Program-made: the position numbers and the translations under genes
The notes under the pieces: model-generated
Told to the model about the DNA's origin: nothing
Database searches by the model: none
What the model saw: the letters and a program-made list of their open reading frames with translations, nothing else
NCBI GenBank assembly: GCA_017609985.1
Contig: JAFCCW010000013.1
Coordinates: 21,652 to 85,651 of the forward strand
DNA: 64,000 bases
Reading direction: 5' to 3'
Source: Candidatus Iainarchaeum sp.
Lineage (GTDB): Archaea; Iainarchaeota; Iainarchaeia; Iainarchaeales; JAFCCW01
In this document: one piece after another, positions 1 to 64,000 of the stretch
How the letters are laid out: each line of letters begins with the position of its first letter
Numbering within the stretch: the first letter of the stretch is position 1

Positions 1-588
1 GAGTATGCAAAGAAATGGGGTGTTGACCTGATTGTTTCAAGAAACGAGGAAGCAATCAAGCAGGGCATGGGTCCTGATAAGGGAAAATTTGAATGCTGTA
101 ACGCGCTTAAGACGATTGCTCTCAAGCAGGCTATTGCAGAGCATGGTTTCAAGGCATTGCTTCTTGGAATTAGGCGAGACGAGCATGGAATCAGAGCAAA
201 GGAGCGGGTGTTTAGTCCGCGAAACACTGATTTCAAATGGAACTACAAGGACCAACCGCCAGAGCTCTGGGACCAGTACAAGAGCAAAGCAGATGAAGAA
301 CAGCATATCAGGGTTCATCCTCTTCTTCATTGGCGAGAAATAGACATCTGGAAATACATCAAGAGGGAAAACATTCCAATTACTGATTTATATTTTTCTG
401 GCGGCAAGCAAAGATATCGTTCACTTGGTTGTGAAACCTGTTGCGGAAAAGTTGCCTCAAAGGTCAGGACAATAGATGAGATGATTAAAGAGCTTGAAAC
501 CACTGATGTTGCTGAAAGGTCGGGCAGAGCACAGGACAAGGAAAAAGCTTACATGATGCAAAAACTCAGAACGCTTGGATATATGTGA
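1..588 (+). CDS. cysD: Sulfate adenylyltransferase subunit 2, 5'-partial
   Basis: Frame open from base 1. Motifs GIRRDEHGIRAKERVFSPR, PPELW, IRVHPLLHW and YRSLGC; overlaps cysN. Confidence 0.92.
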   Translation, partial: EYAKKWGVDLIVSRNEEAIKQGMGPDKGKFECCNALKTIALKQAIAEHGFKALLLGIRRDEHGIRAKERVFSPRNTDFKWNYKDQPPELWDQYKSKADEEQHIRVHPLLHWREIDIWKYIKRENIPITDLYFSGGKQRYRSLGCETCCGKVASKVRTIDEMIKELETTDVAERSGRAQDKEKAYMMQKLRTLGYM

Positions 589-593
589 TTGAA

Positions 594-1838
594 ATGAACG
601 AGAACAAAGCGAAGGAAAAAGAGCATCTTAAATTTGTAATAGTTGGTCATGTAGACCATGGCAAGTCCACTCTAATCGGCAGGCTTTTCTATGACACAAA
701 GTCTCTGCCTCAGGGAAAGATGGAGGAAATAGAACAGGCAAGCAAGGAGCTGGGAGGAAGAATAGAATTTTCTTTTATCATGGATCATCTTCAAGAAGAG
801 CGAGAGCAAGGAATTACAATTGACACAGCCCAGACATTTTTCAAAACTCCAAGGCGGGAATACGTTATAATTGATGCTCCGGGACACAAGGAATTTATCA
901 AGAACATGATTACTGGCGCAAGCCAGGCAGAAGCAGCTATTCTTATTGTTGATGCAGAAGAGGGAGTGCAAGAGCAAACCAAAAGGCATGCTTACATTCT
1001 TGGAATGCTTGGTCTTGAACAAGTCATTGTTGCAATGAACAAAATGGATTTAGTGGATTTCAAAGAAGGCAGATTCAATGAAGTAAAAAAAGAACTTGAA
1101 GACTTTCTTTCTTCACTTGGTATTTCTCCATCTTATGTAATCCCAATTTCTGCAATGGGCGGAGACAACGTGGCAAGCAATTCAGACAAGATGCCTTGGT
1201 TTTCTGGCCCAAGCATTCTTGAAGCACTTGATACTTTCAAGCTTACTGCTCAGCCCACGCACAAGCCAATGCGCTTTCCAGTTCAGGATTTTTATGATGT
1301 TGACGGAAAAAAGATTTTTGCGGGAAGAGTTGAAGCAGGAATTGCAAAACAAGGAATGAATGTAGTGCTTCTTCCAAGCGGACAAAAAACAAAAATTAAG
1401 AGCATTGAAGAATTTCTTGCAGAGCCAAAGCAGGCAGAGGCAGGAAAATCAATTGGAATAACTCTTGAAGAAGATGCGGGAATTGACAGGGGTGAGATTG
1501 TGTGCGAAGCAAACCCTCTTCCAAGAACAGTTTCTGAATTTGAAGCATCTGTTTTCTGGATTTCAAAAGAGGGATTCAAGGAAGGAGATTCAATTATCTT
1601 GAAGATTGCAACAGAGGAAGTTCCTTGCAAAATTTCCAAAATTAATAGATTGATTGATTCTTCAACTCTTGAAGTAATTTCTGAAAATGCTTCTTCTCTG
1701 AATCCAAACGAAGTAGCAGAAGTTGTAATTCAAACAGAAAAGCCAGTTGTAATTGAAAACTTTAACAAAACACCTGCTCTCGGTCGCTTTGTTCTCGTAA
1801 AAGAACTAGAGGTTAGTGCAGGCGGAATTATTGCGTGA
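594..1838 (+). CDS. cysN: Sulfate adenylyltransferase subunit 1 (EF-Tu-like GTPase)
   Basis: GHVDHGKST, EREQGITID, DAPGH and NKMD motifs; directly follows cysD. Confidence 0.92.
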   Translation: MNENKAKEKEHLKFVIVGHVDHGKSTLIGRLFYDTKSLPQGKMEEIEQASKELGGRIEFSFIMDHLQEEREQGITIDTAQTFFKTPRREYVIIDAPGHKEFIKNMITGASQAEAAILIVDAEEGVQEQTKRHAYILGMLGLEQVIVAMNKMDLVDFKEGRFNEVKKELEDFLSSLGISPSYVIPISAMGGDNVASNSDKMPWFSGPSILEALDTFKLTAQPTHKPMRFPVQDFYDVDGKKIFAGRVEAGIAKQGMNVVLLPSGQKTKIKSIEEFLAEPKQAEAGKSIGITLEEDAGIDRGEIVCEANPLPRTVSEFEASVFWISKEGFKEGDSIILKIATEEVPCKISKINRLIDSSTLEVISENASSLNPNEVAEVVIQTEKPVVIENFNKTPALGRFVLVKELEVSAGGIIA

Positions 1839-1843
1839 TGCTT

Positions 1844-2026
1844 ATGACTGAAAAAGTAACTATTGCAATTCCTAAACAACTCTATGATGAAATAAGCAAA
1901 GAGATTAATGGAACTGGCTTTTCCTCTCCAAGTGAGTGGATTCGCTACATCCTAAGACAGGCTCTCTCTGCAACAAAAACAGGAAAGCGTGACATAATCT
2001 CCTTTCCTTATCTTGGAGAAAAATAG
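1844..2026 (+). CDS. CopG/ribbon-helix-helix protein
   Basis: VTIAIPKQLYDEI...GFSSPSEWIRYILR fits the RHH pattern; in operon with cysN. Confidence 0.75.
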   Translation: MTEKVTIAIPKQLYDEISKEINGTGFSSPSEWIRYILRQALSATKTGKRDIISFPYLGEK

Positions 2027-2050
2027 GGTTTAAGAAAAACAGGGTTTAGC

Positions 2051-3814
2051 ATGACAAAAAAAGTTCTTATTCTTGGCATTGACGGAGCTTCACCTGAAAA
2101 AGTCAAGAAGCTTATTTCAGAAGGCAGAATGCCTAACCTTGAAAAAATTTCAAAGCAGGGTTCGCAATCAACACTTCTGACAACTCATGCTTCTCAATCG
2201 CCAGTTGCATGGAGTTCTTTCTCAACAGGACTTAATCCTGGAAAGCATGGTCTTTACGATTTTATTACTCGCGATCCGAATTCCCTTTCTCTTCAGCTTG
2301 GCCTTAACCGGGAAGAAATCGGAACAGGCGGACAAAGTGTTTACAAAGCAATTCAAAAGGGCAAGCCTTTCTGGGAAACTCTTTCAGAAAACAATGTCAA
2401 AGCATTCTCCCTGTTCATTCCAGTAACCTTTCCTGCAAAAGAATGGAGTGGAAGGCTTGTCTGCGGAATGGGAACACCAGACTTAAGGGGAACACAGGGA
2501 GTGCCGACTCTTTTCACTACAAGAAACATCGAGAAACAAGATGCTGTAATAATTGAAAACAAAGAGCAGGTTTCTTCAACTCTTTCCGGTCCAAGAGAGT
2601 CAACTATTCCAATTTCCTTCAAGTTCTTTTCAGACAAGGTTTCTATCAAGGTTGCTGACAACAATTTTGAACTGAGTGAAGGTGAATGGAGCGATTGGCA
2701 AAAAGTTTCCTTCAATCTTGAGTCAGGAGAGCGAGAGGGAGTTGTTCGCTTCAAGCTACTTCATGCAGGAGCAGAAAAAGAAGTTTACTGCTCGCCAATA
2801 ATGATTTCTCCATTCAATCCATTTACTCCAATTTCTCACCCAACCCGGCTTTCAAAAGAGCTTGCTGAGAAAGTTGGGGTTTACAAAAACAATTCCTTTG
2901 AATCAGATGTCCATGGTTTGAAAGAAGAGTTAATTAACGAGCAAACTTATCTGGAGGACATGTATTATACTCTTGAATCCAGGGTAAAGGTGCTAGAACA
3001 CGAGTTGGAACGCGAGTGGCAGTTCGGATGCATTGACTTGTTTCTTGTTGACCGAGCACAGCACATGTTTATGCGCTTTGTTGATGAAAAGCACCCTTAT
3101 CACGAACCAAATTCAATTTACACAGGCGAGATAGACAAGGCTTATGAAAAAATAGACGAGGCAATTGGAAGAATTTCTGAAAAGCTTCCAAAAGACACTC
3201 TTCTCTTTGTCATCTCTGACCACGGCTTTGGTTCCTATCGTTACAGCGTGGACATCAATAAGATTCTTCACAAAGCAGGACTTCTTTCATACAAATCAGA
3301 TGGCTCTTCCATGTACGACATTGACTGGTCTAACACAAAAGCTTTTGCCTGTGGCTTTTCAGGAATCTATCTAAACCTTGAAGGCAGGGAAGCAAACGGG
3401 ATTGTGAACGAAGAAGAAGCTGAAGAACTCAAACAAAAAATAAAGCAGGTTCTCTTCTCATTTGTCTGGCGTGAAAGCAAGGTTTTTGAAGACGTAAAAT
3501 TCAAGGAAGAAATTTACTCAGGCGACATATCAAATTTTCCAGAATTGATTCCATATTATGCTTATGGTTTTAGAGCAAGCAAGGCAACTGCGCTTGGCGG
3601 TCTGGGTTGCGAGCAAGCAGTCAGCGAAAACATGAACAAATGGAGCGGAGACCACATTGGTCCAGGCTCTCCTTCCAAGTGGGCTGGAATAATCCACTGC
3701 AATCAAAAGCTTAATTTAGATAATGCAAATATTATGGATCTTGCACCAACAGTTCTTGAATACTTTGGCGTGAAGCCAGAAGACGGGCAATTTGACGGAA
3801 AAAGTTTAGTTTGA
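2051..3814 (+). CDS. Alkaline phosphatase superfamily protein (type I phosphodiesterase/nucleotide pyrophosphatase-like)
   Basis: LILGIDGA, SPVAWSSFSTGLNPGKHG, DRAQH, ISDHGF, SGDH and IMDLAPTVL motifs. Confidence 0.88.
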   Translation: MTKKVLILGIDGASPEKVKKLISEGRMPNLEKISKQGSQSTLLTTHASQSPVAWSSFSTGLNPGKHGLYDFITRDPNSLSLQLGLNREEIGTGGQSVYKAIQKGKPFWETLSENNVKAFSLFIPVTFPAKEWSGRLVCGMGTPDLRGTQGVPTLFTTRNIEKQDAVIIENKEQVSSTLSGPRESTIPISFKFFSDKVSIKVADNNFELSEGEWSDWQKVSFNLESGEREGVVRFKLLHAGAEKEVYCSPIMISPFNPFTPISHPTRLSKELAEKVGVYKNNSFESDVHGLKEELINEQTYLEDMYYTLESRVKVLEHELEREWQFGCIDLFLVDRAQHMFMRFVDEKHPYHEPNSIYTGEIDKAYEKIDEAIGRISEKLPKDTLLFVISDHGFGSYRYSVDINKILHKAGLLSYKSDGSSMYDIDWSNTKAFACGFSGIYLNLEGREANGIVNEEEAEELKQKIKQVLFSFVWRESKVFEDVKFKEEIYSGDISNFPELIPYYAYGFRASKATALGGLGCEQAVSENMNKWSGDHIGPGSPSKWAGIIHCNQKLNLDNANIMDLAPTVLEYFGVKPEDGQFDGKSLV

Positions 3815-4312
3815 TTAACTTTCTTTTTTCAATGCAAGCCATGACAGCAATATAATTTCTAAGATTAGTATTGCTGCAAATAAAATAAGATTATAATAAA
3901 CTTGTGAAAGTGCTACAAACATCAAGATTAGCATTCCTCCAAAGAACAACGCGCTTGCGACAGTCCTGTTTGGAATCATCACTAATGCTAAAACTATTAA
4001 TAAAATCGCAAATAACATTGAACCATAAGTTGTAATTAATTCTTGAATTTCATAATTTGACATTGGAAGATCACAATAGCCATAAAACGATGAAAATTCG
4101 TCTAATTCAGACCCGCCGCTCCATTCTCCGCCCGCGGTCACACACTCAGCTTGGGTTTCAGCATCGTATATTTTATCATAGTCTATTACTACTCCGTTTG
4201 CAACAAAACTGGCAAAATACGAGCCTCCAAAAACTACAAGCGAAGCAATTATTGTTCCAAGAAGCAATGCAACAACTGTCTTGTCAACCGGGTTTGTTTT
4301 CAGACTAAGCAT
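3815..4312 (-). CDS. Hypothetical membrane protein with a Cys-containing extracellular loop
   Basis: N-terminal TM, ECVTAGGEW..GYCD loop, then three C-terminal hydrophobic segments. Confidence 0.65.
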   Translation of the reverse strand: MLSLKTNPVDKTVVALLLGTIIASLVVFGGSYFASFVANGVVIDYDKIYDAETQAECVTAGGEWSGGSELDEFSSFYGYCDLPMSNYEIQELITTYGSMLFAILLIVLALVMIPNRTVASALFFGGMLILMFVALSQVYYNLILFAAILILEIILLSWLALKKES

Positions 4313-4345
4313 TTTGATTTATTTGTTTTAAGTAATATATAAACA

Positions 4346-5785
4346 TTACTTCCCAATCAAGTAACTAAAAAAAGTCTTTGCGCTCTTGAACAAGCGAGGA
4401 ATTTCTTTTGGATGAGACAGCGACTGTTTCAATTTCTTGAACATATACTTTGGTCTGAGATAAAATTCCTTTCTTCCATCATCACACATTTGAACAAGCT
4501 CTTCATTGCTTAGCTCTGGTCTGCTGATTAATGTGTTGTGGCTTCCCTTGTCGTCAACCCATTTTCTATAATCTTCGGTTATGAGATATTTCTTTTTCTT
4601 GAAATAGTCATAAGCCTCTGTTCCAGGATAAACCATTATCGGAAAAAACTGTGCTGTGTCTGGATCAAGCTCTTTTGAAAAATTAATTGTTTTTCTAATG
4701 GTTTGCTTTGTTTCTCCCTTATTTCCAAGCATAAAGCACCCATGAATAAGAATTCCTGCTTTTTTTGTGTCCTTCATAAACTGTCTTATTGTCTCAAGCT
4801 TTGTTCCCTTTTTGATGTTGTTAAGAATTTTCTGTTCTCCTGACTCAAAGCCGACGCACAACAGCCTGCAGCCAGCCTTCTTCATTTCAATGAGTGTTTC
4901 AAGGCTTACATCTGCTCTTGCATTGCAACTCCAAACCATCTTTATGTCTTTGTTTTTCAATTGTCTGCAAAAAGCCTTTACTCGCTCAGGGTCTGCAGTG
5001 AAAGTATCATCTTCAATAAAAACCTCTTTAACTTCTGGAAAATTCTTTTTGATGTATTCAAATTCTTTCACGACATTGGAAACACTTCTTCGTCTGTAGT
5101 CGTGTCCGTTCATTGTCTGTGGCATCACACAATAAGTGCATCTGTAAGGACAGCCTCTTCCCGTGATTATGGTTATTTCCGGAAAAAGATTTGCTGGATA
5201 AAAATAGTCGTAAATGTCAAGATGATTTTTGTAGACTTCGCTAACAAATGGAAGTTCATCCAAGTTATGTATAAACTCTCTTTTCTTGTTTTCTATTATC
5301 TTTCCTTTTTCTCTGAACACCAAACCGTCAACTTTCTTCAAACTCTTTCCTGCTTCAAGCTGTTCTGCTAAATCCCTTAACGTGTAATCATACTCTGCTA
5401 CTGCAACAGCGTCAACACCCTTGTTCATTCCAAGCACTTTTTTTGGGAGTGCGCTCACATGAGTTCCCACTAGAACAGTGAAGCATTTGCAAGTTATCTT
5501 AATTTTTTCAGCAATCTTTACGTCTGAATGAATTGAAGCAGTGCTTGTGTCTATTACTACAAGCTCTGGCTGGAATTCTTTTACAATTCTAAGAACATCT
5601 TTCACACCCATGTTCTTGGGTGGAGCATCCAACAGTTTTACTTCATGCTTTTCTTTTTCCAAGACACCTGTTGCATAAGCCATCCACATTGGATAATAGA
5701 CACAACCTCCCTTTGAAACCGCTGGCGAACGAGATGTTCGCGAAAAGCGAGGCAGGAATGGTGGGTTAAGCAGCAGTATCTTCAT
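4346..5785 (-). CDS. Cobalamin-binding-domain radical SAM enzyme (HpnJ-like)
   Basis: N-terminal B12-binding-like domain (LLNPP, GTHVSALP), GRGCPYRCTYC, DDTF and VGFESG. Confidence 0.88.
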   Translation of the reverse strand: MKILLLNPPFLPRFSRTSRSPAVSKGGCVYYPMWMAYATGVLEKEKHEVKLLDAPPKNMGVKDVLRIVKEFQPELVVIDTSTASIHSDVKIAEKIKITCKCFTVLVGTHVSALPKKVLGMNKGVDAVAVAEYDYTLRDLAEQLEAGKSLKKVDGLVFREKGKIIENKKREFIHNLDELPFVSEVYKNHLDIYDYFYPANLFPEITIITGRGCPYRCTYCVMPQTMNGHDYRRRSVSNVVKEFEYIKKNFPEVKEVFIEDDTFTADPERVKAFCRQLKNKDIKMVWSCNARADVSLETLIEMKKAGCRLLCVGFESGEQKILNNIKKGTKLETIRQFMKDTKKAGILIHGCFMLGNKGETKQTIRKTINFSKELDPDTAQFFPIMVYPGTEAYDYFKKKKYLITEDYRKWVDDKGSHNTLISRPELSNEELVQMCDDGRKEFYLRPKYMFKKLKQSLSHPKEIPRLFKSAKTFFSYLIGK

Positions 5786-5830
5786 TTTTTCACTCTCTTC
5801 ATTTTATTTTTCAATCTTTAATTTCATATT

Positions 5831-6556
5831 TCACTCATCTTCAAGCTTTCTTGTTTCCTTGTTTGCGTGAAGCAGGTCTTCAAAGTCTCCTGCGTCAAGC
5901 CACTTGTCTTTTAGCATACTTGCCTTTAGCATTCCTCGCTTGAGATAATCTCGGTTAACATCAGTTATTTCTGTTTCACCTCTTGCCGAGGGCTTGACTT
6001 TTCTTATTATATCAAACACGTTCGGTGAATACATATAAATCCCAATTGAAATAAGATTTGAAGGCGGGTCTTTCGGCTTTTCAATAAGCTCTGTTACCTT
6101 GTCTTTGTCCATGACAGCAACACCCGACTTCATTGCCTCTTCTCTTGTTCCATTGTAAAGCATAATCCTTGCTTCTTCGTCTCCCTTTTCAAAATCTTCT
6201 GCAAATTCCTTCAAAGACTCAAAGATGATGTTGTCTCCGTTGATTGAAATAAATTTCTCGTCTCCAACAAAATCTTCTGCCAGACTGATTGCTGAAGGAA
6301 TCCCGCCCGCCTCGTCCTGCACACGGTAAGTAAACTTGACTCCAAATTCCTTTCCGCTTCCCAAAAGAGTGAAAATGTCTCCAGCATGGTTTGTGCCAGT
6401 AACAACCAGAATGTCCTTTACCCCAGCACTTTTCAATGCCTCAAGTGGATAATAAATCATTGGCTTGTTCCAAACAGGGAGAAGATGCTTGTTTGTCACT
6501 TTTGTCAAAGGCATCAGCCTGCTTCCTGTTCCGCCTGCAAGTATAACTCCTTTCAT
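5831..6556 (-). CDS. rfbA: Glucose-1-phosphate thymidylyltransferase
   Basis: ILAGGTGSRLMPLT, NKHLLPV, EKP and SARGETEITD motifs. Confidence 0.88.
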   Translation of the reverse strand: MKGVILAGGTGSRLMPLTKVTNKHLLPVWNKPMIYYPLEALKSAGVKDILVVTGTNHAGDIFTLLGSGKEFGVKFTYRVQDEAGGIPSAISLAEDFVGDEKFISINGDNIIFESLKEFAEDFEKGDEEARIMLYNGTREEAMKSGVAVMDKDKVTELIEKPKDPPSNLISIGIYMYSPNVFDIIRKVKPSARGETEITDVNRDYLKRGMLKASMLKDKWLDAGDFEDLLHANKETRKLEDE

Positions 6557-6981
6557 TCAATCACCTCTTCCATGTATTTTTTCAAGAACTCTTCAATTTC
6601 CAGTCCCATGATTTCTTCCCTTGTCTTCCAAGCCCATTCTGTGTGCTCATGGCTTAATTTGATTTCAGTGTTTTCTTCAATCCTGCAAGGCAGAACAGCA
6701 TAGTAAACCCAAATATCTTTTGTTTTTCTTTCTTCAGAGTATGCAAAAACAGGTCTGCCAGACTTAACCTTTAACCCAGTTTCCTCCAAAACCTCACGCT
6801 CCAATCCATTCTCTGAATTCTCTCCCCATTCGAGTCGTCCTCCGGGAAAATCCCATGCTCCCGGGTACTGCTTTGTGCCCGTGCTTCTCTTTATGACAAG
6901 AAACTTTCCATTCTTTTTAATCTCTGCTTTCTGGGCAACATGAAAATGATATTTTTTATTGTCTTTGTCCATTGCATCCAT
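6553..6981 (-). CDS. NUDIX hydrolase
   Basis: Nudix box PGGRLEWGENSENGLEREVLEETGL plus LSHEH. GGTGA RBS precedes ATG 6981. Confidence 0.88.
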   Translation of the reverse strand: MDAMDKDNKKYHFHVAQKAEIKKNGKFLVIKRSTGTKQYPGAWDFPGGRLEWGENSENGLEREVLEETGLKVKSGRPVFAYSEERKTKDIWVYYAVLPCRIEENTEIKLSHEHTEWAWKTREEIMGLEIEEFLKKYMEEVIE

Positions 6982-6985
6982 AAAA

Positions 6986-7960
6986 TCACCCAACCAACTC
7001 TTTCCACCAGTCTTCGTTATCAATATACCACTGGATTGTTTCTTTTAATCCTTCTTCAAAATTCTTTTCAGGTCTCCATCCAAGTTTTTCAATCTTTGAA
7101 CAGTCAAGGCTGTACCTGAGGTCGTGCCCCAACCTGTCCTCAACGTGGTCAATCATTTCTTTTCCCTTGCCAAGCTCTTTCAATATCTTGTGCGTCAGGT
7201 CAATGTTCTCTAATTCGTTTCCTCCACCAATATTGTAAATTTCTCCTGCTTTTCCTTTTTCAAGCACTGCATCTATTCCCTTGCAGTTGTCTTCTACGTG
7301 CAACCAGTCCCTGATGTTCTTTCCATCACCATATACTGAAACATTTTTTCCCCTCAACAGGTTTGTCACAAACAATGGAATAAGCTTTTCAGGAAACTGC
7401 CTTGGCCCATAATTGTTACTGCTTCTGGTAATGCACACATTCATGCTGTGCGTGTTATGATAACTAATTGCAAGAAGGTCTCCAGCAGCCTTTGCAGCGC
7501 TGTAAGGATTGCGTGGATTCAGCAGGTCTGTTTCCGCACTACTTCCCTGCTCTACACTCCCATAAACTTCGTCTGTTCCAATTTGAATAAATTTTTCAAC
7601 TCCTTCTTCTCTTGCACAGTCAAGCATTACCTTGACTCCCTCAAAATTTGTTCTCACAAAAGCGCTTGCGTCCTCTATTGAACGGTCAACATGGCTTTCT
7701 GCAGCAAAATTCACTACAGCATCACATCCAGCAACAGCTTTTCTTACGTCACTTGCTTTTGTAATATCTCCCTGCACAAACCTGAACCTGTCTTCACTCA
7801 GCCCCTCAAAATTTTCCTTTCTTCCGGCATAGGTTAGTGAGTCAAGGCAAACAAGCTCTGTTTCAAAATGCTCGCGCTGAAAATAGTGCAGAAAATTGCT
7901 TCCAATAAAGCCGGCTCCACCGGTTACAAGTAATCTGCTTATTTCACTCATAGTCATCAC
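6986..7960 (-). CDS. rfbB: dTDP-glucose 4,6-dehydratase
   Basis: TGGAGFIG, AAESHVDRSI, TDEVYG, YSAAK and QFPEKLIP motifs. Confidence 0.95.
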   Translation of the reverse strand: MMTMSEISRLLVTGGAGFIGSNFLHYFQREHFETELVCLDSLTYAGRKENFEGLSEDRFRFVQGDITKASDVRKAVAGCDAVVNFAAESHVDRSIEDASAFVRTNFEGVKVMLDCAREEGVEKFIQIGTDEVYGSVEQGSSAETDLLNPRNPYSAAKAAGDLLAISYHNTHSMNVCITRSSNNYGPRQFPEKLIPLFVTNLLRGKNVSVYGDGKNIRDWLHVEDNCKGIDAVLEKGKAGEIYNIGGGNELENIDLTHKILKELGKGKEMIDHVEDRLGHDLRYSLDCSKIEKLGWRPEKNFEEGLKETIQWYIDNEDWWKELVG

Positions 7961-8008
7961 AAATTAACGCTTTCTAATGGTTTTAAACCTATTCGTGCAG
8001 TCATCAAA

Positions 8009-8950
8009 CTATTTTTTATACCATTCAATTGTCTTCTTGAGTCCTTTTTCAAGAGGATAGTTTGGTTTCCACAATAGTCTTTTTCTAAGCTTTTGCGAAG
8101 AAAGCACTGGCTCGTTCACGCCCACATAGTCTGGCTGTCTGAACTCTGGCTTAATATCCACGCCGCACATAGTGATTATTTTTTCAACAATTTGCAGAAC
8201 TGAATGCTGTTCTTCTGTTGAAATATTGAATGCTTCTCTGTTAACTTTTATTGAGTCAATGTTTTCAATCAGCAAAACATATGCAGAGACAACATCTTCA
8301 ATAAACACAAAATCTCTTTTGGAAAATCCCTTTCCATTCACAACTGGTTTTTCTCCAGACAAAATCCTCTGAATCGTGTTAGTGATAAGTCTTGTTCCAT
8401 TCAAGTCCTTTGGACCATAAGCATTCCCAAGCCTTGTGATAACTCCAGTAACTCCACAAGTTTCAAAATAGCTTTTTGCAATGTTTTCAGCACAAGCCTT
8501 GCTTGCACCATATGGATTTTTTGCAAGCAACAAATCTTCTTCAGAAATAACTTTTTTTTCCTGTGTCCCGTACACTTTTCCGCTGGAAGCAAAAACTATG
8601 CTTGCTCTTTGCTTTCTGCATGCCTCCAGCACATTCAGACTTCCCAAGATATTTATTTCAAAAGTTTCTTTTGGTTTCTCAATTGCTTTTCCCACAGAAG
8701 ACTGCGCTGCAAGATGCACAACAAGTTCCTGTTCCTTGATTGCAGACTCTATTGCGCCTGCATCAAGCAAGTCAGCTTCTTTTACAAAAACTTTTTCTTC
8801 TAGACCATGCAATGCAAGACTTCCTTTTTTTTCCTTATCCTGCAACACAGCAGTAACAATTGCTTCCTGCTCTACAAGAGCTTTGCAAAGCCATCCTCCG
8901 ATGAAACCGTTTGCTCCCGTGACAGCAATCTTTTTTCCTTTAAGTTTCAT
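8009..8950 (-). CDS. NAD-dependent nucleotide-sugar epimerase/dehydratase
   Basis: TGANGFIG, HLAAQ, YGASK and NAYGP motifs. Confidence 0.88.
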   Translation of the reverse strand: MKLKGKKIAVTGANGFIGGWLCKALVEQEAIVTAVLQDKEKKGSLALHGLEEKVFVKEADLLDAGAIESAIKEQELVVHLAAQSSVGKAIEKPKETFEINILGSLNVLEACRKQRASIVFASSGKVYGTQEKKVISEEDLLLAKNPYGASKACAENIAKSYFETCGVTGVITRLGNAYGPKDLNGTRLITNTIQRILSGEKPVVNGKGFSKRDFVFIEDVVSAYVLLIENIDSIKVNREAFNISTEEQHSVLQIVEKIITMCGVDIKPEFRQPDYVGVNEPVLSSQKLRKRLLWKPNYPLEKGLKKTIEWYKK

Positions 8951-9722
8951 TGTCTTTCTCACTTTTTTCCTGTTTTTTAACTGCATAAAATATCATGTCC
9001 CAGCCAAATCCAAGAAGGCGATGTCTGGGAAGCAACGAATCCGCAAAAAAGTTCAGGTTATAAATTATTTTTGAGTTATCAACCCAGCGTCCGCCATATA
9101 AAGGAGGCGTGCGCGAAACAGACTTAACAGCAAAACCTGCTCTGGCAAGCCTTTTTTCCAGCTCCCTGCTCCCCTGCAAAGCAATATGCCCTTCATCCAT
9201 CCAATCTTCCTTTTTGTTCATCCTGTGAAAATTTTTTTTCAAAGAATCTGCTTTACTGCCTGCTATTTTATCAAAAATCAGTTTAGGCAAATTCGTTTTG
9301 TTTGGAGTTGAAAGAATCAGCTTGCCTCCTGGCTTGAGCAGGAAACTGATTTTTTCAAGGAAATTATCTGTATCCTCAATGTGTTCAAGAACTTCACTGC
9401 ACACAACCACCTCAAACAAGTCTTTGTTTTTAGGGCAGTAGCTGAATATGTCTGCTGCAAAAAATTCAACGTTTTTAATTCTGTTCTTTTTTTTCAGAGT
9501 CTGCGCGGCAATTATTGCTGCTTTGTCAATGTCAATTCCAAAAAATTTGTTTTTTTTGTGCTTTTGGGCAAGCATTGCCAGAAGTTTTCCCCTGCCACAC
9601 CCAATCTCTAAAACACGGGAATCTGGTTTTTCTACAAGAGCGGTTTCAGCATACTGCTCTATTTCCTTGACCAAAATGTTCCACGAATATGCTGCGCTGA
9701 AACTGGCTGTAATCACAAGCAA
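8940..9722 (-). CDS. Class I SAM-dependent methyltransferase
   Basis: VLEIGCGRG, CSEVLEHI and LKPGGKLILSTPN motifs. Confidence 0.88.
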   Translation of the reverse strand: MLVITASFSAAYSWNILVKEIEQYAETALVEKPDSRVLEIGCGRGKLLAMLAQKHKKNKFFGIDIDKAAIIAAQTLKKKNRIKNVEFFAADIFSYCPKNKDLFEVVVCSEVLEHIEDTDNFLEKISFLLKPGGKLILSTPNKTNLPKLIFDKIAGSKADSLKKNFHRMNKKEDWMDEGHIALQGSRELEKRLARAGFAVKSVSRTPPLYGGRWVDNSKIIYNLNFFADSLLPRHRLLGFGWDMIFYAVKKQEKSEKDNET

Positions 9723-9822
9723 TCACTTTCCAAATTTTTTTCCAACAAAATCACCTGCTATTTTTATATAATCTTTACAGAAACTTCACAAAATCTTCCC
9801 ATTATAATACTGCGCCCTGAAT

Positions 9823-10707
9823 TTATAAAAGCAACTTTCCAAACTTTACGCTGCCAAGCAGCCTGTAAAACTTGACACCCAGCAGGTAAATTATGCCCCC
9901 GAGCACAATTAAAACTGTGTGCGCCGGCGTTTTGTTTTCAACAAATGTTATTCCGCGAGGGGACGACAATCCAAACTTTGCCTGTTTGTGCCAGCCCCCT
10001 GTTGCTACTCCAAAGTCCTTCATTGGATTCACTAGGAAGCCAAACCTGACATCAAGAAATTCTCCCGCCAGCTTCGGGTGCTTTTTGTACAAAAGCACAT
10101 CATTCATGTGATGCTTCCATCTCTTGACAACATAGCCAGCCATCTGAAACAAGCCTTCCGGAGCAATCTCTTCATGGTCATGCTCGTACATTCTCTTAAC
10201 CTGAACAAAATCATATCCGAGATCCATTATTGAAAACGAGAGATCAGTGTCTTCCCTAAAATATCTGTATCTCTTGTCATAGCATCCAACTCTTTCAAGA
10301 AGTTCTTTCCTGAAAGCAGTGCTTGTCCCACCATATTTTCCATAACCGCTTACAATTCCGACTTTATTGTCTTTAAATGGTTCAATCATTCCCTTGAGCC
10401 AGCCTTTTTCAGGAATGCAGTCATGGTCCATGTTGACAACAATCTCAAACCTTGCTTTAGCAATCCCAGCGTTTCTTGCAGTCACAACTCCTTGGTTTTT
10501 CTTAAAGTCAATGAACTTAATCAGTTTTTCTTTGGAGAAGCTTTGCATTAATTTTCTTGTTCCGTCAGTGCTACCATCATTAACAACAATAACTTCGTAT
10601 CCAGCAGGATAATTGAGCTTTAGCATTCCATCCAGAACGCGTCTGAGTGTCTTTTCACCATTATAAGTAGCAATCACAATACTTGCTTTTGGCAGTTTCC
10701 AGACCAT
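9823..10707 (-). CDS. Glycosyltransferase family 2
   Basis: SIVIATYN, VNDGSTD, ARNAG, DHD (DxD) and EDTD motifs. Confidence 0.88.
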   Translation of the reverse strand: MVWKLPKASIVIATYNGEKTLRRVLDGMLKLNYPAGYEVIVVNDGSTDGTRKLMQSFSKEKLIKFIDFKKNQGVVTARNAGIAKARFEIVVNMDHDCIPEKGWLKGMIEPFKDNKVGIVSGYGKYGGTSTAFRKELLERVGCYDKRYRYFREDTDLSFSIMDLGYDFVQVKRMYEHDHEEIAPEGLFQMAGYVVKRWKHHMNDVLLYKKHPKLAGEFLDVRFGFLVNPMKDFGVATGGWHKQAKFGLSSPRGITFVENKTPAHTVLIVLGGIIYLLGVKFYRLLGSVKFGKLLL

Positions 10708-10720
10708 ACTCGCCCCCCCT

Positions 10721-11797
10721 CTAATCAATAAAGCCTGTTTTAAGGCAGTTCAGGCACACAGTCGGCTCTGAATATGGTCTGCCTGCCACAGCATTTCTTG
10801 CGGACTGGTACATTTTATTGTTCCAGACTTTTCTGAAACCGTCCTTGAAAGCATTTCCGAAATCCATTCGCTCGTAATAGTTTCCACAGCAGGGGCTAAC
10901 AGAACCGTTCCAGTTGATTACTGACACAAGCCAGAGAAAATGACAGATTTTTTTCTGAACCTTTCTCTGCTTTTTTTCATAATCATATCTTGAAAGCTCA
11001 CCTTCCTTTGGAAGAAAATCTTTTGTATCCTTTATCTTGTCCTCGTCTTTCTTGAAAATTTCCTCAGCCAAATCACATCTCACATTTCCCTTCACAAGCT
11101 TGTCTATTCCAAGCCTGTCCCTGAATTCAGGGAGAAGGGGAATCTGGTGCTTGTTGTGCTCCATTATGAGAAACTGCCAGACAATTTTTGGAGTCTTTGA
11201 GCCAAGTTCTTTCTTTTTTTTAACAACTAACTTGATGTTTTTCTTTATTATGTCAAGCTTTCCCTTTGCCCTGTATTTTTCATACACCTTTTGAGTTATT
11301 CCATCAATCGAAATATACAGTTGGTCAAGCCCTGATTTGACAATTCTCTCAGCATCCTCTTCACTGAACGGAACATTAAGATTTGTATTAATGCTTGTTT
11401 TAATCCTTTTTTTGTGAGCATACTCTGCCATTTCATAAACATCCTTATTCAAAAACGGCTCGCCCCAATTGTTCAAATCAATCTCGTAAAGATAGTCTCC
11501 GACTTCATCAACAACTTTCCTGAAATTTGAAAACTTCATGCTTCCCCTGCTTCTTCCCTTCTTTCCCTGACCTGTCGGGCAGAGAGGGCATGCAAGCATG
11601 CAGTTACTGCAGGGATCAAAACTTATTTTCACAGGCAGTGCTCGCACTTTCGCAGGCTTTAACAAAAGAAACTGGAGAAAAAGCGAAATCATGTTGAAGA
11701 ATTTTTTCCAGCCAAAATATGGGGATTTCACAAAGCGGTCAAAAGAACGCTTTAACTGAAATTCATAGTATTCAAGAGTTGAACCCATAGCAAGCAC
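10721..11797 (-). CDS. Radical SAM/SPASM domain protein
   Basis: CMLACPLC, NWGEPFL and C-terminal CHFLW..GSVSPCC..CLNC. Confidence 0.88.
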   Translation of the reverse strand: MLAMGSTLEYYEFQLKRSFDRFVKSPYFGWKKFFNMISLFLQFLLLKPAKVRALPVKISFDPCSNCMLACPLCPTGQGKKGRSRGSMKFSNFRKVVDEVGDYLYEIDLNNWGEPFLNKDVYEMAEYAHKKRIKTSINTNLNVPFSEEDAERIVKSGLDQLYISIDGITQKVYEKYRAKGKLDIIKKNIKLVVKKKKELGSKTPKIVWQFLIMEHNKHQIPLLPEFRDRLGIDKLVKGNVRCDLAEEIFKKDEDKIKDTKDFLPKEGELSRYDYEKKQRKVQKKICHFLWLVSVINWNGSVSPCCGNYYERMDFGNAFKDGFRKVWNNKMYQSARNAVAGRPYSEPTVCLNCLKTGFID

Positions 11798-11935
11798 TTT
11801 TAAAAGTTTTAACCTTTAGAAACTAATAGAATTGAAGTTTTAAACTTATTTATATGGATTGGTACAATGATAGTGAGATGCCCCACTAAAAAGCTTTTTT
11901 TACATTAATCCGTTAAAACAAGCAAAGGTTTTTTC

Positions 11936-13081
11936 ATGAAAATATTTCTAATAACTCACACGTTTTCAACAATTGGTGCGGGCGGAGGCGGAGAAGTCTT
12001 TGTCTACAATTTTGTAAAAGAGCTTGCTGGCAGAGGACATAAGGTCTGCGTTTTCACAACATCCACAAGGCGTAATCCGGAAAAAGAAAAAGAGCTTGGC
12101 ATAAAAGTTTTTTCTGCTCCAAGCTTTGGACACCATGCATTGCACAAGTTTGAATACGTTCTCTTCTGGAAACAGGCTCTCAAAGCAGCACAGGAATTTA
12201 ATCCAGACATAATTCACGCACAAAATGATGTTCTGCCAGCACTAATCGGAGAAAAAATCAAGAACAGGCTTCACAAACCATTTGTTCTTGGAATAGAGTA
12301 CCTGAGTGAGAAAAACGTGTCATTGAACATGAAGCTAACCTTTGCACTCAACAAACTATTGCTTCCAAAAATTGATGCAGACGCAATAGCCTGCTGGAGT
12401 GACTATGTAATTGAAAAATTTCTTATTCCCTGGAAAATTCCCAAACAAAAAATAAAAAAGATTACAGGCGCAATTGACACAGAAAAATACAACCCAAAAA
12501 ATAGTGGAAAAGATATAACAAAAGAATTTGGAAAAAATCTGATTGTAAGTGCAAAACCTCTTCACAAAACAAATGCTTTGGGGATAGCGGAAACAATAAA
12601 GGCAATGAAATTTGTTGTAAAAAAACATCCTGACTACAAATATCTTGTTTTTGGAAACGGCGAAAGCAGGCAAATGCTTGAACAGCTTGTCAAAAAACTT
12701 AGTCTTGAAAAAAACATCCTGTTTCCCGGTTCCCTCACACCCGAAAAAGTTCCAGAAGCATATGCTGCTGCAGACATCCTTGTTCACAGCTTTGCATTCA
12801 AGGCAACTACTTCAGTTGCGTTAATGGAGAGCATGGCTGCAGGCAAGGCAATTGTTGCAACAGATACTGGGGAGGTTGCAAATACCTTGAAGGGTTCTGG
12901 AGAGCTAGTGAAAGCGAAAAATCCTGCGAGTATTGCAAGAGGCATAAACAAGCTGATTGAATCCCCTGCTCTCAGAAAACAGCTTGGCAAAAAAGCAAGG
13001 CAGACAGCAGAAGAAAATTACTCAATCAAGAGAATAGCAGACGAGTTTGAAGAGCTTTACTCTCAGTTTCTGAAAAAATAA
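11936..13081 (+). CDS. Glycosyltransferase family 4
   Basis: GGGE, DIIHAQ and ALMESMAAGKAIVATDTG motifs. Confidence 0.88.
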   Translation: MKIFLITHTFSTIGAGGGGEVFVYNFVKELAGRGHKVCVFTTSTRRNPEKEKELGIKVFSAPSFGHHALHKFEYVLFWKQALKAAQEFNPDIIHAQNDVLPALIGEKIKNRLHKPFVLGIEYLSEKNVSLNMKLTFALNKLLLPKIDADAIACWSDYVIEKFLIPWKIPKQKIKKITGAIDTEKYNPKNSGKDITKEFGKNLIVSAKPLHKTNALGIAETIKAMKFVVKKHPDYKYLVFGNGESRQMLEQLVKKLSLEKNILFPGSLTPEKVPEAYAAADILVHSFAFKATTSVALMESMAAGKAIVATDTGEVANTLKGSGELVKAKNPASIARGINKLIESPALRKQLGKKARQTAEENYSIKRIADEFEELYSQFLKK

Positions 13082-13131
13082 TTTCTGATATTCTTTGCTG
13101 GCAAACAAGCACAGAAAAAGTTTATAAAAAA

Positions 13132-14145
13132 CTAGATATCCTTTGTCTTGTAGATGCCGTGAGCCATCTTGGGAATCTCAAAATAGTCCATGTACTTGAA
13201 GTCCTTGATTCCTTCTCCTTTTGCCCACTCAATTGTTTTTTCTATTCCCTCGTCAAAGCCGACTTTTGCCTCGTAGTCCAAAAGCTTTTTTGCTTTTGAA
13301 ACATCTGCATACACTACTTTGACATCAGAGGTTCTCTTGTCCACGTGCTCTATTTCAACCTTGCTTCCTGTTTTTTCAATAATCTTTTCAGCAAGCTCTT
13401 TGACTGTCCAAGCCTTCTCCGCACCAATGTTCACTGGATTATTAATCAGCTTTTTCTTTCCCACAATACTGCAGATCGGTTCAACAATATCAGAGATGTA
13501 AGTAAAAGCGCGCTTCTGCAATCCGTCTCCAAAAATAATTGGGTTTTCTCCCTTAAAGCACTTGTTAATGAAAATTGGAACAACCCCTCTGTAAGGGTCA
13601 TCCATTCTCTGCCTTGGCCCATAAACATTAAAGAATCTGACAATGTATGGATTAATTTTTTCAAGCTCGTAGTAAACACGCAGATAATGCTCGAAAGCCA
13701 TTTTTGTGACTCCATAAGGATCCTCTGGCATTAAGGGTGCGTCCTCTCTTATTGGTAGTTTCTCTGGCTTTCCATAAGCTGCAATCGTGCTAGTGAAAAC
13801 AAAATCCTTTATCCCAGCATTGATTGACTCTGTTAAAAGCGTGATTGAACCCATCAGGTTTGTTTCTGCATTGAATATTGGAATGAAAACAGACTGCCCC
13901 TCTGCTGCGTGAGCTCCAAGGCAGAAAACCGCGTCAACTTTGTTAAGAGCTTTCTTGCAGGCATTTCTGTCCGTCATGTCGCCTTCAAAGACCTCTATTT
14001 CGTCGCCAAAATACTTGAGATTGTCTTTTCCGCCCACAAAATTGTCAAAGACAACAACCTTGTTTCCCTGGTCTGCAAGATAGTTGGCAACATGGCTTCC
14101 TATAAAGCCTGCTCCACCAGATACAAGAACTTTTTTTGACTCCAT
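13132..14145 (-). CDS. NAD-dependent epimerase/dehydratase (GalE-like)
   Basis: GGAGFIG, PEDPYGVTK, NVYGP and GDGLQKRAFTY motifs. Confidence 0.88.
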   Translation of the reverse strand: MESKKVLVSGGAGFIGSHVANYLADQGNKVVVFDNFVGGKDNLKYFGDEIEVFEGDMTDRNACKKALNKVDAVFCLGAHAAEGQSVFIPIFNAETNLMGSITLLTESINAGIKDFVFTSTIAAYGKPEKLPIREDAPLMPEDPYGVTKMAFEHYLRVYYELEKINPYIVRFFNVYGPRQRMDDPYRGVVPIFINKCFKGENPIIFGDGLQKRAFTYISDIVEPICSIVGKKKLINNPVNIGAEKAWTVKELAEKIIEKTGSKVEIEHVDKRTSDVKVVYADVSKAKKLLDYEAKVGFDEGIEKTIEWAKGEGIKDFKYMDYFEIPKMAHGIYKTKDI

Positions 14146-14233
14146 TTCCTCACCTAATTGCCTAATTACATCAAGCCAATAAACCTATTTATATGAATTG
14201 GTTCAATCGTTAAACTTTTTGAATTGTTTGCAA

Positions 14234-15100
14234 TCAAATCCTGCCCTTTCCCTTCACTCTCTTTCTTCTCTCTTCAAGAGTGTGCCCTAAGTTCTTCATG
14301 TTTCTCCAATAGCTCTTGAGCAAGAACAAGAACATTCCATCTCTAATGCTCTGCACAAAAATTAGCCCTAAGCCGGGAATGTGCCTTGCGAATTCTAGTG
14401 GTCCAAGATTGTAAAGCATTGCCTTAATGCGATTCTCGTTCATCAAAGTGTACTGCCATTCCTTTCCAGTCTGTCTTTTTGTGTCCACACTTCCATAATG
14501 GACTACTCTGCTTTTGTCTGTTTCAACAATCTTGTAGCCAGCCCGCCTTGCCCTATAGCACCAGTCTGTTTCCTCTCCATAAATTGGGGAAAAATTTCCA
14601 GCATCAAGCACTCCAATTTCTTTCACAACACTTTTTTTCATGAGCATTGCTGCTCCGCAAGTAGTCAACACTTCTCTGTCTGCCCCAGTCTTAAAATTTC
14701 CTTTCTCAAAGTCAACATCCTGAACAAGCCTGCTTCCAACTGCCCCAATCCCTTCATCACTCTCTGCTTTTTTCACAGCCTCTTTCAGCCAGCCCCTTGT
14801 GACTTGGGTGTCATTGTTCAGCATGTAATAATAGTCTCCCTTCGCAATTTCAAATCCTTGATTGTTTGCAAAAGCAAAACCCTTGTTCTCTTTGTTGTAA
14901 ATAACTCTGTCAATCAAACCCTTTTTCTTAGCCTTCTTTATGTTTTCAACATCTTTTTTTTCACTGCCGTTGTCCACAAGGATTACTTCATATCTGCCAT
15001 AAACTGTGTTCTTCTTAATGGACTTCAGGCAGTTGTTAAGAAAGCCCCATCCGTTCCAGTTCAGTACAATCACTGAAACCATTTTTTCTTTTTCTGCCAT
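14234..15100 (-). CDS. Glycosyltransferase family 2 (rhamnosyltransferase-like)
   Basis: SVIVLNWN, VDNGS, NKGFAFANN, LNND and YGEETDWC motifs. Confidence 0.88.
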   Translation of the reverse strand: MAEKEKMVSVIVLNWNGWGFLNNCLKSIKKNTVYGRYEVILVDNGSEKKDVENIKKAKKKGLIDRVIYNKENKGFAFANNQGFEIAKGDYYYMLNNDTQVTRGWLKEAVKKAESDEGIGAVGSRLVQDVDFEKGNFKTGADREVLTTCGAAMLMKKSVVKEIGVLDAGNFSPIYGEETDWCYRARRAGYKIVETDKSRVVHYGSVDTKRQTGKEWQYTLMNENRIKAMLYNLGPLEFARHIPGLGLIFVQSIRDGMFLFLLKSYWRNMKNLGHTLEERRKRVKGKGRI

Positions 15101-15147
15101 AAACATCACTTAACATCAACAAGTTTTAAAGATTTAACCAGCCCAGC

Positions 15148-15651
15148 CTACAATCCTGCTTCAGTTTCTCTGAGAAATTTTTCAATCCTTTTCACAAGCC
15201 TTGTTCTGGTTGAACCATTCTTTGGCTTGAAAGTCAAAGCTTTGTCTAGTGTTTCCTCAAGCTCTCCGATTTCGTTCACAACCAAAATCTTGCCTTCTTG
15301 CTCCATTGCCTCTGCAATTTCTGACTGATGGTTGTTGGTGTGCTCTCCAAACTTTTTCTGGCGTGGCACAACCACTACTGGTTTTTCCAGCTTCAAAGCA
15401 TGAATTATTGTGCCTGCGCCCCCGTGGCATACAACAACTTCAGCTTCCTTAAACATTTTCTCGTACTCTTCTCCAGACCAGTAGTTTTTCTGATTTGCGT
15501 TCTTCATCTTGTGGCTGGAGCAACCGCTTTGCACAGAAAAACTCCAGTTACTGGAAGAGGCAATTCTGTCAATTTCCTTCAAAAGCCGGTTAAACTGCTG
15601 TGGGTGCGTGCCCACGGAAACAAAGATTTTTTTTTTATTTGCAGTCATCAA
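15148..15651 (-). CDS. Alg13/PssE-like glycosyltransferase subunit (GT28 C-terminal)
   Basis: IFVSVGTHPQQFNRL, CHGGAGTI and VVPRQKKFGEHTNNHQ motifs. Confidence 0.88.
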   Translation of the reverse strand: MMTANKKKIFVSVGTHPQQFNRLLKEIDRIASSSNWSFSVQSGCSSHKMKNANQKNYWSGEEYEKMFKEAEVVVCHGGAGTIIHALKLEKPVVVVPRQKKFGEHTNNHQSEIAEAMEQEGKILVVNEIGELEETLDKALTFKPKNGSTRTRLVKRIEKFLRETEAGL

Positions 15652-16094
15652 AACACACTGCCAGCATACTCTGCTTTTGGATAAAACTCAAGGTTTTCCT
15701 TCCACTGGACAAGAAAGAGGTCTGCCAGCCTGTACATTATTCTTCCGCTCAGGCTCTTTTCCCTGATTCTGCAAAAGCTTTCAATAAAGACTACTTTTTT
15801 TCCAAACAGTTTTGCAATCAGGCAGGTTGCAATCGCTGTGTCAGCTCCAGTGCTGATAACCAAGTCAGGTTTTTCTTTCACGAAAATCTTCATTGACTGC
15901 CACAGGTTCACTATCAGTTTCAATGGATTCCTTCGCGGGCACTCTATAAAAAAAACTTTTTCCCTGCCAGCCAACTCTTCCGAGTCAAGCCTCTTGTCTG
16001 TGAGAAAATAGTGCTCCCGGCCTTCAAATGTTTCACTTAACTGAAGCAGTTCTGTTAGATGACCTCCAGCGGAACTAGCACAGCAGATTTTCAT
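15648..16094 (-). CDS. Alg14/PssD-like glycosyltransferase subunit
   Basis: SSAGGHLTEL, PDLVISTGA, FIESFCR, SLSG and VQW motifs. Confidence 0.9.
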   Translation of the reverse strand: MKICCASSAGGHLTELLQLSETFEGREHYFLTDKRLDSEELAGREKVFFIECPRRNPLKLIVNLWQSMKIFVKEKPDLVISTGADTAIATCLIAKLFGKKVVFIESFCRIREKSLSGRIMYRLADLFLVQWKENLEFYPKAEYAGSVF

Positions 16095-16191
16095 GCAAAC
16101 AATATGACAGTAAACGCTTTTATAGGCTTTTTTTCGATGAATGGATTAATTCAACAGACAAAATTAAATATTTCTTCTCCCTATTTTTTCA

Positions 16192-16939
16192 ATGCCAAAG
16201 CGTTTTGTGGAAAGAGTAAGGAGTTTGCAATCTCACCTTACAGGCAGAGGCTTTACTGAGTTTGCAACCTCTCAGGGAGACAGGCGTGTTTCAAGTCAGA
16301 GAATGTCTTCACTAAAACAAGCAGTCGGCGAAAAGCTTGAACAGCTTGAAAGAAATCCTTCAGACAAAGCATTGTTCGAACTCCATCGCGAGGTTGAGGC
16401 TTACCGGGCGCAGGGTGGGTTTGCTCTGCCTGAGGCGATGCTCTTACTTGAGGAAATAGAGCATAGAATAAAGCAGTCAAGGCCTGTTAAAAGGCTAGCT
16501 GAACAGCTCTCCGAGTTTGACCTGAATAATCTTTACATTTCTCCCAAGAACGCAGAATACCTAATGGAACAATCTGCTTTTCCAGAGCATCATAGAAACC
16601 TTGGCTACGAGGTTTCAGGAAGCGCAAAAATCGTGAAAACAGAAAAAGGTTTTGAAATAGTTCCCGTGACTCAGTCAATTGAAGACCATGCTCCAAGCAC
16701 TGTTGCAATAGACCTGCCTGCTTTTTTCAAGAGCGGTTCTCATCTTTTCTGGCACACGCATCCTGCTGGAAGCAGTCAGCAGAGAAATTCTTTGGGAGAC
16801 AGGGGGCTCATCAGACAGGATTGGCATCCCGATTGTCATGGCAATGGATGCCAGGCAAATGTTTGACTTTTTAGGAGATAAAAAGCCAGTTATTGAATTG
16901 CATTATGCTGGAAAACAGTATGGGGTGAATGTGAGATGA
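16192..16939 (+). pseudogene. JAB/MPN-like orphan protein with an apparent +1 frameshift near 16815
   Basis: YEVSG..WHTHPAGSSQQRNSLGD resembles a JAMM motif. The +1 frame continues RIGIPIVMAMDARQMFDFLG...VNVR to TGA at 16937-16939. Confidence 0.5.
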
Positions 16940-17079
16940 GAATTAGAACTTTCAAAAAGATTGCTGGAAAAACAGTCCTTGATATTGGAGCCGGGGACTC
17001 TGACTGTGTAAAAATACTTAACGAAAAAGAAGCTTGCGGAAAATAATTTTATTTAGTTTTTTTTTGTCTGCTTTGCTGA
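16936..17079 (+). pseudogene. Methyltransferase N-terminal remnant (47 aa)
   Basis: MRIRTFKKIAGKTVLDIGAGDSD contains SAM motif I. The ATG overlaps the preceding TGA, and the ORF runs into the convergent gene. Confidence 0.45.
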
Positions 17080-18084
17080 AATAAGTTTTTGCAAGAACAT
17101 CAAATTGTAGTTGAAGAAAAAGACATCAATGGGAACAAAGATAATTGTTGCCACTAAAATCAGCACTAAGAATCCAATGATAAGCAGTAGAATTGCTGGA
17201 ATCAAAACCGCGGCTGACATTGACACAAGCGGAATCAAAACCAATGCTAAAAGCAGTCCAACTATGACAAATGGAATTGCAATAACCAATACTCCAATAA
17301 TCTGTATTATTGTTGCTACAAAGCTCAGAATTGTTTGCATTATAATCAGCAATACAACCTGCAAAATATTTTGTTTTGTGAGCGAAATACTTTTCTTTAA
17401 AGCCTCCCACGCCCGCAGTTCACTTAAGTACAGCCAGTAGGCAACAAACTGAATAACTAAATAATTAATAATCGCGAGCACGATGAATGCAATGATTGAA
17501 ATAAGCACAAGAAGCCCCATTAATACAGTGTTTGAAGCAAGACCTGCGGCTGGTCCAAGAATAGCTGGATCTATTTTCAAAAAGAATAAAGCAAGTGAAA
17601 TTCCTGCGAGAAGCATTATTAACATAAAAGGCAGTCCCAAAAGCGCTAGCGTGATTTCAAGAATCGAAAGCGAGAGAGCTTTTCTGTAAAACTTTTTCAG
17701 GTAAGATATAATGCTGACCTGATTTGTTGAAACACTTTCAAGAATAGCAAAAAAGCACATATTCTTTAACAGAGTGAAAATAATGCTGAAGACAAACAGG
17801 ATTACTATGCCAATCAGAATCCAAAAAGCAAAAGCATTGATTGTTTGCTGGGGAATTGAAGCAAACCATGCTGGTAATCCAGTTAAACCATCTTTTATTT
17901 TAGTAATATCCAAAGAATTCGAGTTGAAGTTGAAATTGCTTCCTCCGCCGCCTCCTGAAAACAGGGAGAAAACAAAGACAAGCAATCCAATTTTTACCCA
18001 TTTCCAGAACAGGCCGGGGCCGGAGAAAAACTTCTTTGTTTTGTCAATCGCGGGTTCGATTAAATCAATTGCATGCCAAGACAT
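17053..18084 (-). CDS. Polytopic membrane protein of unknown function
   Basis: Many hydrophobic segments and an SGGGGGSNFN loop. Confidence 0.75.
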   Translation of the reverse strand: MSWHAIDLIEPAIDKTKKFFSGPGLFWKWVKIGLLVFVFSLFSGGGGGSNFNFNSNSLDITKIKDGLTGLPAWFASIPQQTINAFAFWILIGIVILFVFSIIFTLLKNMCFFAILESVSTNQVSIISYLKKFYRKALSLSILEITLALLGLPFMLIMLLAGISLALFFLKIDPAILGPAAGLASNTVLMGLLVLISIIAFIVLAIINYLVIQFVAYWLYLSELRAWEALKKSISLTKQNILQVVLLIIMQTILSFVATIIQIIGVLVIAIPFVIVGLLLALVLIPLVSMSAAVLIPAILLLIIGFLVLILVATIIFVPIDVFFFNYNLMFLQKLISAKQTKKN

Positions 18085-18160
18085 AATATTAACAAACATA
18101 ACAGGCTGTATTTAATTGTTTCTGGTTGGTGTGAGTGCAGGATTTTGTTAGAAGTTGTGA

Positions 18161-18904
18161 TTATTCTTCAACACATTTCATTTCCCTGCATTCAAATCCT
18201 TCTTTGCAATCAAATATGAGAAAACATTCGATGCAGACTCTTGCGTTTGAATAACAGGAATATTTTCCGCTTTCGCAGTTCTCGCATTCTTGAATGCAGT
18301 CTTCATCTAAAGAACACTCATCAATTGTTTCTCCAGTTACAGTGATTGTTTTCTTTACTGTTTTAACAGGTTTCAATTTTGTAAGGATTTCTTTTTTTTC
18401 CGAAGAAGACAAATTTGAAATAAATTCTTGATTATTGGTTAATCTATTTATTTCTTCAGCTTCAAAAACCTGTAGTTCCAGTGAATAGTTTCCTGCGGAA
18501 ATGAAGAAAGGAAGCAATCCGCGAAAAGAATGGCTGGTTTCGCTTATTTCAAAGGCCTGTATTTCATTTGTGCTTGTGACTTTGGGATAAATCGTGCCAG
18601 AAACACAAAACTCTTTGGCACTAAATCCTTCTTTTTCACAAATCATTACAAAATAGTATTCCTTTGAAACATTCTTGAATGAATATTCCCCGCTAATAAG
18701 TTCCCTTGTTTTAAGTTTTGTTTTTGGAATAGAAAACTCAATTTCCAGAATACTCTCATTTGAATAATTCAGTTCTCCTGCGTTGCTGTCATCTTCAACT
18801 GTTTGTTCATTTGCTGAAGAATCTTCTTTTGTTACTGGGATTGAAACACACCCTGAAAAAACAAGCAACATAATCAACAAAAAAGCATTTATTTTAAATT
18901 GCAT
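18161..18904 (-). CDS. Putative lipoprotein with a Cys-rich C-terminus
   Basis: Lipobox-like LLVFSGC; C-terminal ECSLDEDC...C repeats. Confidence 0.7.
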   Translation of the reverse strand: MQFKINAFLLIMLLVFSGCVSIPVTKEDSSANEQTVEDDSNAGELNYSNESILEIEFSIPKTKLKTRELISGEYSFKNVSKEYYFVMICEKEGFSAKEFCVSGTIYPKVTSTNEIQAFEISETSHSFRGLLPFFISAGNYSLELQVFEAEEINRLTNNQEFISNLSSSEKKEILTKLKPVKTVKKTITVTGETIDECSLDEDCIQECENCESGKYSCYSNARVCIECFLIFDCKEGFECREMKCVEE

Positions 18905-18999
18905 GCTGAAATAAAGAAACCCCAACTATAAAAACCTTTTTTCACCGGAAATCTCGTGCTTCAAAGCTTTTTAATTGGTTTTCCTTCTCATTATCTCCT

Positions 19000-20187
19000 A
19001 TGCCAACTTATTCTCATTCTCGTCTGAACAAGTTTGAGAACTGTCCGCTCTCCTACTACTACAGTTATGTAGACAAACCTTATGTTGAATACGTGCAGGG
19101 GATTGAGGGTTTTCTTGGAAACATAGTTCACAATACTCTTGAAAAACTTTACAAAGAACTTATGCTCACAAAATTCAACTCCCTTAACTCCATTCTTCAA
19201 TACTATGAAAAGCAGTGGAAAGAAAACTTCACTGAAGACATTGTCATTGTCAAAAAAGGACTGAAGGCAGAGCACTATCATGACCTTGGCAGAAAATGCG
19301 TTGAAGACTATTACGCGCGTCATCAACCGTTTGATGAAGACAAAACAATCGCCTGCGAAAAACGCGTAACCATAAAGCTGGATTCGGGACACAGGCTGTG
19401 TGGTTATATTGACAGGCTGTCTGAACAAGAGGAAGGTCATTACGTGATACACGACTACAAGACATCCGGTCGCCTGCCCATACAAGACCAAGCAGACCAG
19501 GACAGACAGCTTGCGCTCTACCAGATTGGAGTCTTGCAGGAATTCAATGACGCGCTTGATGTAGACTTGTGCTGGCATTATCTTGCTTTTGACAAGGACA
19601 TCTGGAGCAAGCGAAGCGAGGAAGACCTTGACGAACTCAAAAAGAACATAATATCTCTTATTGGGGAAGTTGAAAAAGCAGAGAAGAAAGGAGAGTTTCC
19701 CTGCAAGGAAGGCCCTCTCTGCTCTTGGTGCATGTTCTCTCACATCTGCCCTGCAAAGGGTCACGAGGTACTAGTGGAAAACCTGCCTGTTCGGGAATTC
19801 AAAAAAGAAGCTGGTGTGAAAATCGTGAACCAGTATGTGAAGCTGAACAACGAGATAGCCGAACTAAGCGGGAAGTTGGAAGAGATAAAACAGGATGCGT
19901 TTTCTTATGCTGATCAGCATGAATTGGAGAAAATTGTCGGAAGCGATGCTGCTTTGAAAATTTATTCAGGGAAGAGTTTTTCACTGGCTGGGCTATCTGC
20001 TGAACAGAAGGAAGAGCTGGAAAAGCTGTTAAAAGACGAGAAGCTGTTGAAGCGATTCCAGTTGCTTGACACAAGAGCGCTGGGGAACGCGGTTGCGAAA
20101 GAGGAATTAGAGAAAGGCGCTGTGAAAAAAATCAAGAAGTTTGGAGAAGAAAAAGAAAACAAGAGTTTAAGGATTGTAAAGAAGTAA
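19000..20187 (+). CDS. PD-(D/E)XK nuclease (AddB/Cas4-like, Fe-S cluster)
   Basis: SHSRLNKFENCP, GYIDRL, DYKTS, QLALY and LCSWCMFSHICP motifs. Confidence 0.88.
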   Translation: MPTYSHSRLNKFENCPLSYYYSYVDKPYVEYVQGIEGFLGNIVHNTLEKLYKELMLTKFNSLNSILQYYEKQWKENFTEDIVIVKKGLKAEHYHDLGRKCVEDYYARHQPFDEDKTIACEKRVTIKLDSGHRLCGYIDRLSEQEEGHYVIHDYKTSGRLPIQDQADQDRQLALYQIGVLQEFNDALDVDLCWHYLAFDKDIWSKRSEEDLDELKKNIISLIGEVEKAEKKGEFPCKEGPLCSWCMFSHICPAKGHEVLVENLPVREFKKEAGVKIVNQYVKLNNEIAELSGKLEEIKQDAFSYADQHELEKIVGSDAALKIYSGKSFSLAGLSAEQKEELEKLLKDEKLLKRFQLLDTRALGNAVAKEELEKGAVKKIKKFGEEKENKSLRIVKK

Positions 20188-20405
20188 GATTTTGCTAAAC
20201 CAGATCCGCTAATGACTTGAACTGGAATTTTCCTTTTTTAAATTGAAAATTAATAATTAATAATCCTTGCAATTACTTTGCTCTTTTTGGAACAATCCTG
20301 TCTTTAGAGTCCGCCGAAAACAGATATCACAAAATCAAAGGGTTTTTTTGGTTTAAATCCATTGATATGGCGAGAAGTTTTTGAAGATTAAAAATCTTTT
20401 CGTTT

Positions 20406-21434
20406 TTAGACAACCATCCACTTGAAGTAGACGAGTGAGAGAACAACCAGGCAGATTGCTGTCTGCATTCCAAGAATAATCTGGGTAACTTGTTTTTCAG
20501 TGAACTTGCCTTGCCTCATTACCCAGTGGGTTAGTGAACCGCCGTTAGGGCTTGCTTTCAAAGTGCCGTCTTCCTGTGGCAAGCCAAAGCACTCTGACTT
20601 AAAGCCATGCCTTGCCTTGAACAATAACTCCACAAAGAAAAGAGAGAACAACAGAATACCAATCTTTTCCATGTCGCCGACAATCACTGCTGCAGCAGCA
20701 GCTGCACCGTAAAGAAGTGTAAGAGAATCGCCTCCGAAAATTTTTGCAGGAAACCAGTTAAATCTTAGAAATCCAAGCAGTCCGCCAAGAACAGCAGCAG
20801 AAATTACTGCACTCTCTGCAATTCCTAAATAAAGCGAGACAATCAAAATGCTTCCGTGAATTAATGCGCCTAAACCTGCTTCCAGTCCATTGAATCCAGC
20901 AAGCATATTAGCAGCATTGCTTGCTCCAGTAACACCAGCTGGAACAAAGAAAAGAGAATAAAACAAGCCAAATGAGACATAGCCGAATACTGGAATCATT
21001 ATTTCTGTTGGCAAAGGGCCAATGAAGGGAATATTCATTGCAGGATTGTTTATTTTCACAGCCATTAATGGAAGCGCAGCAAACACTGGCATTAACGCGT
21101 GCTGCCACTGCTTTATTCCAGACTTCCACCCAAGCAAGTCGTCAACAAAACCGATTACTGCTACAAGAGCTATTGTGCAAAAAGCAGCAAGTATTAAAGT
21201 AATGTTCAAATCAATAATGTGCAGATAAGAAAAAGCAAACAACGCTGCTACAAGACCCAGTGAAAATCCAAAGAAAACAGACAATCCTCCGATTTCCGGA
21301 ATGCGCGGATTTCCCACTTTATTCATGTCTTTTCCAAGCAAGTCTCTTGCCTTAATTCTTTCAATAAGTCTGGGTGTAATAAACAAGACAGTTGCAATGG
21401 AGAGAAAAAAACTGATAAATGCTGCTAAAAGCAT
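20406..21434 (-). CDS. UDP-GlcNAc:dolichyl-phosphate GlcNAc-1-phosphate transferase (MraY/Alg7/AglH family)
   Basis: GKDMNK, PEIGG, GFVDD, NMLAGFNGLE and PAKIFGGD motifs. Confidence 0.88.
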   Translation of the reverse strand: MLLAAFISFFLSIATVLFITPRLIERIKARDLLGKDMNKVGNPRIPEIGGLSVFFGFSLGLVAALFAFSYLHIIDLNITLILAAFCTIALVAVIGFVDDLLGWKSGIKQWQHALMPVFAALPLMAVKINNPAMNIPFIGPLPTEIMIPVFGYVSFGLFYSLFFVPAGVTGASNAANMLAGFNGLEAGLGALIHGSILIVSLYLGIAESAVISAAVLGGLLGFLRFNWFPAKIFGGDSLTLLYGAAAAAAVIVGDMEKIGILLFSLFFVELLFKARHGFKSECFGLPQEDGTLKASPNGGSLTHWVMRQGKFTEKQVTQIILGMQTAICLVVLSLVYFKWMVV

Positions 21435-21442
21435 TAAGCCAC

Positions 21443-23644
21443 CTACTTCACCTTGAAGATTTTAACGCCCTTAAAACTGTAAACCTCTTCAAAATGCTTC
21501 ATCATTTCTGGCTCGTGGAACCAGAGTTTTGCCATTGCTGACTCATTAGTATTCTTGGAGAGGAAGAAAATTTCAGAGTTGTCCTCTGCTCTGTAATACC
21601 ACAGCAAGTCATTGTTCTGAGTAGTGGTTGGCATCTTCTGCCAGTCAGTTGAAATTGAAGACATCTGTCCGACAGGAATAGTGTTTGCTCCGCATCTGTA
21701 AGCTGTGTCGTTTTCTATCAGATTGCAGTAGAAATTTATTCCCCCATAAGGCAGGGTTGGAACACCATAGTGCTGTACTATTCGTGGATCTTGTGAATTT
21801 GTTGTCCAGTAAGCCCAGTAAGCAAGAGAAACCTGTTTTTGAAAATTATCAGAGTCAATAAGGATATAGTCTGGTTTATATTTATCTACGATTGAAAACG
21901 CTTTGTTAATGTCTTTTGTAATAATGAATTCAGCCATTGCACTGGCAGCTTCCTGGTCAAGATTTCTGTTGTCAGTAAAAACTGGACGCTCCGCGAGGAA
22001 TGAAATCCAGTGCCCTTCATCCCACCAGTTCATAATCGTTGAACCCTCTGGAGTACTTTCCTTAAGCCAGGCTGTTGCAGCCTTGTAATCCGGATTTGAC
22101 TCAATCATTGGAACATGACCTTCAACAAAAATAGCTGAAGCAACAATTCCATTAATCATTAACAATCCAATAACTCCAAAAGCTCCTGCCTTGACAATAG
22201 TGTCCCCCTTGGAAGAGAAAAACATAGCCATTGCTGTAAGAAAAACTGCTGACAATAAGATGGAGAGCCATATGCCAACAGGCAAAGCAACAATAAACAA
22301 TATGAGAGCAATTGCTCCGGACAAAATCATCTTGTTGTGCCTTGAAAGATTGTTAAGATAGTAACTCATTTCTGCTACGACAAATCCTGCTGAAGCAGCA
22401 ATCGGAAGACCAAAGGTAAACGTGAACTTTAGCTTGTACCAAGCCATGAAAAAAGTAATCAAAATCCAGAAAAACACTATTCCTGAAAGATGCTCTTTTG
22501 GTTCCCTGAACATTCTGAGCGGAATCAAGAGCAAAGCAATAATCGGCAAAGCAATCAATGCATTGTATTTTCTTCCAAAGGATTCCTTTCCAGTGCTTTC
22601 CTCTCCAACGCTTGATTCAATTAGTCCAGAGCCCCTAAAATCGTTGACTGTGAGCAGGGTTCCAACAAATGCGAGCAGAATCAAAAACATGAGTGCAAGG
22701 GAAACAAATGAAACCCATTTGCTGTTGTCCTTGCTTTCGTCTCCACCCATTACAAACATGATATAGGCAACTAATCCACCGAACAAGACAAGTCCGCCGA
22801 GCAACAGAAGACCAATTCCCTCAGGCATTACTCCAAGCACGTAGCTGATTGACCTGTTAATCCACTTTCCGCCGTCATTCACGGAAGCGATTAATGCAAA
22901 TATTCCAAACGAGATTCCAAACAGTTTTGCAAGATTGAACAATTCCTGCTTGCTTCTCTTGTTGTAAACATTAATCAAAGCAAACACGAGATAGCCGACT
23001 AAAACCATTGGGATTAATAGGAACATTTCCCAGGTCAAAGCCATTATTCCAAAGAATACTCCTGAGGCAACAGCATATCCTGCAGTTCTCTTGTTGAATT
23101 CTAGTTTTTTCAGGGACGCAGTCAAGAAACCAAGGCCTATTACCATCCAGAGAAACCCAAGAGAGTCCTCTTCAAAGAAACCAGACATTGTTCTGTAAAC
23201 AAAGCTTGGAACAATTGCTGCAAAGAAAGCCATTGCAAAGCCAGCTCTCTTTCCATAAATATTTTTTCCGACAAAGTATAGTCCGACAGCAGTCAAGGCT
23301 CCATAAATTGCAGGCAAAAACTTTACATGCTGAATCCAGAGCTCTTTGCTGTAAGCTGCTCCAAGAGTTGTAATCGAGTAAACAAGTGCGTTAAAAATCC
23401 AAAAAAACTGTCCTTGGTCTGGCAGGTCTGATCCTCCAGACTGCCAGTAAGCCATAAAGTCCTTGTCCGGCACTGCCCCGGTCTTAATTACTTCTCCAAC
23501 AATCTTGGTGTGAAAATAAGAATCAAATCCAAAAAGCAAGTCATATTTTGACATGTGAGCTCTGACACCAAACGCCAGAACGAAAATCAGCAAGAGAATC
23601 AAGATTGTTTTCTTGTTTGCCTTAATCTTGTTAACCAAATCCAA
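21443..23644 (-). CDS. aglB: Oligosaccharyltransferase (STT3/AglB)
   Basis: FDSYFH, RTMSGFFEED, SVGEE and WWDEG motifs; multi-TM N-terminal domain. Confidence 0.88.
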   Translation of the reverse strand: MDLVNKIKANKKTILILLLIFVLAFGVRAHMSKYDLLFGFDSYFHTKIVGEVIKTGAVPDKDFMAYWQSGGSDLPDQGQFFWIFNALVYSITTLGAAYSKELWIQHVKFLPAIYGALTAVGLYFVGKNIYGKRAGFAMAFFAAIVPSFVYRTMSGFFEEDSLGFLWMVIGLGFLTASLKKLEFNKRTAGYAVASGVFFGIMALTWEMFLLIPMVLVGYLVFALINVYNKRSKQELFNLAKLFGISFGIFALIASVNDGGKWINRSISYVLGVMPEGIGLLLLGGLVLFGGLVAYIMFVMGGDESKDNSKWVSFVSLALMFLILLAFVGTLLTVNDFRGSGLIESSVGEESTGKESFGRKYNALIALPIIALLLIPLRMFREPKEHLSGIVFFWILITFFMAWYKLKFTFTFGLPIAASAGFVVAEMSYYLNNLSRHNKMILSGAIALILFIVALPVGIWLSILLSAVFLTAMAMFFSSKGDTIVKAGAFGVIGLLMINGIVASAIFVEGHVPMIESNPDYKAATAWLKESTPEGSTIMNWWDEGHWISFLAERPVFTDNRNLDQEAASAMAEFIITKDINKAFSIVDKYKPDYILIDSDNFQKQVSLAYWAYWTTNSQDPRIVQHYGVPTLPYGGINFYCNLIENDTAYRCGANTIPVGQMSSISTDWQKMPTTTQNNDLLWYYRAEDNSEIFFLSKNTNESAMAKLWFHEPEMMKHFEEVYSFKGVKIFKVK

Positions 23645-23701
23645 AAAATCACCAAGCGTACAGAACCTAATAATTGGAACAATAAATTGTTTAAAAGGCT
23701 A

Positions 23702-23749
23702 TCTTGTAAATTAATTCACAAAAACTCTTGTAAATTAATTCACAAAAAC
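23702..23749. repeat. Perfect 2 x 24-bp tandem repeat, each unit containing an imperfect 18-bp palindrome
   Basis: TCTTGTAAATTAATTCACAAAAAC at 23702-23725 and 23726-23749, in a divergent intergenic region. Confidence 0.9.
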
Positions 23750-23785
23750 ATTACTTTTTTATATAAAAAGATTATTTAAGTTATC

Positions 23786-24589
23786 ATGTTTGAGAGCTTT
23801 GGGCGAAGTTGGAATCTTATGAAACAGAGCTTTTCAGTTCTCAAGAAAGATAAAGAACTCATTGCTTTTCCTATTCTCTCCGGAGTCTTTGCAGCAATAG
23901 TTATTGTTTCTTTTTTGATTCCTATTTTTGTTGTTGAATCGCTTTTTGATTCTCCCATTATCTATGTTTTGCTCTTGCTCATGTACATTGTTTTGTACTT
24001 CTTTGTTGTATTTTTCAATGCAGCTCTTGTCGGAGCAGCAATGATTAGGATGGGCGGGCAGGACCCAACACTGGGAGATGGTTTAAACATCGCGTTTTCA
24101 AACATCAAAAATATTTTTCTCTGGGCTGTTGTTGCAGGAACAGTCGGACTTGTCCTGCGTATGCTTGCAAGCCAAAGCAAGAAAAATTTCATCGCAAGCA
24201 TATTGGTTTCAATTATTGGGGCTGCTTGGACTCTCTTAACTTACTTTGTTGTTCCGACAATTGTGGTTGAGGGAGTTGGTCCATTGAAGGCAATCAGGAA
24301 ATCCAAGCAAATCATTTTTGAAAAATGGAGGGAAACAATCCTTGGAGGAATTGGATTTGGATGGATTCAGGCAATCTTCTCAATTATAGCAATCATCTTA
24401 TTTTTTATAGTGTTTTTATTTCTCCCATTTTTAGCAATTCCGGCAGCAATTATTTTACTTCTTGCAGTTGTCTTTATAGGTCTTGTTTTTTCAGCTCTTG
24501 CGGGAGTGTTCTCTGCAGCAGTCTACTATGCATCTGTAACTGGAGAAAATCCTGATGGAATTGATCTTTCGGTTCTAAAGAAAAGCTGA
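23786..24589 (+). CDS. Membrane protein (DUF6159-like)
   Basis: SWNLMKQSFSVLKKDKELIAFP and YFVVPTIVVEGVGP; multi-TM. Confidence 0.75.
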   Translation: MFESFGRSWNLMKQSFSVLKKDKELIAFPILSGVFAAIVIVSFLIPIFVVESLFDSPIIYVLLLLMYIVLYFFVVFFNAALVGAAMIRMGGQDPTLGDGLNIAFSNIKNIFLWAVVAGTVGLVLRMLASQSKKNFIASILVSIIGAAWTLLTYFVVPTIVVEGVGPLKAIRKSKQIIFEKWRETILGGIGFGWIQAIFSIIAIILFFIVFLFLPFLAIPAAIILLLAVVFIGLVFSALAGVFSAAVYYASVTGENPDGIDLSVLKKS

Positions 24590-24640
24590 TTATTAAAACA
24601 AGACTGATAACTTAAAGTAAAGTTTATTCACTTTATTTAC

Positions 24641-25204
24641 GTGGCTTCAGATGTTTTTTATCGGCAGATAACTGCTAACGAAGTAAATGTGTCTCCTGAG
24701 TTGCGAGCAAAACTACTTGATTTAATGATTGAGTCATTCCTTGGCTGGAACTATTCTTCTGCGGGGGAAGAAGAGATTGCAAAGCAAAAAGAAAAGCTTA
24801 GCCAATCTTATCAGGCCATGGCAAAGAAAAGATTGGATGCTTTACTTCACACAAACTCTATTTTTGTGGCAGAGCGAAACAATCAAGTAATTGGCTTTGC
24901 AGGGCTGACAAATATTGGTTCAGAGGACAAACCATTTTTTCAGCTTGCAGAAATTGCCTTTGAGAAAGGTGAAAGATTTCCAAGGAGGGCAGACGGAAAG
25001 ATAATTGTGGCACACAAGTCTCCTATGTCAAGAGTAAACTTTATGCGTTGGCTAAGAAATTATGCTTTTGAACGAGGCGGTTACTTTGCCTTCAATTCAG
25101 GCAGAAGACATGACTTGTTTGGAACAGGATCTAATGCAAGAAAGTCTGTTACAATAGTTCACGATTCTGCTGACTATAGGTACAAAACAACAAAAAGGAA
25201 ATAA
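24641..25204 (+). CDS. Orphan GNAT-fold-like protein, paralog 1
   Basis: IFVAERNNQVIGFAGL strand pattern; aligns by eye with the next ORF. Confidence 0.6.
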   Translation: MASDVFYRQITANEVNVSPELRAKLLDLMIESFLGWNYSSAGEEEIAKQKEKLSQSYQAMAKKRLDALLHTNSIFVAERNNQVIGFAGLTNIGSEDKPFFQLAEIAFEKGERFPRRADGKIIVAHKSPMSRVNFMRWLRNYAFERGGYFAFNSGRRHDLFGTGSNARKSVTIVHDSADYRYKTTKRK

Positions 25205-25265
25205 CAAAGAGAAAATCCTAAAGAAAAATAACAATAATTAATAATTTTAAAGTAGTTTTATTTAC

Positions 25266-25751
25266 GTGAAATCAAAAGTTTCTTTTAGAGAAATAACTTC
25301 TGAGGAAGCACTTGGAATCTATTTTGAAGAAATGGCAAGGCTTTACAAGATTTCTGTGTCTGGTTATGGGGCAAAAGAGCATCTTGGTCCTGAACCCCTG
25401 AAAAAGCTCGCATCTTTAAATCCAGAAGAATTGCGTTCTCGCATGCGAAAAAGTTTTGAAGGAAGAAAACTTTTTGTTCTTGAAGTGGGTGGAAAGATAG
25501 CTGGTTTTGCATCTTTGTCTTTGCATGAGGGAATCACGGGAAAAAGATTTTGGATTAGTCATGTTGCTGCTCTGCCCTTTGTCAGAAAAGGCAAGACTCT
25601 TGCAATGACTAGGTTCGTAGAACATTTGCGAAATTATGCTCATTCTCAGGAAGCAAGTTTTGAATATGGTAGACCCTTAAGACAAGAATTTTCTCACAAG
25701 CCCAAGCCAAAAAAACCAGAAAGAAAAAAAACCAAAATAATCTTGGTTTAA
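25266..25751 (+). CDS. Orphan GNAT-fold-like protein, paralog 2
   Basis: LFVLEVGGKIAGFASL and WISHVAALP; LRNYA is shared with paralog 1. Confidence 0.6.
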   Translation: MKSKVSFREITSEEALGIYFEEMARLYKISVSGYGAKEHLGPEPLKKLASLNPEELRSRMRKSFEGRKLFVLEVGGKIAGFASLSLHEGITGKRFWISHVAALPFVRKGKTLAMTRFVEHLRNYAHSQEASFEYGRPLRQEFSHKPKPKKPERKKTKIILV

Positions 25752-25777
25752 AAAAGATTTTTGAAAGAGAAAAAAAG

Positions 25778-25839
25778 CTATTAGCACGCCGTTACGCCCG
25801 GCGTGTGCGTAACCTATACTCCTTTCAGTTGTATAGCTT
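25778..25839 (-). ncRNA. Unidentified structured RNA-like motif, copy A
   Basis: CTATAC-AACTGAAAGGA-GTATAG hairpin followed by a CACGCCG-N7-CGGCGTG hairpin; matches 42049-42109. Confidence 0.6.
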
Positions 25840-25849
25840 TGAGTAAGAT

Positions 25850-25857
25850 AAAAAAAA
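25850..25857 (-). terminator. Oligo-T terminator of 5S rRNA
   Basis: T8 on the minus strand, 2 nt after the 5S 3' end. Confidence 0.55.
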
Positions 25858-25859
25858 GC

Positions 25860-25976
25860 GATTAGCAGCTTCTGGTAGGCTACACGTAAAACGCACTGCC
25901 AAGCCAATCCCTACAGGGCTTAACTTCCGGGTTCGGAATGGGACCGGGTGTTTCCCCTGCGGTATGACCGCTAATC
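25860..25976 (-). rRNA. rrf: 5S rRNA (stand-alone, divergent 3' domain)
   Basis: Minus strand reads GATTAGCGGTCATACCGCAGGGGAAACACCCGGTCCCATTCCGAACCCGGAAGTTAAGCCC...GCTGCTAATC. Terminal helix and conserved CCGAAC loop C are present. Confidence 0.93.
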
Positions 25977-25999
25977 AGTACTAATTAGCACAGGGAGAG

Positions 26000-26007
26000 T
26001 TTAAAAA
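26000..26007 (-). promoter_or_regulatory. TATA box of the 5S rRNA gene
   Basis: TTTTTAAA on the minus strand, 24-31 nt upstream of the 5S 5' end. Confidence 0.6.
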
Positions 26008-26147
26008 GCTTGCTGTTCAGCTTTAGAAAAACGAAGGAGCTGTCCCAAACAGGTCATTTATAAGTTTCAATAATGCAATTACAACAATTGCAAATATTAC
26101 CCCCTAAAAACATTTTTTTCCATGTTTATCCTATCATTTGTTAAAAA

Positions 26148-26765
26148 TCACTTCTTCTTGCCTGTTTTTGCAGCAACTTTTTTCTTTGCAGTCTTCTTTG
26201 CTTTTGTTTTTTTCTTTTTCTTCTGCTTTGGAGCTGTCTTTTTGATTAGCTCTGCTGCCTTTTTCAGTCCCTTTCTCAATAAGTCTTCTCTCTTTGCACC
26301 TGCGCAAATCATTTTTCCGTTCTTGAACAAGAGCAGGGTAAGCTTTGGGTCTGCTATTCTCAGGATTGCTCCTGGAAACTGTTCTGGCTCATACTCTACG
26401 TTGTCTAAGCTGAGTGCTGTCTGAAATAAGTCAAGTGTCATGTTAAGGTTTGCTGTTGCAACAAGATTCACTACGTTGTAGGAAACTTTTCTCTGCACTT
26501 TAACATCGGGTTGGATGTCGTGAATCAGCTTGCTTGCTTTTCTAATTCCTTGTTCTATTTCTTTTTCACTGCTTGCTCCGGAACAGATTACTTTTCCGTT
26601 CTTGAACAACAGCATTGAAACCTTTGGTTCCTTTAATTTCAGAATTGCTCCTGGAAACTGCTCTGGTTCATATTCGATGGTTGGAATAGTAATAGCCAGA
26701 TTATACAAATCAAGAGTAGCTTTTAAGTCAGCTGACGCAACTAGATTAACAATAGTATACTTCAT
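26148..26765 (-). CDS. tbp: TATA-box binding protein with a Lys-rich C-terminal tail
   Basis: Two repeats of VNLVA..YEPEQFPGAIL..LLFKNGK.IC.GA. Confidence 0.96.
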   Translation of the reverse strand: MKYTIVNLVASADLKATLDLYNLAITIPTIEYEPEQFPGAILKLKEPKVSMLLFKNGKVICSGASSEKEIEQGIRKASKLIHDIQPDVKVQRKVSYNVVNLVATANLNMTLDLFQTALSLDNVEYEPEQFPGAILRIADPKLTLLLFKNGKMICAGAKREDLLRKGLKKAAELIKKTAPKQKKKKKTKAKKTAKKKVAAKTGKKK

Positions 26766-26905
26766 AACATACCCCCTGTTTAAAAAGTGCTTTATAAATG
26801 ATTTCACTTAAAAAGGTTTAAAAAGGGGCTGGTATTATAAGAGTTTTTAGCGATTTAAGCAATAATTCTGTGAGTCACATTAATTAACTTTTCTTTGCAT
26901 TATTT

Positions 26906-27040
26906 GTGCATGTCTTTGTCAAAAAACAGATTGTGGGAGTAGCTGTTTTGCTAGCACTTGCGCTGCTTTATGTGCCTATTCCCTTCATCTCGGGAAAGTC
27001 AATTGCTTCGATTTTATTGCTTGCAATAGCAATATATTAG
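26906..27040 (+). CDS. Putative 44-aa two-helix membrane protein (below the ORF track cutoff)
   Basis: GTG start; MHVFVKKQIVGVAVLLALALLYVPIPFISGKSIASILLLAIAIY. Start codon uncertain. Confidence 0.45.
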   Translation: MHVFVKKQIVGVAVLLALALLYVPIPFISGKSIASILLLAIAIY

Positions 27041-27127
27041 CTGGCAATTGCTTAGCTAAATCCATTTAAAAACCTTTCCTAATCCAATCATATTGTTCTA
27101 AATTAAACTAGCCGTAAGGGTGTAAAA

Positions 27128-27403
27128 ATGACTAACAAGAAAGCAAAAGGAATTACTAGAAAGGGTCCAAAGGCGACTATCAACAAAATTTTACAGGAAT
27201 TTCATGAAGGCGACAAGATTCTCATAAAGATTGATTCTGGAGAACAGGGCGGAATGCCTGATCCAAGATATCATGGCTTTACAGGAATTGTCACAGGTCA
27301 TCAGGGAAAGGTTGTAAAAATTGGGCTTAAAAATGGCGGGCTTGAAAAAGAGCTTTTAGTTAACCCTATTCATTTAAAGCAAGCGCAAAAGGAGGCTGCA
27401 TAA
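27128..27403 (+). CDS. rpl21e: 50S ribosomal protein eL21
   Basis: LQEFHEGDK, GMPDPRYHGFTG and PIHLK motifs; conserved synteny. Confidence 0.93.
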   Translation: MTNKKAKGITRKGPKATINKILQEFHEGDKILIKIDSGEQGGMPDPRYHGFTGIVTGHQGKVVKIGLKNGGLEKELLVNPIHLKQAQKEAA

Positions 27404-27404
27404 A

Positions 27405-27746
27405 ATGATTGGAGAAAAAGTCATTGAAAGTAAGCCGGTTTCGCTTTACGAAGTAAAGCAAACTCTTTCTGAGAGAAAAAAAGACAAAGAGCTCACTTAC
27501 GAGCAAGATATCACACTAAAGTACGCTAAACAGTTTTCAAAGCTTACAAAAGCAAAATATGAAAAACTGTTGAAGGAACTTGATGCAGTAGAGGGTCTTG
27601 ACAAAGAACTAAAAGTTAAGTTGCTTGACATTGTTCCAGTTTCAAGAGAACAAGTAAAAGTACTGGTTCCAAAAAACGTGGAACTCAGCGAAGAGTTAAC
27701 TTCACAGCTTGCAGAAATCTGTGCAAAATATGCTCCAAAAAAATAG
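27405..27746 (+). CDS. rpo4: RNA polymerase subunit Rpo4 (F)
   Basis: ELTYEQ..YAKQFSK and KLLDIVP; lies between rpl21e and DUF655. Confidence 0.9.
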   Translation: MIGEKVIESKPVSLYEVKQTLSERKKDKELTYEQDITLKYAKQFSKLTKAKYEKLLKELDAVEGLDKELKVKLLDIVPVSREQVKVLVPKNVELSEELTSQLAEICAKYAPKK

Positions 27747-27754
27747 GTGATATC

Positions 27755-28309
27755 ATGCCAAATGAAGAAAACGCTTTAGTACTCGATTACTTACAGCATG
27801 GAAAGTCAACAGGCTACAAAGTTGAAATTATTGCACAGGTTATGGGCACTCAACACTTTACTCTCTTAGAGGTTGTTCCAAAAGAGCAATTGAAGATAAT
27901 GGATTCTGTTTATGTTGGAAAGGATGAGCGAGACAAAATTGATTTTATTAAACGAAGAATTACCTATAAGGATTTGTCAAACACAGCTGTAGCAGAGCTT
28001 GATTCAGCAATTGAAAAAGTTGTAAAAGACGACGAAGAAAAGTTTGTAGAATTCTTTAATGAAGCTGGAGCAATCAGCATTAGACAGCATTCTCTTGAAC
28101 TATTGCCTGGGCTTGGAAAAAAGCACATGCAGGAAATTCTAAACGAGAGAGAAAAAACTCCTTTCAAATCCTACAAAGATATTGAAGACAGAGTAAAACT
28201 AATGCCTGACCCAGTCAAGATTCTAGTGAAAAGAGTAAAGGAAGAACTTGAGGAAACAAACAAGTATTTTCTTTTTACCCGACCTCCTGCAAAAAAAAGG
28301 CAGTTTTAG
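27755..28309 (+). CDS. DUF655 putative RNA-binding protein
   Basis: VLDYL, FTLLE and HSLELLPGLGKK (HhH) motifs. Confidence 0.9.
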   Translation: MPNEENALVLDYLQHGKSTGYKVEIIAQVMGTQHFTLLEVVPKEQLKIMDSVYVGKDERDKIDFIKRRITYKDLSNTAVAELDSAIEKVVKDDEEKFVEFFNEAGAISIRQHSLELLPGLGKKHMQEILNEREKTPFKSYKDIEDRVKLMPDPVKILVKRVKEELEETNKYFLFTRPPAKKRQF

Positions 28310-28320
28310 AGCTGTTTTTT

Positions 28321-29142
28321 ATGGCACTTTTTGAAGAACTAAATACTCTGATGGTAAAGCACAGGTTTCGCCCAAACAGAAAAATGGGACAAAATTTCAT
28401 AGTTAACGAAGACATTGTCAAAGACTTGATTAATCTTGCAGACCTCAAGAAGTCGGACACAGTTCTTGAAATTGGAGCAGGAACTGGTTTTCTCACAAGA
28501 GAAATTCAGAAAAACTCCAAGACAATTGCAGTAGAGCTTGACAAAACCCTTTTCGAACTTCTTCAAAAAGAGCTTCCAAAAAAGAATCTGAAACTAGTGA
28601 ATGAAAATTTTCTAAAAGCACAGCTTCCCAAATACAACAAGATTGTTTCTCTCCCCCCCTACACAATTTCTTCAAAACTTATTCAGAAAGTTCTTGAAAC
28701 CGGTTTTGAAAAAGCAGTGCTTGTTCTTCAGCGAGAATTTGCAGAAAAGCTTGTTGCAGAATCAGGTTTTCTAGAATACAATTATCTTTCAGTTCTCACT
28801 CAATACTATTCCACTCCTGAAATTGTAAAAAATGTTTCCCCAGATTCTTTTTTTCCAATTCCAAATTCTCTTTCCTCAATTGTTGTGCTGAATTATGGAA
28901 AAAGATTTGGAGTGGCAAAAGATGAAGTAAAGTTTAGGAATTTTTTAAAGTCTGTTTTCAGATACCAGAACAAAAATCTTTCAAACTCGCTAAAATGTGC
29001 TTTTCCTTTCATAAAAAAAGAAGTTGGTCTCAAAAAAACTGAATTCAATGAAAAAATTTCTTTGCTTGACTTAAACGAATTCAAAACAAACCTTGTTTTT
29101 CCAGAAGAATTTGTAAAAGTTTTTAATTCACTTTATGTTTAG
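28321..29142 (+). CDS. ksgA: 16S rRNA dimethyladenosine transferase
   Basis: GQNF, VLEIGAGTG, QREFAEKL and FFPIP motifs; conserved synteny. Confidence 0.88.
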   Translation: MALFEELNTLMVKHRFRPNRKMGQNFIVNEDIVKDLINLADLKKSDTVLEIGAGTGFLTREIQKNSKTIAVELDKTLFELLQKELPKKNLKLVNENFLKAQLPKYNKIVSLPPYTISSKLIQKVLETGFEKAVLVLQREFAEKLVAESGFLEYNYLSVLTQYYSTPEIVKNVSPDSFFPIPNSLSSIVVLNYGKRFGVAKDEVKFRNFLKSVFRYQNKNLSNSLKCAFPFIKKEVGLKKTEFNEKISLLDLNEFKTNLVFPEEFVKVFNSLYV

Positions 29143-29163
29143 AATTTATGCTATGTTTAGTGT

Positions 29164-30666
29164 TTAAACAAATTCTTCTAAGATAATTCTTTCCATTTGA
29201 ACAACTTCAAGAGACTTTGCAATTTTTTCAGCTGCTTCAAGTTTTCTTTTGGTTGAAGAATAAATTGTGAAAAGAACTTCCTTCTTTTTTACAGTGTCGC
29301 CTGCTTCAACTTCAAGCAGTAATCCAGCATAATGGTCTGCTGGAGCCCCGGCTGCTCTGGCAATGTCAATGCAGTTTCCAAGATTAACTGAGTGAATTTC
29401 TCCTGATTCTTTTGCCTTTATCTCTATCTTGTATTTTCCGTCTTTTATTTCAGTACTGGTTGTGGCCTTTGCGCCCTGTGCTTTAATGATTGCTTTCATT
29501 TTTTTAAGAGCCTGTTTGCTTTCAAGAATATTCTTTGCTTTGCTGTATCCTTTTCCCTTTTTTGTTTTTCCGCATAATTCAAACAGCACTCCTGCTAGCT
29601 CGCAACTCTTTTGTGCAAGATTGTCAAAAACTTTTCCTTCAAGAATTTTCATTGCATGCTTTGCTTCAAGAGCTGGTCCAAAAGCAGGGCCTGAGGGTTC
29701 TTCTCCGTTTGTAATAACTGCATTAACCTTCATTCCAAGTGATTCTCCAACACTCAAAAACTTGAGTGCCATTTCTTCTGCCCGTTTTCTTGTCTTGATT
29801 TTTGCCTCGGGTCCAACAGGCAAATCAATTACAACATATTTTGCTCCAACGCTTGCTTTTTTTGCCATAACACTTGCAATAACTTGTCCGTCCGGGTCAA
29901 GGGAGAGAGGGTGTTCAACCTTTATTATCTTGTCGTCAACTGGAGCAAGGTCTAGTGAACCGCCCCAGACAATTACTCCGCCGTGCTTTTCAGTAATGTT
30001 TTTGATTTTGTTCAAGGGCAATCCAACTTTGGCAAGAACCTCCATTGCGTCAGCTGTTCCTGCGGGAGAAGTAATTGCTCGAGAAGAAGTTTTTGGAATA
30101 AACAGTCCTGCTGAGGCAACAATCGGAATCACAATCATTGTTGTTCTGCCGTTTGTTCCTCCAACCGAGTGCTTGTCAACAATAGGAGCTTTTGAAATTT
30201 TTAACTGCTTTCCATCATCTCTTAAAGCTTTTGTCATTGCAACTGTTTCCTCTAAATCATAACCGTTGATAAAAATAGCTGTCAAAAACGCACCTAATTC
30301 CACATCGCTTAGCTTGTTGTCGCCAATGTCTTTTACAATTGTTCTAAGCTCTTCTTCGGAAAGCTTTCCTTTGCGAATCTTTTTTTGAATAAATTTTACG
30401 CTCTCTGGTCTCGGCACTGCAGAAACCCTTATTCTTGCGCTCTTTTTTGCCTTCAAAATCTTTTGAACATCTTCATAAATCCCAATCTGGTCTGGACCAA
30501 CCATTGAATCAGTTGTGTCAACCACGGTTGTCATGCACTTTTTTGCAGAAGGATTTGTCAATTCAACTCTGTCAAGGGGAAACACTCCAAGCTCACCAGC
30601 ATCTTTTTCATTCAAGAGACAGATGAGTTTTCCTGTTTCAATATCAAAAAGCTTTGCTTTCATCAT
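29164..30666 (-). CDS. AMP phosphorylase (thymidine phosphorylase family)
   Basis: N-terminal AMPpase-type extension; DKHSVGG, PKTSSRAITSPAGTAD and LAPVDD motifs. Confidence 0.92.
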   Translation of the reverse strand: MMKAKLFDIETGKLICLLNEKDAGELGVFPLDRVELTNPSAKKCMTTVVDTTDSMVGPDQIGIYEDVQKILKAKKSARIRVSAVPRPESVKFIQKKIRKGKLSEEELRTIVKDIGDNKLSDVELGAFLTAIFINGYDLEETVAMTKALRDDGKQLKISKAPIVDKHSVGGTNGRTTMIVIPIVASAGLFIPKTSSRAITSPAGTADAMEVLAKVGLPLNKIKNITEKHGGVIVWGGSLDLAPVDDKIIKVEHPLSLDPDGQVIASVMAKKASVGAKYVVIDLPVGPEAKIKTRKRAEEMALKFLSVGESLGMKVNAVITNGEEPSGPAFGPALEAKHAMKILEGKVFDNLAQKSCELAGVLFELCGKTKKGKGYSKAKNILESKQALKKMKAIIKAQGAKATTSTEIKDGKYKIEIKAKESGEIHSVNLGNCIDIARAAGAPADHYAGLLLEVEAGDTVKKKEVLFTIYSSTKRKLEAAEKIAKSLEVVQMERIILEEFV

Positions 30667-30740
30667 CTGAGAGTAACCAGATGAAATTTCACATTTTTCT
30701 CTAACCATTTTAATCCAATTAGAAAACGCTGTTTGTCTAT

Positions 30741-31388
30741 TTAAAGATTTCTTATAATTTCTTCAAGTTCTGAAAAGTTTTTTATTTCAAAATCCGGTTC
30801 TGTTTCCCGTAAGGATTCTCTACTTCCGAATCCATAACTTGCCCAGACAGAAACAACTCCTGCACTTAACCCTGCTCCGACATCGTAAATCATGTCTCCA
30901 ACAAAAACAGTTTTTTCTTTGCTGACTCCAGTTCTCTTTATTGCCAGCTCCACTATGTCTGGTGCAGGCTTTGCTTTCTCAACCAAGTCTTCTCCAAGAA
31001 TAACATCAAAATATTTTGCTATTCCAACACCCTCTGCGACAAGCTCAGCCATATAAGTCTTTTTAGTTGTTGCAATCGCAAGCTTGATTCCAAACTTTTT
31101 TAAGGTTTCAAGTGTTTCCATAACTCCTTGGTAAGTTGGGGAACCAGTTGGTCCAATTTCGCTATATTTTTTTCTATAGCTTGCAGATGCTTCTTCAACC
31201 AAGTTCTTTTTTTTGTCAGGCAGAACGATTTCAAAAATTTCTTCAAGAGGCATTCCAGTGTACTGCAGAAGGTCTTCTTGTTCTTCAACTCCGACTTCTT
31301 TTAGTGCATGGTTAAAAGAAATATTCATTTCCCTCAAGGAGTCAATCAGAGTACCATCTAGGTCGCAAGCGAGAAGTTTTTTGTTCAC
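30741..31388 (-). CDS. HAD hydrolase (phosphoglycolate phosphatase-like)
   Basis: DLDGTLIDS, KPAP and VGDMIYD motifs. Confidence 0.88.
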   Translation of the reverse strand: MNKKLLACDLDGTLIDSLREMNISFNHALKEVGVEEQEDLLQYTGMPLEEIFEIVLPDKKKNLVEEASASYRKKYSEIGPTGSPTYQGVMETLETLKKFGIKLAIATTKKTYMAELVAEGVGIAKYFDVILGEDLVEKAKPAPDIVELAIKRTGVSKEKTVFVGDMIYDVGAGLSAGVVSVWASYGFGSRESLRETEPDFEIKNFSELEEIIRNL

Positions 31389-31396
31389 AAAAACAC

Positions 31397-32248
31397 CTAG
31401 AAGTCTATTTCCTTGTTGAGTTCTTTGATTGCCTTTACTGCTGCTCCGGCAAAGTCAGTGGTTCCTTCCTTTTCGTAAGCAAAGTTTATTCCACTGCTTG
31501 AATTGATTCTTTGAATTGCAATGTCCATGCCTGTTTTCTTGAGGATGCTTGTGACTTCTTCAGCTGAACCACCCTGTGCGCCCACGCCAGGAATAAGTAA
31601 TGGCATTTTTGCTTTCTTTTCCACAAAGAATTTGCAAAGTTCCTCCATTTCAGCAGGCGAAGTTGCTCCAACAACTGCTCCCACGTTTCCCTCTGCATTG
31701 GAACCCCATTCCACAATTTTTTCTGCAACAATCTCGTAAAGTTTTCTTCCCTCTATTTCAAGGTTTTGTAATTCTTTTGCTCCCTCGTTGCTTGTTCTGT
31801 TCAGAATGTATGCTCCCTTTCCCTTTTCCTCACACCATTTAATGAACGGTCCAACAGAATCCTGTCCCATGTATGGGGCAAGAGTAACACAGTCTGCTCC
31901 CCAAAATCCAAAAACTTCTTCTGCATAGGCTGCGGAAGTCTTTCCAATGTCTCCTCTCTTTGCATCAAGAATAACTGGCAAGCCAACCTCTTTTGCTTTT
32001 GCAATAACCTTCTTCAAAGCTCTTAGTCCCTCAAAACCATACTGTGCATAGAAAGCAATGTTTGGCTTGATTGCTCCCGGGAGCGTGTTCTCTGAAGAAG
32101 CAGCCTCGAGAATTTGTTCGTAGAAACTTGAAATTTGTTCTTCTGGTCCGCCTTTAAGAGGGATTTTATCAAGAACAGGGTCTGCTCCCATGCAGACAAT
32201 GCTCTTGTTTTTTTCAGTTGTTTCTCGCAGAAGGTCAGCGTAACCCAT
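31397..32248 (-). CDS. pyrF: Orotidine-5'-phosphate decarboxylase
   Basis: KPNIAFY, DAKRGDIGKT, VVGAT and PGVGAQGG motifs. Confidence 0.95.
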   Translation of the reverse strand: MGYADLLRETTEKNKSIVCMGADPVLDKIPLKGGPEEQISSFYEQILEAASSENTLPGAIKPNIAFYAQYGFEGLRALKKVIAKAKEVGLPVILDAKRGDIGKTSAAYAEEVFGFWGADCVTLAPYMGQDSVGPFIKWCEEKGKGAYILNRTSNEGAKELQNLEIEGRKLYEIVAEKIVEWGSNAEGNVGAVVGATSPAEMEELCKFFVEKKAKMPLLIPGVGAQGGSAEEVTSILKKTGMDIAIQRINSSSGINFAYEKEGTTDFAGAAVKAIKELNKEIDF

Positions 32249-32871
32249 TACTTTCCCTCCTCTGGTTTCCATTTTTCAGGATCCTTAATATATCCAAGAA
32301 TACTTTTTTGTTGTTCTTCTGTTATCTTGTTGTGTTCTACAAGAGTCTGCAAAATTTCACTCATTGTGTAAACACTGTGCAAGTCATAACCTTTTGCTTT
32401 AAGGTCGTTTTTGCCTCCTTGTTCTCTGTCCACTAACACAACAATATCCTTTACCTTCAAGCCAACTGCTTCAAGCGGAGCAATTGCTTCAAACTTGCTC
32501 TCCCCAGTTGTAATCAGGTCGTCGTAAACAAGAATTCTTTCACCCTCTGTATAGACTCCCTCAATTTTCCTCTTTGTTCCATAACCCTTTTGCTCTTTTC
32601 TTGGGTAAATCATTGGAATATCGTTTTCAAGAGACACAGCTGTTGCAATTGAAATAGCTGCGTATGGAATACCAGCAATTCTGTCAAACTGCAAACCCAT
32701 TGTTTTCTTTCTTAGCTCTTCTGCAACCTCTTTGAGGATATTAGGGTAAGAAATCAAAACCCTCAAGTCAATGTATATTGGACTCTTTAGTCCAGACTTT
32801 AGTGTAAACTCACCAAATTTTACTGCTCCAATCTTGAACAAATCAAGACACAATTTTTCCTTTGGATTCAA
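32248..32871 (-). CDS. pyrE: Orotate phosphoribosyltransferase
   Basis: FTLKSG..SPIYIDLR, RKEQKGYG and DDLITTG motifs. Confidence 0.95.
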   Translation of the reverse strand: MNPKEKLCLDLFKIGAVKFGEFTLKSGLKSPIYIDLRVLISYPNILKEVAEELRKKTMGLQFDRIAGIPYAAISIATAVSLENDIPMIYPRKEQKGYGTKRKIEGVYTEGERILVYDDLITTGESKFEAIAPLEAVGLKVKDIVVLVDREQGGKNDLKAKGYDLHSVYTMSEILQTLVEHNKITEEQQKSILGYIKDPEKWKPEEGK

Positions 32872-33311
32872 AGGCCCACCTCCGTTGTAAGTAAATGTTT
32901 TAACTCCTTTAAATTCCTAACCGTGAAATCTGGTTCCCTTCTCTTCAATGGCATCTCATCTTCAAACTTTCCTTGCCTTACCCACACAGCTTTCATTCCA
33001 AGTTCTTTTCCAAGAGCAATCTCCTTGACTGCTCGATCGCCAACCATCAAGCAGTCTGTTGGATTCAAGCTTTCTTCTTTCAAAATCTTTCTCAGCCCTT
33101 CCAAATCCTTTTCTTCAACAAAAAACATTTTCTTAAACCATTTGCCCACAAGCTCTTCTGCTCGCTCCCGCCTGCCAGCAGGATTCTTGCTCAGAAGGGA
33201 AAGCCTTGTTTTTCCAAGTAACTCCTCCAAAAGCTCTTCTGTGCCATCAATGAGACTATCAGTATCTGGGTTGTACAGAGTTCTGCTGAAGTCAAAAAAG
33301 ATAATTTTCAT
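32868..33311 (-). CDS. Minimal HAD-like hydrolase
   Basis: IFFDFSRTL and VGDRAVKEI motifs; no cap domain. Confidence 0.75.
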   Translation of the reverse strand: MKIIFFDFSRTLYNPDTDSLIDGTEELLEELLGKTRLSLLSKNPAGRRERAEELVGKWFKKMFFVEEKDLEGLRKILKEESLNPTDCLMVGDRAVKEIALGKELGMKAVWVRQGKFEDEMPLKRREPDFTVRNLKELKHLLTTEVGL

Positions 33312-34456
33312 TTTGTTATCCTCCTTACAATCTTGACTATATCTCCAACAGGAAGATCAAATATTCTATTACTATTTTCCAAAATTCCTTGTTTTTCAGC
33401 TCTTTTTCCTATCTCTCCCAAAAGTTCCTTAGCTTCCCTGTGCACTCTTGTCCAAATTTGTCTGTTTTCACTTTCCCATTTTGAGAGATCTCCTGCGAGT
33501 TCCGAAAGATATATTATTTCTTCTCTGTTACTTCCTTCTGGCAAAGCATAATATCCTCTTATTGCAGCGGCTCTTTTTCTGCCAGCTGCGTCTCTCGTCA
33601 TTTTATTCATCCTTGCCTGAAATCCAGTATCTGTTTTTTCGGAAAGAATATTTTCAAGAACTTTTTCTCTTTGCTCTCTTGTTCCTGTAAAGTTGGTGAA
33701 CCCTGTGTCAGCGAATTCAGCCATATAATCGTCAAGAAGCTTTGCAAGCTCAGGATTTTTTGAAGGCTCTCTGCCATTTTCTGCAGCTTTCTTTATTTGC
33801 TCTCTTGCTATTCCCAGCCTCTGTTCCATTGTTTTCTTGTCTGAGACAAACATCCTTGTTGTTGAGTCTGGTGGTTGTTTTCCTCTTTTAAAGTCATCAT
33901 CCAACATTTCTTCAACTGCAGTTGCCATAGTATCTGCAAAGAAAGAACTTTTTGTAAATTCAGTTCTTGTGGATAGGAATTCTGAAAATGCTTTTGAGAT
34001 CTCTTGGTTGCTTGCGTTTGGATATTTTGATTTTTGCATTCTTTTAGCAAGATTTCTCATCTGTTCGTTTACTTGTTCCTTAGACTGTCTTATTTTTCTC
34101 ACTGCTGCGGAAGAGCGAAGTTTTTTCTTCAGACCATTAACCACTCTTCTATACTCATCTTCATCTACAATAAATATTCCGTTGAAGTTAGTCATTGTTG
34201 AGAATCGCATTCCAAATTCTTCTGGAGCGCGTTTTGCTCCGCGATAGATGAGAGTGCTATATAGGGATCCTCTTTCCCCCCAGTCTCTTATTACTATTGG
34301 TTTTGAAATCTTCTTTTGTTTACATCTTTTTCTCAATTGCTCTTGCTGTTCAGGTGATAGTTTTGTTTTTGAAATAACCTGGGCTAAATGCGTTCTGCTA
34401 ATCAGTTTTCTCCTTGGAATCACTAAATCCAACCTCTTTTCCTTTTGTTTACTCAA
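33308..34456 (-). CDS. Orphan resembling the helical central domain of PEP-utilizer/rifampin-phosphotransferase-like proteins
   Basis: LLGEIGKRAEKQGILENSNRIFDL at the C-terminus; no His swivel domain. Confidence 0.5.
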   Translation of the reverse strand: MSKQKEKRLDLVIPRRKLISRTHLAQVISKTKLSPEQQEQLRKRCKQKKISKPIVIRDWGERGSLYSTLIYRGAKRAPEEFGMRFSTMTNFNGIFIVDEDEYRRVVNGLKKKLRSSAAVRKIRQSKEQVNEQMRNLAKRMQKSKYPNASNQEISKAFSEFLSTRTEFTKSSFFADTMATAVEEMLDDDFKRGKQPPDSTTRMFVSDKKTMEQRLGIAREQIKKAAENGREPSKNPELAKLLDDYMAEFADTGFTNFTGTREQREKVLENILSEKTDTGFQARMNKMTRDAAGRKRAAAIRGYYALPEGSNREEIIYLSELAGDLSKWESENRQIWTRVHREAKELLGEIGKRAEKQGILENSNRIFDLPVGDIVKIVRRITK

Positions 34457-35796
34457 CTGTCAATATAGGTTCCGCCACTGAATTCAACCTCTTTTCCTTT
34501 TGGTTCTCCAACTATTTTGCCGGAGTCAAACACTAGCTGTCCTCGAACAATTGTTTTTACAACTGCTCCCTGCAGTTGCATTCCGTTGAAGGGGGACCAG
34601 TTGCATTTTGTGAACAGGTTTCCGTTTCTTGCCTTGAATGTCTTGTTCATGTTGACTATTGCAAAGTCTGCGTCAAAGCCTTTTGCAATAGCTCCTTTTC
34701 CTCTGATTCCAAAAATGCCGGCAGGTCTTTCACAGCATAACTTAACCATTTTTGCAAGAGCAAGTTTTCCTTCGTTAACTGCATTCAGCATCAAGGGCAT
34801 CATTGTTTCAATCCCTGGAACCCCTGCTGGTGCATCCCAGTATGGCTTGTTTTTTTCAGCCACTGTGTGTGGTGCATGATCTGTTGCAACAGAGTCAATA
34901 ATGTTTGACTCAATTCCCTGCCATAAAGCCAGCTTGTCTTCCTTGCTTCTCAGAGGAGGATTCATTTTTCCAAAGTTCCCAAGCTTTCCAGCGTCCTTTG
35001 AAGTCAAAAATAAGTGGTGCGGTGTTGCCTCACAGCTAATCTTTTTTCCCTTTCTCTTCGCATCCCTCACGAGTTCCATTCCCTTTTTTGTGGAAACATG
35101 CAAAAAATGCATGTCATTTCCTGACTTTTCCTGATTTTTTAAAGCATAGCTTATTGCTTCAATCTCTGCATTTGCTGGTCTGATGTCTGAATGAAACAAT
35201 GCAGTGTCAAGTCCTTCATTCTTTGCTCTTGCTGCATTTCTCTGAATTATTTTTTCATCTTCTGCGTGCACTGTAACAGGCCTGCCAATTCTTTTAGCAC
35301 TAATGCATATTTTTCGCATTGCTTCCAAGTCATCAACAAGAAGGGAGCCAGTGCTTGAACCCATAAAAATTTTAATGCTTGCAATGTTTCTGGAATTTTC
35401 AATCTGTGACCTGTTAAACTTTGTTGCTCCAAAGTGAAATCCATAGTCCACAAAGCTCTGCCCTGAAACAATTTCTCTTTTTTCTTCAAGATGCTCTAGT
35501 GTTGTAAGTGCGGGATTTGTATTTGGCATGTCAAGAACTGTTGTCACACCGCCTGCAGCAGCTGCACTGCTTCCAGTTTCCCAATCTTCTTTGTAGTCTG
35601 CGCCAGGGACACGAAAATGCACGTGCCCGTCAATTGCCCCTGGCAAAACAATGCAGCCAGAACAATCAATTACCTGGCTTCCTTTGAGGAGAGACCCGCT
35701 GACTTCCACAATCTTTCCATCATTTACTCCAATAAATGAATTTAGTGGTTTTCCCCGAGAGAAAACCCGGCCACCTTTCAAAACTAAGTCAAACAT
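34453..35796 (-). CDS. pyrC: Dihydroorotase
   Basis: DGHVHFR, DMPNT, KMNPPLR, TDHAPH and GVPGIET motifs. Confidence 0.93.
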   Translation of the reverse strand: MFDLVLKGGRVFSRGKPLNSFIGVNDGKIVEVSGSLLKGSQVIDCSGCIVLPGAIDGHVHFRVPGADYKEDWETGSSAAAAGGVTTVLDMPNTNPALTTLEHLEEKREIVSGQSFVDYGFHFGATKFNRSQIENSRNIASIKIFMGSSTGSLLVDDLEAMRKICISAKRIGRPVTVHAEDEKIIQRNAARAKNEGLDTALFHSDIRPANAEIEAISYALKNQEKSGNDMHFLHVSTKKGMELVRDAKRKGKKISCEATPHHLFLTSKDAGKLGNFGKMNPPLRSKEDKLALWQGIESNIIDSVATDHAPHTVAEKNKPYWDAPAGVPGIETMMPLMLNAVNEGKLALAKMVKLCCERPAGIFGIRGKGAIAKGFDADFAIVNMNKTFKARNGNLFTKCNWSPFNGMQLQGAVVKTIVRGQLVFDSGKIVGEPKGKEVEFSGGTYIDS

Positions 35797-35871
35797 TTCC
35801 CCACCTTTCCTTATTTTTATGTTTTTAATTTCTAATTTTATAATCTTAATTTACTTCAAGCTCTCAGCAAT

Positions 35872-36678
35872 TCAGCACTTGTTTCCCTTAGAATATTCTC
35901 CCAAGTCAACAAGCTTTCCACTCTTTGTTCTTGCAAATTTTCCAAGCTCTGTCAGCTGTTCAAGATGCTTTTTGTCAAACACTGGCCCTTCAACGCAAAC
36001 AAGCTTTCCGTTAATGCAGCATTCTCCGCACAAGCCAACAGCGCACTTCATAAAGCGTTCAAGAGAAAATTGGCATTCAATTCCTTTTTTCTTGCAAACC
36101 TCGAGAAGAGGAACCAGCATGACCTCTGGTCCGCAGGCAAATACGCAATCAAAACCTTCTTTCCCAAGAAGCTCTTCAACTTTTTGGGTTGTGAAACCCT
36201 TCTCTCCTTTGCTCCCATCATCCGTTGTTATGTATAAATCACTTATTTTTTCAAGTCTTTTTTCATAGGGTAACAGGTCAGCAGTTCTTGCTCCAAGAAC
36301 ATATGCTGGCTTCTTGCCGTGCTCTGCAAGCATTTCTGCAAGCGCGGTGAGGTTTGCATTGCCACAGCCTCCTCCAACAAGCAATGGCTTTGTTGTCTTT
36401 CCAAAGTGAAATCCGTGCCCAAAAGGTCCTCTGACACCAAATTCGTCTCCTTCTTTTAGCTTATGCATTTTCTCTGTAAAAATTCCTCTTTTCTGAACAC
36501 TTATTGCTGACTCGTTTCCAATTGAGGAGAGAGTAAATGGTTTTTCATCAATTCCCGGAAGCCAAACCATAACAAACTGCCCTGGTGAAGCATTCAACTC
36601 TTGTTCGAACCAGAAAGTCTTAATATCACTACACTCTTGCTCGATTTTCTTTATCTTTACTATCACGTGATTATCCAT
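35872..36678 (-). CDS. pyrK: Dihydroorotate dehydrogenase electron transfer subunit
   Basis: PGQFVMVW, RGPFG, CGPE and CAVGLCGEC..VCVEGPVF motifs. Confidence 0.93.
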   Translation of the reverse strand: MDNHVIVKIKKIEQECSDIKTFWFEQELNASPGQFVMVWLPGIDEKPFTLSSIGNESAISVQKRGIFTEKMHKLKEGDEFGVRGPFGHGFHFGKTTKPLLVGGGCGNANLTALAEMLAEHGKKPAYVLGARTADLLPYEKRLEKISDLYITTDDGSKGEKGFTTQKVEELLGKEGFDCVFACGPEVMLVPLLEVCKKKGIECQFSLERFMKCAVGLCGECCINGKLVCVEGPVFDKKHLEQLTELGKFARTKSGKLVDLGEYSKGNKC

Positions 36679-36733
36679 GAGCAACACCCGCTAGTTCATT
36701 ATATTTATAAACAGGTTCAACAAGCCTATTATT

Positions 36734-36817
36734 ATGGTTGAAGAAAAAACAGTTAAAGAGCTTTCCAAGATGGTTAAAGATAACCTTAAAGTCTATAAGG
36801 AACTTGCTAAGCATTAG
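36734..36817 (+). CDS. 27-aa antitoxin-like peptide convergent with doc
   Basis: MVEEKTVKELSKMVKDNLKVYKELAKH; its stop overlaps the doc stop; TTTATAAA lies about 25-30 nt upstream. Confidence 0.55.
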   Translation: MVEEKTVKELSKMVKDNLKVYKELAKH

Positions 36818-37200
36818 TTTATTCTTGTTTTCAGCCATTTCTTCACACCTCTAATTTTTACTTTTTTTGCACCGACTTTTTTGAGAAATTCAACATCTTC
36901 CATTTTCAGCTTAAGGTCTTTTCCATTGATCCTCAGGAATCTGTCAGTTATAGCGCTTGCTCCTCTTTTGTTTCCATCCATAAAAGTGTGCTTTGTTGCT
37001 ATCTCTCTTAAAAGAAATGCTGCTTTCATCAAAACACATTCTTTTTCTTCATTGTACAATTCCCTTACCCTCTGCAATGAAAAATCAAGAGAAGCTATCT
37101 CTCTAAACATAGGCTTAGCTTTTGTTTGCAACATCACTTCATTGTAAACCATAAGCGCTTCCTCCAAAGAAAGATATTTGACCTCATTTATGAGCAACAC
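36814..37200 (-). CDS. doc: Fic/Doc family toxin
   Basis: HTFMDGNKRGA Doc-type motif; KYLSLEE N-terminus; KAAFLL helix. Confidence 0.88.
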   Translation of the reverse strand: MLLINEVKYLSLEEALMVYNEVMLQTKAKPMFREIASLDFSLQRVRELYNEEKECVLMKAAFLLREIATKHTFMDGNKRGASAITDRFLRINGKDLKLKMEDVEFLKKVGAKKVKIRGVKKWLKTRIN

Positions 37201-38113
37201 CCACTACGTCTTTGAGGTTTTTTACTCCCTCTTGGTTCATCCATTTTTCTGTTTCTCCAAGCACGTCTCCAAAAACATCTAAATCTCTCGTGTAATGGAT
37301 TGCTGTGCCGATTCCATACATGCTTGCTCCTGCCATTGCATATTCTATCAGGTCTCGTCCATGGCTTATTCCGCCCATTCCAAGAATTGGCACTTCTCCA
37401 CCAGTTGCTTCATAAATATCGTAAACGCATCTTACTCCAATTGGTTTTATTGCCGGACCCGACAGCCCGCCTCTCTTGTTTGCAAGAACTGGTGCACGGG
37501 CTTCAATATTTATCAGCATTCCCGGACCGACTGTATTGATTGCACAGATTGCATCTGCTCCTGCGTCCACACAAGCCTTTGCTACTTCTCCTATGTCGTG
37601 CGCCTGCGGAGTCATCTTTGGCATTACGGGAATCTTTCCAACAGCATTTTTTACTTTCTCGGTCACCTTTGCAGCGTCCTCTGCTCTTAGCCCAAAAGCC
37701 TGCCCGTGTCCTTTTGCGTGGGGACAGCTGATGTTCGGCTCAATCAAAGCAGGCTTGTGAACTGCAACAGCTTTTGCAACCTCTTCAAAGTCTTCAAAGC
37801 TTCCGCCAAGAATGCTTGCAATAACCCTGTCCATTCTTCCGTTCAATCCTTGCCATTCATCATTAAGATTTTCAATTCCCGGGGTGGGCAATCCAACAGC
37901 ATTTATTACTCCGTGCTCCCATGGAACAACAGTGGGATTAGGATTTCCTTCCCGTTCCACCAGGCCGATGCTCTTCATTGTAACAGCTCCAGCGCCGCCC
38001 TCGTCAAGAACTCTGAGGAGAACTTCAGCATTTACTCCAAGAAATCCTGACGGAAGAACAGCAGGGTTTGGAAATTTCTTTCCGCAAAAAACAGTTTTGA
38101 ACTCTAAACCCAT
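37184..38113 (-). CDS. pyrD: Dihydroorotate dehydrogenase, family 1B catalytic subunit
   Basis: NAVGL, NISCPH, INT, GGLSGPAIKP and GMGGI motifs. Confidence 0.95.
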   Translation of the reverse strand: MGLEFKTVFCGKKFPNPAVLPSGFLGVNAEVLLRVLDEGGAGAVTMKSIGLVEREGNPNPTVVPWEHGVINAVGLPTPGIENLNDEWQGLNGRMDRVIASILGGSFEDFEEVAKAVAVHKPALIEPNISCPHAKGHGQAFGLRAEDAAKVTEKVKNAVGKIPVMPKMTPQAHDIGEVAKACVDAGADAICAINTVGPGMLINIEARAPVLANKRGGLSGPAIKPIGVRCVYDIYEATGGEVPILGMGGISHGRDLIEYAMAGASMYGIGTAIHYTRDLDVFGDVLGETEKWMNQEGVKNLKDVVGVAHK

Positions 38114-38211
38114 CAAACCCGCTAAGTACAAGGTGCAGCAGTTTTTTTAAAGATATCTTGAACCACAAAATAAAATACTCTGATTTAAATATTTCTAATG
38201 TCTAATAATAA

Positions 38212-39528
<1,317 letters not shown>

Positions 39529-39532
39529 AAAC

Positions 39533-40486
39533 TCACTCTTTTAGCATTTCAATAAGAGAAGTATAATCGCGTCTGTCAAGATGCAGGCGCTTGAACATCA
39601 GCATGGAAAACATTTGAGGGGTAAATACGCCGAATTCGCATACAATTCCCTCAATATATTCTCTTTCTGTGATATCAAAAGCAGGGTTCTCCACTTTCAC
39701 ATTTTTAATCTTTTTATCCCAGACTTCTTCAGACGGGCGTTGCTCTATTTTCTCTTCAACACCATAGTATGTCAGCGGGTCAAAGCCATAGCTGGAGGTT
39801 GCAACATAGTGCGGTGTTTCCATCTTCTGTGCTGCAAGGCTTATCATTCTTGTTCCAATCTTGTTCACTACATCTCCGTCTGCTAGAACAGCGTCTGCTC
39901 CTGTGAAAAAATAATCACAGTCTCGCAGATGATTCATGGCTGAACTGTCCACAACAAGCCTGACGGGAATTCCCTTCTTTGCTAAATTGCTTGCAGTAAT
40001 TCTTCCCTGAAATCTTGGTCTTGTTTCAGTGCACACAACAGCCTTGATTTTTTTTTGCCGGTGTGCTTCTGAGATGATTTCTTCAACCGTGCTTGAATGG
40101 CAGTGCGTAAAAACAGTGCTTTCTTTTCTAATAAGTGCAGAGCCGACTTTTGCAATTTTTTTCATGGCTTGTTCCCTGTTCTGTTCATAATCGTCAATTT
40201 TTCTGACAACACTGTTCTTTAATTCCTGATAAGTTTTCTGAGCCTGTGTTGTGTGCAGAACAACACGCATTGCAGTTCTTGTCTCTGGTTCGGTTGGTCT
40301 GGCAGTCACCAGCTTCCAAATGTTTCTCTTCAGCTCGTTCCTGAAAGCATCAGCAGTTTTTGCCTTGCTCTCTTGAACAGATTCCCTTATTGCTTTGAGA
40401 ACAGTCTTCCTTACATTGCTTGCGCCCTGAACCTTAAGGCTCTTGATTCTCTCAACTGCCTTTTTTACAACCTTGTCTGCAGACAT
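39533..40486 (-). CDS. Ribose-1,5-bisphosphate isomerase (eIF-2B-like family)
   Basis: VQGA, ARPTEP, THCHSS, ETRPRFQG, GADA, NKIGT and NPAFD motifs. Confidence 0.88.
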   Translation of the reverse strand: MSADKVVKKAVERIKSLKVQGASNVRKTVLKAIRESVQESKAKTADAFRNELKRNIWKLVTARPTEPETRTAMRVVLHTTQAQKTYQELKNSVVRKIDDYEQNREQAMKKIAKVGSALIRKESTVFTHCHSSTVEEIISEAHRQKKIKAVVCTETRPRFQGRITASNLAKKGIPVRLVVDSSAMNHLRDCDYFFTGADAVLADGDVVNKIGTRMISLAAQKMETPHYVATSSYGFDPLTYYGVEEKIEQRPSEEVWDKKIKNVKVENPAFDITEREYIEGIVCEFGVFTPQMFSMLMFKRLHLDRRDYTSLIEMLKE

Positions 40487-40646
40487 AATGCAAATAGAAT
40501 GCTTTTTGTGTATAAAAGCTTTTTTCCAAACAGAACTTTTTTATTCCCGCAATATTTCTTTTCCGGTTTGTTTCCGCGAAACCCTTTTAAATCGTTTTAG
40601 TAGGGATTATTTACAGAACTTCTTTACGGGATAGGGGGATTAATTT

Positions 40647-41828
40647 ATGGATGATTTTGTCAAAAAAGCGCTTAAGAGGGCACAGGGTGCTGAAAAATCT
40701 GTTAAGGCAACACAGAAAAAGGAAAAGAAGATTTTAAAGACTTCAAAAAAGGTTCCAAAGGGAGACAAGGTTGTTTCTCTTAGAAGCGATGAAGATCTTG
40801 TAAAACTTCTTGAAACAAGCCAGGCAAAAATTCATGTTGTCGGAATCGGTGGAGGAGGTTGCAACACGCTTCAGAGAATGACTGAAGTTGGCATAGCTGG
40901 AGCAGAAACTTTTGCAGTTAACACTGATGCTCAAGACCTTCTTTCAACAAATTCTGACAGAAAAATGCTTATTGGAAAAAAGCTAACGCGCGGACTTGGC
41001 TCCGGCTCTGACCCACAAGTTGGAGAAGCAGCAGCAAGAGAATCCATTGAAGACCTTAGAGAAGAATTAGAGGAAAGCGATTTAGTATTCATTACCTGCG
41101 GAATGGGTGGCGGAACAGGAACAGGTGCCTCACCAATGGTTGCAGAAATTGCAAAAGAATCCAAGGCTCTTACAATAGGAGTCGTAACTCTTCCCTTCAC
41201 TGTAGAGGGAAAGAAGAGAATGGAGAACGCGCTTATGGGACTTCAGGCTCTGAGAAAGAATGCTGACACAGTAATTGTTATTCCAAACGACAAAATCCTT
41301 GAAATAGCTCCAGACTTGCCCGTTAACGCAGCTTTCAAAGTTGCAGACGAAGTTTTAACAAACGCAGTTAAGGGAATCACTGAACTTGTTACAAAACCAG
41401 GTTTGATTAATCTTGATTTTGCTGACCTGAAAACAATCCTCAAGAGAGGCGGAGCAGCAATGATTGGGTTGGGAGAAAGCCATTCTTCAGAGGCAAGCGA
41501 AACACGTGCTCTTGAAGCTGTTGAAAACGCGCTTACATCCCCCCTCCTTGACGTTGACATAAGCAATGCAAGCCGTGCATTGGTCAATGTTGTGGGTGGA
41601 GCAGACATGACTCTCAGAGAAGCTGAGATGATTGTTGAAACTGTTGGAGCAAAAATCAATCCTGGTGCTCACATTATTTGGGGTGCAATGGTTGATGAGA
41701 ATATTCCAAAAAACCAGATTCAAGCAATGGTTGTTGTTGCTGGAGGAAAATTTCCTTATCTTGACGGCGAAAATCTTGATTTGGACAAAGAAGGGCCTAT
41801 TGACCTCGGAATCGAGTTCACAGGTTAG
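40647..41828 (+). CDS. ftsZ: Cell division protein FtsZ
   Basis: GGGGCN, NTDAQDL, GMGGGTGTG and NLDFAD motifs; precedes secE-spt5. Confidence 0.97.
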   Translation: MDDFVKKALKRAQGAEKSVKATQKKEKKILKTSKKVPKGDKVVSLRSDEDLVKLLETSQAKIHVVGIGGGGCNTLQRMTEVGIAGAETFAVNTDAQDLLSTNSDRKMLIGKKLTRGLGSGSDPQVGEAAARESIEDLREELEESDLVFITCGMGGGTGTGASPMVAEIAKESKALTIGVVTLPFTVEGKKRMENALMGLQALRKNADTVIVIPNDKILEIAPDLPVNAAFKVADEVLTNAVKGITELVTKPGLINLDFADLKTILKRGGAAMIGLGESHSSEASETRALEAVENALTSPLLDVDISNASRALVNVVGGADMTLREAEMIVETVGAKINPGAHIIWGAMVDENIPKNQIQAMVVVAGGKFPYLDGENLDLDKEGPIDLGIEFTG

Positions 41829-41856
41829 CTTTTTAAGCAATAGGGAATGATAGGTT

Positions 41857-42033
41857 ATGATGCTGGACATTGGAAAATTTCTTTCTGACTCAAAGCGAGT
41901 ACTCCTTATTGCTCGAAAACCAGGTTGGGATGAATTCAAGACAATGGCAAAAATAACAGGATTGGGAATAATTGTCATTGGAGCAATTGGATTCTTTGTG
42001 CTTCTTTTCTTCACGCTGATTGGCTTGAAGTAG
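41857..42033 (+). CDS. secE: Protein translocase subunit SecE/Sec61-gamma (58 aa, not in the ORF track)
   Basis: MMLDIGKFLSDSKRVLLIARKPGWDEFKTMAKITGLGIIVIGAIGFF; canonical position. Confidence 0.93.
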   Translation: MMLDIGKFLSDSKRVLLIARKPGWDEFKTMAKITGLGIIVIGAIGFFVLLFFTLIGLK

Positions 42034-42048
42034 TTTTTTTTCAGGAAC

Positions 42049-42109
42049 AGCCCATGCGACTGAAAGGAGTGTGGGCTACTTGCCAGCCGAAAGCCACGGC
42101 TTAGGATAG
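42049..42109 (+). ncRNA. Unidentified structured RNA-like motif, copy B
   Basis: AGCCCATGC-GACTGAAAGGA-GTGTGGGCT hairpin followed by AGCCG-N7-CGGCT; matches copy A. Confidence 0.6.
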
Positions 42110-42171
42110 TTTTTTAATGCTTTATGAAGTCAATTAGTTTACTAATTTCTCCTTTTTGGGGCTGAATTAAA

Positions 42172-42615
42172 ATGATTTTTCCGGTGAGAACAACAGTTGG
42201 GCAGGAAAGCCTTGTGGTAGATATAATTAGCAGTAAGATAAAGGCAGAAGGCCTTAACATTTACTCTATTGCTGTTATTCCGGGTCTAAGGGGCTATATG
42301 CTCATTGAAGCAGACAATGAAATGACTGTAAGACGTGCAATGACTAATACTCCTCACATTAAGGGCAGGGGTGTTGTTGGCGGAGGCGAGGTTAAAATTT
42401 CCGAGCTTGATTCACTGCTTGAAGCAAAGCCTTTGATGAAGAGCATTAAAGAGGGTCAGAAAGTTCAGCTTATAAGCGGTCCTTTCAAGAACGAGAAAGC
42501 AAAGGTGCTGAGAATTAATGCGCCAAAAGAAGAAGTTACTGTTGAACTGCTTGAAGCAGCTGTAAAGATTCCTGTCACTATAAAGGCAGAGCATATCAGG
42601 ATTTTGAAGGAATAG
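42172..42615 (+). CDS. spt5: Transcription elongation factor Spt5/NusG
   Basis: TTVGQE, LRGYMLIEA and KOW ISGPFK motifs. Confidence 0.95.
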   Translation: MIFPVRTTVGQESLVVDIISSKIKAEGLNIYSIAVIPGLRGYMLIEADNEMTVRRAMTNTPHIKGRGVVGGGEVKISELDSLLEAKPLMKSIKEGQKVQLISGPFKNEKAKVLRINAPKEEVTVELLEAAVKIPVTIKAEHIRILKE

Positions 42616-42640
42616 GAGATAGGAATAAGGAGATGATTTA

Positions 42641-43498
42641 ATGCCTGAGATAAGCGTTTTGGTTGAAGGAGGCAAGGCTTCTGCTGGTGCTCCGCTTGGT
42701 CCAGCTCTTGGTCCTCTTGGAGTAAACATTGGAGAAATTGTCAATTCAATTAATGAAAAAACAAAGAATTACAATGGAATGAAGGTTCCAGTAAAAGTTA
42801 TTGTTGACTCTGGAACAAAAGAGTTTGACATAAAGGTTGGTTCTCCCCCTGCTTCAGCACTTATTAAGCAAGAGTTAGGAATTGACAAAGCAGCTCAAAA
42901 TCCAAAAACAGAGGTTGTTGGAAACTTGTCAATGGATCAGGTTGTGAAGATTGCTAAAATGAAAATGGATGACCTTGCATCCTCTGAAATAAGAAGTGCT
43001 GCAAGGGAAATCATTGGCGCCTGCAATAGCATGGGCGTTACAGTTGACGGAAAAAAAGCAAAAATTGTCCAGGGCTTAATTGTTGCTGGAAAATATGATT
43101 CTGTTCTCGGTGGACCTGTTGTTTCAGATTCTTCTCCTGTTCAGAATGCTATTGCAGAGCAAAAGGCAGAGGAAAAAGTGAAAGAAGAAGAAGTGAAAAC
43201 AGAAGAAAAAGAGCAAAAAGAGCAAACCCCTGCTGTTGACACAGAAGCTGATGAAAAAGCAGAGGCTCTTGCGGAAGGGCCTGTTGAATCTTCAGAATCT
43301 AATATTGAACAGGAAGCAGAGGCTTTGATGGAAGAAAAATCTGCTGAACCTGCTGTTGTTGAAGAAGCAAAGCAGAATATTGAACAGTTAAAAGAGATTG
43401 TTGAAGACAATAGTCAAGACAAATCTGAAGAACAGAAAGAGCAGACTAAAGCAGGAGAAAACAAGGCTAGTGAAGAGAAAAAGCCTAAACCCGAATAA
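42641..43498 (+). CDS. rpl11: 50S ribosomal protein uL11 with a long acidic C-terminal extension
   Basis: GGKASAGAPLGPALGPLG and GMKVPVKV; about 125 extra E/K/Q-rich residues. Confidence 0.95.
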   Translation: MPEISVLVEGGKASAGAPLGPALGPLGVNIGEIVNSINEKTKNYNGMKVPVKVIVDSGTKEFDIKVGSPPASALIKQELGIDKAAQNPKTEVVGNLSMDQVVKIAKMKMDDLASSEIRSAAREIIGACNSMGVTVDGKKAKIVQGLIVAGKYDSVLGGPVVSDSSPVQNAIAEQKAEEKVKEEEVKTEEKEQKEQTPAVDTEADEKAEALAEGPVESSESNIEQEAEALMEEKSAEPAVVEEAKQNIEQLKEIVEDNSQDKSEEQKEQTKAGENKASEEKKPKPE

Positions 43499-43602
43499 TA
43501 TTTAAAGGTTTCATTTGAAAACTATAATATAGAAGTGCTGTTTTTTAACAGCCGTTTACCACTCTCTCTTCCGATTAGGGATGGGCTGTGGGAGGCAATA
43601 AA

Positions 43603-44271
43603 ATGAATGAAAAAGATTTTGTAGATGCACTGAAGCAAATGCGTGATTCCTCAAGGGAGAGGAAGTTCGAGCAGAGCATAGAGCTTATTGTAAACTTAAA
43701 AGGAATTGACTTTAAAAAGTCACAAAATCAGATTGATGAAAAGGTTTCTCTTCCTTTTTCAACAGGCAAGAGTTCAGGCAAGACAATTATTTTTGTTAAA
43801 GACAAAGAGTTTGCTTCCCAGCTTGAAGGCAAGACCGATAAGATAATGATGGAATCTGAAATTCCATCAATTTCAAAAAAAGATGCTCAGAATCTTGCAA
43901 TAGAGTATGACCTGCTTTTAGCAGAAGGGCCTGTGATGGTTGCCGTTGGAAAGCATCTTGGACAGATTTTGGCTCCAAAGGGAAAAATGCCTAAACCTAT
44001 TTCAAAAAATATTGACGAAGTTGAAAGAATGCTTAAGACTGCTGGAACAACCACAAGAATCACAAACAAGAAAGGAAAGTTTATGCCAATTATTCAGGTT
44101 GTTGTTGGAAAGGAATCAATGGCTGACGAGCAGATTGCAAAAAATGCTATTGCGATTTACAATTCTGTTCTTTCTGCAGTTCCTTCAAAGCACAACATCA
44201 AAAGTGTTATTGTGAAAACAACCATGGGTTCTCCTGTAAAATTGGGTGGAATAAAGGGTGAATCTAAATGA
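43603..44271 (+). CDS. rpl1: 50S ribosomal protein uL1
   Basis: RKFEQSIEL, LAPKGKMP and KTTMG motifs; GGAGG SD sequence. Confidence 0.95.
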   Translation: MNEKDFVDALKQMRDSSRERKFEQSIELIVNLKGIDFKKSQNQIDEKVSLPFSTGKSSGKTIIFVKDKEFASQLEGKTDKIMMESEIPSISKKDAQNLAIEYDLLLAEGPVMVAVGKHLGQILAPKGKMPKPISKNIDEVERMLKTAGTTTRITNKKGKFMPIIQVVVGKESMADEQIAKNAIAIYNSVLSAVPSKHNIKSVIVKTTMGSPVKLGGIKGESK

Positions 44272-45332
44272 CTTCACACAATTTTGAATGGAAAAAGAAT
44301 CAGGTTGAAGAGTTAAAGGCTCTTGTTTCAAACCATGCTGTTGTTGCTGTTGCAGAGCTTGATAGATTTCCTGCTTCAATGTTTCAAATCCTGAGAAAAG
44401 CACTTAAGGGAAAAGCAGTAATGAAGGTTTCAAAAAATCGTGTAATAAAAAAGGCTTTTGAAGATCAGGGAATTGGAAGCGATTTTCTTGACAAAATATT
44501 GGGGAGTGTTGTAGTAATATTTACTGACATGAACCCGTTTGAACTTTATACTTTCATTAAAAAGAATGAAGGAAAAACTTTTGCTTCGTCTGGAATGATT
44601 GCAGAAAATGACATAGTTGTTCCTGCTGGAGACTCTGGTTTGCCTCCTGGCCCTGCGTTGAGTGAATTAAAGGCAGCAGGAATTAAGACAAAACTAGAGG
44701 GTCCAACAATTCAGATTGCAAAAGATTGTGTTGTTACAAAAAAAGGAGAAGTTATTACTCCTGAGGTTGCGTCTGCTCTGCAAAAACTTGAAATAAAAAC
44801 TGTTAATGTCAGACTTAACCTTACAAATGCTCTTGAAGGAAAAGATATTTTTGCAAGAGACATTCTTGACATCGATACTGAGCAAGTTTTCAATGACTTT
44901 GTGTCTGCACACAATAAGGCATTTAATCTTGCATTCAACTCAGGCATTGTTATGCCACAGAATATTGAATTGTTTATTGCCAAGGCTTTCACTAATTCAA
45001 AGGCCCTTGCTATTGAAGCAGGAATCATGAATAATGAAACAGTCAAGGATCTGCTTGGAAAAGCAAATATTCAGGCTTCTGCATTGAAGTCAATGGTAAA
45101 AGAACCAGTGTCTGCAAAGGAAGCAGGAGACGAGGCAAAAGAGGAAGTCAAAGCAGAAGAGAAAGAAGAGAACAAGGAAGAAGTCAAAGAGGAATCAAAA
45201 GAAGAAGCCAAGGACGAAGTTAAGGAAGAACCAAAAGAGGAAGCAGGAAAAGAGGAACCAAAGGAAGAGCCTAAACCTGATTCCGAGGAAGAGGCTTCTG
45301 AAATTCCTGAAAAAACAGAGGAGAAAGCTTAG
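44268..45332 (+). CDS. rpl10: 50S ribosomal protein uL10 (P0)
   Basis: WKKNQVEEL, NPFEL and GDSGLPPGP motifs; acidic tail. Confidence 0.95.
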   Translation: MTSHNFEWKKNQVEELKALVSNHAVVAVAELDRFPASMFQILRKALKGKAVMKVSKNRVIKKAFEDQGIGSDFLDKILGSVVVIFTDMNPFELYTFIKKNEGKTFASSGMIAENDIVVPAGDSGLPPGPALSELKAAGIKTKLEGPTIQIAKDCVVTKKGEVITPEVASALQKLEIKTVNVRLNLTNALEGKDIFARDILDIDTEQVFNDFVSAHNKAFNLAFNSGIVMPQNIELFIAKAFTNSKALAIEAGIMNNETVKDLLGKANIQASALKSMVKEPVSAKEAGDEAKEEVKAEEKEENKEEVKEESKEEAKDEVKEEPKEEAGKEEPKEEPKPDSEEEASEIPEKTEEKA

Positions 45333-45367
45333 CAGTTTATTAATTTGCTAAAACCGAGGTGAACGAA

Positions 45368-45682
45368 ATGGAATATGTATATAGCGCAATGCTTTTGCAT
45401 TCTGCCAAAAAGGAAGTCACCGAGGAAGCTGTAACCAGTATACTCAAGTCAGCAGGTGTTGAAGTCGATGCTGCAAGAGTAAAGGCATTGGTTGCATCTC
45501 TCAAGGACGTCAACATTGACGAAGCAATTGAGAAAGCAGTTGTAGCAGCACCTGTTGCAGCAGCACCAGCAGCTTCTGGAGGCGCACCAGCAGAAGGCGG
45601 AGCAGCCGAAGAAAAAGAAGAGAAAGAAGAAGGAAAAACTGAAGAAGAGGCAGCAGAGGGACTTAGTTCACTATTCGGCTGA
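45368..45682 (+). CDS. rpl12: 50S ribosomal stalk protein P1/aL12
   Basis: [11 protein letters not shown] at the start, [13 protein letters not shown] at the end. Confidence 0.97.
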
Positions 45683-45779
45683 ATCCCAGCCTCATTTTTC
45701 TTATTTTTTTCCATAATTTTTAGCTTTCAGCTACTGCTTCTGAAGAAAGTCTTTTATTTTTAGAACCCCTATTTTTTTA

Positions 45780-46394
45780 ATGCTTCCAAAACCAAAGAAT
45801 CATAGGCACAGGATTGTTCATCTTGGAAATATTGGGGTGTTTTCTCCTGGAAGCAGAGGGAGAGAAGTGCCCCTTCAAAGAAGCTTTGATGTTGCAAGGC
45901 GGCATCCTAATTGGAAAGTAATTGGCATTGATCATAAAGAAATAGGTGAACGGGAACAAGAAATTCCTGACACTTCTGGAAATGGAAAAATTCGGTTGAA
46001 AGATTTTCATGGAGACAATCTTCCTGAAAACTGGCAGCAAATTACTGCTGATTTTGAAGAAGGCCTGGCACAGCTTGAAGATTCTTCAATAACCCTTGTA
46101 AGTTCTGACATTGCATTAGGACACTATAGTGGCAGAAAAAATCCAAGCGAAGAAATTCAGAAATACACTGCTCGTGTTCTTAATCTGGCTCATGACAAAT
46201 TAATGAAGGGCGGAAGGCTAACTGTTCTTGTTGGTAATTCTTCGCTTGAAATTATGGAAAGAGCTTTGTCAAATTCAAGCTTTAGAAAAAAGTACAAAAT
46301 AATAAAAGCATCTCCTGCTGAAATAAAGCGTTCTTACTGGGCAAGGAGAATGTCTGATTCTCAAACAATTTGGAGAATTACTGCAAAAAAATAA
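45780..46394 (+). CDS. Orphan with a degenerate SAM-methyltransferase-like fold
   Basis: ARRHPNWKVIGID, ADF and KLMKGGRL; glycine-rich motif I is degenerate. Confidence 0.55.
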   Translation: MLPKPKNHRHRIVHLGNIGVFSPGSRGREVPLQRSFDVARRHPNWKVIGIDHKEIGEREQEIPDTSGNGKIRLKDFHGDNLPENWQQITADFEEGLAQLEDSSITLVSSDIALGHYSGRKNPSEEIQKYTARVLNLAHDKLMKGGRLTVLVGNSSLEIMERALSNSSFRKKYKIIKASPAEIKRSYWARRMSDSQTIWRITAKK

Positions 46395-46517
46395 TTTGTG
46401 ATTTAAAAAAAATTGCCTGTTGCTCTTTTCAAATCAATTGTTTTTGGTTTTCAAGGTTTTTTTTTTCGTTCCAAAGCAATCTATTTAAACCCTGCTTCTG
46501 TTATATTAAAGATTCAA

Positions 46518-48815
46518 ATGGAGATTCATCTGAACCAGTATCTTGCTGTTTTAATTTTTATTCTTTTTTTTTCAGCTTCAGCTTTTTCTGTTCTTGAACA
46601 GGATTCAATGAAGGTTTTTGCAGTTACAACAAAGGGGAATGCAATGTCTGCTGATCTCTCTCTTGAACTTGTGGACGGGACAGGCAGGGTTTTTACAACT
46701 GTTGATCCTCTGGTTGGGACATCCACTCAGACAACCCAGCGCATTGCAGTAGATGTTGCAAAAAAATATTATCCTGTTGCAGCTAGCTATGACTACAAGT
46801 TCAGCATCCAAAGCACTGCTTCTCTTGTGGACGGCCCTTCTGCGGGTGGAGCAATGGGTTTGCTTGTTGTTTCAATGCTTGATGGAAGAGGTGTTCCGGA
46901 AAATGTTTCAATGACTGGAACAATTAACTCTGATGGTTCTATTGGAAGTGTTGCAGGAATTTTTGAAAAAACAAAAGAAGCAGCAAACCAAGGCATAGAA
47001 CTTTTTATGATTCCATTCGGGGAAGCAAAGCAAACAGTAAAACTGTCCACCGGGATTGAGTCAATTGATCTTGTTGAATATGCTTCGCGAGAATGGGGAA
47101 TGAAGGTTGTTGAAGTCAATAACATAGATGATGTTTTAGAATATGCTTTTTCTGATATTGCATCGATTGATGTGAACAGGCAGGAACCAATAATTCCTGA
47201 TTTTGTTCCTTCTCCAATTTCTTTTTCAAAGTCTCTTAAACCTATGAAATTGCTCACTTTAAAATATGTTGAAGAAGCTCGTGCTTCCATTGATTCAGCT
47301 CACCAAAGTTTGCAGGGAACAATGCTTGACGAACACTCTGTTGTGGATTTAATGCTTGCATCGCTTGATGAGTCAGAAAAATTGTTAAAGAAAGCTGAAA
47401 TTCTTTACGATACAAATCATCTTTATTCTGCTGCAAACTATGCGTTTCTTTCAAAAGTTTATTCAAGTCTTGTTATTGATATTTCTGACAACCCGTCTTT
47501 GATTTCCGTTGATTCAACAATTTTTGATTTAAAAGTAAATTCTCTTGCAAATGAAATAAATAGGCTCGAGCAGGAGCTTGAGCAATCCATTCCTGTCAAC
47601 TGCATTGAATGGCATGCTTCAGCAAAACAAAGACTAAACTATGCTGATGTAACTGTTGCAGAACTCAGGTCAATAAGAACAATTATTGGGGCACAAGAAA
47701 TAGAGCAGGCAGTTTCTGGTGTTCTAGACTATGAATATGCAGTAGCGTGGGTTCAGATTGCAGAGGACCTCTACAGTATTACTCGGGAAGAACAATGTTC
47801 GCTTAGCACAGTGCATGATACTTCTTTTGCAAAAGAGCTTGCTGAAAAAGAGCTTGTTTCTCTTGAAAACCTAATTGAGATAAGCGAAGTTGATGAAGAA
47901 AGCGATATAATGAGACGTTTTCTTTCAGCAAAAGTTGCCCAGTCGAAAGGCTGGTTTATGGCTGCAGCTTTTGATGCTGTTTCTGCAAAAGCATTAATTG
48001 AAGCGGAAAGCAGTTATCTTGACAAAGACTATGTTTCTCTTGAACAAGAGCTAAGAAACGGAATTCAAAAAACTGATTCAGAGATTGTTTCTTTTGATTC
48101 GGATTCTGTCTGGGCTTCACTCTATTTGGACCATGCTCGCTATTACTATGACTCGGCTCTCTTTTACAATGGCCATGGCCGTTTGTCTCTTGCACTTGAC
48201 AATTTAAGGAGCGGAATGAGTCTGCTTTCTCTCGCGATTAATGTGAATTCTGTTTCGTCCAGTTTCAAGGAAACTATTTCAAAAATCCCTGAAGAAGAAC
48301 TTTTTGTCAGTTCCCCTGTTTCAGAACCATTTCGTGGAGAAGGAGACCAAGAAACTTCTGAAGAAATTAAATTTCTTATAGGAATAATTGCAGTTCTTTT
48401 AGTTGTTCTTGCAATAACTATTTTAAAAGTGTTTAGCATTCCAAATCATCCTTCCAGAATTCAGCAGATCAGGTCTGTGAAAAAGCTTCAGAATGATTTA
48501 GAGGAAGCTTTTGCAAAAAAAAGAATTTCTGAAGAAAAATATCACGAGTTATACAATAAGTATTTCCATATTCTTAGTCGGCTGGAAAAAGAAGCATCTA
48601 AAAAAAGCATAAAAGTTTTGGAGCTAGATGCATTGAATGCAGAACTTTCCTCATCTCAACAGCTCTTAAGAGACCTTAAGAGAAGATACAATGAGGGAAC
48701 TATCACAAAAGAGGACTATGAAAAAAGACTCTCTGCTTACACTCTTCTTGTTGAAAAAGTAAAGCACAGAATAGAGCTTGACAAAAAGCAAATAGAAAAA
48801 ATTGACAGCAAGTAA
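46518..48815 (+). CDS. Membrane-anchored Lon-like (S16) serine protease without an ATPase domain
   Basis: Signal peptide, VDGPSAG, MTGTINSDGSIGSVAGIFEK (Ser-Lys dyad), and a C-terminal TM with a charged tail. Confidence 0.85.
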   Translation: MEIHLNQYLAVLIFILFFSASAFSVLEQDSMKVFAVTTKGNAMSADLSLELVDGTGRVFTTVDPLVGTSTQTTQRIAVDVAKKYYPVAASYDYKFSIQSTASLVDGPSAGGAMGLLVVSMLDGRGVPENVSMTGTINSDGSIGSVAGIFEKTKEAANQGIELFMIPFGEAKQTVKLSTGIESIDLVEYASREWGMKVVEVNNIDDVLEYAFSDIASIDVNRQEPIIPDFVPSPISFSKSLKPMKLLTLKYVEEARASIDSAHQSLQGTMLDEHSVVDLMLASLDESEKLLKKAEILYDTNHLYSAANYAFLSKVYSSLVIDISDNPSLISVDSTIFDLKVNSLANEINRLEQELEQSIPVNCIEWHASAKQRLNYADVTVAELRSIRTIIGAQEIEQAVSGVLDYEYAVAWVQIAEDLYSITREEQCSLSTVHDTSFAKELAEKELVSLENLIEISEVDEESDIMRRFLSAKVAQSKGWFMAAAFDAVSAKALIEAESSYLDKDYVSLEQELRNGIQKTDSEIVSFDSDSVWASLYLDHARYYYDSALFYNGHGRLSLALDNLRSGMSLLSLAINVNSVSSSFKETISKIPEEELFVSSPVSEPFRGEGDQETSEEIKFLIGIIAVLLVVLAITILKVFSIPNHPSRIQQIRSVKKLQNDLEEAFAKKRISEEKYHELYNKYFHILSRLEKEASKKSIKVLELDALNAELSSSQQLLRDLKRRYNEGTITKEDYEKRLSAYTLLVEKVKHRIELDKKQIEKIDSK

Positions 48816-48881
48816 AAACTGTTGTAAAAAATAAACAGTGAACAAAAGAGAACAAAAAAGCAGAACGCTGAAAACAACTGG

Positions 48882-51866
48882 TTAATTCGACTCTGTTTTT
48901 TCAAGCAAACTTTCTTTCAGTTTCAATCCAATTACTGAACTCTTTTCTTTGTTGAGCGCTACTCCAATTATCTGGTCAGCAGAATTAATCAAGTGGTCGT
49001 TGTGAGTTATTGCAATAAACTGGGAATCGGAAGACACTTTTTCAATTATTTCAATCATTTTTCTGCTGTTCTCTGCGTCAAGTGCAGCGTCTGCCTCGTC
49101 AAAGACATAGAATGGCGCAGGGTCATACAACTGTATCGCGAAAAGAAATGAGAGAGCAGTAAGGCTTTTTTCTCCGCCGCTCATGGAGTCAATATTTTGC
49201 AGGCTTTCCTTGTGTTTTGCTTGGATTATCAGGCCTGAGTCAAGAGGATTTTCTTCATCGCTTAATGAAAGCTGTCCAGAACCCTTGAAGAGTGACATAA
49301 ACAAATCACTGAAATTTTTGTTGATTTCATTAAAGCAGTCAATGAAAACAGTTGTTCTTTTGACATCAATTTTTTCAATCATATCAATAACAGCAGTTCT
49401 TTCTTCTTCAAGCTTTTTAACTTTTTCTTTAACATCATCTACTTCTTTTTTAAGGTCTGAAAAGCTTTCAACTGCCTTCATGTTGACTGCTCCAATTTCC
49501 TCAATTCTTTTTTCAATTTTTGGAATTCTCTCCCTTAGTTCTCCGACAGAGTATTCTTCAAGTATTTTTTCGCCGACAAATTCTTTTGCTTCTTCTCCCA
49601 AGTCATCAATTCTGACCTGGTTTTTTCCAAGTTCAATGTTAATCTCGTTTTCTCTCTGGTCTGTTTTATGAATTTTCTCGCTCACAGACCCTATTTTTTG
49701 CTGAAGAGTCTCAATTGATGTCTCAAGTTCTTTCTTTCTTTCCACAAGCTTTTTGCCCTCGCTTTCCTGCTGTTCTTGTTTTTTTTCAAGACTGGTTATT
49801 TCTTCGACAAGACTTTTTTCCCGATTCTCCATTTCAGTTGTTTCTGATTCAATTTCTTTTGACTCTTCTTTAATGGACTTTATTTCCGAGACATTTCTTT
49901 TTCTCTCAGCTGAAATTCTTGTTTCTCCTGAAATTTCCGAGTTCTTGAATTCTTGTTCGAGCAGTGCTTTTTCTTCCCTTAACTCTGAGAGCTCTGAATT
50001 AATTTTTTCAATGGAATCAAAACCAAGTTCTTCTCTTAGTTGTCTAGCGTTTGAAAAAAGTGTTTCTCTTTCACTCTTTAGCTCTGATATTTTTTCTTCC
50101 ACTCTTTTTACTTCTATGGCTAAATTATCAAGTTCTTCGCTTTCCTGTTCGCCTTTAATTTTTTCAGCTTCGGATTCAAGTTCAGCAATTGACTCTCTGG
50201 TTTCCTTCAATGGTTCAATCTCAATTTCTAATCTTCTTTTTTCTTCAAGCATTTTTTTAAGGCTAGAGTGTGCTTCTTCAAGACTATTAAGCTCTTGTCT
50301 GGTGCTTTCAAGTTCTGTTTCTCTTTTTGTAATGTCTTCTTGTTTTTTGGCGAGCAGGCTTTCTTTTCTTTTTTGCTCAAGCTTGCTTTCACAAACAGGG
50401 CATTCTGCAACAGCCTTCTCCAGTTCTGCTTCTGCTTTTTTCATTGAAGCTATTTCTGCTTCAATATTTTTCAAATCAGACATTTTTTCCCCTGATTTTT
50501 CTTCAGATTCTAATATTTCTGTTTCAATTGAAGAGTGCTCTTTAATTATTTTTGTGAATCTGGCTTCTTTTTCTGAAAGAGTTTCTTCTCTGACTCTAAG
50601 CTTTCCAAGCTTTGCAGAAATCTGAACAAGCCTGTTTTTTCCTGTCTCAATTTTCTGATAAATAGTTGATATCTTTGCCTTATTTTCTAAAAGTTCTGAT
50701 GAAAGCTTGGAAATTTTTGAATCAGCTTTTTCAGCATCTGCTCTCATGCTAGTTTCTTTGGCGAGAAGACCTGAATCCTTTTTCACAAGCTCGCTTTTCT
50801 TTTCAGCAAGCTCTTTTGTTTTCAGGTCAATTTCGGGAATTCTCTTCTCAATTTCATCTCTTCTTTCTGAGAGAGCCTGAATTTCTTCTTCGAGATTTTG
50901 GTTTCTCTGATTTAACAGTCTTAATCTTGAACTGTTTTTTGCAAGCAATTCCTGTTTTGCTCTTTTTTTTTCTTCAAGAACATTCTTTTCTGTTCTAGCT
51001 TGTTCAAGTTTTGTTCCGACTTCTTCGTACAATGATTGTCCTGAAGAAATTATCTCGGAATCAATTGCCTGCATTTTACTTTTTTTCTCGCCTATTTTTC
51101 CCGAAATTTCTGAAATTCTTTTCTTAAGTTCATCTCTTCTTGAACCAAGTTCTTCAAGCTTTTTTTCAGACTCGTCATTTTCTTTTCTTATTCTGCGGAT
51201 TTCTTTTTCAAGAAGAGTTGCTTTGAATTCTCTTTTTTGCTTTTTAAGATTGTCATACTCCATTGCAGCATTCTTTTCCTTCTCAAGCTCTGAAAGATAT
51301 GTTTCTCTTTCTGAGAGAACGATGTTTGCTTCCCTTGTTTTCTGTTCAACCTTTGAAAGTTCTTTGAGTGCTTCAGCTTTTTTTTCGTCAAACTCGCGTA
51401 ATCCTGCAATCTCATCAATTACTTCTCTTCTTTGAACAGGATTCATTTCAATAACTCTGGTAATATCCCCTTGCACTACTATGTTGTGGCCGTGCGGTTT
51501 TATTCCTAATTCTGTGAGAAGAGCAGACACTTCATTAAGTGTCTTCTTTGTTCCGTTCAGTCTGAACTGGCTTCTTCCCTGTTTGTCAATTGTCCTGCTT
51601 ATCTCAAACTTGTTCTGCTTGTTTTTGAGATGCAATGCAACCTTTGCATAGTTTTCAACGCTCTTGCTGTTAACAAGGTCAGTTAGCTTTGAAGCTCTCA
51701 GCATTTTCAGGGAAGTAGCTCCCATGACAAACATTAGTGCGTCAAGGATATTGCTCTTTCCAGAACCATTGCTTCCTGCAATAACTGTGAATCCGTTTGA
51801 GAGTGGAATTTCTGCTTTGCGGAAGCTCTTGAAGTTTTTTATCTCAAGCTTCTTCAAGTCAACCAT
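48882..51866 (-). CDS. smc: SMC-family ATPase with a central CPVC zinc hook and no hinge
   Basis: GSNGSGKSN, NIVVQGDI, MSGGEKSL, PAPFYVFDEADAALD and QFIAITH motifs; CPVC at aa 489-492 of 994. Confidence 0.9.
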   Translation of the reverse strand: MVDLKKLEIKNFKSFRKAEIPLSNGFTVIAGSNGSGKSNILDALMFVMGATSLKMLRASKLTDLVNSKSVENYAKVALHLKNKQNKFEISRTIDKQGRSQFRLNGTKKTLNEVSALLTELGIKPHGHNIVVQGDITRVIEMNPVQRREVIDEIAGLREFDEKKAEALKELSKVEQKTREANIVLSERETYLSELEKEKNAAMEYDNLKKQKREFKATLLEKEIRRIRKENDESEKKLEELGSRRDELKKRISEISGKIGEKKSKMQAIDSEIISSGQSLYEEVGTKLEQARTEKNVLEEKKRAKQELLAKNSSRLRLLNQRNQNLEEEIQALSERRDEIEKRIPEIDLKTKELAEKKSELVKKDSGLLAKETSMRADAEKADSKISKLSSELLENKAKISTIYQKIETGKNRLVQISAKLGKLRVREETLSEKEARFTKIIKEHSSIETEILESEEKSGEKMSDLKNIEAEIASMKKAEAELEKAVAECPVCESKLEQKRKESLLAKKQEDITKRETELESTRQELNSLEEAHSSLKKMLEEKRRLEIEIEPLKETRESIAELESEAEKIKGEQESEELDNLAIEVKRVEEKISELKSERETLFSNARQLREELGFDSIEKINSELSELREEKALLEQEFKNSEISGETRISAERKRNVSEIKSIKEESKEIESETTEMENREKSLVEEITSLEKKQEQQESEGKKLVERKKELETSIETLQQKIGSVSEKIHKTDQRENEINIELGKNQVRIDDLGEEAKEFVGEKILEEYSVGELRERIPKIEKRIEEIGAVNMKAVESFSDLKKEVDDVKEKVKKLEEERTAVIDMIEKIDVKRTTVFIDCFNEINKNFSDLFMSLFKGSGQLSLSDEENPLDSGLIIQAKHKESLQNIDSMSGGEKSLTALSFLFAIQLYDPAPFYVFDEADAALDAENSRKMIEIIEKVSSDSQFIAITHNDHLINSADQIIGVALNKEKSSVIGLKLKESLLEKTESN

Positions 51867-51998
51867 TAGTACACACGCTTCTTAATCATTAGTACACTTT
51901 CATTCTCACTTGTAAACTTATTCTCAATTAACAGTAGTTAAATAATCTTCAAACAGGTATTAAAAGTTATGTTGCATTGAGTTTGATTTAGTTTGATG

Positions 51999-52089
51999 CA
52001 AAAATTCTGTCAAAAATTCTGTCCGTGTTTTGTCAGTATTCTGCTAGTATTCTGCTAGTATTCTCTTAGTATTCTGTTAGCATTCTGTT
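51999..52089. repeat. 11-12-bp tandem repeat array upstream of smc
   Basis: CAAAAATTCTGT x2, one degenerate unit, then five AGTATTCTGYT-like units (52035-52089). Confidence 0.85.
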
Positions 52090-52098
52090 TGGGTTTGG

Positions 52099-52782
52099 TT
52101 AGTTTTTTTCTTTCAAATGCGCCTTTATTATGTATAAGACTCCTGTGTTTGCCTTTGCTTCTTTTTTGCTTTCATCTATTTCTATTTTCTTTTTGAAGAA
52201 AGGAGCATCAAGAACTGTTGTTTCAATTTCCCCTCCTTCTCCTGACGAGCTTAACCCATATTTTTCTTCAATTTCTGCAAGCTCTTTAATTGAATCAGGG
52301 TTGAGGTCTCTTCCAAGCCAGTTTTCTTCAAGTGGATAGCCTGCAATCCCGGTAATCAATACTCTGAATTTTTTTTCAACAAGTTCTCTTAACAACTGGT
52401 TTGCTTCAATTCCCCAAAGAGGGTTAATGCATTCAATTCCGATGTCTTTGCAAATCTTTTCAATTCTGTCTGCCTGATATTTTGAAGCAATTGCTCCCGT
52501 AACCAGTCCCTCTATTTTGTGCAGTTCAACTGCTTTTCTTATGCTGTTTTCAAGGTCAGCAAGCTCTTTTTCTTTTTCTCCCTTTGTTGTTCCAATAACA
52601 ATTGGCTTTTCCATTGCCTCTGCCTGCATTTCAACTAAGTGAATATTTGGAACGTGAAACATGTAGCTTTCCTTGTTTTCGGAAAAAACAGAAATAAGGC
52701 AGGTTATTTCATGCTCTTCCATTGCCTTATAAAGAGCATAATTTGAGTCTTTTCCTCCAGAATACAATACAGCTAGTTTCAT
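52099..52782 (-). CDS. dph6: Diphthine--ammonia ligase family PP-loop ATPase
   Basis: SGGKDS, SYMFH, GAIASKYQ and GEGGEIET motifs. Confidence 0.88.
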   Translation of the reverse strand: MKLAVLYSGGKDSNYALYKAMEEHEITCLISVFSENKESYMFHVPNIHLVEMQAEAMEKPIVIGTTKGEKEKELADLENSIRKAVELHKIEGLVTGAIASKYQADRIEKICKDIGIECINPLWGIEANQLLRELVEKKFRVLITGIAGYPLEENWLGRDLNPDSIKELAEIEEKYGLSSSGEGGEIETTVLDAPFFKKKIEIDESKKEAKANTGVLYIIKAHLKEKN

Positions 52783-52817
52783 TAATCTATTGGGGGGCAC
52801 AGGTTTTTTTAAATCAA

Positions 52818-53609
52818 TTAGGGTTCTTCAGAGCCATAATATTCTGCAAGCATTAGTCCTGCAAGAGCTCCTGAAAGAATATTTGAAAAGAAATAGTAAA
52901 CAGCTGTTACCTGAAAGTCGTCTGCCAATGGAGTCATAATAATGCTTCCGATTGTGGAAAGCAATAGATACACAACAGTAATGAGTAACAGAACATACAA
53001 TGTTCCAAAAAGTTTTTTAGTAGTAAAATCCCAGCTTGCTTGAAAACAATGCTTGATATTTTGCCCGTCAAAACCAATTGCTGTAAACACCATCACAAGC
53101 TTTAATGCAATATAACCCATGAACAAAACATATGCAAGAGCTACAAAGTCCATTAACGGGATTCTGGCAAGCACTAGCAATAAAATAAACCAGAATCCGA
53201 ACAAGAGAATAATTGAGATGAGTGCAAAAACAGCCAGTGCTCCAATTATTGTTCCAATGTGAGACAAAGCATAAGAAAAAGCGCTCTTGATTGAGGGTTT
53301 TCCACTCTGCTTCATTTTAACAAATCTTGCATAAAAAATCAAGAGTCCTGCTGTAATAACTAAATTTGTTACAAGACCTATTGCCACAATATTCATATCC
53401 CAAAAGTTCAGGGAATAGAATGCAAGAGGCATTTCTGTAAGGGAATAGTTTGGAAGTCCAAACTCAATTATTTCCGCAACAATATTTGCTCCAGCCTCAA
53501 AAGAGAAAAGCATGACAAAATAGTTTGCAAGAGCAGCAAGTAACACTGGAATAAGTATGAGTGGTCTGCCAAGAATATTTATTCCAGCCTTTACTAATAT
53601 CTTTACCAT
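52818..53609 (-). CDS. Hypothetical polytopic membrane protein
   Basis: About six hydrophobic segments. Confidence 0.7.
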   Translation of the reverse strand: MVKILVKAGINILGRPLILIPVLLAALANYFVMLFSFEAGANIVAEIIEFGLPNYSLTEMPLAFYSLNFWDMNIVAIGLVTNLVITAGLLIFYARFVKMKQSGKPSIKSAFSYALSHIGTIIGALAVFALISIILLFGFWFILLLVLARIPLMDFVALAYVLFMGYIALKLVMVFTAIGFDGQNIKHCFQASWDFTTKKLFGTLYVLLLITVVYLLLSTIGSIIMTPLADDFQVTAVYYFFSNILSGALAGLMLAEYYGSEEP

Positions 53610-53658
53610 AAAATCACGCTATTTATAACTGCAAAGCGATATTTATTTCTTACGCTAT

Positions 53659-54348
53659 TTAAAAAGCTCTTGCAAGAATTATTGCTGCAAGGCTTAGCAT
53701 AAAACCGAGAAAAAAATGCTTCGAACTTCCTTCCTGTTTACTTGGAAGCATGTCTCTTGAAACAATGTAAAGAACAGCTCCCACCACAAACGAGAAAAGA
53801 CCATGGTGGGCCACAGGCGATAAAGGAGCAATGGATGCAATAAGTGTTCCCGCAAGCGGAGCAGCTGACAAAACAATCATCAACAACTTGTTCATTCCAA
53901 GAAATTCATCAATGTGCGTGAGAGAGATTGAAGAAGAAAAGATATGCGTCAAAAGCAGTGCAAAAGTAAACCATCCAACCCCATCAATTCCTGTGCTAAA
54001 TGAAAGAAACAAAAGAATTCCAATAACCAGATGATATATAAAAAATCCAGATATGTGAATAACTGCAAGCTCGTTCAGCATATGCTTTTTGTGCCTGATG
54101 TGCTGGTACACATATTTTTCGCTTAAGTGAAACAAGACAAATCCACTCAGGATAATAATGTAAACCTTGTCTCCAATTACACTCAATCCATTAAGTGCCT
54201 GCGGAAGAAGTTCTATGAAAATAAATGTGATAAACAAGCCTGCAGAAAAAGAGACAAATCCTGTATGAAATCTCTCAAATTTGTAAGAATATGCTTCTGA
54301 CAGAAAGTTCACGATGCTTAGAATCATTGCTAAAACGAAAACAATCAT
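53659..54348 (-). CDS. ZIP-like membrane protein (putative metal transporter)
   Basis: SFSAG..FIELLP, His-rich loop and GAVLYIVSRDMLP. Start uncertain. Confidence 0.7.
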   Translation of the reverse strand: MIVFVLAMILSIVNFLSEAYSYKFERFHTGFVSFSAGLFITFIFIELLPQALNGLSVIGDKVYIIILSGFVLFHLSEKYVYQHIRHKKHMLNELAVIHISGFFIYHLVIGILLFLSFSTGIDGVGWFTFALLLTHIFSSSISLTHIDEFLGMNKLLMIVLSAAPLAGTLIASIAPLSPVAHHGLFSFVVGAVLYIVSRDMLPSKQEGSSKHFFLGFMLSLAAIILARAF

Positions 54349-54399
54349 GGGATTAAAAGGAACTTGTTCTTTAAATCTTTTTCCCATTATTTTATCTTT

Positions 54400-55437
54400 A
54401 TGAAAACAGTTACAATTGACCTTCACACTCATCTTTTGGAAAAGAAAGTGTCGCCTGTGAAGTACTGGCGAAAAGCTCTTGAACGAAGACTTGATGCAGT
54501 TGCAATAACAGAGCACGCAGAACTTAATCCAAAAAAAGCTTTCAGTCTTGTCTCTGCAAAAAAACCTGCTTCCATTGTTCTTATTCCTGGAGCCGAACTT
54601 TTCACAGACATAGGTCATGCAGTAATCCTTGCAGACTCTGAAGCAGTTTTTGAAGAAAAAGAGATTTTTGAAAAAAGAGTTTCATTAAAGAAAGTAAAAA
54701 AGATTGCAAACTCTAACAACTGGCTTTTGAGCATTGCTCACCCCTGGGGTTTTTCAGGAGACAGTGCTGCATTTATTGCAGGTGAAAAAAAACTTGAAAG
54801 AATTGTTCAAAGAGGCGGAATTGGAGTTGAATCATACAATGGAATGATTGGAAACATTAATTCTCTTGTTTATGACACTAACTGGATTAAACGGCCTTTC
54901 AATTTCTTTGAATTTTTGGAACACAACCGAGTTTCGAGAAGAATAATGCTTGACAGAGTTGGAAGAAAAATGAGGTCTGAACTTGAAGAAAGAATCAAAG
55001 AAGTTCTGGAGCGAAGCGAAAAAGCTCTTGAGCTTGGTCTTAAAGCAGACTTTATTACTGCCGGGAGTGATGCGCATTCAGCAAATCGTGTAGGAGAAGG
55101 AATCGTGAAACTCAAACTCGCAGGCAAACCAACTGCAAGAAACATTCTTGACTCTCTTCGTGAAAAAAAACATGTTGAGTGGGCGGGCCCATTTGTAAAA
55201 GAAGTTGGAGTGGACAGATACGAATTATTAGATGAGCCTGTCAAAAAGAAAGAAATATTTCAGGGAATGAAATATGCTACAAAGAGAGTTATTTCCAGAA
55301 AGGGAAAACTCAAAAAATTGAAAGAAAAGATTTCCGGCGGAAACGAAACAGACGAAGAAAATAATCTGGAAAAACCAAATAGTCAGAGCAAGGAAATCAA
55401 ACCAGAAAAAGAAAAAAACTTTGGTGAAGAAAAGTGA
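54400..55437 (+). CDS. PHP-domain metal-dependent phosphoesterase
   Basis: DLHTH, AITEH, GAE, AHP and GSDAH motifs. Confidence 0.85.
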   Translation: MKTVTIDLHTHLLEKKVSPVKYWRKALERRLDAVAITEHAELNPKKAFSLVSAKKPASIVLIPGAELFTDIGHAVILADSEAVFEEKEIFEKRVSLKKVKKIANSNNWLLSIAHPWGFSGDSAAFIAGEKKLERIVQRGGIGVESYNGMIGNINSLVYDTNWIKRPFNFFEFLEHNRVSRRIMLDRVGRKMRSELEERIKEVLERSEKALELGLKADFITAGSDAHSANRVGEGIVKLKLAGKPTARNILDSLREKKHVEWAGPFVKEVGVDRYELLDEPVKKKEIFQGMKYATKRVISRKGKLKKLKEKISGGNETDEENNLEKPNSQSKEIKPEKEKNFGEEK

Positions 55438-55847
55438 AACAATCTGTTTATGATGCAACGCCTATTTCAGCAATTCCAAAGGAAACAACCCAGCTTCATT
55501 TTGTTCGGCCAGTAAAGTCTTCCAAGGTTGAAAAAATAATTTCTGTTCTCCCAATGCTTTCAAAAATTTCAATGAGCAAGTCCTGTCTTGAACGCCTTGC
55601 TCCTAAAACAAAGAAAATTATTAAATCAAGCGGAATTCCAATAAATGTGTCTTCAGAGCGTGGCAGAGCAATTGAGATTCCCTTTAACAAGCTTCTTCAC
55701 GTAATTGAAATGTCAAAAGACGAGAGGCCTCTAAGGGAAATAGAGGAAACAACCGGTGTGCCGAAAAGCACTGTTCACTATCTTGTCAAATATGCTTCAA
55801 GAACAAAGATAAAGAATGGAAAAAAAACAGTTTATCTTGATGGCTAG
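55434..55847 (+). CDS. DUF1699-like protein with a C-terminal HTH
   Basis: LHFVRP..ISMSKS and PLREIEETTGVPKSTVHYL (HTH). Confidence 0.65.
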   Translation: MKQSVYDATPISAIPKETTQLHFVRPVKSSKVEKIISVLPMLSKISMSKSCLERLAPKTKKIIKSSGIPINVSSERGRAIEIPFNKLLHVIEMSKDERPLREIEETTGVPKSTVHYLVKYASRTKIKNGKKTVYLDG

Positions 55848-55895
55848 ACAATCAAAACTTTTTTATAGCATGAAAGTCTATTTTTATTGATTACA

Positions 55896-56228
55896 ATGAC
55901 TGAAGAAGAAACTCATTTTGATGCCCGTGTTTTGGAACTTGTCAGGAAGGGAGACGAAGAAAAAGTTAGCCTGCTTAAAAATCTTAACAAAAAAATTCTT
56001 CCGTCTCAACTTGTGCGCATCCAGAAAAACGACAAGACAGTTCTTTCCGAATTGTTTCTTCCAAAATGGGTTAAGTGGAGCCTGTTGCAGTCTTGGGCTT
56101 CCAAGTACAAGCTCGCAGGCAAGGGAAACGAGTGCGTGCTCTGCTCTGAAAAAAACGAGTTAGGCATTGACTTCAACAATAACTTCATTTGTGAAAACTG
56201 CTTTGTGAGATTAAAGAATCTGAAATAA
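55896..56228 (+). CDS. Hypothetical protein with a C-terminal zinc finger
   Basis: CVLC...ICENC. Confidence 0.7.
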   Translation: MTEEETHFDARVLELVRKGDEEKVSLLKNLNKKILPSQLVRIQKNDKTVLSELFLPKWVKWSLLQSWASKYKLAGKGNECVLCSEKNELGIDFNNNFICENCFVRLKNLK

Positions 56229-56229
56229 T

Positions 56230-56913
56230 CTATCTAGTTTCGAACATAACCCTTCCAAGCCTTATTTCTGTGCTTCCTTCTTCTACTGCAACTTCAAAGT
56301 CGTTGGACATCCCCATTGAGAGTTCTTTGAATTCTTCTCCAAAAAATGGTTTCAATTCGTTTAAAAGTTTCTGCATTTTCTTGAAAAAAGGTCTTGTCTG
56401 CTCTGCGTCCACAAACGGAGCAGAGCACATTAATCCAGTGAAGTTAATGTTTTCAAAGCCAGTGCACACTTTTGCGAACTCTTTTAGTTCTTCAAGCTTA
56501 ACGCCGTGTTTTTGTTTTTCTCCACCAATGTTCACTTCAATCAAGCACTTTTGTTTAATGCCTTGTTCTCTTGCTGCACAATTAATTTTTTCAGAGATTT
56601 TTTTCCTGTCAAGGCTTTCAATTACATCAAAGAGTTCAACAGTTTTCTTTACCTTGTTGCTTTGCAGTCCGCCTATGAAGTGCCAGTCGAGTCCTGTCTC
56701 TTTCAAGGCATCTATTTTTTTTTCTGCTTCTTGAAGATAGTTTTCTCCGCAAAGTCTGATTTCTGTTTGGGGAAAAGTTGCTGTTCTAATTTCTTCAATG
56801 CTTCTTCCCTTTGTTGCGGCAAGAATTTTTACATCCTCAGGGTTTCTTTGCGCTTTCTTGCAAGCATTCTTTACTCTCTCAAGAACCAAGAGATATTTCT
56901 TTTCCGAAAACAA
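56230..56913 (-). CDS. yggS: PLP homeostasis protein
   Basis: AATK, GENYLQE, WHFIGGLQSNK, LSMGMSND and IRLG motifs. Confidence 0.93.
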   Translation of the reverse strand: MFSEKKYLLVLERVKNACKKAQRNPEDVKILAATKGRSIEEIRTATFPQTEIRLCGENYLQEAEKKIDALKETGLDWHFIGGLQSNKVKKTVELFDVIESLDRKKISEKINCAAREQGIKQKCLIEVNIGGEKQKHGVKLEELKEFAKVCTGFENINFTGLMCSAPFVDAEQTRPFFKKMQKLLNELKPFFGEEFKELSMGMSNDFEVAVEEGSTEIRLGRVMFETR

Positions 56914-56915
56914 GT

Positions 56916-57053
56916 TTACATCTCCGGTTTCTCAATTTTTCCCTGTACTCTGGAGTGGCATGCAGGACATTCATATTCAGCAATAGCAGTTCCTGAACTA
57001 ATGCTTCCGATTCCAACTCGCATCATTTCAATTCCGCATTTAGTGCATTTCAT
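56916..57053 (-). CDS. 45-aa zinc-ribbon protein
   Basis: MKCTKCGIEM...YECPACH; abuts yggS. Confidence 0.65.
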   Translation of the reverse strand: MKCTKCGIEMMRVGIGSISSGTAIAEYECPACHSRVQGKIEKPEM

Positions 57054-57105
57054 TAACCAATTGGCTCTGCAAGATTTTTTAAAAACATCCACTGCTAATA
57101 TTTTC

Positions 57106-57777
57106 ATGTTCAAAGCAGTCTTGTTCGATCTTGACAACACCTTAATCGACTTTATGAAAATGAAGCGCTCTTGTTCTGAGTCAGCTGTTTCTGCAATGGT
57201 TAATGCTGGTCTTGAAACAACGGAAAAAAAAGCTCTTGAAATCTTGTTTGAAATGTACGAAGAGCACGGCATGGAAAACCAGAGCATTTTTGAAAAATTC
57301 TTAAAGCAGGTTTCCGGAAAAGTTGACCCAAAAATTCTTGCTTCCGGAATCGTGGCATACAGGCGGGTCAAGTCAGGTCACCTTGTTCCATATCCCCATG
57401 TTCAACACACTTTGATTAAACTCAAGGAAAAGGGAATAAAGCTTGGGATAGTAACTGATGCTCCAAGAAAACAAGCCTGGCTCAGGCTCGCAGAGCTCAA
57501 TCTCACAGAATTCTTTGATGTAGTGGTTACTCTTGAAGACACTGGCAGACTAAAGCCCAGCAAGATGCCGTTTAAACAAGCAATAAATCATCTCTTTCTT
57601 AAACCAGAGGAGATTCTTTTTGTAGGTGACAATCCTAGGCGAGACATTGCTGGTGCAAAAAAGGTTGGGATGAAAACAGCTCTTGCAGAATATGGCTTGC
57701 TTGCAAAATCGAAGAAAACCGTAAAGTCAGATTTTTATCTCAAAGATATTTCTGATTTGATAAAAATTGTTGCATAA
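57106..57777 (+). CDS. HAD hydrolase (archaeal TIGR02253-like)
   Basis: FDLDNTLID, KPS and VGDNPRRDI motifs; true start at 57106. Confidence 0.9.
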   Translation: MFKAVLFDLDNTLIDFMKMKRSCSESAVSAMVNAGLETTEKKALEILFEMYEEHGMENQSIFEKFLKQVSGKVDPKILASGIVAYRRVKSGHLVPYPHVQHTLIKLKEKGIKLGIVTDAPRKQAWLRLAELNLTEFFDVVVTLEDTGRLKPSKMPFKQAINHLFLKPEEILFVGDNPRRDIAGAKKVGMKTALAEYGLLAKSKKTVKSDFYLKDISDLIKIVA

Positions 57778-57920
57778 CAGTTTTGTCAGTGCAATATTTT
57801 TGTTTCTGGTTGATTTTGTTTGTGAGCTGTTTTGTTTCTGATTAACCTGTTTTGTCCAAGAAAGACTTTTTAAATCATTAAAACATATAATAAACACTGA
57901 AAAGCTGTTTTGGTGTTTTG

Positions 57921-58187
57921 ATGGGCTTTCTAAGATTTGTTGAAAAATATTCAATTATTCTTTTCATGACACTGCTTATTGGTCTAGCTCTATTTTTCTT
58001 CGGAGACTTTGCCGGAGGCATGCGGTCTTATTGGATGCTTTTATCCCGCGGTCAATGGTGGAATCCATTGTGGTGGCTTTTTGGAGACGGACAAAATGCT
58101 TTTCTCTTAACAATCTTTGTTTTTCTAATAGGGTATATTCTGAAAAAACTTCTTTACTGGGAGATACGAATTCAAAACAGGTTTTAG
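57921..58187 (+). CDS. Small two-TM membrane protein
   Basis: Two hydrophobic segments with a Trp-rich loop. Confidence 0.6.
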   Translation: MGFLRFVEKYSIILFMTLLIGLALFFFGDFAGGMRSYWMLLSRGQWWNPLWWLFGDGQNAFLLTIFVFLIGYILKKLLYWEIRIQNRF

Positions 58188-58240
58188 ATTGCTTGTTTAA
58201 AATTTGACTGAAACTTGGATTCTTGAAACAAATCAGAATT

Positions 58241-59233
58241 TCAAGTATACTCTTTAACTTGCTTTCCAAGCTTCTTTGAAGCTAATTCAACACATTTTTC
58301 AAGGCATTCAGAGATACTGCCTTTTCCATTAAAGGCACCTGCTCCAGGGTGTCCGCCTCCGCTTCCATTGAACTGATTTCCAAGTTTGCTAAAGACGTCT
58401 CTTGCAAGATCTATTTCTAATCTGTTAACAATGTGGCTGCTTGCTCTCCCTGAAACAATAATTTTTCCCTTGTCCGAGTCACCCACAAAAGCAATGTCTG
58501 CACCGATTCTAATAAGTGCATTTGCTGAATCTGCTTCAAATGCTCCTACTTTGGATGTAACAATAATATGTTTTCCTGTGCTGAAAATTCGCGCGCGCTT
58601 TGCTGCCTTTATTCTGGCAATTTTTTCTCCAGCAGTTTTTTCAACATTAAAAAGCGAAACAATTTCTGAAAAAGTCTTTCCAGAAGCATTTATTGCTTCT
58701 GCCATAAAGGAAAATGTTTCAGAGTTTGCAACATGAAAAAAGTTTGAATCAGTAATTATTCCTGCTGCAATCAAAATGCCCTGTTCTTTTTCAATTTTTT
58801 GATTATTCTTTTTAATAAGGCTCATCACAAGTTCTGTGCTAGAAACAGCATTGCTTTTTACAAAGGAATTACTCTTTGAAACAATTGTTGTTTCAGAAGC
58901 AGAGTGATGGTCTATTGCAAAAAGCTTCTTTTTGAAGTTTTTTATTTCCTGTTCCATAGCTCCAGCCATTTCAAAAGAATTAAAATCAACAAGCACAGCT
59001 GAATCAAATTCATCCAGAGACTTGTTTACTTCAAAAGAGTTCCCAATTTTTTCTGCAAGAGCTTTTGCTGAAAGATTTGCATGGTCTGGAACAATTACCT
59101 GCACAAAAGCTTTTTCTTTAAGGAGAGCTTTTTCGAGTACAAATGCGGTAGCAACAGCGTCAACATCTGCACCCGTATGAGTAATCAAAGCGACTTTTTT
59201 TCCCTTAAATTGTGAAAAAGAAGGGAAAACCAT
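58241..59233 (-). CDS. DHH/DHHA1 phosphoesterase
   Basis: HTGADVD, VD, IDHH, GIITDS and GGGHPGAG motifs. Confidence 0.9.
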   Translation of the reverse strand: MVFPSFSQFKGKKVALITHTGADVDAVATAFVLEKALLKEKAFVQVIVPDHANLSAKALAEKIGNSFEVNKSLDEFDSAVLVDFNSFEMAGAMEQEIKNFKKKLFAIDHHSASETTIVSKSNSFVKSNAVSSTELVMSLIKKNNQKIEKEQGILIAAGIITDSNFFHVANSETFSFMAEAINASGKTFSEIVSLFNVEKTAGEKIARIKAAKRARIFSTGKHIIVTSKVGAFEADSANALIRIGADIAFVGDSDKGKIIVSGRASSHIVNRLEIDLARDVFSKLGNQFNGSGGGHPGAGAFNGKGSISECLEKCVELASKKLGKQVKEYT

Positions 59234-59237
59234 CTAA

Positions 59238-59606
59238 TCACTTCTCTTTTTTCTCTTCCTCTTTTTCTGCTTTGCCTGCAGAACCCTCTAGTTCACTCTT
59301 TATCTTGTTCAGCTTTTTTACAAGAGTGTCTTCCTGTTTTTGAAGAGTTTTTACTCTTAAATCAGCTGACTCAATATTTTCTTTGAGTTCTTTTTTCATT
59401 TCTGCGACATCTTTCTGGATAAGAATATTTCCAACTGCCTTGAAAACCTTTTTTTCCTTGCTGTTTTCAATTTCTTCTTTTGCTGCCTTGAGAGCTCTTG
59501 ACTGGGCCTGCAACTGTTGTTTTTGTGCAGAAATCCCCATTAACTGATTTCTGTTTTTATCAAATTCTGCCAGCATTTGCGGGTCAATATTGTTTCCATT
59601 CGTCAT
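59238..59606 (-). CDS. pfdB: Prefoldin beta subunit
   Basis: Coiled coils around VFKAVGNILI; conserved synteny. Confidence 0.92.
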   Translation of the reverse strand: MTNGNNIDPQMLAEFDKNRNQLMGISAQKQQLQAQSRALKAAKEEIENSKEKKVFKAVGNILIQKDVAEMKKELKENIESADLRVKTLQKQEDTLVKKLNKIKSELEGSAGKAEKEEEKKEK

Positions 59607-59848
59607 TCAAACAACCTCCTTAACTTCTCTGATAAAACAATTGATTTTAGATAAGAATTAACTGAAGCGCGCAATGCTGCTCTATCCTTTGCTTCAATTG
59701 AGATAACAATATTTTTCTTATCTGTATTTATTTCAACTCTTGAACGCTTTTCATGCCTTGAATCTAGGTCTGGAGAAACGCTTTTTTTTACAAGCCTAGA
59801 TTCTTTTTCTCCCAGTGAAAGGCTTGTGCTGAAACTATACTCAGCCAT
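59603..59848 (-). CDS. pcc1: KEOPS complex subunit Pcc1
   Basis: IEAKDRAALRASVNSYL. Confidence 0.9.
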   Translation of the reverse strand: MAEYSFSTSLSLGEKESRLVKKSVSPDLDSRHEKRSRVEINTDKKNIVISIEAKDRAALRASVNSYLKSIVLSEKLRRLFE

Positions 59849-59852
59849 TTAA

Positions 59853-59984
59853 CTATCTCCCTTTCACTTCTTTTGTAATTGGGATTCTTTCCTTGTAAAG
59901 CACTTTATAGGCGCAAACAGGACACCTAATTACTCCGTCTGAAAGACTTTCAAATCTTTCTCCACATTTTCCACACCTGTACAT
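59853..59984 (-). CDS. rpo12: RNA polymerase subunit Rpo12 (P), 43 aa, not in the ORF track
   Basis: MYRCGKCGERFESLSDGVIRCPVCAYKVLYKER; follows rpl37ae. Confidence 0.93.
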   Translation of the reverse strand: MYRCGKCGERFESLSDGVIRCPVCAYKVLYKERIPITKEVKGR

Positions 59985-59991
59985 GAAACCA

Positions 59992-60528
59992 CTACTCCTT
60001 TTTTTTCTCTATTTTTTCTTCTTTCATGTTTTCTTCAATGGCTTCTTTTTCAGAAACTTTTTTTGGTTTCTTTTTTTCTGAATCACTGTCTTCTAAACTT
60101 TCTTTATTTTCTTCTTTTGTTTTCTTTGACTTTTTTTCCTGTTCTTTTTTTTCTTTTTCTTTGACAGTTTTTTCTTCAGAAACTTCTTCAAGGATTTCTT
60201 TCTCGCTTTCCTCTCCTTCTTTACCAGCTTCTTCTTTTGAACTGATTAGTTCTGAAAGATTTGAAAGAAATTTCTTTTGAGAAACCATTTTTCCAACGAT
60301 TCTTCCAGTCATAGTAGTTGGAGTATATGAACCGCCTGCAAAAGTTTCATCGCATTTCTTGCATTTAAAGATGCCTGGTGAAACCCGGATAACTGTTGGT
60401 TTTCCGCATTTTGGACAAGTCTGCTTTTTTTTCTGTATTTTTTCAACTTTTAGCAGTCTCTTCCTTATCCCTACTCCATATCTGGGGCCATATCTTCCTG
60501 TGCTTTTTACTTTCTTTGTTTCTCCCAT
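59992..60528 (-). CDS. rpl37ae: 50S ribosomal protein eL43 (L37Ae) with an E/K-rich extension
   Basis: GRYGPRYG and CPKC..GIFKCKKC..FAGG motifs. Confidence 0.95.
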   Translation of the reverse strand: MGETKKVKSTGRYGPRYGVGIRKRLLKVEKIQKKKQTCPKCGKPTVIRVSPGIFKCKKCDETFAGGSYTPTTMTGRIVGKMVSQKKFLSNLSELISSKEEAGKEGEESEKEILEEVSEEKTVKEKEKKEQEKKSKKTKEENKESLEDSDSEKKKPKKVSEKEAIEENMKEEKIEKKKE

Positions 60529-60541
60529 TGTAATACACCTT

Positions 60542-61324
60542 TTAGATCTTTTTTCTTACATCCTTTGCTTTTTTCACGGCTGTTTCAATGCACCATTCAA
60601 TTTCTTTTGCATTAAATGTTCCCTGGCCACCTTTTTGGAACGCTGTGAGAATGTTGTCCTCTGTGGAAGCAATTGAAACTCGCGCATCTGCTGCTTTTTG
60701 TTCTCCAAGATTTGCGTCAAGCACAATTGTATTGCCAATCTTGTAAAAAGTGGTTAACAGAGGGGTTTTTTCAACTGCTAAATCTCCACTAAATCCTTTT
60801 TTTACAATCTTGTCGTCTTTGTCTAGTTTTGGAATTTTTGTTTTGTGCAATGCTGCAATGCAAGCGATTGCCGTTGCATCAAACAGGTTTCCATCATCGT
60901 TCACTGCATAACAGTCAATGAATGCAATCCAGACAAGTTCCCCCTTTCTAATGCAGAGCTTTTTGAAATCAATTGTTTTGCTTTCTCTTATTCCCCTGTC
61001 AACAACTCTTGCAAGCTCTATTGCAGCCTCTCTTGGAGGGCCTGCTTCAAATTCAGGAGATGCAAGCGGAAGAAGTTCTGCTCCAATAGAGATTGTTCCC
61101 TCATCAGGAGAATCTGGATATGGTTCTCCAGTAATTAATTTTACTCCTGCGATAACCTCTGTTTTGCCAAGCTTTACTCTGGCACTGCCCTCTGCATTTT
61201 CACTTATTCCAGTTTCAATAGTTAATTCACGGAATTCGTCAACCGCTCTTCCGTCCTGTCTTTTTCCGTTTTTAAGGTCTTCTTTGACCTGTTTTGCTTT
61301 TACCTGCCATAATATATCTTCCAT
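60542..61324 (-). CDS. rrp42: Exosome subunit Rrp42
   Basis: RQDGR, AEGSARVKLG, ELARVVDRGIRES and DDGNLFD motifs. Confidence 0.95.
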   Translation of the reverse strand: MEDILWQVKAKQVKEDLKNGKRQDGRAVDEFRELTIETGISENAEGSARVKLGKTEVIAGVKLITGEPYPDSPDEGTISIGAELLPLASPEFEAGPPREAAIELARVVDRGIRESKTIDFKKLCIRKGELVWIAFIDCYAVNDDGNLFDATAIACIAALHKTKIPKLDKDDKIVKKGFSGDLAVEKTPLLTTFYKIGNTIVLDANLGEQKAADARVSIASTEDNILTAFQKGGQGTFNAKEIEWCIETAVKKAKDVRKKI

Positions 61325-61334
61325 CAAATCACCA

Positions 61335-62087
61335 TCACTTGCTTTCCTTTCCAACATTTGCATATTTTTTCTTCAATGCATCCTGCTGGATTTTGTATAC
61401 TTCATTACATCCCTTCACTCCGAGAGCATAGGCTTTCTTCCACTCCTCTTTTGTGAGCAAGCCGTCCATTTGAAGCAGAGTAATTTCCTCTGTTCTGGGC
61501 ATAATTGCCAGCGGGATATCAACTGCATCAGGAGCGTCTTCTTCATCCTTGTTCAAATCAAGGATAATTTCCCCTCCAGCTTTTCCAACACCAACTGCTG
61601 AAACAAGATCTCTCATTGGAATTCCAGCATCAACCAGTGCAACGCTTGCAGCTGCAAGAGCAGCAACTCTTGTTCCAGCATTACTGTCAAGAATTTCAAC
61701 AAAAATATCTATTGCTGCATTTGGGTACTTTTCCAGGAAAATTGCTCCTGCAAGAGCTTCGCTGCAGACTTTTGAAATTTCTATTTCTCTTCTTCCGGGA
61801 GCAGGTCTTTTTCTGTCCGGAACAGAGAATGTTGCCATTCTATAACTAAAGTTTACAAGAGCCTTTTCAGGATCCTGCTTGTGCTTAGGCAGAGCCTCTT
61901 TTGGGCCGTGCACTCCAACAAGCACCTTGTTCTGTCCCCATTCAAGATAAGCAGAACCGTCAGCTGAATCAATCACGCCAACATCAATTTTAATAGGTCT
62001 TAACTCGTCAACCTTTCTTCCGTCGAGTCTTTTTCCCTTTTTTACATATTCGATTTTTTCATTTTTTACTTTAGTCAAATTAATCAC
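61335..62087 (-). CDS. rrp41: Exosome subunit Rrp41
   Basis: RLDGR..ELRP, ADGSAY, RREIEIS and AGTR motifs. Start uncertain. Confidence 0.95.
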   Translation of the reverse strand: MINLTKVKNEKIEYVKKGKRLDGRKVDELRPIKIDVGVIDSADGSAYLEWGQNKVLVGVHGPKEALPKHKQDPEKALVNFSYRMATFSVPDRKRPAPGRREIEISKVCSEALAGAIFLEKYPNAAIDIFVEILDSNAGTRVAALAAASVALVDAGIPMRDLVSAVGVGKAGGEIILDLNKDEEDAPDAVDIPLAIMPRTEEITLLQMDGLLTKEEWKKAYALGVKGCNEVYKIQQDALKKKYANVGKESK

Positions 62088-62718
62088 CTTTTCCTTTTTT
62101 TCCCTCTTTTTCAAGGAATTCTTTCACGGAGTTTGTCAGATTGCTTAAATGAGCCTCGTCCTGAATCTTGCAGACTGCTTTTTTCAACAACTGAATATTT
62201 CCTCCCTTGACCCAGGCTCTTCCATTTCTTCCAACAAGAATATTAGCGCCTGTTCCGTCTTTCAAAACCTGAAGCATTGAACCATTCTTGCCGATAAGCC
62301 TTGGAACCTGCACTGGATTCACATTCATAACTTCTCCGCCATAAAAAACGCGAACGCTTTCAAGGTCTGCTTCATTTATTTCATTAACCTTTGAAACTTT
62401 TGCGGAAATCACTGTTCCTCTCCCCACTCTGTCCCTTATTTCGTCCTTTGAAACATATGATTCATAGATTGAATTAATGTCAACTGTGTAACCTGAATAT
62501 TTTTCGTCAGAAATAATTCCAAGTATAAGGTCGTTTTGCTGAGGTACATATCTTCCCTTCAATGGAACAACTGACGCTGTGTCTCCAGAATCAGAATAAA
62601 TTCCCATTCTGGTCGAAATTATTTTTCCATTTTCCACATAAACGTGGCTGCCAGGTCTTTTTCTCTCTTCACTAACTATTTCTCCTGGCACAACAATCTT
62701 TTTGTCATTTTTCACCAT
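62080..62718 (-). CDS. rrp4: Exosome RNA-binding subunit Rrp4
   Basis: IVVPGE, S1 domain and KH VPRLIGKNGSM. Confidence 0.93.
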   Translation of the reverse strand: MVKNDKKIVVPGEIVSEERKRPGSHVYVENGKIISTRMGIYSDSGDTASVVPLKGRYVPQQNDLILGIISDEKYSGYTVDINSIYESYVSKDEIRDRVGRGTVISAKVSKVNEINEADLESVRVFYGGEVMNVNPVQVPRLIGKNGSMLQVLKDGTGANILVGRNGRAWVKGGNIQLLKKAVCKIQDEAHLSNLTNSVKEFLEKEGKKGKGD

Positions 62719-62723
62719 TTTTT

Positions 62724-63419
62724 TCACTTCTCCAAAATTTTTGTTTCAATATTACCGTGTGTTATGCTATTGAGCTCGTTAAAAAGCTCTCCCTTTAATC
62801 CTGCAGGAATTTCTACAACCGCAATCAGCGAACCATCATTCTGCCATTCCTCTTTTTTCAAATTATAGGAACGAAGAGAGTTTGCTGCTTTTCCAGAGTG
62901 TTCAGCAGGAATTTTTATTGCAATTGAAAGCTTTTCAAACGAAATCGGAATAATTTTTTTGATTTCATCAAGGATTTCAGGAATCTGCTCTTCCGCACTC
63001 TTTTCAGCCTGAATATTTATTCCAGCTTCATTTAATGCGTTTTCAACCCGTTTAGGGGGGTGAGGTGCATTGGTTTGCGGATTAACAGCATTTTTTGCAA
63101 TAATATCAATTACTTCCTTTCTTCTGTCCTCCTTCATTTTCTTTCTTTGCTCGGTTGTGAGCTGAACACTTCCTTCCTTTAAAATCTTTTTAACAATTTC
63201 TTCAACATTATTTGAATTGAAAACTTCCTGCAATGCCCCGTCTCCTGCTTCCTCCCCCTTTGCAGAATCCTTGAAAACAGTATCAATTGCAAGCATCTCA
63301 TCAAAGTTTACTTGCTCACCCTTTTTGAAATTCATTGCGAGATCAGGGTCAACCAAAACTTCAAATTTGTGACCATGGCTTTCAAGCCGTGCAATCACGG
63401 CATCGTCCAATTTAACCAT
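62724..63419 (-). CDS. sdo1: Ribosome maturation factor SBDS/Sdo1
   Basis: FEVLVDP, QLTTEQR and NPQTNAPHPP motifs. Confidence 0.95.
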   Translation of the reverse strand: MVKLDDAVIARLESHGHKFEVLVDPDLAMNFKKGEQVNFDEMLAIDTVFKDSAKGEEAGDGALQEVFNSNNVEEIVKKILKEGSVQLTTEQRKKMKEDRRKEVIDIIAKNAVNPQTNAPHPPKRVENALNEAGINIQAEKSAEEQIPEILDEIKKIIPISFEKLSIAIKIPAEHSGKAANSLRSYNLKKEEWQNDGSLIAVVEIPAGLKGELFNELNSITHGNIETKILEK

Positions 63420-63438
63420 TGCAAATTACCTTTGCTGA

Positions 63439-64000
63439 CTATTCAGCTTTTTTCCCTAAAATAGATTTCAACTCATTTTTTGAAATCCTTTCAAACTTCT
63501 TTCCTTTTTCAATAAACGCAAAATCAAGCCTGTTTACATCAGCTTTTTCTTTTTCAAGACCTTTCTCGATTGCATTCACAATCAAATTGACTCCGTTTTC
63601 AAACGAGATATTGTCTTTGTAATTTTTCTCAAAGTGCGTCATTGCATTTTTTCTGCCTTTTCCAATTGCAATCGCCTTGTATTCTGCAAGAGCTCCAGAA
63701 GGCTCTGTTTCAAAGAGTCTTGCTCCGTTATCGTCATAACCGCCAATTATCAGAGAAATTCCAAAAGGTCGCATTCCTGCATACTGGGTAAACAACTGCT
63801 TTGTTCCAGCAACCTTTTTTACAAGAGTTTCTACTCCTATTTTTTCCTCATAATACATCTTGTTTTCCTGAGCTTCCTTTCTTGCAAACTGAATAATTCT
63901 TCTTGCATCGCCAACAAGACCGGAGGAGATTGCTCCAAGATGGCTGTCAATTTTGAAAAGCTTCTCAATGCTGTCCGGAATAATCATTTTGCTGACAACT
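63439..64000 (-). CDS. psmA: Proteasome alpha subunit, 5'-partial
   Basis: SIEKLFKID, SGLVGDAR, RPFGISL and TEPSG motifs. Confidence 0.95.
   Translation of the reverse strand, partial: VVSKMIIPDSIEKLFKIDSHLGAISSGLVGDARRIIQFARKEAQENKMYYEEKIGVETLVKKVAGTKQLFTQYAGMRPFGISLIIGGYDDNGARLFETEPSGALAEYKAIAIGKGRKNAMTHFEKNYKDNISFENGVNLIVNAIEKGLEKEKADVNRLDFAFIEKGKKFERISKNELKSILGKKAE

Follow-up and report, generated by a model that had tools for sequence, protein, structure and literature searches.

The gene on the minus strand at positions 48882..51866 of the window, the whole 64,000-nt stretch of Candidatus Iainarchaeum DNA analyzed here, encodes a 994-aa protein that, judged from its sequence, is an Smc by descent, derived from hinge-bearing archaeal Smc and not from Rad50, with, in place of the hinge, an apex of about 95 residues homologous to the zinc hook of Rad50. 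Such a swap is otherwise known only from engineered proteins. The protein is the only Smc found in its genome and probably the ATPase of an Smc–ScpA–ScpB condensin, an ancestor within the Iainarchaeota having exchanged the globular hinge for the Rad50-type hook. An earlier note on this DNA had proposed Smc-type head halves, a CPVC at aa 489–492 (nt 50391–50402) of a 994-aa protein, the lack of a hinge, a length deficit of about one hinge, and a chimeric protein. The positions agree with the translation, and the other proposals are borne out by the analyses given below, the chimeric character by the homology of the apex sequence to Rad50 zinc hooks. None of the refuting conditions listed in the earlier note (a hinge match or globular hinge, heads within Rad50, a non-conserved CPVC, or mis-assembly) was borne out.

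The frame is one uninterrupted ORF with an ATG start (protein P0001). All six motifs named for the heads (GSNGSGKSNILDA, NIVVQGDI, RREVIDEIAG, IGAVNMKA, MSGGEKSLTAL, and PAPFYVFDEADAALD) are present in the translation, and the only cysteines are the CPVC pair and C844. Pfam SMC_N matches across aa 4–975 (5.6e-43). The AlphaFold2 (AF2) model, with a mean pLDDT of 80, consists of helices 156–483 and 498–860 linked by the CPVC loop 484–497, and no globular middle domain is found in it. The layout of the gene is as follows.

48882..51866, minus strand: whole gene of the hinge-less, hook-bearing Smc (994 aa; stop codon 48882–48884)
51351..51866, minus strand: N-terminal head half, aa 1–172 (Smc head matches; beta/alpha fold in the AF2 model)
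51753–51776, minus strand: Walker A GSNGSGKS, aa 31–38, within the N-terminal head half, where Q-loop Q132 also lies
50418..51350, minus strand: ascending coiled-coil arm, aa 173–483 (AF2 helices 156–229, 237–363, 365–443, and 447–483)
50253..50546, minus strand: hook module, aa 441–538, by sequence comparison homologous to the zinc hook of Rad50 plus the adjoining coiled coil
50376–50417, minus strand: apex loop holding the CPVC, aa 484–497 (AF2 model)
50391..50402, minus strand: CPVC, aa 489–492, putative zinc ligands (translation, conservation, and AF2 loop)
49431..50375, minus strand: descending coiled-coil arm, aa 498–812 (AF2 helices 498–763 and 774–860, with short breaks)
48885..49430, minus strand: C-terminal head half, aa 813–994 (Smc head matches; D-loop D926 and H-loop H955)
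49170–49181, minus strand: signature SGGE, aa 896–899, in the C-terminal head half
49095–49112, minus strand: Walker B FYVFDE, aa 919–924, in the C-terminal head half

Since the source genome is a draft in 37 contigs, one might suspect an assembly or annotation artifact, such as a deletion in a single MAG or a chimeric contig in which smc is fused to rad50. We regard the probability of this as negligible, as the frame is uninterrupted and independent assemblies, among them the single-contig genomes G084 and G179, supply more than 130 homologues with the same architecture at near-identical length. Mis-assembly across the middle of the gene, which the earlier note had named as a risk, is therefore excluded for a form that is family-wide.

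The heads are of the Smc type. Among the NCBIfam models, the protein scored 569.8 bits with TIGR02169 (SMC_prok_A) and 449.2 bits with TIGR02168, against 139.6 bits with the best Rad50 model (cut-off 700). The SMC_prok_A score lies under the NCBI equivalog cut-off of 729.4, a shortfall that the missing hinge columns could account for. The best PDB match was Pyrococcus Smc (5xei, 3.2e-98), whereas the best Rad50 entry reached only 3.4e-18. In an alignment of 127 rows selected for carrying the CPxC motif (A1), G31, N33, G36, K37, and Q132 of the N-terminal head half and S896, G898, E899, D923, E924, D926, and H955 of the C-terminal half are invariant; Walker A, Q-loop, signature, Walker B, D-loop, and H-loop, that is, all catalytic motifs of an Smc-type ATPase head, are intact. 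In the head-only tree (88 rows, "quick" search, with Rad50 as the sole outgroup and ClsN, Sph, and MukB absent), Rad50 lay beyond a branch of length 4.9 (100*), and the protein fell within a 98* clade nested among hinge-bearing archaeal Smc. When the 40 hinge-less rows, a group named after the free tree had been seen, were constrained to one clade, the grouping was not rejected (p-AU 0.675), and the constrained tree was better by 13.3 log-likelihood units. In the free tree, P0147, a protein of 1012 aa with a true hinge (SMC_hinge 96 bits), falls among the hook forms, as if there had been several origins or a regain of the hinge; this is not concluded, because the constrained tree, which keeps P0147 out of the clade, fits better.

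The hinge is absent. SMC_hinge (PF06470) gave no Pfam match in the protein or anywhere else in its genome, nor in any of the 29 hook forms among the 40 representatives that were scanned. A hinge HMM of our own found 103 hinge proteins and had no matches among the hook proteins. At the place where the hinge would be expected, Pfam Rad50_zn_hook (PF04423) aligns aa 468–518 with profile positions 1–51 of 52 at 17.2 bits, under the cut-off of 24.3; E ≤ 0.01 was reached in 15 of the 29 hook representatives and the cut-off was exceeded in 2. A CPxC at mid-protein occurs in 116/121 proteins (the protein itself and its 120 best homologues), so the motif is no chance occurrence, and C489, P490, and C492 are invariant in all 127 rows of A1.

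The homology of the apex with the Rad50 hook was found by several profile comparisons. A profile of 30 apex windows compared with the whole PDB had only two significant matches, both Pyrococcus furiosus Rad50 hook entries (1L8D, 8.1e-11; 6ZFF, 3.3e-10), and the next match was at 0.032. An HMM built from the hooks of 14 Rad50 proteins in the same order aligns with aa 441–538 (35.1 bits, 1.9e-10), and, run unanchored on full-length proteins, it found 135 of 137 hook-Smc proteins, always spanning the CPxC, and 0/103 hinge Smc proteins. With hhalign, the apex and the same-order Rad50 hooks aligned over 97 columns (Prob 98.8, E 4.7e-17), against Prob 15 and 23 for control arm segments; after deletion of the CPxC columns, the match still had Prob 96.3 and E 1.5e-9. 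By these comparisons, the apex of ~95 aa and the zinc hook of Rad50 are homologous. In the AF2 model, the apex hairpin has a pLDDT of 89. Foldseek of this model against the PDB placed 1L8D at ranks 1 and 2 (TMq 0.84 and 0.80), but with E values of 0.08–0.11 and none ≤0.001, because helical hairpins are poorly discriminated; the rank of 1L8D thus lends weak support to the hook homology. The similarity is significant to both the same-order Rad50 hooks and the Pyrococcus hook as possible donors.

The genome (86.6% complete) contains the partners of a canonical Smc. ScpA (C22:10641–11555, 62.4 bits) and ScpB (C22:7916–8530, 104.5 bits) were found by a whole-genome search, together with a separate Rad50 on contig C18 and an Mre11-like gene on contig C29. 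None of scpA, scpB, and mre11 adjoins the gene, as the earlier note had said of the window, and their presence on other contigs answers the genome search it had called for. The neighbors are housekeeping genes, namely, ribosomal L1 and L10, a diphthamide-synthesis gene, and a Lon-like protease. The SMC_N matches over the cut-off were this gene and Rad50 only, and no second Smc was found in the 86.6% complete genome. Because scpA and scpB lie elsewhere in the genome, as do an mre11-like gene and a rad50 distinct from this gene, we read the 994-aa protein as the only Smc found in the organism and not as an extra SMC-like protein.

An SMC-like protein of the Rad50, ClsN/ASRP, or defense type, acting in repair, compartment formation, or plasmid restriction and not as a housekeeping condensin, is a very improbable alternative. 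In its favor, zinc hooks otherwise typify Rad50/SbcC, ASRP/ClsN, and many LmuB proteins (PMC9389158, PMC10586767), and scpA and scpB do not adjoin the gene. However, HMM scores, PDB matches, and the tree all mark the heads as Smc-type, and the protein scored 124.3 bits with the ASRP model (NF045487; cut-off 300) and 86.8 bits with Rkd4 (cut-off 860). Furthermore, the genome has its own Rad50 and Mre11-like gene and no other Smc or hinge was found in it, yet ScpA and ScpB are retained; the neighbors are housekeeping genes, and hinge Smc and hook Smc substitute for one another across the phylum. ClsN/ASRP, arcadin-4, RecN, RecF, and defense SMC (PtuA) were each rejected as assignments, their NCBIfam scores being far under the cut-offs.

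The protein shares with canonical Smc (TIGR02169/TIGR02168; PDB 5xei, 4i99) the ATPase motifs, the arm strands of ~316–320 aa, the tree position, and ScpA and ScpB encoded in the same genome; it differs in the lack of the SMC hinge (PF06470), in the CPxC hairpin apex, and in being ~140–190 aa shorter. Between the heads, hook forms have a median of 638 aa and hinge forms one of 778 aa, in line with the deficit of about one hinge. Among 137 hook-Smc proteins, the N-terminal head and the CPxC lie a median of 316 aa apart (IQR 315–317), and the CPxC and the C-terminal head 319 aa (IQR 319–320); the arms of the present protein are 317 and 321 aa. The arm length is thus near-invariant (IQR ~2 residues) over proteins of only ~40% identity, and the protein has two arms of canonical Smc length without a hinge. 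Shorter hook forms also exist, with arms of ~221 and ~229 aa.

The hook form is lineage-wide in the DPANN phylum Iainarchaeota, with arm lengths within about two residues. ScpB was found in 187/215 genomes of the phylum and in 58/58 high-quality ones, ScpA in 30/31 relatives, and a separate Rad50 of ~690 aa with a CPxC of its own in 31/31 relatives. No hinge-bearing Smc was found in genomes G084, G179, and G151. Within the phylum, the sister orders and family f18 have a true hinge, and families f9 and f2 have a short, unrecognizable, non-coil Smc middle. Most Iainarchaeota Smc proteins carry the Rad50-derived zinc hook, and several lineages have, repeatedly, merely a helical hairpin. The apex profile (A2) at E ≤ 1e-12 found 114/215 genomes, a count that is not usable as a prevalence; it drops divergent hook-Smc proteins and admits some matches in frames of ~680–935 aa, probably to hooks of Rad50 (one of them, G171:C14, is a Rad50 locus).

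About 17 close relatives (905–949 aa, both heads present, ~568 aa between the heads) have neither a hinge nor a CxxC. They are scattered among the hook forms in the head tree, where the starred branches force at least four changes, and ScpB is retained with them in 9/9 genomes of family f4. Given these relatives, the lineage may be able to dispense with an apex dimerizer, and the case for the hook being essential is weaker. They also favor the alternative that the CPxC apex is a mere structured turn and not an inter-protomer dimerizer, the complex being held by the heads, arms, and kleisin alone, in which case the CPxC may chelate metal within one chain, with another partner, or not at all. 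A marine Actinobacteria SMC clade is likewise described as lacking the hinge and the CxxC in a 2025 paper (PMC12153180). We consider the structured-turn alternative unlikely. C, P, and C are invariant in 127/127 aligned hook forms, and the ~95 residues around them share homology with Rad50 hooks of known structure, whose role is intermolecular dimerization through Zn. The work of Hopfner in 2002 on the Rad50 hook reportedly showed that a single CxxC gives two ligands, so that the tetrahedral site requires a second chain. In addition, the engineered Smc(Zh) forms functional dimers (PMC5344682). A dimer predicted from two copies of aa 400–580 with Zn, using A1, had a score of 0.09 against a mark of 0.42 and counts neither for nor against dimerization. 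We infer that the protein binds zinc and dimerizes at its apex.

The following mechanism is proposed for the hook-bearing Smc. An ancestor within the Iainarchaeota would have replaced the globular hinge with the zinc-hook module. Each of the two protomers would contribute both cysteines of its CPVC to one tetrahedral Zn2+, giving a constitutive tip-to-tip dimer. The Smc arms would zip into a rod, and ATP would engage the two heads. ScpA, with ScpB, would bridge the heads, and the resulting ring may entrap chromosomal DNA and translocate on it or extrude it, like canonical Smc–ScpAB. The arm, not the kind of dimerization domain, would be the constrained mechanical element; this idea, which comes from the engineered Smc(Zh) (PMC5344682), fits the tight arm-length conservation of the hook-Smc proteins. 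More tentatively, the arm tip of the Iainarchaeota Smc could be an evolutionarily exchangeable cassette, with the heads, ScpB, and a quantized arm length kept throughout; we think this wider reading possible but somewhat doubtful. If it were true, the hinge-dispensability experiment would have been run many times by nature, the motor function of Smc–ScpAB would need no hinge–DNA contact, and the hook-less forms would not need even a constitutive apex dimer.

An engineered counterpart is known. In the work of Buermann et al. (2017), Bacillus subtilis Smc(Zh), in which the P. furiosus Rad50 zinc hook replaces the hinge, can fulfill the role of Smc, with an activity that varies with the length of the arm (PMC5344682); the reciprocal Rad50–MukB-hinge chimera was described by Tatebe et al. 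2020 (PMC6969161). The present protein has the same domain plan as Smc(Zh), namely, Smc heads and arms tipped by a Rad50 hook, but it is natural, fixed lineage-wide, and under long-standing purifying selection on the CPxC and the arm length. It shares with Rad50/SbcC the apex (consensus L-K-x-x-a-x-CPVC-d-s-x-L-x-x-x-K-K-x-x-L over ~91–97 positions). However, its heads are not Rad50-type, its arms are ~2 times those of the 690-aa Rad50 of the lineage, and its putative partners are ScpAB in a genome that keeps a separate Rad50, whereas the partner of Rad50 is Mre11. ASRP proteins (ClsN/coalescin, Sph1/2) are coiled-coil ABC ATPases of archaea in which a zinc hook stands in for the hinge (PMC9389158, PMC9764264), but form a separate family of ~600 aa with short coils, compared with 994 aa and arms of ~320 aa here. 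The marine Actinobacteria clade resembles our protein in its SMC-type heads and hinge-less coiled coil and differs in being bacterial and, as explicitly reported, without the CXXC motif (PMC12153180); it is closer to the hook-less relatives in Iainarchaeota than to the present protein. No printed description of a natural hook-bearing Smc was found, the supplements of the cited papers lying outside the scope of the search (Dryad alignments of PMC8665677, "canonical aSMC").

Textbooks and reviews divide the coiled-coil ABC ATPases into SMC, with a hinge, a kleisin, and KITE/HAWK, and Rad50, with a zinc hook and Mre11 (PMC10586767). The present protein crosses this divide naturally, with Smc heads and arms, ScpA/ScpB in the genome, and a Rad50 hook tip. 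It touches the open question of what the hinge does: it could bind DNA or form an entry gate and so act when DNA is loaded or loops are extruded, or it could be a mere dimerizer. For prokaryotic Smc, the sole experimental answer on the role of the hinge is the engineered B. subtilis chimera (PMC5344682); a lineage living with the hinge-to-hook swap gives independent evolutionary support, and the near-invariant arm length is a striking natural counterpart of the "tuned arms" result. The full-length hook, shorter hook, and hook-less forms constitute a natural variant set for biochemistry and single-molecule work. Hinge-based searches and the NCBI equivalog cut-off miss the hook-Smc proteins. The source records label hook-bearing relatives "AAA family ATPase," and because of this name, surveys may wrongly score Iainarchaeota as Smc-less.

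The gene is a single open frame, and its translation contains all the motifs quoted in the earlier note, with the CPVC at the position assigned there.

48882-51866, minus strand: smc gene, single open frame with an ATG start, 994 aa (protein P0001)
48882-48884, minus strand: stop codon of smc, from the translation
50391-50402, minus strand: CPVC, aa 489-492, from the translation

The only cysteine outside the CPVC is C844. In the Pfam scan of the protein, SMC_N covered aa 4-975 (5.6e-43) and no SMC_hinge was detected; Rad50_zn_hook, the third domain at issue in the earlier note, was matched weakly at aa 468-518, over nearly the full profile and below the cut-off (17.2 versus 24.3 bits). The AlphaFold2 model (127 homologues in the alignment, mean pLDDT 80) consists of a beta/alpha head and two long, briefly interrupted helical runs (aa 156-483 and 498-860), connected by a 14-residue loop (aa 484-497) bearing the CPVC. 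A globular middle domain is absent from the model, in agreement with the hinge-less architecture claimed from the sequence. The observation on 48882-51866 is confirmed, and we consider the architecture, together with the homology of its parts as described here, highly probable.

The heads had been assigned to the Smc rather than the Rad50 type, and three analyses agree. Among NCBIfam models, SMC_prok_A (TIGR02169) gave 569.8 bits, which lies under the cut-off of the model, and SMC_prok_B gave 449.2, against 139.6 for the best Rad50 model, 124.3 for ASRP (ClsN/Sph), and 86.8 for arcadin-4. The top match among PDB sequences was Pyrococcus Smc (5xei; 3.2e-98), compared with 3.4e-18 for the top Rad50. 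The 688-aa Rad50 of the same genome showed the reverse pattern (Rad50 models, 196.8 bits; SMC_prok_A, 64.5 bits). The head-only phylogeny was inferred with IQ-TREE (quick search, LG+C20) from concatenated N-head and C-head segments (352 columns) of 88 proteins: 27 hook forms with a mid-protein CPxC, 3 short-hook forms, 12 lacking both modules, 40 hinge forms, and, as the outgroup, 6 Rad50 from the order of P0001. A branch of length 4.9 (support 100) set Rad50 apart, and P0001 fell in a clade of 41 rows (support 98) nested among hinge-bearing Smc. Judged from these sequences, the heads are those of Smc, not of Rad50, and the nesting indicates that P0001 descends from a hinge Smc. One true hinge protein (P0147) lies within the 41-row clade of the free tree. 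Constraining the 40 hinge-less rows together without it, a group chosen with the tree already in view and evaluated by the same quick search, improved the tree by 13.3 log-likelihood units (p-AU 0.675); a single hinge loss is therefore compatible with the data.

The word-indexed search returned 2032 homologues of P0001, and CPxC occurs at mid-length in 116 of 121 proteins (P0001 and the best 120 of the 2032), nearly all of 985-1025 aa. In an alignment of 127 hook forms, picked for having the motif, C489, P490, and C492 are invariant. The same holds for the residues of the Walker A, Q-loop, signature, Walker B, D-loop, and H-loop, and the catalytic motifs are intact. Apex windows of P0001 and 29 genomes (30 in all, 101 aa each) were built into a profile, which in a search of all PDB sequences significantly matched only two entries, 1L8D (8.1e-11) and 6ZFF (3.3e-10), over ~91 positions; both are the Pyrococcus furiosus Rad50 hook, and the next match was at 0.032. 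In hhalign, 130 SMC apex windows aligned with 14 Rad50 hook windows of the same order over 97 columns (Prob 98.8, E 4.7e-17), compared with Prob 15 and 23 for two arm segments as controls, and the match persisted after deletion of the four CPxC columns (Prob 96.3, E 1.5e-9). An HMM of the 14 Rad50 hooks, run unanchored on full-length proteins (i-E<1e-3), matched 135/137 hook-SMCs, every time over the CPxC (median span, 95 positions), and 0/103 hinge SMCs; its matches among proteins with neither (2/19) are fragments with an off-centre CPxC. Among 29 hook representatives, Pfam Rad50_zn_hook reached E<=0.01 in 15 and its cut-off in 2, and SMC_hinge was found in none. Modeled with AlphaFold2, the apex window forms a helix, a 7-residue loop, and a helix (pLDDT 89.3); Foldseek ranked 1L8D chains first and second (TMq 0.84 and 0.80) at E of only 0.08-0.11, and this ranking gives weak support from a predicted structure. 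By homology, the apex is a Rad50-type hook, beyond a mere CxxC.

The hook and hinge modules are alternatives. When 259 proteins pooled from two homologue searches were scanned with our own hinge HMM, 136 had a mid-protein CxxC without a hinge, 103 a hinge without CxxC, 20 neither, and none both. Sources that name the examined homologues give Candidatus Diapherotrites, "ainarchaeum," "archaeon," or, once, Micrarchaeota, and label the proteins "AAA family ATPase" or "chromosome segregation protein." Across the phylum Iainarchaeota set, 199/215 genomes have an Smc homologue (E<=1e-30) and only 19/215 have SMC_hinge: 17 of 19 genomes from other orders of the class and 2 of 196 from the order of P0001. 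Of these two, G154 has a real hinge Smc; in G134, which also has the hook form, the match is to a fragment (40.7 bits) that lies on a small contig. Three single-contig or near-closed genomes (G084, G179, and G151) gave one Smc match each, and no hinge was found in them. In some hook-SMCs, namely P0131 (1548 aa) and frames of 1541-1576 aa in G084, G111, G105, and G177, an intein containing a LAGLIDADG homing endonuclease is inserted directly past the N-head Walker A region (Intein_splicing, 1.5e-29; LAGLIDADG_3, 1.6e-19).

The assembly comprises 1.16 Mb in 37 contigs (86.6% complete, 38.8% GC), with the window at C23:21652-85651. The smc neighbors in the window have housekeeping roles (ribosomal L1 and L10, diphthamide synthesis, and a Lon-C-like protease); as had been noticed, scpA, scpB, and mre11 are not among them. 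The genome search located both scp genes; Rad50 and the Mre11-like protein did not form the single locus looked for.

C22:10641-11555: ScpA, 62.4 bits
C22:7916-8530: ScpB, 104.5 bits
C18:6698-8764 (L006:322-2388): Rad50, 688 aa, with its own CPVC and Rad50_zn_hook over the cut-off
C29 (L011:1501-2742): Mre11-like phosphoesterase, 413 aa; top NCBIfam matches are Mre11 models, 88 bits, under their cut-offs

ScpB occurs in 187/215 phylum genomes, including all 58 high-quality ones, and among the 31 relatives sampled ScpA was found in 30 and a separate Rad50 in all. In the 86.6% complete genome, SMC_N exceeds its cut-off only in smc and rad50. Because ScpA/ScpB and a separate Rad50 are retained with no other SMC_N match, the hook form is the Smc of this lineage, replacing the hinge form, and not an added paralogue. 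The Rad50 of the lineage is unusually short (~690 aa versus ~880 aa for the NCBIfam Rad50 models), and its gene and the Mre11-like gene lie on separate contigs. Directly downstream of smc, in convergent orientation, 46413-48815 (plus strand) encodes an 800-aa protein whose sole matches are to the C-terminal domain of Lon protease (aa 136-246) and, weakly, to SHOCT.

Here, we propose a mechanism by analogy. As in Rad50 hooks, two protomers would share one Zn2+ via their CPVC pairs; as in Smc-ScpAB, the arms would align into a rod, ATP would engage the heads, and ScpA and ScpB would close a ring that loads onto and travels along DNA. According to one report, an engineered Bacillus subtilis Smc(Zh), in which the P. 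furiosus Rad50 hook replaces the hinge, supports Smc function, with activity varying with arm length (PMC5344682); according to another, the reciprocal Rad50-MukB-hinge chimera is functional in fission yeast (PMC6969161). These chimeras make the mechanism plausible, short of proof for P0001. In this lineage, proteins can lose the tip module, as about 17 close relatives with neither hinge nor hook show; this counts against the zinc-dimer reading, as do the sub-cut-off scores of P0001 on PF04423 and TIGR02169 and the incompleteness of the genome. We regard the full mechanism, a zinc-mediated dimer acting with ScpAB, as likely or slightly less than that, and the interpretation in the earlier note is supported.

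The forms with neither module (P0103, P0104, P0115, P0117, P0118, P0123, P0124, P0128, P0132, P0137, P0139, P0140, P0143, and P0149 among them) have 905-949 aa and no CxxC, and ~65-75 aa around the hook position are gone; a frame in G019:C4 (L077) has 932 aa. Their arms appear to meet in a plain hairpin. They are dispersed among hook forms in the head tree, forcing at least four changes, and family f4 has this form only, yet ScpB is present in 9/9 genomes. Two families in the order of P0001, f9 and f2, have Smc homologues (1084-aa frame in G027:C1, L075; 938-aa frame in G005:C3, L076; protein P0224) without CxxC and without a match to our hinge HMM or PF06470; in their middle is a short segment that is not coiled coil and may be a degenerate hinge; ScpB was found in 0/7 f2 genomes. 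An Smc from a sister order (P0147, 1012 aa; G197:C67, L078, 1009-aa frame) combines a true hinge with short arms (264 and 277 aa); in the free tree its heads join the hook clade, and it is probably the closest hinge-bearing kin of the hook forms.

In descent, heads, arms, and partner genes, P0001 is an Smc, but it lacks the textbook hinge. Its tip is like those of Rad50, ClsN/ASRP, and LmuB (PMC9389158, PMC9764264, and PMC10586767), but it belongs to none of these. A hinge-less SMC of marine Actinobacteria is, according to a 2025 paper, explicitly without CXXC (PMC12153180), whereas P0001 has the CPVC. Searches of the open full-text literature turned up no account of a naturally occurring Smc that bears a zinc hook.

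The ascending arm was counted from where the N-head match ends up to the first Cys, and the descending arm from the second Cys up to where the C-head match begins. Among 137 hook forms, these arms have medians of 316 aa (IQR 315-317) and 319 aa (IQR 319-320), respectively, lengths held despite only ~40% identity. The between-head medians, 638 aa (IQR 637-639) for hook and 778 aa (IQR 749-800) for hinge forms, differ by about the size of a hinge, the deficit the earlier note had estimated. Mini hook-SMCs retain the CPxC: P0092, P0108, P0136, and P0138 (804-812 aa) have arms of ~221 and 229 aa, ~95 aa shorter per strand, and P0148 (772 aa) has arms of 205 and 208 aa. These natural forms are reminiscent of engineered mini-Smc, in which discrete arm lengths are functional.
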